This document shows positions 1-32,000 of a DNA stretch of 32,000 nucleotides, one piece after another. Location: the NCBI RefSeq assembly GCF_000148385.1, contig NC_014537.1:1380001-1412000 (forward strand). The letters run 5' to 3'. Source of the DNA: Vulcanisaeta distributa DSM 14429 (GTDB lineage Archaea > Thermoproteota > Thermoprotei > Thermoproteales > Thermocladiaceae). The notes beneath the pieces are model-generated. The model saw only the letters and a program-made list of their open reading frames with translations, made no database searches and was not told where the DNA came from. Within the stretch, counting starts at the first letter, position 1. Each line of letters opens with the position of its first letter. A program made the translations under genes and the position numbers.

Positions 1-1026
1 ACCGTGAGTACTTGTCTCCTACTCACACTTAGTCCGAAGTATGGGAATACGAAGAAGGAAAAGGCAATCCAGGTTACTGCAATCCAAAGTACGGCAAGAG
101 TATAATGAAGCGCCCTACTGACGTTGAAGGGTAGTATTGGTATGAGGTTTATGCCGTATAATGATGTGTCTACGTATAAATGCATTGTATAGGCGCCGAG
201 AAGCCCCTGAATCCCGAGGGCTATTCCAGCAAGTAGGAAGGCGATTAAAGTGAGTCTTTGCGCATCGTTGGGCGATGGCAATTGTATGCTTAACCTCGGC
301 TCATTCCAATAATCCATTAGCTTGAGTACTACGTAGCCCGCCATGGGCATTACAGTGAGCATTATTGTAAATAACGTGATCCAGGAGGCGTAGGTAACAT
401 TGGCCGTAGGCTCAATTAGGCCCGGCATATATGGGAAACCGTTGGTATAACCCTGCATTGCAATCATGAAGCTCCACGTGAAGTAGGCGACTAAATCCTT
501 GACAACGGTCTCATTAGTTATTAGGTCGGGCTTCAACCTAAACTGCTCAGATGCAGGTCCAAGCATCCAGGAGTAGAACTTGACGGCATTGTAGAATCCC
601 TGGGCGAACTCATCACTAACAACGATTACATCGCCCTTAGGCGTTGGGTCCGCCTTAATTGGCATTAAATCCTGCCTTATGATGGCCATGGCACTTGCAT
701 TGTCCTGAGGCACGGCGTCAAAGCCCAGGTAATGCGCGGCGGTATCCTCGTAAATCCTCAGGGTGTATGATGTGAAGTCAATACCGAAGTAACTCCCCAT
801 GCCTAGTATTGATCCGTAATCCATAAGCCCATACTTCTGGAAGTAGTACTTGCCCATGACCACATCATTGTAAGTAAATAATACAGTACCATTCTCAGTA
901 ACCACGGCTGCGGGTATTGGCGGTAAATGCGTGAACGTATACCACGCCATAATGCCGTAAGCCACGTAGACGAGTATCGTAACCATAAGCACGACCCGAG
1001 GCCATACTGAGTTACGCCCGGCCATG
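1..1026 (-). CDS. norZ: Quinol-dependent nitric-oxide reductase (qNOR, NorB/NorZ-type heme-copper oxidase), N-terminal 342 codons; the 3' part lies beyond the window edge
   Basis: Absent from the ORF track because it is open to the window edge. My minus-strand translation from the ATG at 1026..1024 reads MAGRNSVWPRVVLMVTILVYVAYGIMAWYTF...MGKYYFQKYGLMDYGSILGMGSYFGIDFTSYTLRIYED... It shows an N-terminal TM helix, then the FQKYGLMDYG..G.GSY.G.D(F/Y)T block I recall from Geobacillus qNOR, then hydrophobic helices that begin the NorB core. Confidence 0.85.
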
Positions 1027-1183
1027 GTGATCAATATTTACTCACGTTTTAGTTATTAATATCGTAACAACCCAAATAGTTTGACGGTACATAATGATCA
1101 TTAATGTTTAGATTTATATTTAACATTATTCAAATATATACATTTAAATAATAAGTGCTTAATCGAAAGTATGGCTCATTTAA

Positions 1184-1726
1184 TTGATTAGAGTTAATGA
1201 TAAGGCTTTTATTGAGGGATGGCATTACCTTAGATATAAGTTCATGTTGCCTGGGCAACTTGGTAAGCCTCGGAAGGATCTACGGGCATACATTGAGGCC
1301 AGGAGAGCTGAGGCTTCGGCTGAGGTTAGGTTAGCATTAAGGCTGTTGGTTGAGGGTTACACCAGGAACGCCGCCGGTAAGGCGTTTCAGGCATTTAAAT
1401 CATTGCTTGCCGCATTGGCCGGTGAGAGGAGGGAGGAGCTTCGCAATAGTATTAAGAATGTTGATAAGGTAATAGCCTACATGCCCACCTCCATGATTCG
1501 CGATGTGGGTAAGTTACTTGGCCTTGAGAAAGAGTCCCTGCTTGCGTTGGCGCTTCATCAGTATCAATATAATGGTGTTGATCCCGAGGGTATCATGAGC
1601 ATATATACGTCAAGGGACGCCGCAATGAAGGACATATGCAACTTACTGGATAGTGTGGTTAGGGTTCTGGGGGATGAACCATTAAAGCAGGAATTAAGTA
1701 ACGTGTGTGGGTCCTTTCAAGGATAG
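1184..1726 (+). CDS. PaREP1/PaREP8-family protein (archaeal, HEPN-clan-like helical protein)
   Basis: 180-aa ORF. The blocks RNAAGKAFQAFKSLLAALA, IAYMPT and LHQYQYNGVDPEG match my memory of the Pyrobaculum PaREP1 family. The track start is TTG at 1184; an in-frame ATG at 1244 is an alternative. Confidence 0.75.
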   Translation: MIRVNDKAFIEGWHYLRYKFMLPGQLGKPRKDLRAYIEARRAEASAEVRLALRLLVEGYTRNAAGKAFQAFKSLLAALAGERREELRNSIKNVDKVIAYMPTSMIRDVGKLLGLEKESLLALALHQYQYNGVDPEGIMSIYTSRDAAMKDICNLLDSVVRVLGDEPLKQELSNVCGSFQG

Positions 1727-1762
1727 TTTTAATTTTTAATTTTAAATGTTAGGACCTCGCAC

Positions 1763-2056
1763 CTAACTAACCATTGGAACCTCCTCAGGCGCAACTTCGT
1801 CCGGCATGAACCTATTAGTTAGTACGTGGCCCCTCCTCAAATGCTCGAGAGCCTCCTCAAGGTCAAAGATTGGGTGCTTACAATCAATACAGTAAACCCA
1901 GCCAAATGTTGACAATGCCTCCCTCAACCGATTCTCGGCATCCTTCGAGAAGCGACTATGCTTAGCACCCTCCTCCTTAGTGACTATGCGATCCTTAAGG
2001 TAGCCAAACCACATATGAATGGCATGGGGTATGAATTCCTCCTCACCCTCGCTCAT
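1763..2056 (-). CDS. Small hypothetical protein with a C-X2-C-X12-H-X4-H (C2H2-like) zinc-finger motif
   Basis: 97-aa ORF with coding-like composition. The motif is visible directly in YCIDCKHPIFDLEEALEHLRRGH. The gene is convergent with the PaREP1 gene. Confidence 0.6.
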   Translation of the reverse strand: MSEGEEEFIPHAIHMWFGYLKDRIVTKEEGAKHSRFSKDAENRLREALSTFGWVYCIDCKHPIFDLEEALEHLRRGHVLTNRFMPDEVAPEEVPMVS

Positions 2057-2333
2057 TAACTTCCTATAGTTTGAGGGTGTGTTTAAGTTTTTATTAAGAA
2101 GTTTTTCAATATTTTATGAATTTTCTCATAAACTATTCTGAATTATTACCTAATTAATAGAATATTACTCATTAAGTTATGAGTATTTATGTTAATAGTT
2201 CTTAAATTATCTATGTCAATTTAAAATAATTAATAATTAACAACTGTATTCTAACTGGTGACTGAAGGACGCTTTTTATACCGGGTGTTGATGGTTCCTT
2301 GATAAGTATGATATGCGTGGTGGGTGATGCCGT

Positions 2334-5163
<2,830 letters not shown>

Positions 5164-5238
5164 GGAGTCATCTCTACCTTCTCCTTCTAAAAATGGTGTC
5201 CGCAATCTTTATATTTAACCAACTGTGTTATTGACGTA

Positions 5239-6003
5239 ATGTCATTATACTATGATTTAGTACCAACGGGAATCCCAGGGCTTGATGAGGCGCTTGGTGG
5301 CGGATTAATTAGGGGTAGGACGTACCTAATCAGTGGTGAGACAGGCACGGGCAAGACCCTACTATCACTATCATTCCTAATAAACGGTATCTACAAATAC
5401 GGCGAGCCTGGTATCTACGTATCCGTTGATGAGACGTACGACCAATTAATGAACGGTGTTAGGAGGTTTGGTTGGGACCTTGAGGCACTTAGGGAGCAGG
5501 GTTACCTGGAGGTCCTCATACCCGAGATGGATATTATCGAGAAGATTAGGGAGAAGGATCCAATAACAATAGCCAAGTCCCTGGTATACACAATAGCTGA
5601 TTACGCAAAGTCCCTAGATGCTCAGAGACTTGTCATAGACCCAATAGCGCCGTTGGTAACACTTGAGAAAGATGTTCAAGTTCTTAGGGAGTACATTAGG
5701 GCGTTAGTTATGGGTATTGAGAGGGAGGTTGGTGTTACAACGATAATAACCACGGAAATACCAACGGGAGCCAGGGTAATCTCTAGGTATGGAGTTGAGG
5801 AATTCCTGGCAGCTGGAGTATTCGTAATGGGACTAGCCCAAACAACCGAGGGTGACTTCAAGAGGTACTTATTCATTAGGAAAATGAGGTGGCAAGCTGT
5901 CCAACCGACAATACTGGAGGTTGAGATACAGCCAAAGATAGGCGTTGTCGTTAAAGGACCACTTAAGGACGTCCATATACCATTCTATGCATTAATGATG
6001 TAA
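5239..6003 (+). CDS. KaiC/RadA-like single-domain RecA-superfamily ATPase
   Basis: 254 aa. It has the GIPGLDEALGGGL signature, Walker A GETGTGKT, and a Walker B-like RLVIDPI. The TATA-like CTTTATATTTAA lies about 25-30 nt upstream of the ATG. Confidence 0.8.
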   Translation: MSLYYDLVPTGIPGLDEALGGGLIRGRTYLISGETGTGKTLLSLSFLINGIYKYGEPGIYVSVDETYDQLMNGVRRFGWDLEALREQGYLEVLIPEMDIIEKIREKDPITIAKSLVYTIADYAKSLDAQRLVIDPIAPLVTLEKDVQVLREYIRALVMGIEREVGVTTIITTEIPTGARVISRYGVEEFLAAGVFVMGLAQTTEGDFKRYLFIRKMRWQAVQPTILEVEIQPKIGVVVKGPLKDVHIPFYALMM

Positions 6004-6066
6004 TTCAATATTGTTTTCAATTAATAATTTACGGAGTACTTCACGGGAAGATTTTAGTAATGATTA

Positions 6067-6076
6067 TGCAACATGT
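6067..6076. promoter_or_regulatory. Candidate operator site 1 (TGCAACATGT) in the dehydrogenase/dehydratase operon promoter
   Basis: The same 10-mer also occurs at 10205..10214 and 11686..11695. The palindrome centre is 44.5 nt from the ATG at 6118. TATTTAT begins 14 nt after the centre. Confidence 0.5.
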
Positions 6077-6117
6077 ATGTATATACTTATTTATTTAACA
6101 TTTTTAATTTTAAATTA

Positions 6118-7131
6118 ATGAAGGCGCTGGTTTGGACTGCGATTAAGAGAATGGAGGTTAAGGATGTTGAGAAGCCTAAGCCTAGCCTGGGCTGGGTTCT
6201 TCTTAGGGTAAGGTATACCGGCATATGCGGTTCCGATGTATCTGGTTTTCTGGGGCTGAATGAATTGCGTAAACCACCGTTAATAATGGGTCATGAGTTC
6301 ACGGGAGTTGTTGAAGAGGTGGGTCCTAATGTTCCTAAGGATATAATTGGTAGGTTGTTTGCCGTGAATCCAATCGTTGGTTGCGGACATTGCAGGTACT
6401 GTAAAATGGGCCTTAAGAATCTATGTATTGAAAGGAAGATAATCGGCATTGATTACCCAGGTGCGTATGCGGAATACGTATTAGCGCCATACGACAATCT
6501 ATACCCGGTTAGTGATCCTGTTAGAGGTGCGTTGGCTGAGCCATTGGCAACGTCATTAAGGGCCGTTAGGTTATCAAACGCATCCCTTGGAGACTCCGTC
6601 TTAGTTCTTGGGGCTGGGCCCGTCGGCGCCTTTGCAATAAAGCTCTTATCAGCCAGTGGTATTAGGGATCTAACGGTCGTTGAAATTAATAAGAATAGGC
6701 TTGAATGGGCCCGTAGGTTTGGAGCCACAAGACTTATTGAGAAGAGCGGCGATGAGGCGTTAAAGGAGATTAAGGAATTATATCCTGAGGGTGTGGATGT
6801 AGTTATTGATGCTGTCGGTTCTGAAAGTACGAGACGATTAGCGATAAACGCAGTACGAAGAGGCGGTAGAATAATCTTCGTCGGTTTACATGATAATGAG
6901 GTTAAAATACCAGGTAACGTAATTGTCAGGAATGAAATTGAGATAAAGGGCTCCTTCTCATATACAGATGAAGACTTTAGGAGATCAGTAAATCTATTAG
7001 AGCAGGGACTCCTCGATCCACGTGAGGGTTGGGTTGATATTAGACCACTTGAACGCGGTCAAGAATCCTTCGAGGAATTAACAGGAACGTACACAAGGTA
7101 CGTTAAAATAATGCTCACACCAGGTGAGTAA
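6118..7131 (+). CDS. Zn-dependent MDR-family dehydrogenase (sorbitol/threonine/aldose dehydrogenase-like)
   Basis: Catalytic GICGSD and GHEFTG motifs, structural-Zn CGHCRYCKMGLKNLC, and Rossmann GAGPVG are present. The track start at 6073 translates the AT-rich promoter (MYVYTYLFNIFNFKL), so I prefer the ATG at 6118 (MKALVW). Confidence 0.85.
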   Translation: MKALVWTAIKRMEVKDVEKPKPSLGWVLLRVRYTGICGSDVSGFLGLNELRKPPLIMGHEFTGVVEEVGPNVPKDIIGRLFAVNPIVGCGHCRYCKMGLKNLCIERKIIGIDYPGAYAEYVLAPYDNLYPVSDPVRGALAEPLATSLRAVRLSNASLGDSVLVLGAGPVGAFAIKLLSASGIRDLTVVEINKNRLEWARRFGATRLIEKSGDEALKEIKELYPEGVDVVIDAVGSESTRRLAINAVRRGGRIIFVGLHDNEVKIPGNVIVRNEIEIKGSFSYTDEDFRRSVNLLEQGLLDPREGWVDIRPLERGQESFEELTGTYTRYVKIMLTPGE

Positions 7132-8314
7132 TATGAATAATGAGGCTGAAATTATAAAGATCAAGGACGTCAGAGCTTACGTAGTTAAAGGTGGAGGTGC
7201 TGACTATCATGATCAATCACCGAATCACTGGATCCTCGGCTACATAGCAACACCAATATCGATATACCCAGAATATAGGGCAAGTAGAGCATCGTGGGGT
7301 TTAAACGTACTTGGCTCGTTAATTGTTGAAGTTGAGGATTCGAGAGGTGAGGTTGGCTTTGGCGTGAGCACCGGTGGTTATCCAGCTGCTTGGATAGTGG
7401 AGAACCATTTAAAGAGGTTCGTCGTTGGTAAGTATGTAGGTGAAATGGAGAAAACCTGGGATCAGATGTTTAAGGCCACGATATTCTATGGCAGGAGAGG
7501 GCTCGTCATGAATGCGATATCTGCGGTTGACCTTGCCCTATGGGATTTAGCGGGAAAAGTTAGGGGTCTGCCCGTTTACGACCTACTCGGCGGTCCCGTC
7601 AGAGATGAGATAGTGTTCTACGCAACCGGCCCTAGACCCGATATTGCAAAGAAGAAGGGCTTCATAGGTGGTAAGTTACCACTTAAGCATGGACCTGCCG
7701 ATGGTATAGAGGGATTGAAGGAGAACGTGAGGATATTCAAGGAATGGAGGGAGCAACTTGGTGATGATTTCCTGCTTATGTATGATTGTTGGATGAGTTT
7801 AGACTTGCCATATGCTATGAGACTTGTAAGCGAGTTGAAGCCGTACGGTCTTTATTGGATTGAAGAACCGTTTATACCAGATGATTATTGGTCATACGGT
7901 GCCCTCGCTCAGATATTACCACCAACTTTACTAGCCAGCGGTGAACATGAATCAACACTTCACGGCTTTAGAATGCTTCTCGAGGCCGGTAAAGTAAATG
8001 TTATTCAACCAGACATAACCTGGGTCGGCGGCATAACGCCAATGATAAAAATATCAGCCCTCGCAGAGGCATACGGCGCGTATGTGATACCCCACGGTTC
8101 AAGCGTGTACGGCTATCACTTCATAATAACTAGGGTTAATAGCCCATTTGCTGAGTACCTCGTTGTATCTCCAGACGCTACAGAAATAATTCCCCAATTT
8201 AGTCCATTATTACTTAACGAACCAACCCCAGAAAATGGACGAATTAAGCTTAGTAGGAAGCCTGGCTTTGGAGTTGAGCTTAATAGAAAGATTGAGTTGG
8301 TAAGGGTAAAATAA
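7124..8314 (+). CDS. rhmD: Enolase-superfamily sugar-acid dehydratase, L-rhamnonate dehydratase homologue
   Basis: 396 aa, nearly colinear with E. coli YfaW/RhmD as I recall it. Shared blocks are GGADYHDQ..NHWI, GLVMNAISAVDLALWDLAGKVRGLPVYDLLGG, FIGGK.P, SGEHE, PHGSSVYGYHF and KPGFGVELNR. The GTG at 7124 overlaps the upstream stop. An in-frame ATG at 7133 preceded by GGTGAG is an alternative start. Confidence 0.85.
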   Translation: MSNMNNEAEIIKIKDVRAYVVKGGGADYHDQSPNHWILGYIATPISIYPEYRASRASWGLNVLGSLIVEVEDSRGEVGFGVSTGGYPAAWIVENHLKRFVVGKYVGEMEKTWDQMFKATIFYGRRGLVMNAISAVDLALWDLAGKVRGLPVYDLLGGPVRDEIVFYATGPRPDIAKKKGFIGGKLPLKHGPADGIEGLKENVRIFKEWREQLGDDFLLMYDCWMSLDLPYAMRLVSELKPYGLYWIEEPFIPDDYWSYGALAQILPPTLLASGEHESTLHGFRMLLEAGKVNVIQPDITWVGGITPMIKISALAEAYGAYVIPHGSSVYGYHFIITRVNSPFAEYLVVSPDATEIIPQFSPLLLNEPTPENGRIKLSRKPGFGVELNRKIELVRVK

Positions 8315-8346
8315 TCCATTGATTTTATTAGGTGTTTCATTGGTTT

Positions 8347-9135
8347 TTAAATAATCCATTGTTTGTATCTACTTACGTTTTCTGGATCATAGGCAGGTAT
8401 TATATACTTACTAATGCCCCTAAGATATTCGTAGGCATTCAGGCATTCGTAAATGTCCTCAGCGATCCCAATGGGAACGTTCTCAGTTATGTTCCTCATT
8501 GTGAAGGCAGCATCTGTGTAGCTAACGATTCCATCCTTCGTCTCGAGTATTATAGCCATGGAACTCCTATGGTGACACCCAGTCCACTTAACCCTAACTC
8601 CAGGAACCACAACATCTTCATCATTTAGAAGTACAATCCTATCCCAAGCCTCCTCGAACAAGTACTCCCTAACATACCTGGGTAGATAAATGTCCCTGTT
8701 AAGGAAGGGAGATGGCCTTGGATTAACCACATCCTCAAACCAACCTCTCCTCGAGAAGTATATCTTCGCCTTCTTAAACAGGTCTATGTTACCCACGGTG
8801 TAATCCTGCACAGGCGTTATCACGACATGAGCAATATCGTCTGGCCTCAGATTTAACCTCCTAAGAACATTCTCAATCTTTTCATCCTCACTGACTGTAA
8901 AGCGACATCTATCACTGCCAGCCCATTCTCTGAGGAACTTATTCCTAAGGGTTAAATCCCTAACAAGGCCAGTACCAACTAGGACATATCCATCGTCAGT
9001 GTTAATAATCAATGAATAGAAAGAAAGTCTAACCCACCTATCGAACCACTGCATCCAATAAACCTCGGGCCCTGGAACCTCACCATGGTCTCCAACTTTA
9101 GCGAGCCAAAATCGCTTTACGCCCATGTCGGTCAC
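8347..9135 (-). CDS. MBL-fold (AHL-lactonase-like) protein with degenerate metal-binding motifs; possible sugar lactonase
   Basis: 262 aa. Its layout follows metallo-beta-lactamase-fold lactonases: DDGYVLVGTG, DDIAHVVITPVQDYTVGN where THxHxDH is expected, PGVRVKWTGCHHRS where PGHTPGH is expected, and PAYDPE where GHD is expected. Its ATG directly abuts the stop of the upstream dehydrogenase gene. Confidence 0.5.
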   Translation of the reverse strand: MTDMGVKRFWLAKVGDHGEVPGPEVYWMQWFDRWVRLSFYSLIINTDDGYVLVGTGLVRDLTLRNKFLREWAGSDRCRFTVSEDEKIENVLRRLNLRPDDIAHVVITPVQDYTVGNIDLFKKAKIYFSRRGWFEDVVNPRPSPFLNRDIYLPRYVREYLFEEAWDRIVLLNDEDVVVPGVRVKWTGCHHRSSMAIILETKDGIVSYTDAAFTMRNITENVPIGIAEDIYECLNAYEYLRGISKYIIPAYDPENVSRYKQWII

Positions 9136-10167
9136 CTACGGTGTTATTACAAATCTACCTAGTACTTTACCCTCCGCTAGCCTATTTAAAGCGTTGTTAA
9201 TGGCATTCTCTTCGAGAGGCACCTTCTCTATGTAAGACCTTATTCCATGTTCCTTCACGAATTTAACCATCTCCTCCATCTCACTTATGGAGCCATAATT
9301 ACTACCAATAACTATATATTGCCAAACTGTAGTTTCAAACACAGGTATCGGATAGGACTTACCCTCCATACCGACTAGTATAACGGCGCCGCCTGGTTCC
9401 AATAAGGGAATCATTTTTGCGGATTCATCATTGCCCACAAAGTCGAGCATTACGGCTACACCGTCCGGATTCAAATCCCTGATCACTTTATTAACTTCAC
9501 TTGGATGTACTGCGTAGTGAGCTCCTAATTCCATGGCCCATTTAAGTTTATTATCACTTCTAGAAACTGCTATTATTTTTACATAAGGTGCTAAGTGCTT
9601 AAGGTATTGAATAGCGTACGACGCTAATCCACCAACGCCGTAGACAATAACCAGCGAGTCCGGTCTTAAATAAGGCAATGCCTTTTTAACAGCCGAGTAT
9701 GAAGTTAAACCTGCATCAGCTAATGGTGCGGCCTCTACCGGGTCAATATCTATCTTAACTAAGTATCTATAATTAGGTACATATAGATACTCTGCATAGC
9801 CGCCATAATAATACGATTGGCCTGGAATAGCATGACCTCTACATTGCATACATTTATCAACACGGCAATACTTACAATTCAAGTCTGCCCATATCGCGTA
9901 AACAAGGACCTTATCACCAGGATTTAACCCCTTAACTCTTTTACCAACGGCCTCAACAACACCCGCATTTTCATGACCGAGAACAAAAGGCGTTTTAAAT
10001 CCCTCTCTAGGCTCCTCACCTCTCCATAATCTTACGTCTGTCTTACACATACCAGCACCTACTATTCTAACGAGTACCGATTCATCATCACCGGGTTCAG
10101 GAATATCTACGTACCCCAACCTTAATGGTTTGCTGAACTCCTGAAGTATTGCTGCTTTCACCTTCAC
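9136..10167 (-). CDS. Zn-dependent alcohol dehydrogenase (MDR family)
   Basis: 343 aa. It has GHENAGVVEAVG, the structural-Zn cluster CKYCRVDKCMQC, and Rossmann GVGGLA. It starts with GTG, and TTTATAA lies about 30 nt upstream. Confidence 0.85.
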   Translation of the reverse strand: MKVKAAILQEFSKPLRLGYVDIPEPGDDESVLVRIVGAGMCKTDVRLWRGEEPREGFKTPFVLGHENAGVVEAVGKRVKGLNPGDKVLVYAIWADLNCKYCRVDKCMQCRGHAIPGQSYYYGGYAEYLYVPNYRYLVKIDIDPVEAAPLADAGLTSYSAVKKALPYLRPDSLVIVYGVGGLASYAIQYLKHLAPYVKIIAVSRSDNKLKWAMELGAHYAVHPSEVNKVIRDLNPDGVAVMLDFVGNDESAKMIPLLEPGGAVILVGMEGKSYPIPVFETTVWQYIVIGSNYGSISEMEEMVKFVKEHGIRSYIEKVPLEENAINNALNRLAEGKVLGRFVITP

Positions 10168-10204
10168 AATACTTAATGATATAAAGTATCTTATAAATCA
10201 TGAC

Positions 10205-10215
10205 TGCAACATGTT
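10205..10215. promoter_or_regulatory. Candidate operator site 2 (TGCAACATGTT) in the alcohol dehydrogenase/MBL operon promoter
   Basis: The palindrome centre is 44.5 nt from the GTG at 10167. On the gene strand, 7 nt separate the motif from TTTATAA. Confidence 0.5.
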
Positions 10216-10283
10216 AGATTTAAACAGATTAAGAAAATCAATTTTAATTTAAAATAAAGTTTATTTTAAATTTATTAAATTAA

Positions 10284-11645
10284 TTACGGAATCTTGCCTC
10301 CATAAAAGTCCCTTAAAACCTCCTCTAATGATTTACCCTGCGATTTGGGTCCATATAGATAACCTATTATTATGTTTAATATGAAGAATGTTGTGGCCAC
10401 TGCCGCAATGGCTTTATATCCAATTACGGCTATTAAAGTTGGTACTATTAAGCTCCATACACCTAGGGCAAATCTCATCCAGGACCATGCAAAGCCCTGG
10501 GCGCTGTTCCTTATTTCAGTTGGGAATAATTCGGTCGACCAAACCCTTGTCTGTGGCCAAAGCCACATACCATGTCCAAATCCGAACCCTATTACGTTAA
10601 GTAATGCGACCCATAATATACTAAATGGTAAGAATATGGGCACTGCAAATGATATGGCGCATATGGCGGCAGCCACCGCATACATCACGTTCCTATTTAG
10701 CTTATCGGATAATTGCATATAAACTGCTACTACACCTATTATTGCTGTGATGAACCACAGTATGTCGCCTACATAAGCCATCGTGGTTGTTGTGAATCCA
10801 ATATCCTTAAAGAAGTAGGGTAGGAAGAATCCAAAGGTTCCTGCGGGCACGCCCCAGAATATATAAATTGGTATTATGAAAGCTAATCCTTTCTTATACT
10901 TAAAGATATCACTCCATTTATATTTATACTGAGATTGTGCGCCTTGAGATGCGCTTGTCTGCTGAGTTGCCTGTTCACCAAGCTGTTTTAATGCTTCCTG
11001 AACTACGTTCGTCTTTCCAGCCACTAACCCCCACCTAGGTGACTCGATTAAGCCTCTTCTGAGGATCCATGTTATTATTGCAACGGCAGCCAATACACCG
11101 AACACAGCCCTAAAGGTTAATGCTCCATAGGGCTCAAAAGCTATACCAAGTAGAAGCATCACTATGGGTCCTATGTACCAAAAGAGGTTAGTAAATGCCA
11201 TTAAGAATCCTCTTTTATATTTTGGTGCATATTCCGCTATTAATGACCAGGATGTAGGTACATCGAGACCAACAGCAATGCCAACAATTATATATCCTAC
11301 TAAGAGCATAATATAATTAACGGCTGCGGCCATTATTAAAGCGCCTATGAAGTATGCAAGTAAATCATACATATAGATTGTTTTTCTTCCATACCTATCA
11401 CCAAGTGGTCCCGCAATTATCGCCCCAACAAATGCAGCAAATGCGTTGGGACTAAATGCGGCGATGATGCCCAGCAAGAGAGATGTTAAATGGAACGTTG
11501 AAATCCAATATATGGTGGACACAGCGCCAGCGACTATTGAACCAGCATCTAGGAAATCACCCATCGCCGCTAAAACGGTCCACCTATAGTGAGCTAAGGT
11601 TAGTCTTGCCTCATCAAACCTCCTTATTACATCCCACGAGCTCAT
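10284..11645 (-). CDS. MFS transporter (sugar or metabolite:H+ symporter type)
   Basis: 453 aa with about 12 hydrophobic helices. It has the MFS loop 2-3 signature GPLGDRYGRKTIY and a central hydrophilic loop. Confidence 0.85.
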   Translation of the reverse strand: MSSWDVIRRFDEARLTLAHYRWTVLAAMGDFLDAGSIVAGAVSTIYWISTFHLTSLLLGIIAAFSPNAFAAFVGAIIAGPLGDRYGRKTIYMYDLLAYFIGALIMAAAVNYIMLLVGYIIVGIAVGLDVPTSWSLIAEYAPKYKRGFLMAFTNLFWYIGPIVMLLLGIAFEPYGALTFRAVFGVLAAVAIITWILRRGLIESPRWGLVAGKTNVVQEALKQLGEQATQQTSASQGAQSQYKYKWSDIFKYKKGLAFIIPIYIFWGVPAGTFGFFLPYFFKDIGFTTTTMAYVGDILWFITAIIGVVAVYMQLSDKLNRNVMYAVAAAICAISFAVPIFLPFSILWVALLNVIGFGFGHGMWLWPQTRVWSTELFPTEIRNSAQGFAWSWMRFALGVWSLIVPTLIAVIGYKAIAAVATTFFILNIIIGYLYGPKSQGKSLEEVLRDFYGGKIP

Positions 11646-11685
11646 ACGGCATTAATAATATATTTTTATAGATATAAAGTAGCTA

Positions 11686-11697
11686 TGCAACATGTTG
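11686..11697. promoter_or_regulatory. Candidate operator site 3 (TGCAACATGTTG, containing the 10-bp perfect palindrome CAACATGTTG) between the MFS and regulator genes
   Basis: The palindrome centre is 47.5 nt from the MFS ATG at 11645. On the MFS strand, 7 nt separate the motif from TTTATAT. The site lies about 80 nt upstream of the regulator GTG at 11772. Confidence 0.5.
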
Positions 11698-11771
11698 TAT
11701 AACAGTTCTAGAAGTTTACATAAAATAAGGAAAAGAAAAAGTTTATAATAAAATCAATGGGCTAGAGTGCT

Positions 11772-12464
11772 GTGAGAAATATTAATTACAATATAACTTT
11801 ACTAGATTTAACTTATGTTCATGAGGTTGACTGGACCGCAAGTATTACCGATTTTGATTGGGTTTATAGGGTTACTCAGGCTGGTTTTGATTACTCTAAG
11901 GGTGAGGTTATTGAGGTTGCAACATTAAGGGTTAATCGTAAGGATGATTTAAGGTATGTTTTTAGTTCATTACGTAAGCATGGTATTGACATGGTATATT
12001 TTATGGGTGTAAATCCTGGTTATCCTAAGTATGTTAAGGTTATTGTTAAGGGTAGTATTGACTTATCCACACGCTTCCTAGCTCAGGAACTTGGCCTCCT
12101 TGAGGTTTATGCCTACTACGTTAATGGTATTGAGCATTGGGGCTTCCTGGCCCTTAATCGTGAATCACTTGACCAATTCCTTAAGGAGATCACGAATTAC
12201 GGTAAGATTTTAAGTAATAATATTAGGGTTTTAAAGATCGAGGATTTAATTACGGCGAATGCATCAAGGCTTGATGTATTCTTAAATTCAAGTGAGTATA
12301 AGGTGCTTAGGCACGCTTTTGAACGTGGCTTCTTTAATATTCCACGATCAATAAGTATGGACGAATTGTCTAAAGAACTTGGTCTTTCGAAATCCACGAT
12401 AGATCGTTATTTACGATCATCACTAAATAAGATCCTCAGAATTATAGTAAGGAACGAAAATTAA
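11772..12464 (+). CDS. HTH_10 (bacterio-opsin-activator-type) transcriptional regulator with an unassigned N-terminal domain
   Basis: 230 aa. The C-terminal sequence SSEYKVLRHAFERGFFNIPRSISMDELSKELGLSKSTIDRYLRSSLNKIL fits the HTH_10 pattern (GYF..PR...l.elA..LgiS..t..ehLR). It starts with GTG, and TTTATAATAAAA lies about 25 nt upstream. Confidence 0.75.
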   Translation: MRNINYNITLLDLTYVHEVDWTASITDFDWVYRVTQAGFDYSKGEVIEVATLRVNRKDDLRYVFSSLRKHGIDMVYFMGVNPGYPKYVKVIVKGSIDLSTRFLAQELGLLEVYAYYVNGIEHWGFLALNRESLDQFLKEITNYGKILSNNIRVLKIEDLITANASRLDVFLNSSEYKVLRHAFERGFFNIPRSISMDELSKELGLSKSTIDRYLRSSLNKILRIIVRNEN

Positions 12465-12471
12465 TAAGAAA

Positions 12472-13536
12472 TCATTTATTGCGCTTGCCTTCAATAAATT
12501 CTATAAGCCATTGATAAGCCACGTCAGGTGGTGCATGCACTGGTGGGTTCTTGAAGGCCCATGCCGATAGACTGATGAGTGGCCCACCAATCTCCCTATC
12601 CATTGCCAGCTTCACTACCCTGACTATGTCGATCATGACGCCGGCATTGTTGAATGGGTCATAGACCTCGAGATCAACCCTAATCCTAATTGGTACGTTT
12701 GCGAATCCACGGGCCTCAATGAGCATGTGCGCAATCTTCCTACTGCCAAGAAACCTTATGTAGGCCACCGGCGATATGTATGCGTCGAAATCCTCACCCT
12801 CAGCCATCCTCTTAACAGCCTCGGTCTTAGTCCTCTCCTTCTGACCCTTCCTATACATTAGATTTAGGAAGTCTGGCGTGCCACCAACATTTAGTTGGTA
12901 CGTGCCCTCGATCTTAACACCCCTCAACGCCAACAGCCTAATTATGGTCTTGTGAAGGACAGTGGCGCCTAGTTGATTCTGAACATCATCGCCAGCCAGC
13001 GGCAACTTAGCTTTCTCAAACTTCTCCTGCCACTCCTTCGACGTTGCTATTACCGACGGCATGGCATTCACGAAGGCAGTCCCGCTCCTCAATGCCGCCT
13101 CAGCATAGGCCTCACTAGCCCTTTGGGCTCCCGTTGGTAGGTAATTAATGAGAATATGCGCATTCGTGCTCTCTAACTCCCTAATGACATCCTCTATGGA
13201 ACCCTCTGTAATTGGTATGAAAGTATTTCTTAACTGCTCGGCTATGCCATCAAGTAATGGACCAGCCCTCACAATAACGCCTAACTTACCAACATCAATT
13301 ACCTTAAGTGCGTTGTTGGGCTCCGTGAATATTGCCTCACCGAGATCCTTACCAACCTTACGTGAGTCAACGTCAAAGGCTGCGACAACCCTTATGTCCC
13401 TTGGTTCATACGGTCCGATACGTTGAAATGCGAGCCCGACAGGTTCAGGTTCAATCTCGCAGTATTTAAGTCCCTGTATAAAGGCTGAGGCTGTATTACC
13501 GACGCCGGCTATTGCCACGTTAATGCTTGACTTCAT
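12472..13536 (-). CDS. ino1: myo-inositol-1-phosphate synthase
   Basis: 354 aa, colinear with Mycobacterium/archaeal Ino1 as I recall it. Shared blocks are VAIAGVGNTASAFIQG, VVAAFDVDSRKVGKDLGEAIF, AFVNAMP, LAGDDVQNQLGATVLHK, QLNVGGTPDFLN and FNNAGVMIDIVR. Confidence 0.9.
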   Translation of the reverse strand: MKSSINVAIAGVGNTASAFIQGLKYCEIEPEPVGLAFQRIGPYEPRDIRVVAAFDVDSRKVGKDLGEAIFTEPNNALKVIDVGKLGVIVRAGPLLDGIAEQLRNTFIPITEGSIEDVIRELESTNAHILINYLPTGAQRASEAYAEAALRSGTAFVNAMPSVIATSKEWQEKFEKAKLPLAGDDVQNQLGATVLHKTIIRLLALRGVKIEGTYQLNVGGTPDFLNLMYRKGQKERTKTEAVKRMAEGEDFDAYISPVAYIRFLGSRKIAHMLIEARGFANVPIRIRVDLEVYDPFNNAGVMIDIVRVVKLAMDREIGGPLISLSAWAFKNPPVHAPPDVAYQWLIEFIEGKRNK

Positions 13537-13584
13537 TATGCACGCAATATTAACAGCTATTAATAAAGATTTCTCCCGATCAGT

Positions 13585-14073
13585 TCACTTACCCTTTAAC
13601 ACCGCACCCAGTATTAGGAGTATTACACCAACTATTACAAGGCCTATACTAACGATAGATGATTGTATGAAGGGCGCAAGCGTATCAGCATTGATCGTGC
13701 CGTATGTGTAATAAACCATCACATTCTCACTATAATTATTCACTATTGACAACATGCCTGGGCTTGTCTCGGGTACGTATACGATCACGTATTGCCCATC
13801 AACACCCCTCGACGCTAATCGACCTGGTACTGACGTGACCACCTGTAATGGTTTTCCTAAGGTATCATTATAGATAATCATTACTGCGATACCATTTTCT
13901 GGAACGGTGATCGTTATTGATGAGTTGGGTGAGACCAAGGTCTCATTACGTACCCCAGTAACTAGGGCCTCAACATCACTTGCTATTCCTGAGCTTAGGT
14001 AAATACCTATGAAGAATATGGCAATCCCAAGTACTATTAATACGCCACCCGTTATTAATAATTCCTTCCTCAT
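13585..14073 (-). CDS. Hypothetical membrane protein (N- and C-terminal TM helices flanking an extracellular beta-rich domain)
   Basis: 162 aa. TM helices lie at both ends, and the central part carries several N-x-S/T sequons (NET, NSS, NDT, NYS). It lies upstream of ino1 on the same strand. Confidence 0.6.
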   Translation of the reverse strand: MRKELLITGGVLIVLGIAIFFIGIYLSSGIASDVEALVTGVRNETLVSPNSSITITVPENGIAVMIIYNDTLGKPLQVVTSVPGRLASRGVDGQYVIVYVPETSPGMLSIVNNYSENVMVYYTYGTINADTLAPFIQSSIVSIGLVIVGVILLILGAVLKGK

Positions 14074-14136
14074 TATCTCAATGCTGGGATGAATTATTTA
14101 ATAAGTAATTCTCACTCTAATGGTTTAGGATTGGGC

Positions 14137-14736
14137 ATGTTCGTGGCCATTGAGGGCATAGACGGTGTTGGTAAGTCAACGGTAATATCCATGTTAAGGA
14201 GGAAACTGGAGGAGAGTGGTTACAGGGTGTATACTACGGCTGAGCCCAGTCAGTCACCCATTGGCAGGTTAATAAGGGATTGGCTCCTCAAGCCTGGTTC
14301 AAATGTGGCACACCCATCAATATTCGCACTTCTCTTTACAGCTGATAGGGTTCAGCATTATTATGGTGAGGTTAAGCCTATGCTCGATAGTGGTTACTTA
14401 GTCATTACTGAGCGTTACATGGAGTCAACACTGGCGTATCAAGGCGCAATGGGACTGCAGCAGGAGTGGTTAATGGAGCTTCATAGGTTTGTGCCTAAGC
14501 CGGACCTAACAATAATTCTTGATGCGCCCGTCGATATCGTGATCAGTAGGTTACGTAGTAGGCGTGAGCTTGAGGTTTTTGAGGTCAATAGGGAGTTCCT
14601 CATTAAGGTTAGGGAGATCTTGCTGAGGCGGGCATTGATGAATAACTACCCAGTGGTTAATGCCAATAGGGACCTGGGCGCCGTCGTTGATGATGTTTAC
14701 GGGTTAATAATTAATGCATTGAGGAGGGTAGTTTAA
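14137..14736 (+). CDS. tmk: Thymidylate (dTMP) kinase
   Basis: It has the P-loop FVAIEGIDGVGKST and the EPS.SPIGRLIR block. I prefer the ATG at 14137 over the track start at 14089 because ATTATTTAATAA lies about 30 nt upstream of it. Confidence 0.85.
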   Translation: MFVAIEGIDGVGKSTVISMLRRKLEESGYRVYTTAEPSQSPIGRLIRDWLLKPGSNVAHPSIFALLFTADRVQHYYGEVKPMLDSGYLVITERYMESTLAYQGAMGLQQEWLMELHRFVPKPDLTIILDAPVDIVISRLRSRRELEVFEVNREFLIKVREILLRRALMNNYPVVNANRDLGAVVDDVYGLIINALRRVV

Positions 14737-14763
14737 ATAGGCGTAATGTGGTAATGCCTTGTT

Positions 14764-15747
14764 ATGTCTGTTAAGATGATTGATATCACGAGTAAGGAGC
14801 CGGTCTATAGGGAGGCCATCGCCACGGGCTTCCTGAGGGTTGACGAGGACACAATGGGCGAGCTAATGAAGACCGGCGTTAGTGGCCTTGGTAATGCCGC
14901 GGCGATAGCTAAGGTAACGGCGATAAACGCAACAAAAACGGCTTGGAAGTACATACCGCTCCTTCACCCAGTGCCAATTACGTACATTGAGGCCAAGGTA
15001 CGCTATGAAAAGAATGGAATTAGAATGGCGGTGTTGGCTAGGACGAAGGCTCAGACGGGCGTTGAGATGGATGCGTTGTTCGGCCTATTCACGGGTTTAC
15101 TGGCTGCATGGAACACGATTAAGGGGTGTAGTAGGACATGTACTCCTGAGTGGGTCACAAACTTCATGGGCAAGCAAGTACAGACTTGCGGTTCTAGCCG
15201 TGTTGATGGTATGTTCGACATTAAAGTCGTTAGTAAGGTTAAGTCTGAGGATGGGGTAAGTCTATCACTAAGTGATTTTGAGGATAATACCGGCGGTTCA
15301 CCCGTGGTGACCATGTTTGACGTAACCACAGAACCAACGTATTACGGTGAGGCATCGGCTAGAGGCTTCATAAAGCTTAGGGAGGGTACGATTGAGTTGA
15401 TTAGGCAGGGTAAGGTGGAGAAGGGTGACGTAGTGACGGTCGCAAAGACGGCCTCAATAATGGCCACTAAGAGGACCTGGGAGGTTTTACCGCTCGTGCA
15501 CCTTAATTACATTACATACGTTAATACCGATGTTAAGGTTGTTGAGGATGGGGTTGAGATTACCGTGGATACACGCAACGTGTCAAACACGGGCTCTGCC
15601 ATGGAGGCTGTGTTCGCCGTTGGTGTTGGCTTATTGACTGTTTGGGATATGGTTAAGAAGTATGAGAAAGATGAGAATGGTCAATACCCATACACCGTGA
15701 TAAGGGAGGTTAAGGTATTGAAGGCTCTTAAGACGCCTGCTGTTTAA
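14764..15747 (+). CDS. moaC: Tandem-duplicated MoaC (cyclic pyranopterin monophosphate synthase) fusion protein
   Basis: 327 aa holding two MoaC-like halves that align with each other. Half 1 reads MIDITSKEPVYREAIATGF...IPLLHPVP...TGVEMDAL. Half 2 reads MFDVTTEPTYYGEASARGF...KGDVVTVAKTASIMATKRTWEVLPLVH...TGSAMEAV...WDMVKK. They are joined by a Cys-containing linker. Confidence 0.8.
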   Translation: MSVKMIDITSKEPVYREAIATGFLRVDEDTMGELMKTGVSGLGNAAAIAKVTAINATKTAWKYIPLLHPVPITYIEAKVRYEKNGIRMAVLARTKAQTGVEMDALFGLFTGLLAAWNTIKGCSRTCTPEWVTNFMGKQVQTCGSSRVDGMFDIKVVSKVKSEDGVSLSLSDFEDNTGGSPVVTMFDVTTEPTYYGEASARGFIKLREGTIELIRQGKVEKGDVVTVAKTASIMATKRTWEVLPLVHLNYITYVNTDVKVVEDGVEITVDTRNVSNTGSAMEAVFAVGVGLLTVWDMVKKYEKDENGQYPYTVIREVKVLKALKTPAV

Positions 15748-16433
15748 GCGTAGACCTCACTTATTACCTTCTCAACCTCCTCAACGTCCTTAACCGTGTC
15801 CACTGACTTCCAATAAACATCCCTATAAATGACGCCCCTAATCCTCCTCTCACTCGCCAGTTTTGGGAATGCCGTAACCTCAATATCACCCTTATCAGGC
15901 AGGTACTTGAATATGTCCTTAGTGAATGCGTAAACACCCGCGTTTATTAAGTAATCAAGTAATGGTTTCTCCCTGAACTCCGTTATGAATCCCTCACGAT
16001 CAACATGGACGATTCCGTAGGGACTCCTCATGGGGACTAGGGCTATTGTTGATATGACATTACTACTTAATTGCTCTATTAATGGCTTAATTGATAGGTT
16101 TGTTATTATATCTCCATTAAGCACTATGAATACCTCATCCTCAAGGAACTTCATGGCATTCTTAATGGCGCCACCAGTTCCTAGGGGCTCCTCCTCAACA
16201 CTGTAGAATAGCCTAACGCCAAACCTAGAGCCATCACCCATAACCTCAAAGACCTTAGTCCTCAGGTAACCAACTGCGAGGACTATGTCCTTAATACCCT
16301 GCCTACTGAGCCACTCAATTTGCCATTGAAGTATTGGTTTACCACCAACCTCAATGAGTGGTTTTGGTCTATCCAGCGTCAATGGTTGAAGTCTCTTCCC
16401 GAAGCCCCCTGCCAGGATTAATGCCCTAACCAT
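15744..16433 (-). CDS. Sugar-phosphate nucleotidyltransferase (NTP_transferase family)
   Basis: 229 aa. It has the N-terminal signature ILAGGFGKRLQPLTLDRPKPL and the EPLGTGGA block. Substrate cannot be determined from the sequence alone. Confidence 0.8.
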   Translation of the reverse strand: MVRALILAGGFGKRLQPLTLDRPKPLIEVGGKPILQWQIEWLSRQGIKDIVLAVGYLRTKVFEVMGDGSRFGVRLFYSVEEEPLGTGGAIKNAMKFLEDEVFIVLNGDIITNLSIKPLIEQLSSNVISTIALVPMRSPYGIVHVDREGFITEFREKPLLDYLINAGVYAFTKDIFKYLPDKGDIEVTAFPKLASERRIRGVIYRDVYWKSVDTVKDVEEVEKVISEVYA

Positions 16434-16530
16434 TAACTGGGAATTTAAATTAGCCCTATTAATGCATTAAGCATCATAAACCTGCATTTAAAGTTAAATT
16501 TATTAACTTAAACTCTAGGTTTAAGGGCAT

Positions 16531-17199
16531 ATGATCGATAAGGCATTGGAATTGCTTAGGCAGGGCAGGATAATATTCATACATGACTCCGATGACAGGG
16601 AGAATGAGGTTGATGCGGTGATCAGGGCTGACCACGTAACGCCATCAATAATTACCTGGATGAGAAAAAACGCGGGTGGTTTAATATGCTTCGTGACGGA
16701 GGACTCAATAGGTAAGCATTTAGGTCTTGACTTTATGAGTGATTTATTACGTAAGATAGGCTTTAATGGATTAGTTAAGAGGCCTAGCTATGGTGACGAC
16801 CCGGCATTCTCAATATACGTCAATCATGTGAAGACAATAACGGGTATTAGGGATAGGGATAGGGCATTAACAATTACTAGGCTCGCCGATGTTGTTAAGA
16901 TGATTAATGAGGGTAAAGTAATTGATGCCCGCAAGGTCTTCTATGAGGAGTTTTACGCACCAGGTCATGTACCAATACTCCTAGGGAGAATTGGGCGTAG
17001 GTTTGGGCATACCGAGTTGTCCCTGATGCTATCGAAGATTGCTGGAATACCGCCGGCTCTAGTGATAGTTGAAATGCTTAGTGATGACGGTGAGGCGTTA
17101 AGTAAGGATATTGTTAATAAGATAGCTAATGAATTAGGTACGGTACTTGTAAGTGGTGACGAAATAATCAGTGAAGCTAGGAGGCGTGGAATTATTTAA
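16531..17199 (+). CDS. ribB: 3,4-dihydroxy-2-butanone 4-phosphate synthase
   Basis: 222 aa, colinear with archaeal RibB (M. jannaschii) as I recall it. Shared blocks are HDSDDRENEVDAV, RKNAGGLICF, FSIYVNH, ITGIRDRDRA, APGHVPIL and GHTELS. Confidence 0.9.
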   Translation: MIDKALELLRQGRIIFIHDSDDRENEVDAVIRADHVTPSIITWMRKNAGGLICFVTEDSIGKHLGLDFMSDLLRKIGFNGLVKRPSYGDDPAFSIYVNHVKTITGIRDRDRALTITRLADVVKMINEGKVIDARKVFYEEFYAPGHVPILLGRIGRRFGHTELSLMLSKIAGIPPALVIVEMLSDDGEALSKDIVNKIANELGTVLVSGDEIISEARRRGII

Positions 17200-17393
17200 A
17201 TAAATATATTTGAATAATAATCTATGTAATAGAATAATCGTATTAACTCACGTATTACTAATATACCTCCTGCCTTGATATTGTTTAATCTAAACTTGTC
17301 ATAATTATCATAAAATTTGATATTAGTAAGGAAATTATGTGAGATTTAGCGTATTGAGACCGATATATTCGTCCGTTGCATTTCCAAGCGATG

Positions 17394-17403
17394 TTTTTAA
17401 ATA
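17394..17403 (+). promoter_or_regulatory. TATA box (TTTTTAAATA) of the Cren7 gene
   Basis: An AT-rich box about 30 nt upstream of the ATG at 17433. This implies a very short or absent leader. Confidence 0.5.
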
Positions 17404-17432
17404 CTCCCGAACCAAGGAATTTATTGACCGGT

Positions 17433-17624
17433 ATGGTTACGCTTGAGGATCTGGCTAAGAGGGAGTATGAGGTTGAGGGTAGGAAGTTGAGGCCTACGAA
17501 GGTTTGGAAGGTTCAGCCTAAGGGTAGGAAGGGCTTCGTAATGGCGTTGTTCAAGACACCAGACGGAAAAACAGTAAGAAAAGTAATAGCAAAAGTAGAC
17601 GAACAAGGAAACATAATAACCTAA
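17433..17624 (+). CDS. cren7: Chromatin protein Cren7
   Basis: The 63-aa product [51 protein letters not shown]... matches the Sulfolobus Cren7 core ([27 protein letters not shown]). The track start at 17376 (TTG) would place the TATA box inside the ORF. Confidence 0.85.
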
Positions 17625-17665
17625 GGCACATAATAGCATTAAAATTAATCCATAAAAACCATACA

Positions 17666-17683
17666 TTTTTCCTTTTATTTTTC
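17666..17683 (+). terminator. Oligo-T terminator region downstream of Cren7 (TTTTTCCTTTTATTTTTC)
   Basis: Three T-runs lie within 18 nt, about 40 nt after the stop codon. Archaeal RNA polymerase terminates at oligo-T tracts. Confidence 0.5.
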
Positions 17684-17700
17684 TAAGAAATCATATTAAT

Positions 17701-18036
17701 ATGAACTGCTGGCTGGTCCTTATTGGAGATTGCTCAAGACCATGTAATTGCACAAGTGAACACCCACTGGTATTAAGTTCAAATCCTGGTATTACTAAGG
17801 ATGATGGTATAGTTATTGTAGATGAAGGGACAAGGATTCCTTGTTGTATAGCAATAGTTAATGATGTTAAGTTCTTGAAGATGAATGAAGAAATAAGGAT
17901 ATACGTTTATTTAAAGGACTGCGATGTCCCCAGTGAGGATAATATAAATAGGATTATGAAGATCATAAGATCTCTGGGTTATACGATTAAGATTACGAGT
18001 ATTGATCAAAGCCTATGTATAAAGCATCGAATTTAA
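17701..18036 (+). CDS. Hypothetical Cys-rich orphan protein
   Basis: 111-aa ORF in a markedly AT-rich segment. My hand count gives about 39% GC for 17701-17820. I recognised no family motif, so coding status is uncertain. Confidence 0.4.
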   Translation: MNCWLVLIGDCSRPCNCTSEHPLVLSSNPGITKDDGIVIVDEGTRIPCCIAIVNDVKFLKMNEEIRIYVYLKDCDVPSEDNINRIMKIIRSLGYTIKITSIDQSLCIKHRI

Positions 18037-18143
18037 CTGAATTAAAATACCATATAATAGCTAAGGATGGAAATCAATGAATTATAAGTCCTTAAATAAA
18101 TATCGATGTTCTATCGCATTCAATGAGGCAGAATTATCGATGA

Positions 18144-18220
18144 TGGCGGCCCCGGTGGGATTTGAACCCACGACCTACGGCTCCGAAGGCCGCCGCTCTT
18201 CCTGACTGAGCTACGGGGCC
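18144..18220 (-). tRNA. tRNA-Arg (anticodon TCG), CCA encoded, no intron
   Basis: The reverse complement folds as a cloverleaf: GGCCCCG TA GCTC AGTCAGGAA GAGC G GCGGC CTTCGGA GCCGT AGGTC GTGGG TTCAAAT CCCAC CGGGGCC G CCA. The anticodon loop is C-U-[UCG]-G-A, and the T-loop is TTCAAAT. Confidence 0.95.
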
Positions 18221-18272
18221 GTAATATTTATTCTCACTTTTCCCTTTTATTTTTTAGGCGTATCTATGGGTC

Positions 18273-19343
18273 TTACGGTATTACCTCTGTTGAGTCTAGC
18301 ACTGGGTCGTACATCAACTCATTACCATTAATAATGCCTTTCTTGATGAGTTCCTTAATCCTGGGCGCTATTGACAGTACTGCCTTTATAGTTTCCTTAG
18401 TCACGTAATCCACGGCTTCGACACCATCCCGACCCCAGTACTTCTCACCCTCCATTAATGCGTATAGGCACCTACCACCACAATAAGGTCTAAACTCGCA
18501 GTTCATGCATGTCTCAGGCAAACTCATCTTCATTAGTTTAAATCCATCATTAACACCTCCAAGGACCGCCCATTGCTCCCTAACAGCTATTGGGCATGCC
18601 AATACCCTGCCATCTGTCGAAACCGCAACTGCCCTATAACCTGCACCGCATGGTGGCCCTTCATATGGTTTAAATAAGTATGCACTTAATATGCCGAGTA
18701 TCGGCACTATACCCAATACCTTACCCTCCTCGGCATTCCTCAGGAATAAACTCACTAATCTCTTAATACCTGGCAGGTAACTGCCGTTAGCCCACGTCTT
18801 AACATCCCATTTATTGGTCCATATCACGTTCAACTGCCAATGAACATAGTCAAAGCCAAGACCTAGCAGGTGCGTGACATCCTCGTATATGTCCGTTAAT
18901 TCCGTAACCGTCATCCTGGCAATGATCCTCTTAACGCCTATGTTCCTTAGGTAATTGAGTGCATTAACAACAGCCCTATAAACACCTCTACCCCTATTGG
19001 TATCGGTAACGCTTTCCCTACCATCAATAGATAGTAAAACTACATCCATTCTCCTCCAATAGTCCCTGGGCAGTAAATTAACAAGGGTACCATTAGTCTG
19101 AATTCCAAATCTCCTTGCCCTGATATTGTCCATGGCCCACATTATGAAGCGTGGATTGAGCAGTGGCTCACCGCCGTAAAAAATCACCGTGGCATCCGCA
19201 TCCCCCTCAATTAACCGTTTCAGCTTATTAACATCGTAAGTAACCCTCCAGGGTACAACATGTGGTTCAAAGGATCCTCCGCAGTACGAGCACTTAAGGT
19301 TGCATACGCCCGTTGTAAATAGAAGCCACAGCATCCTTAACAC
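18273..19343 (-). CDS. Radical SAM enzyme with C-terminal SPASM domain (peptide/protein-modifying maturase-like)
   Basis: It has the CNLKCSYC (CX3CX2C) radical SAM cluster motif and the GGEPLL block. The C-terminal CGAGYRAVAVSTDGRVLAC (GX4C) and CMNCEFRPYCGGRC (CX2CX5CX3C) form the SPASM signature. The start is GTG at 19343 or ATG at 19334. Confidence 0.85.
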   Translation of the reverse strand: MLRMLWLLFTTGVCNLKCSYCGGSFEPHVVPWRVTYDVNKLKRLIEGDADATVIFYGGEPLLNPRFIMWAMDNIRARRFGIQTNGTLVNLLPRDYWRRMDVVLLSIDGRESVTDTNRGRGVYRAVVNALNYLRNIGVKRIIARMTVTELTDIYEDVTHLLGLGFDYVHWQLNVIWTNKWDVKTWANGSYLPGIKRLVSLFLRNAEEGKVLGIVPILGILSAYLFKPYEGPPCGAGYRAVAVSTDGRVLACPIAVREQWAVLGGVNDGFKLMKMSLPETCMNCEFRPYCGGRCLYALMEGEKYWGRDGVEAVDYVTKETIKAVLSIAPRIKELIKKGIINGNELMYDPVLDSTEVIP

Positions 19344-19377
19344 CCTTATTAATTTTGGTCGCTCATGCTCAGAATGC

Positions 19378-19385
19378 TTTTAAAA
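19378..19385. promoter_or_regulatory. Palindromic TATA-like element TTTTAAAA shared by the divergent radical SAM and DUF1512 genes
   Basis: It is the only strong AT box in the 65-bp divergent intergenic region. It lies about 24-31 nt from the ATG at 19409 and about 35-50 nt from the candidate radical SAM starts. Confidence 0.4.
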
Positions 19386-19408
19386 CTAGTACCTGTTATT
19401 GTTAATTG

Positions 19409-20593
19409 ATGGACATACTCACGATTTTACTGCAGGTACTACTGCAGACTGGATTGAATAATCAGAGTAGTTTCTGGAGCTTTATATCCACGATAATTTG
19501 GCTAATAATATTCGTACTACTCCTCACACCCTACTTCCAGAATTACATGGCAATAATGTGGTACTCATACAGCGTGGGGAACTTCCTCACTAGCCTAAGT
19601 AGGTTAATAATGAATAACGTTAACCTAGTTATTAACCATATTAACCAACTACTAAAGTCAAACGGCTCATCCCAATCAACGAATAAGAGCTTGGTCGAGA
19701 AAACAATACAAGACCTCATGGAGTTCGTGGTTATAGAGCCCGTTAGTGCCGAACCCACGGGATTAATGAGGACCCTTAAATTACTCGTGACATCCTATAA
19801 TGAAAAGCTTGAGGACTCAATAAGGACTTTACTACCAAATATCGATAGGCCCCTTGTTCAGAATGTGGTTGATGCTGTTGATGGTTTAAGGGAATTGAAT
19901 TACATATATAAAGTGATTATGCATTATTATAGGTTGAGTAATAAGTACAAGAATCCGTACTTAATGATGCAGGTATACATGTTATTACCAATCATTAGGG
20001 AGTACGTTAATGCATTAAATGGTGCGATAACAACATTCCTGAAGGGGCAGCCGGTTGGTGATGCAGCAGGTCCATTAACGGCATATAGGTTCATGAGGGG
20101 TTGTTCAGGTTTAACGGAGCTCACGCACAACATTAAGGACACGTACATTGGGCTTTGCGATTTTGAGGGTAGGAGGGTTTACGTTATTAAGGCTAGGGGT
20201 CCTGGAGGTACAGTTGGTAACCTCGATGATGGCATAATATACCTAATAGAGAGGGTTGGTGTTAAGCCGAGGATGATAATCACCGTGGACGCAGCCCTCA
20301 AGTTTGAGGGTGAGAAGACAGGGTCAATAGCGGAGGGTATTGGCGTCGCCATGGGCGGTATTGGTGTTGAGAGATTTAATATAGAAAGGACTGCCAGTAA
20401 GTATGGAATACCTCTCTACGCAATACTCATTAAGATGGGTTTACCTGAGGCGTTGTCGGCGATGACCAAGGACGTTGAAGGTGCGGTTAATGAGGCTGTG
20501 GAGAGGGTTAAGAGGGTTATTAGGGAGAGTGTTAGGGAGGGTGAGGAGGTAATACTCATTGGTGTTGGTAATACTGGTGGTGTTGCTCAGTAA
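19409..20593 (+). CDS. DUF1512-like archaeal membrane-anchored protein of unknown function
   Basis: About 394 aa with N-terminal hydrophobic helices and a helical middle region. The conserved-looking C-terminal domain (GDAAGPLTAY, ARGPGGTVGN, ITVDAALKFEGEKTGSIAEGIGVAMGGIG) resembles what I recall of Pfam DUF1512. The family assignment is from memory only. Confidence 0.55.
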   Translation: MDILTILLQVLLQTGLNNQSSFWSFISTIIWLIIFVLLLTPYFQNYMAIMWYSYSVGNFLTSLSRLIMNNVNLVINHINQLLKSNGSSQSTNKSLVEKTIQDLMEFVVIEPVSAEPTGLMRTLKLLVTSYNEKLEDSIRTLLPNIDRPLVQNVVDAVDGLRELNYIYKVIMHYYRLSNKYKNPYLMMQVYMLLPIIREYVNALNGAITTFLKGQPVGDAAGPLTAYRFMRGCSGLTELTHNIKDTYIGLCDFEGRRVYVIKARGPGGTVGNLDDGIIYLIERVGVKPRMIITVDAALKFEGEKTGSIAEGIGVAMGGIGVERFNIERTASKYGIPLYAILIKMGLPEALSAMTKDVEGAVNEAVERVKRVIRESVREGEEVILIGVGNTGGVAQ

Positions 20594-20632
20594 GTAAGTA
20601 ATTTATTTAAATTCTCAATTCTCACATGCGCG

Positions 20633-20962
20633 GTGAGTTTCGAGTATTACTACATAACCGTGGTGAGCCTGGTAATATTCGTAGTGGCACTGCTAATTGG
20701 GCTAATAATGAACAATAGGTATTACAAGGCAATAAGTGAGGCACTTACGCAGGTTAAGGAGGTGGAATCAAGGGGTCCGCTGGCAACGATGAGTGGTGAT
20801 TTCGAAGTTTTAATGTGTCCCCGTTGTGGTTATTCCAAGACAATACCGTATAGGGTTGGGGATTATGTTGGTAAGGTTGTTGATGAGGCATGTCCTAATG
20901 ATGGTGAGAAATTAATTGTTCATGCAATATATTCCTCAAGGCCTGCCGAGCAGTATTCATGA
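20633..20962 (+). CDS. Small membrane-anchored protein with a zinc-ribbon-like motif
   Basis: 109 aa starting with GTG. It has an N-terminal TM helix (ITVVSLVIFVVALLIGLIM), then CPRCGY...X20...CPNDGEKLIVH. The TATA-like TAATTTATTTAAA lies about 25 nt upstream. Confidence 0.55.
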   Translation: MSFEYYYITVVSLVIFVVALLIGLIMNNRYYKAISEALTQVKEVESRGPLATMSGDFEVLMCPRCGYSKTIPYRVGDYVGKVVDEACPNDGEKLIVHAIYSSRPAEQYS

Positions 20963-21028
20963 AGATAAGCTTTATAACTGGTTGGCTTGTTACAAGATTC
21001 GTGACCCATTTTAATAGGGAATAGGGTT

Positions 21029-22318
21029 ATGAGCATAAAAGATGTTTTTAGTCTAAACGAGGGTGCTGAGGTTACAATAAGGGGTTGGGTCTATAGGAAG
21101 AGGGAGTTGAAGGATAAGATATTCCTCGTTGTCAGGGATGGTAGTGGCATAATACAAGCCGTCATTAATAAGTCTGATCCTAACACGGCGGGTATAGCGT
21201 CTAAATTAAACATAGAATCGTCACTTATGTTGACAGGTGTCGTTAAGAAGGAGCCGCGAGCACCAGGTGGTGCTGAGGTTCATGTTAGGAGTATTGATTG
21301 GTATTACATTGGTGATCCATTTCCAATAAATGAGGATGCGGCTAAGGCGGATAGTGAGTATTTGCTTGATGTCAGGCATTTATGGATTAGGAGTAGGAGG
21401 ATGTGGGCTATCCTTAGGGTTAGGCACACGGTATTTGGCGCAATTCATGAGTTCTTCAGATCTAGGGGCTACTACGAGGTTCAGGGGCCGATGTTCGTAT
21501 CGGCGGCTGTCGAGGGTGGTGCCACATTATTCCCAGTCAAGTACTTCGATAGGGAGGACGTATATTTAACGCAGTCATCTCAATTCTACCTTGAGGTCTT
21601 GATTTACACCCTCGAGAAGGTTTACACAGTGGCACCAAGCTTCAGAGCTGAACCTTCAAGGACTAGGAGACATCTGACAGAATTTTGGCATGCCGAGGCT
21701 GAGGAGGCTTGGCTTCAATTTGACGGACTGCTCAACCTGCTTGAGGACTTAATTACGTACATCGTTAATAAGGTCCTTGAGGAGAGACAGGATGAGTTGA
21801 AATTATTAAATAGGGATACGAAGATTCTGGAGAACGTAAAGCCGCCATTCTATAGGGTCAGTTATGACGAGGCAATCGAGATTCTTCAGTCTAAGGGGTT
21901 GAACATTAAGTGGGGTGATGACATTGGGGCTGATGAGGAGAGGGTATTGACGATGCAGTTCGATAAGCCAATCCTCCTACACCACTTCCCCGAGCAGGTT
22001 AAGGCCTTCTATCATAGGAATGATCCAAGCAGGCCAGGGACAACCCTGAGTGTGGATGTACTTGCGCCAGAGGGCTATGGGGAGATCGTTGGTGGTGGAG
22101 AGCGTATTTATGACTATGAGGAATTACTTAGTAAGATTAAGAAGTTTGGGCTTAAGCCTGAGGATTATGATTGGTACCTGGATCTGAGGAGATATGGCTC
22201 GGTGCCGCATGCAGGCTTTGGGCTTGGTGTTGATAGGCTGGTTATGTGGGTTTGTGGTCTTGATCATATCAGGGATGCATTACCATTCCCAAGGGACATA
22301 AGGCGCGTTAAACCATAA
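21029..22318 (+). CDS. asnS: Class IIb aminoacyl-tRNA synthetase, most likely asparaginyl-tRNA synthetase (an archaeal AspRS-like enzyme is not excluded)
   Basis: 429 aa with an N-terminal OB anticodon-binding fold. Motif 2 is FRAEPSRTRRHLTEFWHAEAE and motif 3 is GFGLGVDRLVMW. LTQSSQFYLE (rather than QSPQ.yKQ) and EFW..E.E favour AsnRS over AspRS. Confidence 0.7.
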   Translation: MSIKDVFSLNEGAEVTIRGWVYRKRELKDKIFLVVRDGSGIIQAVINKSDPNTAGIASKLNIESSLMLTGVVKKEPRAPGGAEVHVRSIDWYYIGDPFPINEDAAKADSEYLLDVRHLWIRSRRMWAILRVRHTVFGAIHEFFRSRGYYEVQGPMFVSAAVEGGATLFPVKYFDREDVYLTQSSQFYLEVLIYTLEKVYTVAPSFRAEPSRTRRHLTEFWHAEAEEAWLQFDGLLNLLEDLITYIVNKVLEERQDELKLLNRDTKILENVKPPFYRVSYDEAIEILQSKGLNIKWGDDIGADEERVLTMQFDKPILLHHFPEQVKAFYHRNDPSRPGTTLSVDVLAPEGYGEIVGGGERIYDYEELLSKIKKFGLKPEDYDWYLDLRRYGSVPHAGFGLGVDRLVMWVCGLDHIRDALPFPRDIRRVKP

Positions 22319-22337
22319 TGTGTAAGTGAGGTTCAAA

Positions 22338-22916
22338 ATGGTTCGGTTACTAATAACTGGTTCGCCAGGGGTTGGGAAGACCACGGTGGCGGTAGAACTT
22401 TCGAAGGTATTCAATGCAGTGTTGGTGGATATAAATGATGTTATAAAACCCCTCCTTAGGTGGGACCCTAAGCTACTCACTAATTATGTAATAGATGAGG
22501 GAAAGGCACGTGAATTAATTGCGAAAAAATTGAGTGGCTTGCAGTCTTACATAATCGATACGGTGGCCATAAACCTAATTGATAGGTCATTAATTGATTG
22601 GTGCGTCGTACTTAGACTTAACCCCACTGAGTTGATGCGCAGATTGTTAATGAGAAATTGGCCTAGGTGTAAGGTTGTTGAGAATGTACTTGCGGAGGTC
22701 GTTGGCTCCTCATTGAGTATGGCCATTGACCTATTCGGTAGAGATAAAGTGATTGAGGTTGATACAACAGGTAGGGATGTCCAGGATATTGTCAAGTACA
22801 TAGTTAATCACGTATCAAGTGGTAATGGCGTTATTGGCGTGGTTGATTGGCTTGACTTGCTTGATACGGATTTCCTAGTAAGCCTTAGTAGGGAGATGGA
22901 TGAGTGCCAGGCTTAG
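22338..22916 (+). CDS. AK6/Fap7-like adenylate kinase / NTPase
   Basis: It has the P-loop ITGSPGVGKTT and the VVLRLNPTELMRRLLMRNWPRCKVVENVLAEV block, which is typical of archaeal Fap7/AK6 homologues. The track start is GTG at 22326; I prefer the ATG at 22338. Confidence 0.7.
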   Translation: MVRLLITGSPGVGKTTVAVELSKVFNAVLVDINDVIKPLLRWDPKLLTNYVIDEGKARELIAKKLSGLQSYIIDTVAINLIDRSLIDWCVVLRLNPTELMRRLLMRNWPRCKVVENVLAEVVGSSLSMAIDLFGRDKVIEVDTTGRDVQDIVKYIVNHVSSGNGVIGVVDWLDLLDTDFLVSLSREMDECQA

Positions 22917-23353
22917 TGGTCTGTGTACTTTATGCTCCTCATCAATCTCTTAATCTCGAACATGAATAGTCTGTTCCAGCCAATGTTCTCAAGCCTCTTA
23001 ACGATGCTCCTAAGCGTGCCAGCCCTAAGGCTTACGAGTAATACCTTACCAACGCGCTTACCCTGCATGAAGAATCTAATGAGTACGAGTCTCTCATTCT
23101 CATACTCAAAGACGTAGTCCTTTATCGTCCTATACCTACCAAGTGTGTCCCCAAACTCCTCCTCAGCCATGTCGAGGTACGTGGCTAGGTCCGGGTCAAT
23201 CTCCATGTACTCAAGCCTATGTAAGCCGGCATTCTCAAGGTCAAGGATGACCACGTCGAGGTCCTTATTGACCTCAAATATGGCAATGCCATAAATACGC
23301 ATTTCAATCCCCATGTCAAGGGCAGTACTATGCTTTAAAAACATTTTGTCCAA
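22913..23353 (-). CDS. Hypothetical protein (possibly a Roadblock/LC7-like alpha/beta fold)
   Basis: 146-aa ORF, 20 nt downstream of the permease gene on the same strand, so probably co-transcribed. I recognised no diagnostic motif. Confidence 0.5.
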   Translation of the reverse strand: MDKMFLKHSTALDMGIEMRIYGIAIFEVNKDLDVVILDLENAGLHRLEYMEIDPDLATYLDMAEEEFGDTLGRYRTIKDYVFEYENERLVLIRFFMQGKRVGKVLLVSLRAGTLRSIVKRLENIGWNRLFMFEIKRLMRSIKYTDH

Positions 23354-23373
23354 TAATTATTGAAAAAACAGAG

Positions 23374-24651
23374 TCAGAATGTTATGTGAACATAATTCAA
23401 CCATACGTAGTAAATTACAGTATTCACGATTGTTACGGGAATCCCATACTTCATAAACTCTAGAAAACCAAAACCCTCACCACCCCTCTTCTCACTAGCC
23501 TCGCTAATTATTACATTACTCGCAGCGCCGATCAATGTCAGATTCCCAGCTATAGTACTTGAAGCCGCCAATCCAACCCAAATAATGTAATTGCTCGGCG
23601 AAACCCCCAATTCCCTCATCAATGGTATGTACAAGGCCACCATGGGTACATTACTAATGACCTGACTAAGGAGCAAACCTGATATGAAGACTCCTATTAA
23701 TGTTGTTGGCTGTGGTAAATAATGAGCCAATGAATTAAGCACTCCGGATTCCAGAGCCCCCTCACTAACGATGAATAATCCTATGAAGAATAATATTGTC
23801 GTCCAGTCAACATTATGTGCAACGCTTCTCCTATCGTCACCGCTGAGTAGGTAAATTATTGAGGCGCTCATGAATGTTAGAGTAACCGGTGTTAAGTATG
23901 GACTTATGTTGAAGATATCCGTTATGAAGTAAAGCGGTATTAGTATTAATAGTATTGTAATTGCGGTATAGGCTAACCTCTTATTAACGAGCAATTCCTC
24001 AGGTCTTCTAATCTCCTCAACCACTACATCATCATTATTATTACGGAATAGTAATAGAAGTAATGGGTATGTCACTAGTATGTTGATTATTGTTGGCGGT
24101 AGTAGGTAAAGTGCGAATACTATGAATGGTCTTGGCATGCCCGACTCAAGTGCAATGAGGAGATTCTGCGGATTACCAACAGGTAATGCCACACTACCTA
24201 TGGTTACGCCAAAGGCCAGGGCATAGAGTAATGGTTTGATATTTATCCGGGCCTGCCTTCTCATGGACACTATTACTGGCGTAAATGAACCTGCAATACC
24301 ATCATTCGATAAGGCGAGTGATAATATGGCTGATAACCCAAATACCCTGAGTATTAACCTGCCCATACCACGACTACTAATCAATAATTTATATGCCAGG
24401 TAACTAAAGAATCCACTGACCTCAAGTGCGGATGATATTGTGAATAGTGAGATTAGAAATAGAATAACATTAAGGTTTATTGAGGATAAAGCCTGATTAG
24501 GCGTGAGTATACCGAGTACTATTGTGAGGGCCGCACCAAATAGCATCGCCACCCATGGCTGTACATTAATCTTCCCAATCCCCCTCAGGGCTATCAGGCC
24601 GTATGTAATCGCTAGTATGATGCTATCCTCAATGAATTTTGTTGACAGCAT
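23374..24651 (-). CDS. ArsB/NhaD-superfamily (CitMHS-like) anion permease
   Basis: 425 aa and hydrophobic throughout, with about 10-12 helices. It shows a two-fold repeat architecture with a central hydrophilic loop (NNNDDVVVEEIRRPEE) and GNPQN/SN.P-type re-entrant motifs. Confidence 0.7.
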   Translation of the reverse strand: MLSTKFIEDSIILAITYGLIALRGIGKINVQPWVAMLFGAALTIVLGILTPNQALSSINLNVILFLISLFTISSALEVSGFFSYLAYKLLISSRGMGRLILRVFGLSAILSLALSNDGIAGSFTPVIVSMRRQARINIKPLLYALAFGVTIGSVALPVGNPQNLLIALESGMPRPFIVFALYLLPPTIINILVTYPLLLLLFRNNNDDVVVEEIRRPEELLVNKRLAYTAITILLILIPLYFITDIFNISPYLTPVTLTFMSASIIYLLSGDDRRSVAHNVDWTTILFFIGLFIVSEGALESGVLNSLAHYLPQPTTLIGVFISGLLLSQVISNVPMVALYIPLMRELGVSPSNYIIWVGLAASSTIAGNLTLIGAASNVIISEASEKRGGEGFGFLEFMKYGIPVTIVNTVIYYVWLNYVHITF

Positions 24652-24867
24652 ATCCTGCTTAGTGTCCTTCTACACTAGTACATGGATTAAAAAGCTTTGT
24701 CTCTGACATTAATTAAAGGAAAGAGAATTGAACAAATAAACTTAATTAGGAAGATAGATAGTGAACTATTGATGATGAGGCTCGAGAGGTTTGATCAAAT
24801 GATAATAACGCAGGCCTTACTGAACATGCTTAAAGAGGTTACTTCCACGATGGATCGGTGGCACTAA

Positions 24868-25629
24868 ATGGGGATTAGGGACGCCATTGATGACTTAAGG
24901 GCCGTGATTACCTTCTTCACGGTAATACCCATTGGCGGTACTCACGATGTTTCAAGAGCCCTAAGAAATGCTTGGCTTGCGGTAATAATTGTACCACCAA
25001 TAACTGGGTTATTACCTGGTCTCTTTGGTTACTACCTAAGTCTCTTAACGCACAATGACTTGTTGATTGCAGTGATCACATATATGTTACTACTCCTTTT
25101 GACTGGGCTTAATCATATTGATGGTTTCGCAGACGTGGTCGATGCGTTGATGGTTAGAGGCTCGATTGAGGATAGAATTAGGGTACTTAAGGATCCGCAT
25201 AGGGGCTCTGCGTCAATAGCGATGGTAGTACTACTAGTAATATTGGCTGTGTCATCATTAATTAATTTAATTCACGTATTATGGCAGTCGTTACTTATTG
25301 CGGAGTTTGTGTCTAAGTCCTCATGTTGTCTTTGCGGCGTAATTGGTAAGAGACCCAGCCATAAGGGGTTGGGTTGGCAATTGACTACGTATAGTAAGGA
25401 GAAGGTTCACATAATCATTGCCGTATTAATCATAGCCCTAATCATCACATACCTATTACTAAAATTAATTGGTTTGCTCGTTGCCTTAATAACCATGGCC
25501 TTTAACACGTTGTTATTCATAGCGTTGCAAAATAACCTTGGGGGTGCTGTTGGTGATCTTTACGGTTTCACGCTTGAGGTTTCAAGGGTTACAGCATTAG
25601 TGCTAATGTCACTTTTGATTGGCGTCTGA
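24868..25629 (+). CDS. cobS: Adenosylcobinamide-GDP ribazoletransferase (cobalamin synthase)
   Basis: 253-aa polytopic membrane protein. FFTVIPIG, TGLNHIDGFADVVDAL and LGGAVGDLYG align with E. coli CobS motifs (TGGFHLDGLADTCDG, LGGQTGDTLG). Confidence 0.8.
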   Translation: MGIRDAIDDLRAVITFFTVIPIGGTHDVSRALRNAWLAVIIVPPITGLLPGLFGYYLSLLTHNDLLIAVITYMLLLLLTGLNHIDGFADVVDALMVRGSIEDRIRVLKDPHRGSASIAMVVLLVILAVSSLINLIHVLWQSLLIAEFVSKSSCCLCGVIGKRPSHKGLGWQLTTYSKEKVHIIIAVLIIALIITYLLLKLIGLLVALITMAFNTLLFIALQNNLGGAVGDLYGFTLEVSRVTALVLMSLLIGV

Positions 25630-25691
25630 GGTTTACATTAACCTGAGTATTCAGTACTACTTTAATATACTGCCCTATATCGTATCACTGT

Positions 25692-27242
25692 ATGGGTAAT
25701 GATCCAGATGCCATAATAAGCATAACACCGGATTTAGCGCTTGACATGGGTTATACCTATGCTGGTGGGCTTGGCGTACTCGAAGGCGATAAATTCTACG
25801 GTGCAGCAGCGCTTGGGCTTAATTACTACGTAATAACCCTACTGTATAGGAATGGCTATGTTGACTATGACTTTGATGAGAATGATAATCCGGTACCAAA
25901 GCCTCAACCGCAACCTAAGTCCTTCCTCGAATCCTTAAGGCTAGCTGACACGTTCACAGTTAAACTAAGGGGTGAGAATGTGGAGGTTAATGCATGGGAA
26001 TATCGCTTAGGCTCTGCGCATGCCGTATTCCTAGAGCCTAGAGGACCTGAGTGGGCCTTGAAGTTGACTGATAGGATATACATAGAGGGTAGTGTTGAGG
26101 AGAAGTTCCTGAAGTACATATTCCTTGCCAGGGGAGCCGTGGAGTTCATAAGGAGGAACATAGGGCTTGAGAATGTTAGGTACATAGACCTTCAGGAGGC
26201 TTACGCGGCCATGGTGCCGATAATACTCAGGATACCCGGCAGGTATAGGCTCATTATTCATACACCAGGTCCCTGGGGGCATCCATCATTCCCAAATAGG
26301 CTCTTTGAGGAGGAGACTGGTTACAGGTTTATCGAGGACCCCGTGGTCCTAACGAGCATTGGGGCTGCCATGGCCTGGGAAGTGATTATGGTTTCGTCAA
26401 AGCACTATGACATAATGAGGAAGGTAATACCCCAATTCATAAGTAAGGCTAGGTTCATAACGAACGGTGTTGATCTTAACCGATGGATGGACCCAGAGAT
26501 AAGGCTACTTTACGAAAGAGGTTCATTAACTAGGGAAAGTCTTGCACTCATTAAGTCTAGGCTGAAAAATGAGCTTCAGGGGCTGGTAAGGTCGTATAAA
26601 CCCATAGATCTTAGCGGTGATTCGCTCATTGCCGCGTGGGTCAGAAGAATGACTTTGTATAAGAGGCCTCATTTCGTGGCTAGGTTGATTGAAGATGGTG
26701 AGTTTAATGATGTGATTTTTGTTTTAGGTGGAAAGTCGCACCCAATGGATAAGGATGGATTAATATACATGAAGAAGTTCAGGGAATTACATAGGATGTA
26801 TAAGAACGTTGTTTACATACATGACTATGACGTTAATAAGGCCAAGATAATACTTAAGGGCATTGACGTACTGCTATTTACGCCATTCCCAGGCTGGGAG
26901 GCGAGTGGCACTAGCTTCATGAAGGCCGCAATAAATGGTGTGCCAAGTATAGCGTCTAGGGATGGTGCAGCCGTTGAGTTAATAACGGATGGCGTGAATG
27001 GTTGGTTGTTCGGTAGTGATATTAGGGAGTTGATAGATTTCGCAAATGATCCAAGGGGTAAGGAGATCGATGAGAGGGAGTACACGGAATTTAAGGCGAA
27101 GTTTGCCCAGGTGTATGACCTGTATAATTCGGATAAGGAGCGCTTTTACCTCATCAGCCTAAGCGCAATATTTAGTTTCGCGCCTAGGGTCGACATTAAG
27201 AGGGTGCTTCGTGAGTACTATCCCGACCTCGTTAGGGGATGA
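25692..27242 (+). CDS. Short-form GT35 alpha-glucan phosphorylase family protein
   Basis: 516 aa. It has the N-terminal YAGGLGVLEGDKFYGAAALGL...LLYRNGY block. The C-terminal EASGTSFMKAAINGVP contains the Lys that binds PLP in glycogen phosphorylases. Confidence 0.75.
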   Translation: MGNDPDAIISITPDLALDMGYTYAGGLGVLEGDKFYGAAALGLNYYVITLLYRNGYVDYDFDENDNPVPKPQPQPKSFLESLRLADTFTVKLRGENVEVNAWEYRLGSAHAVFLEPRGPEWALKLTDRIYIEGSVEEKFLKYIFLARGAVEFIRRNIGLENVRYIDLQEAYAAMVPIILRIPGRYRLIIHTPGPWGHPSFPNRLFEEETGYRFIEDPVVLTSIGAAMAWEVIMVSSKHYDIMRKVIPQFISKARFITNGVDLNRWMDPEIRLLYERGSLTRESLALIKSRLKNELQGLVRSYKPIDLSGDSLIAAWVRRMTLYKRPHFVARLIEDGEFNDVIFVLGGKSHPMDKDGLIYMKKFRELHRMYKNVVYIHDYDVNKAKIILKGIDVLLFTPFPGWEASGTSFMKAAINGVPSIASRDGAAVELITDGVNGWLFGSDIRELIDFANDPRGKEIDEREYTEFKAKFAQVYDLYNSDKERFYLISLSAIFSFAPRVDIKRVLREYYPDLVRG

Positions 27243-27281
27243 GGTTAAAGCTTTTTAATTCCCCGGTAGCCTTGGTCGTCA

Positions 27282-27488
27282 ATGCCCACATGCAAACTCT
27301 GTGGTAGGTCCTTCGATACATTAACTGAGTTATACGTGCATTTAAGTAGTGAGTGTAATAAAATTCCGAGGTCCAGGAGATGCCCTGTGTGCGGTAGCAA
27401 GTATAGGTCTATTAGGTTCATGAAGCACCACTTAATAAATGAGGCTTTCATTGAGTCTAAGCACATGAGTTATTTAATTAGCATTTAG
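27282..27488 (+). CDS. Small protein with two classical C2H2-type zinc fingers
   Basis: 68 aa. Finger 1, CKLCGRSFDTLTELYVHLSSEC, fits C-X2-C-X3-F-X5-L-X2-H-X4-C exactly. Finger 2, CPVCGSKYRSIRFMKHH, fits C-X2-C-X3-Y-X5-M-X2-H. The TATA-like CTTTTTAATT lies about 25 nt upstream. Confidence 0.7.
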   Translation: MPTCKLCGRSFDTLTELYVHLSSECNKIPRSRRCPVCGSKYRSIRFMKHHLINEAFIESKHMSYLISI

Positions 27489-27525
27489 GGAATAACATTA
27501 TTTCTGCCAATCAGAGCGCTGCACT

Positions 27526-27972
27526 GTGGAGGTTACCAGGGTTATTAAGGTTCAATCCAATTGTAGGGAGTGCCTTGATTTAATAGTAAAGGCATTGTCT
27601 ATGTTCAATGGGATATTACTCATGAAGTTCTTCGGTAATGACCTCGTAATAACCTACGACACTAATAACATTAATTTCAGCGATATTGCCCAATCAATTC
27701 TCTCACTTGGTGTTGGCTTAATACTTAGAAAGGTCATTATGAATGCGAGCATTAGGGGCAATATTAATTTTGAGGAGCTGGAGCTAACGATTAGTAGGTC
27801 TGTTGACGGTATTGTGAGCCTATTTTACGACCAAGCAACGTCTAGGTTATCAATCATTATGCACCCGGATACGGACATAAACACAGTCATTAATAACCTA
27901 GTTAATATGGGCATCACAATTAATGAGGTAACCACGGATGAATTAACCCAGGTACTGATGGCCCGCTCCTAA
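27526..27972 (+). CDS. Tandem HMA-like (ferredoxin-fold, heavy-metal-associated-like) protein
   Basis: 148 aa starting with GTG. Half 1 is VIKVQSNCRECLDLIVKALSMFNGILLMKF..NDLVITYD...DIAQSILSLG and fits the HMA pattern with a CxxC. Half 2 (NASIRGNINFEELELTISRSVDGIVSLFYD...INNLVNMG) repeats the pattern without Cys. Confidence 0.55.
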   Translation: MEVTRVIKVQSNCRECLDLIVKALSMFNGILLMKFFGNDLVITYDTNNINFSDIAQSILSLGVGLILRKVIMNASIRGNINFEELELTISRSVDGIVSLFYDQATSRLSIIMHPDTDINTVINNLVNMGITINEVTTDELTQVLMARS

Positions 27973-27973
27973 T

Positions 27974-29134
27974 CTATGGTGGCGTTGGCCTTACTAAGTC
28001 GGTGGGTAAGTTCAATTGCTTAGCCACCTTGGCTAAATGCCTTAAGTACACGGTTAATCCCCTATCCCTCTTAGCAGCATCCACTATTGCCTGCATTATG
28101 TCAATAACGGCATCATAAACCTCCCTATTAACTGGGTATGGTGATCCATCCTTACCGCCAAGTGCGAAGGCGTACCTCCTTGGATCAATATTCGCTGGAT
28201 CATCCCAATCAACCGGGCTCCTATAAATTAACTCGGCTATCAATGCCAGGGCCAGCATGGTGCTGGGCCCAAAGCCCCTAACGAGTAGTAAGTCCTTAAA
28301 GTCATTGGCATCCCTCGCCCTTTTAATGGCATCCTCATTTATCGATGCTGGGTACGGTCTAAAGGCACCACTTATGTACGGATTATAATACCTGGGCGGT
28401 TCCTTACCCAGGTACGTGAGTATTGTGGAGTCGCCCCTCATCATAGCCCTAACCAACGCCCAATCCCTAATTACCTTATTAACGTCTTGATGAACAAGGT
28501 CAAGTATGGCCCCTCTAGCATCACCACTTAACCTACTAACCATGTTAAGCGCATAATTACCCTTAACACCAACAATGCCTGTATGAGGCTCATTCAATAG
28601 GTCATTCTCCATCCAAATATGGTACCTCCTAGCATACCTAGTCTTCTCATTCATGCCCTGTTGAATTATTGCCCAGGTACCGTCTGATCCAATAATCATT
28701 GCATGATGATAAAGCCTATAACCATCCTGTAACGCCGTATTATCAATCTTAGCCGAAAGCCTCGACATAAGCTTAAGCCCCTCAACATCAATATCCCAAA
28801 CCCTACCCAACTCCTCAATCTCAACGGGCGTATTAATTGCGTAAACCCCCTTACCACCGACAACCCGAATACCCACATCCTTCTTCGATAATGCCTCCTT
28901 AAGCGCCGCGGTGGTTATCGTAGTACTGCCTGAGGAGTCCCAATCCATGCCAATTATGTTGTTAAACGCCTGAAAGAAGAGTGGATTAGAGAATAATTTA
29001 ATTGTGTCCTTAATACCATGCTCATCAACCAGTAACTCAACAATAAGCCCACTAAGTTTAACCATTCTACTGTAGAGCCACGGTGGTACGTGGCCCGTAT
29101 GTAGTGGTAAATCCGCAAACCCTGAAACACTCAC
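27974..29134 (-). CDS. DUF763-family protein of unknown function
   Basis: 386 aa starting with GTG. The N-terminal DLPLHTGHVPPWLYSRM and GMDWDSSGSTTITTAALKEAL blocks match my memory of Pfam DUF763. Its stop is 1 nt from the stop of the convergent HMA-like gene. Confidence 0.65.
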   Translation of the reverse strand: MSVSGFADLPLHTGHVPPWLYSRMVKLSGLIVELLVDEHGIKDTIKLFSNPLFFQAFNNIIGMDWDSSGSTTITTAALKEALSKKDVGIRVVGGKGVYAINTPVEIEELGRVWDIDVEGLKLMSRLSAKIDNTALQDGYRLYHHAMIIGSDGTWAIIQQGMNEKTRYARRYHIWMENDLLNEPHTGIVGVKGNYALNMVSRLSGDARGAILDLVHQDVNKVIRDWALVRAMMRGDSTILTYLGKEPPRYYNPYISGAFRPYPASINEDAIKRARDANDFKDLLLVRGFGPSTMLALALIAELIYRSPVDWDDPANIDPRRYAFALGGKDGSPYPVNREVYDAVIDIMQAIVDAAKRDRGLTVYLRHLAKVAKQLNLPTDLVRPTPP

Positions 29135-29258
29135 ATAATCATATTTTTAATGACTAATATATAGTTCTTTCGTTCTTAGTGAATTTTCATCATGAACGAT
29201 CATTAATATAATGGTCATAAGGTTATACTTTTATGTACCCTTAAGTTATAATCAATCA

Positions 29259-30476
29259 ATGGATTTCGACCTTAGTAAGGAGGAGGCGCTGTTCAGGGAT
29301 TCAGTTAGGGAGTTTGGTGAGCGTTACATAAAACCGCACTGGATCGATCTCGATGAGGGTGGGTATTCACTCCTTGACTTAATACCTAGACTTGCTGAGC
29401 ATGGCTTAGTCGGCTTAACACTCAGTTCCAAGTATGGTGGTTCAGAGGGCTCCTTCCTAATGGCAGCAATAGCCGCTGAGGAGTTGGCTTACGCAGATCC
29501 AAGTCTCGCGGTCCCAGTATACTTCCTATTAGAGACTGCCTGGCCCTTCATAGTTCAGCGGTACGCTAAGGATAGCGTTAAGGAGGAGGTCCTGCCGAGA
29601 TTAACCAAGGGTGAGGCTTGGATTGGTATAGCATCTACGGAGCCCCAAGGCGGTAGTGACGTGGCTGGTGAGAGGACTGAGGCAAAGCTCGTTAATGGTA
29701 AGTGGGTCCTCACGGGCGAGAAGAACATGGTAACAGGCGTATCGATAGCCCTTAGGCTACCCTATGGTGGTGGTTTTGTAACGATAACTAGGACGGGCCC
29801 ACTCGAGGCTAAGCATAGGGCTATAACGACCATGCTATTCATGGTTAAGAGGAATGGCGTGGTTAACACGGGCTTCGAAACAAGGGATTACGAGGAATGG
29901 GGTAGGAGGGGAATACCAACTGGCTACCTGAGGCTTAATGGCGCTCCTGTGGATCCTGAGTTCGTGCTTGGTGAAGTGAATAACGGGTTTAAGATAGCCA
30001 TGGAGGGCTTTGACGTAGCCAGGACATTGATCGGCGCTGCGGCCCTTGGGACTGCCCGTTGGATGCTTGAGCAGGGCAGGGAATGGATTAAGAACAGGGT
30101 TGTCTTTGGTAAGCCAATCTCCTCATACCAATCAATAAGCTTTAGATATGCCGAATTAAGTACTAGGCTTGAGGCTGCCAGGCTCATGGTCTATAGAGCC
30201 GCCTGGCTCGCAGATAAGTTCTATAGGGGTGATTCCTCGGTCTCAATACTCGACGTGGCAAATGCTGGTGCCATGGCTAAAATGCTTGCCGTTGAATTGG
30301 CAATAGACGTGGGCCTAGAGGTCATGAAGTGGTTTGGCGGCGTTAGTTACTTCAAGGAGACCCCGATAGCTAGGGCGTTCCTAGGAGCCTTGAGCTATTA
30401 CGTAGGTGCAGAGGGAACGCAAAACATAATGAGACTAATAATAGCCAGAAACCTAATAGGAAGGGAGGTAGAGTGA
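29259..30476 (+). CDS. Acyl-CoA dehydrogenase
   Basis: Typical ACAD layout: MDFDLSKEEALFRDSVREF, TEPQGGSDV, NGFKIAMEGFDVAR, and the C-terminal helical domain ending YVGAEGTQNI. I prefer the ATG at 29259 over the track start at 29211. Confidence 0.85.
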   Translation: MDFDLSKEEALFRDSVREFGERYIKPHWIDLDEGGYSLLDLIPRLAEHGLVGLTLSSKYGGSEGSFLMAAIAAEELAYADPSLAVPVYFLLETAWPFIVQRYAKDSVKEEVLPRLTKGEAWIGIASTEPQGGSDVAGERTEAKLVNGKWVLTGEKNMVTGVSIALRLPYGGGFVTITRTGPLEAKHRAITTMLFMVKRNGVVNTGFETRDYEEWGRRGIPTGYLRLNGAPVDPEFVLGEVNNGFKIAMEGFDVARTLIGAAALGTARWMLEQGREWIKNRVVFGKPISSYQSISFRYAELSTRLEAARLMVYRAAWLADKFYRGDSSVSILDVANAGAMAKMLAVELAIDVGLEVMKWFGGVSYFKETPIARAFLGALSYYVGAEGTQNIMRLIIARNLIGREVE

Positions 30477-30529
30477 ACTTTTCGGTATGTGAGAATAGTT
30501 TTTAAAGCATAACGTATCCTCTCATCAAT

Positions 30530-30700
30530 ATGAGTCAACAAGCAGGAGCGCAAGGCGTAACACCACATACCGCTTACATACTTTCATTAATAGGTAGTAT
30601 ACTGATGGTAATAAGCTCGATCATAGTTCTGGTGGGTGCAGGGATACTAATGTCGCTACCTCACTTTATGCATTTCATAGGCTTGGTTATTACCCAATAA
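30530..30700 (+). CDS. Small hydrophobic membrane protein (56 aa)
   Basis: Not in the ORF track (under 60 aa). My translation is MSQQAGAQGVTPHTAYILSLIGSILMVISSIIVLVGAGILMSLPHFMHFIGLVITQ. The TATA-like TTTTTAAAGC lies about 25 nt upstream. Its stop overlaps the next start (TAATG). Confidence 0.45.
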   Translation: MSQQAGAQGVTPHTAYILSLIGSILMVISSIIVLVGAGILMSLPHFMHFIGLVITQ

Positions 30701-30945
30701 TGCCCATGATGCCATTGGCACCATTTTTCTTAATCGTCGTAGGTATAATTGGTCTCGTAGTAAGCATATTGGCTATATACTTCTCCCTAAGACTTGGTAG
30801 GTTAAGTGACGTAAATGCCGTACATAGTACTGGTGTTGTGCTTTTAATACTGGCGATAATTGGTTTGTTCGTGGCGAATGGCTTCTTCATAGGTTTCATA
30901 CTGCTCCTCATAGGCTCAATACTGGCTATTACGTGGAAACCATAA
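30700..30945 (+). CDS. Small membrane protein (81 aa, about 3 TM helices)
   Basis: A strongly hydrophobic ORF, translationally coupled to the 56-aa ORF through the TAATG overlap. Confidence 0.55.
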   Translation: MPMMPLAPFFLIVVGIIGLVVSILAIYFSLRLGRLSDVNAVHSTGVVLLILAIIGLFVANGFFIGFILLLIGSILAITWKP

Positions 30946-31214
30946 AATGCCTAAACGCAGATTTACTTAAGATGGTTAGCAAGGCCGTGATTAGGTATAT
31001 CGAGGAGTTATTAAATCCGTACTCCACCTACTACTCAGATGGTGTGTTGAATAGTGAGGGTATGACGTTATTAAGGATAATAGCTAGGGAGGTCCTTAGG
31101 GAATACCCGGCCTTAAAACCGAGGTTTGCTAAGGCTAGGCGTAGGAGGGATTATGAGTATGTATCGAGTCTACTTAATGAAGTAATTTCCTATCTCTCAC
31201 AGTATTCTCAATAA
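30933..31214 (+). CDS. Hypothetical protein
   Basis: 93-aa ORF with a GTG start that overlaps the upstream gene by 13 nt. An ATG at 30972 is an alternative. It looks helical and basic (RFAKARRRRDYEY), and I recognised no family. Confidence 0.45.
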   Translation: METIKCLNADLLKMVSKAVIRYIEELLNPYSTYYSDGVLNSEGMTLLRIIAREVLREYPALKPRFAKARRRRDYEYVSSLLNEVISYLSQYSQ

Positions 31215-31362
31215 ATTTCATGGATCTTCGATATATCTCGCTTATTCTGAAATTACGGCCCTTAATGATTATCATGGTAATCAGCGCCATCAATAATATT
31301 GTGGCTAATATGCGCTTATAAATCATCACAATTCTTTTTAAACCATAACCACTCATACGCAC
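31174..31362 (-). CDS. Possible small single-TM protein
   Basis: 62-aa ORF with one hydrophobic helix (ILATILLMALITMIII). ATAAATATAAG lies about 25-30 nt upstream on its strand. It overlaps the 3' end of the convergent gene by 41 nt. Support is weak. Confidence 0.25.
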   Translation of the reverse strand: MRMSGYGLKRIVMIYKRILATILLMALITMIIIKGRNFRISEIYRRSMKFIENTVRDRKLLH

Positions 31363-31414
31363 CCCCTTTACCTTATTACGCTATACTTATATTTATCTCC
31401 GCATTTAATTGGCC

Positions 31415-32000
31415 GTGCCTGAATTAACAACGGCACTTGGCATTGCTAAGAAGTGCTCATCATACGTAGACTTAATGGGCGGATCCGTCGCTGAGTATGA
31501 TTTCATAGAGTGGTTATTGAATCAGGTAGATAATCCGTTATTCTTCTATGAGTTACAGCCTGTCAGTGTCCTTGTCTGGAGGGATAGGTTTTCGAGGATC
31601 GTGTACGGTAATAACGAGTTTAAGGCGTTGAGTATGCCACTGACACTGGGCGGATCTGACAGAGGTAAGCTTACCATGGATATAAATGACTCAGAGGGTA
31701 AGGTGCTACTCGCGGATTTTCCTGAGGATATGGATGACGCGAAGTACATATACATAAAGGCGATGGAGAAGGGCGCCCTAGCGGTCATTTTTAGGGATAA
31801 GTACCCTGGCGTTGTTAGGAGAATTGTAGTCACAGCAACGCCCGACTACTCCTGGGATAGAGCGCCGCCGCCTGTTATGCCGGCATTGACCGTGTCTAAG
31901 GAGGTTGGTGATGAGCTAAGTAAGCATATTGGCGAGGAGGTGGAGTTTGTGAGTGATGTGGAGACGAAGTTAAGCACCGGCTATAACCTAATCATTAATC
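31415..32000 (+). CDS. PA-domain-containing peptidase-like protein, N-terminal part (continues beyond the window)
   Basis: Open frame from the GTG at 31415 to the window end. My translation is VPELTTALGIAKKCSSYVDLMGGSVAEYDFIEW...GKVLLADFPEDMDDAKYIYIKAMEKGALAVIFRD... This is the protease-associated domain pattern seen in M28-type aminopeptidases. The listed minus ORF 31546..31833 is its shadow. Confidence 0.5.
   Translation, partial: MPELTTALGIAKKCSSYVDLMGGSVAEYDFIEWLLNQVDNPLFFYELQPVSVLVWRDRFSRIVYGNNEFKALSMPLTLGGSDRGKLTMDINDSEGKVLLADFPEDMDDAKYIYIKAMEKGALAVIFRDKYPGVVRRIVVTATPDYSWDRAPPPVMPALTVSKEVGDELSKHIGEEVEFVSDVETKLSTGYNLIIN

What the first reader, a model, noticed from the sequence alone, without database searches (positions are those of the whole stretch)
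6067..11697. The same palindromic element (TGCAACATGT; ideal TGCAACATGTTGCA) sits at a fixed position in all three promoters of the sugar-acid island
**Occurrence.** The 10-mer TGCAACATGT occurs at 6067-6076, 10205-10214 and 11686-11695, all intergenic. Sites 1 and 3 share the 12-mer TATGCAACATGT. Site 3 contains the perfect 10-bp palindrome CAACATGTTG.

**Geometry.** The palindrome centre is 44.5, 44.5 and 47.5 nt from the start codons at 6118 (+), 10167 (-) and 11645 (-). In each case a TATA-like box (TATTTAT, TTTATAA, TTTATAT) begins 14 nt after the centre on the gene strand. This places the site directly upstream of the expected BRE/TATA.

**Interpretation.** This is where archaeal activators, or TFB-blocking repressors, bind. 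A divergent HTH_10 regulator gene (11772-12464) lies next to site 3 and is the obvious candidate binder. The only other copy of the core that I noticed (CAACATGT at about 19257) is inside a coding region. A 10-mer recurring three times in the small intergenic fraction of this window, with conserved spacing, is not expected by chance. I have not run a formal background model.
Basis: seen in the sequence. Interest (0 to 1): 0.7.

Follow-up and report, generated by a model that had tools for sequence, protein, structure and literature searches.

The report
Ara-box-type sugar promoter switch, Vulcanisaeta
Three promoters of a sugar-acid (probably L-rhamnose-type) utilisation gene cluster in the hot-spring archaeon Vulcanisaeta distributa carry the same 14-bp palindrome at the same position. 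The element is real, but it is a relative of the known 'Ara-box'/XylR sugar switch of Sulfolobus, not a new kind of element.

Summary
TGCAACATGT occurs exactly three times, always intergenic, with its centre 44.5, 44.5 and 47.5 nt from three start codons and a TATA-like box about 14 nt downstream.

Recurrence alone is weak evidence. About 41 different 10-mers recur at least three times in shuffled windows. The case rests on four other points:
- It is the only non-A/T 10-mer repeated in intergenic DNA (p about 0.04).
- The fixed offset has a chance probability of about 0.006.
- It is conserved as an island in orthologous promoters of at least 6 related lineages. All 20 unique sites lie 43.5-47.5 nt from a start codon.
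- The core matches a known element.

That core, AACATGTT, is the Sulfolobales 'Ara-box', which sits just upstream of BRE/TATA and requires the activator XylR. The adjacent HTH_10 gene (11772-12464) is a full-length distant homologue of S. islandicus XylR (hhalign 99.7 %, E 8e-26). The S. islandicus and S. acidocaldarius Ara-boxes sit at the same offsets (44.5 and 47.5 nt).

Best reading: this is a XylR-family activator site controlling a dehydrogenase / L-rhamnonate-dehydratase / lactonase-like / MFS-transporter island in a different archaeal order. It is a new member of a known kind. Binding, inducer and direction of regulation are inferred, not shown.

The parts
6067..6080 (+). Site 1, TGCAACA|TGTATGT. 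The distal half is perfect and the proximal half is degenerate. Its centre is 44.5 nt upstream of the ATG at 6118.
   Evidence: The block TATGCAACATGT is invariant in 4 orthologous promoters whose mean column identity is 70 %.
6088..6094 (+). TATA-like box TATTTAT of promoter 1, about 24-30 nt before the ATG. This spacing is consistent with a leaderless or short-leader mRNA.
   Evidence: second information peak, 13-21 nt after the site centre. The transcription start site is not mapped.
6118..7131 (+). Zn-dependent medium-chain dehydrogenase (ADH1), first gene of operon 1.
   Evidence: Pfam ADH_N and ADH_zinc_N. The start at 6118 is supported by orthologue N-termini.
7124..8314 (+). L-rhamnonate dehydratase-family enzyme (enolase superfamily). 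It overlaps ADH1 by 8 nt, so the two form one operon.
   Evidence: NCBIfam NF011968, 644 bits against a cut-off of 393. It is only 29 % identical to the S. islandicus arabinonate-dehydratase-type protein.
8347..9135 (-). Lactonase-like protein with weak metallo-beta-lactamase-type lactonase matches. It is the second gene of operon 2.
   Evidence: all matches below cut-off. Homologues carry their own site in L014 (34 % identity) and in L019 (65 % identity).
9136..10167 (-). Second Zn-dependent dehydrogenase (ADH2), first gene of operon 2.
10191..10197 (-). TATA-like box TTTATAA of promoter 2 (read on the minus strand).
10205..10218 (-). Site 2. On the gene strand it reads TCTAACA|TGTTGCA, with the proximal half perfect. 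Its centre is 44.5 nt upstream of the GTG at 10167.
10284..11645 (-). MFS sugar-porter-type transporter.
   Evidence: Pfam Sugar_tr and MFS_1
11672..11678 (-). TATA-like box TTTATAT of promoter 3 (read on the minus strand).
11686..11699 (-). Site 3. On the gene strand it reads TACAACA|TGTTGCA and contains the perfect palindrome CAACATGTTG. Its centre is 47.5 nt upstream of the MFS ATG at 11645 and 79.5 nt from the regulator start.
   Evidence: The distance to the regulator start varies among orthologues (79.5, 88.5 and 85.5 nt), so the site is positioned for the MFS gene.
11772..12464 (+). XylR-family regulator of 230 aa. The N-terminal domain of about 155 residues is built of beta-alpha-beta units and may be the sensor. 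The C-terminus carries an HTH_10 domain.
   Evidence: Pfam HTH_10. Identical to a V. distributa protein. Homology to S. islandicus XylR. AF2 model with pLDDT 86.

Best explanation
The three palindromes are Ara-box-type upstream activating sites. I infer that a dimer of the adjacent XylR-family HTH_10 protein (11772-12464) binds the 14-bp element TGCAACA|TGTTGCA (core AACATGTT). The element is centred about 44-47 nt before the start codon, directly upstream of BRE/TATA.

When the cognate sugar or sugar acid is sensed by the N-terminal domain, the protein would help recruit TFB/TBP to otherwise weak promoters. This would switch on three transcription units:
- ADH1 plus the L-rhamnonate-dehydratase-family enzyme;
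- ADH2 plus the lactonase-like protein;
- the MFS transporter.

Together these look like an oxidative, non-phosphorylative pathway for L-rhamnose or a stereochemically related sugar (L-lyxose, L-mannose).

Shown here: the sites, their geometry, their conservation, and the homology of the regulator to XylR. Inferred: binding, activation rather than repression, TFB recruitment, and the inducer.
For: 1. The sites are exact and exclusively intergenic. This is the only complex 10-mer repeated in intergenic DNA. The fixed offset has P about 0.006.
2. Phylogenetic footprint. The motif is an invariant island in all three promoters of two other Vulcanisaeta genomes (L001, L003) and of metagenomic relatives (L005, L006, L008, L014-L018). 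All 20 unique sites have their centre 43.5-47.5 nt from the start codon and a TATA-like box 13-15 nt after the centre.
3. Regulon membership survives rearrangement. In L014 the lactonase-like gene has its own promoter and its own site. The regulator there lies upstream of ADH1 instead of diverging from the MFS gene.
4. The core AACATGTT is the Sulfolobales Ara-box. That element is essential for pentose-induced promoter activity and depends on XylR (PMC7264815). It lies immediately upstream of BRE/TATA and is thought to act by TFB recruitment to a weak BRE (PMC5512572, citing Peng 2009 and 2011).
5. S. islandicus XylR (M1627_2327) was identified as P0073 from the published primer sequences. The window protein hits it over its full length (E 1e-6 against 1.8 billion proteins; BLASTP 1e-12; hhalign 99.7 %, E 8e-26, 213 columns). 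Both proteins have a C-terminal HTH_10 domain.
6. The geometry is the same in Sulfolobales. The S. islandicus Ara-box centre is 44.5 nt from the aldehyde-dehydrogenase ATG. The S. acidocaldarius saci_2122 box centre is 47.5 nt from its ATG, reconstructed from primers.
7. A third subfamily (L019, Acidianus-like) shows a different palindrome with the same ACA|TGT core. It sits at 43.5-44.5 nt in four promoters of a similar cluster.
Against: - No binding, expression or transcription-start data exist for Vulcanisaeta.
- Direct XylR-Ara-box binding has not been shown even in Sulfolobus. It is 'proposed' in PMC7264815.
- The regulator is only 23-24 % identical to XylR and is not its orthologue. An Acidianus HTH_10 protein is closer (31 %).
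- Site 1 has AACATGTA. In S. acidocaldarius a T>C change at that eighth base nearly abolishes activity (PMC7264815).
- In distant relatives the central ATGT is not kept (L005 TGCAACT|TATTGCA; L006 TGCAACA|CTTTGCC). The outer TGCAA/TTGCA bases may therefore matter more here than the Ara-box core.
- More distant homologues (L011, L012) showed no recognisable site.
- The rest of the genome could not be scanned.
Confidence: 0.7

Rival explanations
1. Same protein and same site, but the regulator is a repressor. Bound just upstream of BRE/TATA, it would hinder TFB/TBP binding or bend the DNA until the sugar releases it.
For: The site abuts the BRE position, with only 6-7 nt between the 14-mer and the TATA-like box. 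The direction of regulation cannot be read from sequence. Many archaeal HTH regulators are repressors (general knowledge).
Against: The homologous XylR is an activator: the deletion mutant loses transcription and growth on pentoses (PMC7264815). Ara-box mutations abolish rather than de-repress promoter activity (same paper). Archaeal repressors usually overlap or lie downstream of TATA/BRE, and activators lie upstream (PMC5512572 discussion; general knowledge).
Confidence: 0.15
2. The palindrome is a real regulatory site but is bound by a different transcription factor encoded elsewhere, such as a global carbon regulator. The neighbouring HTH_10 gene would then be unrelated to it.
For: No binding data exist. 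V. distributa and relatives probably encode several HTH_10 paralogues. Caldivirga maquilingensis, for example, has at least two (P0067, P0189).
Against: The motif co-occurs with this regulator subfamily in every lineage sampled, in two different gene orders. Other subfamilies sit next to other palindromes: the Ara-box next to XylR in L010 and CCTTACA|TGTAAGG next to P0192 in L019. This is the pattern expected if each regulator recognises its neighbouring sites.
Confidence: 0.1
3. The three copies are chance recurrences, or remnants of a repeated or mobile sequence, with no function.
For: About 41 10-mers recur at least three times by chance in a 32-kb window. PaREP1-type repeated genes exist in this genome.
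Against: Only 10-14 bp are shared, and the flanks are unrelated. The copies are exclusively intergenic at a fixed offset. They are conserved in at least 6 lineages while the neighbouring intergenic bases diverge. The core matches an experimentally validated element (PMC7264815).
Confidence: 0.02

Closest known systems
Ara-box (AACATGTT) with the XylR activator (Saci_2116 / M1627_2327) of Sulfolobales
   Same: - The 8-bp palindromic core is the same: exact in sites 2 and 3, and 7 of 8 in site 1.
- The position is the same, immediately upstream of BRE/TATA, with the centre 44.5-47.5 nt from the start codon in S. islandicus, S. acidocaldarius and here.
- The regulator architecture is the same: an N-terminal domain of about 160 aa plus a C-terminal HTH_10, homologous over the full length.
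- The kind of target is the same: oxidative sugar-acid pathway genes (Zn-dehydrogenase, enolase-superfamily dehydratase) plus a transporter. The regulator gene lies beside them and is apparently not itself positioned behind the site.
   Different: - The order is different (Thermoproteales rather than Sulfolobales).
- The element is extended to a 14-mer by TGC/GCA, bases that are not conserved in Sulfolobus (GTAAACATGTTAGC, TTTAACATGTTAAA).
- The regulator is only 23-24 % identical to XylR and is a paralogous subfamily, not an orthologue.
- The targets are an L-rhamnonate-dehydratase-family cluster with an MFS transporter, not the pentose (Weimberg) genes with an ABC transporter.
- No experimental data exist.
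Uncharacterised Acidianus-like module (L019/L020; regulator P0192, 67 % identical to A. manzaensis WP_187152763)
   Same: It has a closer regulator homologue (about 30 % identity), and its lactonase-like protein is 65 % identical to the window's. Gene content is similar: MR_MLE dehydratase, Zn-ADH and MFS. Four promoters carry a 14-bp palindrome with the same ACA|TGT centre at 43.5-44.5 nt from the start codon.
   Different: The outer bases differ: CC(W)(W)ACA|TGT(W)(W)GG instead of TGCAACA|TGTTGCA. It is known only from a metagenome, and nothing about it is published in the searched library.
Archaeal activators that bind upstream of BRE and recruit TFB/TBP (TFB-RF1/PF1088 of Pyrococcus, Ptr2 of Methanocaldococcus, EarA of Methanococcus)
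   Same: The site lies directly upstream of a presumably weak BRE/TATA. The proposed mechanism of TFB recruitment is the one discussed for the Ara-box factor (PMC5512572).
   Different: The protein families are unrelated (these are not HTH_10 proteins), the motifs differ, and the mechanism has not been tested here.
Bat / HTH_10 (PF04967, 'bacterio-opsin activator') regulators of haloarchaea
   Same: The C-terminal HTH_10 DNA-binding domain is shared.
   Different: Bat-type proteins carry GAF/PAS sensor domains. This protein has a different, unclassified N-terminal domain built of beta-alpha-beta units. It has no Pfam match, no convincing PDB fold match by Foldseek and no PDB sequence match.

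Membership tests
Ara-box cis-element (Sulfolobales) | Palindromic core AACATGTT | tested here: met
   Exact at 10208-10215 and 11689-11696. Site 1 has AACATGTA at 6070-6077. In distant relatives the central bases can vary.
Ara-box cis-element (Sulfolobales) | Located immediately upstream of BRE/TATA of the regulated promoter | tested here: met
   The TATA-like box starts 13-15 nt after the centre. The offset to the start codon is 43.5-47.5 nt in 20 unique sites, the same as in S. islandicus (44.5) and S. acidocaldarius saci_2122 (47.5). Transcription starts are not mapped, so this rests on sequence geometry.
Ara-box cis-element (Sulfolobales) | Present in several promoters of one sugar-catabolic regulon, including the transporter | tested here: met
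   There are three promoters in the window (two enzyme operons and the MFS gene) and four in L014. The sugar differs from that of the Sulfolobus regulon.
Ara-box cis-element (Sulfolobales) | Required for sugar-induced promoter activity | not testable with these tools
   This needs reporter or in vitro transcription assays.
XylR family (Saci_2116 / M1627_2327) | C-terminal HTH_10 (PF04967) domain in a protein of about 230 aa | tested here: met
   Window protein: residues 174-222, 59 bits. S. islandicus XylR (P0073): residues 168-219, 62 bits.
XylR family (Saci_2116 / M1627_2327) | Homology across the whole length, including the N-terminal domain | tested here: met
   phmmer E 9.9e-7 with residues 12-225 aligned to 7-222. 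BLASTP 1e-12 at 23 % identity. hhalign 99.7 %, E 8e-26, 213 columns.
XylR family (Saci_2116 / M1627_2327) | Orthology to XylR (closest Sulfolobales relative, same regulon) | tested here: not met
   An Acidianus HTH_10 protein (P0019) is closer than XylR: 31 % identity and E 1e-23, against 24 % and E 1e-6. The targets are not the pentose genes. The window protein is therefore a paralogous subfamily, not XylR itself.
XylR family (Saci_2116 / M1627_2327) | Gene lies next to genes whose promoters carry the cognate box | tested here: met
   Window. S. islandicus L010: XylR lies 2.5 kb from the boxed KdaD/aldehyde-dehydrogenase promoter.
XylR family (Saci_2116 / M1627_2327) | Acts as a sugar-dependent transcriptional activator and binds the box | not testable with these tools
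   This needs EMSA, footprinting, genetics or in vitro transcription.
Non-phosphorylative L-rhamnose pathway cluster | L-rhamnonate dehydratase (LRA3/RhamD) present | tested here: met
   NF011968 equivalog, 644 bits against a cut-off of 393.
Non-phosphorylative L-rhamnose pathway cluster | Complete enzyme set: sugar 1-dehydrogenase, lactonase, and KDR aldolase or KDR dehydrogenase plus hydrolase | tested here: inconclusive
   Two Zn-dehydrogenases and a lactonase-like protein are present, but all score below every curated cut-off. No aldolase or FAH-type hydrolase lies in the island. The substrate is therefore only inferred.

The most novel reading that the evidence does not exclude
XylR-like HTH_10 proteins may form a family of sugar-acid-pathway activators spread across the Crenarchaeota. 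All members would use a 14-bp palindrome with a common ACA|TGT centre at a fixed position, about 44 nt before the start codon and abutting BRE. The outer four bases of each half-site would encode paralogue specificity:
- TGCA in Vulcanisaeta;
- CC(W)(W) in an Acidianus-like lineage;
- (W)(W)A in XylR.

This would give a readable recognition code and a set of naturally orthogonal activator-promoter pairs. The pathway genes themselves appear to move between orders: the lactonase-like protein is 65 % identical between a Sulfolobales-like contig and Vulcanisaeta. After such a move they would be re-wired to the local paralogue.
Probability: 0.4. Interest if true: 0.55.

Novelty: new member of a known kind. 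Interest (0 to 1): 0.38.

Why it matters
- It extends the Ara-box/XylR activation module, so far described only in Sulfolobales and only for pentoses, to another crenarchaeal order and to a different sugar pathway.
- It gives a testable regulon and candidate inducers (L-rhamnose, L-lyxose, L-mannose) for Vulcanisaeta, an organism with no genetic system and no regulatory data.
- The strictly conserved offset supports the idea that this activator class works by a fixed contact with the TFB/TBP platform.
- Comparing three subfamilies (XylR, Vulcanisaeta-type, Acidianus-like) offers natural specificity variants for dissecting how an HTH_10 dimer reads DNA.
- The same variants could be used to build orthogonal sugar-inducible promoters for thermophilic archaeal hosts.
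- It is not a new principle.

Tried and rejected
1. **Whole-window recurrence statistic.** I rejected this as evidence, because about 41 10-mers recur at least three times in shuffles. I replaced it with intergenic-only and positional tests.
2. **Fetching the S. acidocaldarius xylR locus.** I scanned genome contigs with published primer 6849. I identified XylR instead by matching the S. islandicus primer-encoded N- and C-termini to P0073.
4. **Two profile searches with the search for homologous proteins**. These returned no Sulfolobus XylR because of the word-index limit. The exhaustive search did.
5. **Look-ups of P0005 and P0019.** No contig was on record for either.
6. **More distant regulator homologues.** L011 (43 % identity, GC-rich) and L012 (38 %) showed no recognisable palindrome. 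The system cannot be traced that far by eye.
8. **Restriction-site avoidance as a cause of rarity.** CATG and ACATGT are not depleted in the window.
9. **Other sites in the window.** None with up to 4 mismatches lies in intergenic DNA. The rest of the window is housekeeping genes.
10. **Literature.** No paper in the library links Vulcanisaeta with rhamnose, and none describes an Ara-box outside Sulfolobales.

Full report
**What is in the sequence**

The 10-mer TGCAACATGT occurs exactly three times in the window, at 6067, 10205 and 11686. Read as 14-mers, the sites are:
- TGCAACATGTATGT (site 1)
- TGCAACATGTTAGA (site 2)
- TGCAACATGTTGTA (site 3)

These differ from the ideal palindrome TGCAACATGTTGCA by 4, 2 and 1 bases. 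All three sites are intergenic. The only other near match in a similar class, TACAACATGT at 19254, lies inside a radical-SAM gene.

Sites 1 and 3 share a 12-mer, site 3 contains CAACATGTTG, and the TATA-like heptamers lie where stated.

The ORF listing starts the first gene at 6073, which is the ATG inside the motif. Orthologues all begin MKALVWTA at the ATG equivalent to 6118, and the DNA upstream is not conserved as protein.

The centres of the sites lie 44.5, 44.5 and 47.5 nt from the start codons at 6118(+), 10167(-) and 11645(-).

**Is it more than chance?**

The window holds about 155 strand-collapsed 10-mers with at least three copies, and dinucleotide-preserving shuffles give a mean of 41. 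The figure of 0.07 expected copies applies only to this one pre-chosen word.

Three other tests carry the weight.
1. In the 4.4 kb of intergenic DNA, only seven 10-mers recur three times or more. Six are pure A/T, and this is the only complex one. Any word with at least 3 G/C does so in 84 of 2000 shuffles.
2. One random site in each of the three promoters falls within a 3-nt spread of distance to a start codon with P = 0.006.
3. The motif is conserved across species, as described below.

**Context**

The regulator protein is 100 % identical to a Vulcanisaeta distributa protein, so the window comes from a member of the Thermoproteales. The island comprises:
- 6118-7131(+): Zn-dependent dehydrogenase.
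- 7124-8314(+): L-rhamnonate-dehydratase-family enzyme (NF011968, 644 bits, above the cut-off). It overlaps the preceding gene by 8 nt.
- 9136-10167(-): second Zn-dependent dehydrogenase.
- 8347-9135(-): lactonase-like protein, abutting the second dehydrogenase.
- 10284-11645(-): MFS sugar porter.
- 11772-12464(+): divergent HTH_10 protein.

The flanking genes are housekeeping (2-oxoacid:ferredoxin oxidoreductase, KaiC-like, inositol-phosphate synthase, thymidylate kinase and others).

The dehydratase assignment points to L-rhamnose or a stereochemical relative. The other enzymes score below every curated cut-off, and no aldolase or hydrolase lies in the island. The substrate is therefore an inference.

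**Comparative evidence**

I fetched syntenic clusters from two other Vulcanisaeta genomes (L001, L003; regulators 82 and 81 % identical). I also fetched metagenomic relatives: L005 (77 %), L006-L008 and L013-L018 (47-59 %).

In alignments of the three promoters, the motif is an invariant block while the surrounding intergenic columns diverge. In promoter 1, for example, TATGCAACATGT is invariant in 4 sequences whose mean column identity is 70 %.

Across 20 unique sites, the centre lies 43.5-47.5 nt from the start codon of the served gene:
- ADH1: 43.5-45.5 nt
- ADH2: 43.5-46.5 nt
- MFS transporter: 46.5-47.5 nt
- lactonase-like gene in L014: 45.5 nt

An information profile anchored on the site centre shows two peaks. 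One is the motif, with gene-strand consensus TA-T-n-CAACA|TGT-TG-n-A, in which the promoter-distal half is the better conserved. The other is a TATA-like box 13-21 nt downstream.

The regulon survives rearrangement. In L014-L018 the regulator gene lies directly upstream of ADH1 instead of diverging from the MFS gene. There the lactonase-like gene (34 % identical) has its own promoter with its own site.

The distance from site 3 to the regulator's own start varies (79.5, 88.5 and 85.5 nt). The site is therefore placed for the transporter gene, not for the regulator gene.

In the most distant relatives, the central bases change while the outer TGCAA/TTGCA bases stay (L005 TGCAACT|TATTGCA; L006 TGCAACA|CTTTGCC).

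**What it corresponds to**

The core AACATGTT is the 'Ara-box' of Sulfolobales. It was first described upstream of arabinose-induced genes of S. solfataricus. It is conserved in Sulfolobales and is essential for promoter activity. It depends on the activator XylR (saci_2116): the xylR deletion mutant loses transcription and growth on pentoses, and single T>C changes at box positions 7 or 8 nearly abolish activity. S. islandicus M1627_2327 complements the deletion (PMC7264815). The box lies immediately upstream of BRE/TATA, and its factor is thought to recruit TFB to a weak BRE (PMC5512572, citing Peng et al. 2009 and 2011).

I could not fetch saci_2116 itself, because the one genome scan was lost to a chance hit. 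However, the primers in the paper's supplement encode the N-terminus MMHVYKVEL and the C-terminus KILSQLFINSQ of M1627_2327. Protein P0073 (ACP56186.1, S. islandicus, 'Bacterio-opsin activator HTH domain protein') has exactly these ends.

P0073 had already appeared as a full-length hit of the window regulator in the exhaustive search (E 9.9e-7, residues 12-225 against 7-222, 24 % identity). Pairwise BLASTP gives 1e-12. A profile of the Vulcanisaeta-type family against XylR gives hhalign probability 99.7 %, E 8e-26, over 213 columns spanning both the N-terminal domain and the HTH. Both proteins carry HTH_10 at the C-terminus.

The window protein is thus a XylR-family member but not an orthologue. 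An Acidianus manzaensis protein is closer (31 % identity, E 1e-23).

**Same promoter architecture**

In the S. islandicus XylR locus (L010), a single Ara-box lies in the divergent promoter between the FAH-family (KdaD-type) gene and the aldehyde-dehydrogenase gene. Its centre is 44.5 nt from the aldehyde-dehydrogenase ATG and 42.5-45.5 nt from the other start. An A/T-rich box follows about 10 nt after the 8-mer.

I reconstructed the S. acidocaldarius saci_2122 promoter from primers 8946-8949, 6835 and 7909. It reads ...CGTTTAACATGTTAAAATAAATACTAATAATTGATAAGCGTCTTACTTATCATAACATG. This places the box centre 47.5 nt from the ATG.

These are the same two offsets seen in the window.

**A third variant**

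The Acidianus-like subfamily (regulator P0192, loci L019/L020) sits beside an MR_MLE dehydratase, a Zn-dehydrogenase, an MFS transporter and a 252-aa protein that is 65 % identical to the window's lactonase-like protein.

Its four promoters carry a different palindrome at 43.5, 43.5, 43.5 and 44.5 nt from the start codons:
- CCGAATA|TGTTTGG
- TCTTCCC|TGTTTGG
- CCTTACA|TGTATGG
- CCTTACA|AGTAAGG

The three subfamilies therefore share the ACA|TGT centre and the offset but differ in the outer bases. This is the pattern expected if each regulator reads its own neighbouring sites. It argues against an unrelated global factor.

**The protein**

An AlphaFold2 model built from 26 sequences (mean pLDDT 86) shows an N-terminal domain made of beta-alpha-beta units (residues 8-154), a flexible linker, and a C-terminal helical HTH (residues 167-227). 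Foldseek against PDB gives only weak matches with low TM-scores, to ACT-like regulatory subunits and Ta1207. There is no PDB sequence relative. I treat the N-terminal domain as a probable ligand sensor, but this is inference.

**Mechanism, with status of each step**

Shown here:
- three conserved palindromic sites at a fixed offset just upstream of TATA-like boxes;
- an adjacent XylR-family gene;
- the same core and geometry as the validated Ara-box.

Inferred from homology and the literature:
- a dimer of the regulator binds the palindrome;
- binding activates transcription by helping TFB/TBP onto a weak BRE/TATA;
- a sugar or sugar acid of the L-rhamnose type is the signal;
- transcripts are leaderless or nearly so.

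Rival readings are a repressor, another factor, or chance. I rate these 0.15, 0.1 and 0.02.

**Novelty and value**

The element type, its regulator family and its likely mode of action are known from Sulfolobus. What is new is its presence, in extended 14-bp form, in Thermoproteales, attached to a different sugar pathway and a different transporter class. The hint that paralogous regulators share the core and position but differ in outer-base specificity is also new. In the searchable library, the Ara-box is discussed only for Sulfolobales (3 archaeal papers), and nothing links Vulcanisaeta to rhamnose.

I classify it as a new member of a known kind, of moderate interest to specialists in archaeal transcription and of practical interest for inducible promoters.

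Noticed in passing
window 6073-6117: The ATG inside site 1 (6073) opens a spurious 15-codon N-terminal extension of the dehydrogenase ORF, so the ORF listing reports 6073..7131. Orthologue N-termini (MKALVWTA) show that the real start is 6118. An automatic annotation using the longest ORF would hide the promoter and the site inside a 'coding' region.
   Followed up: yes
L019 2597-2610, 5134-5147, 8599-8612, 9433-9446 (same in L020): An Acidianus-like metagenomic cluster has a related HTH_10 regulator. It carries a different 14-bp palindrome, CC(W)(W)ACA|TGT(W)(W)GG, at 43.5-44.5 nt before four start codons (dehydratase, dehydrogenase, lactonase-like, MFS). The ACA|TGT centre and the offset are the same as in the window, and the outer bases differ.
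   Followed up: partly
window 8347-9135 vs L019 8649-9407: The lactonase-like protein is 65 % identical between Vulcanisaeta (43 % GC) and a Sulfolobales-like contig (32 % GC). The neighbouring regulators are only about 30 % identical. This suggests horizontal transfer of pathway genes followed by re-wiring to a local regulator.
   Followed up: no
L014 5561-5621 (same in L015; partly in L017 3707): A divergent promoter carries two separate sites 47 bp apart, TGAAACATATTGAA and TCAAACATGTTGGA. Each is about 44-45 nt from its own gene. In contrast, the single S. islandicus Ara-box serves both divergent genes.
   Followed up: partly
L017 8851-8864: The site TATGACATGTTGCA lies 54.5 nt, not about 44 nt, before the ATG of a lactonase-like gene (MIKRFWLAKV). 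This is an outlier by roughly one helical turn, or the start codon is miscalled.
   Followed up: no
window 1184-1726 and L019 1022-1552: A PaREP1-family gene lies near the sugar island in the window, and another lies directly beside the regulator in the Acidianus-like contig. The recurrence may be a coincidence.
   Followed up: no
window 14764-15747: A 327-aa ORF matches MoaC in two stretches (the best is residues 184-320). This is about twice the usual MoaC length, so it looks like a duplicated or fused MoaC.
   Followed up: no
window 17200-17700: This is a 500-nt 'intergenic' stretch with low GC (0.36). In the syntenic L001 and L003 loci a 63-aa Cren7 gene occupies this position after the DHBP-synthase gene. 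A short chromatin-protein gene therefore probably lies here, below the ORF length threshold I used.
   Followed up: no
L001 and L003 (whole loci): In these two draft Vulcanisaeta assemblies, many genes of the cluster are split into two or three pieces (dehydrogenases, MFS, oxidoreductase beta subunit). This looks like sequencing frameshifts rather than real pseudogenes, because the window copy is intact.
   Followed up: no
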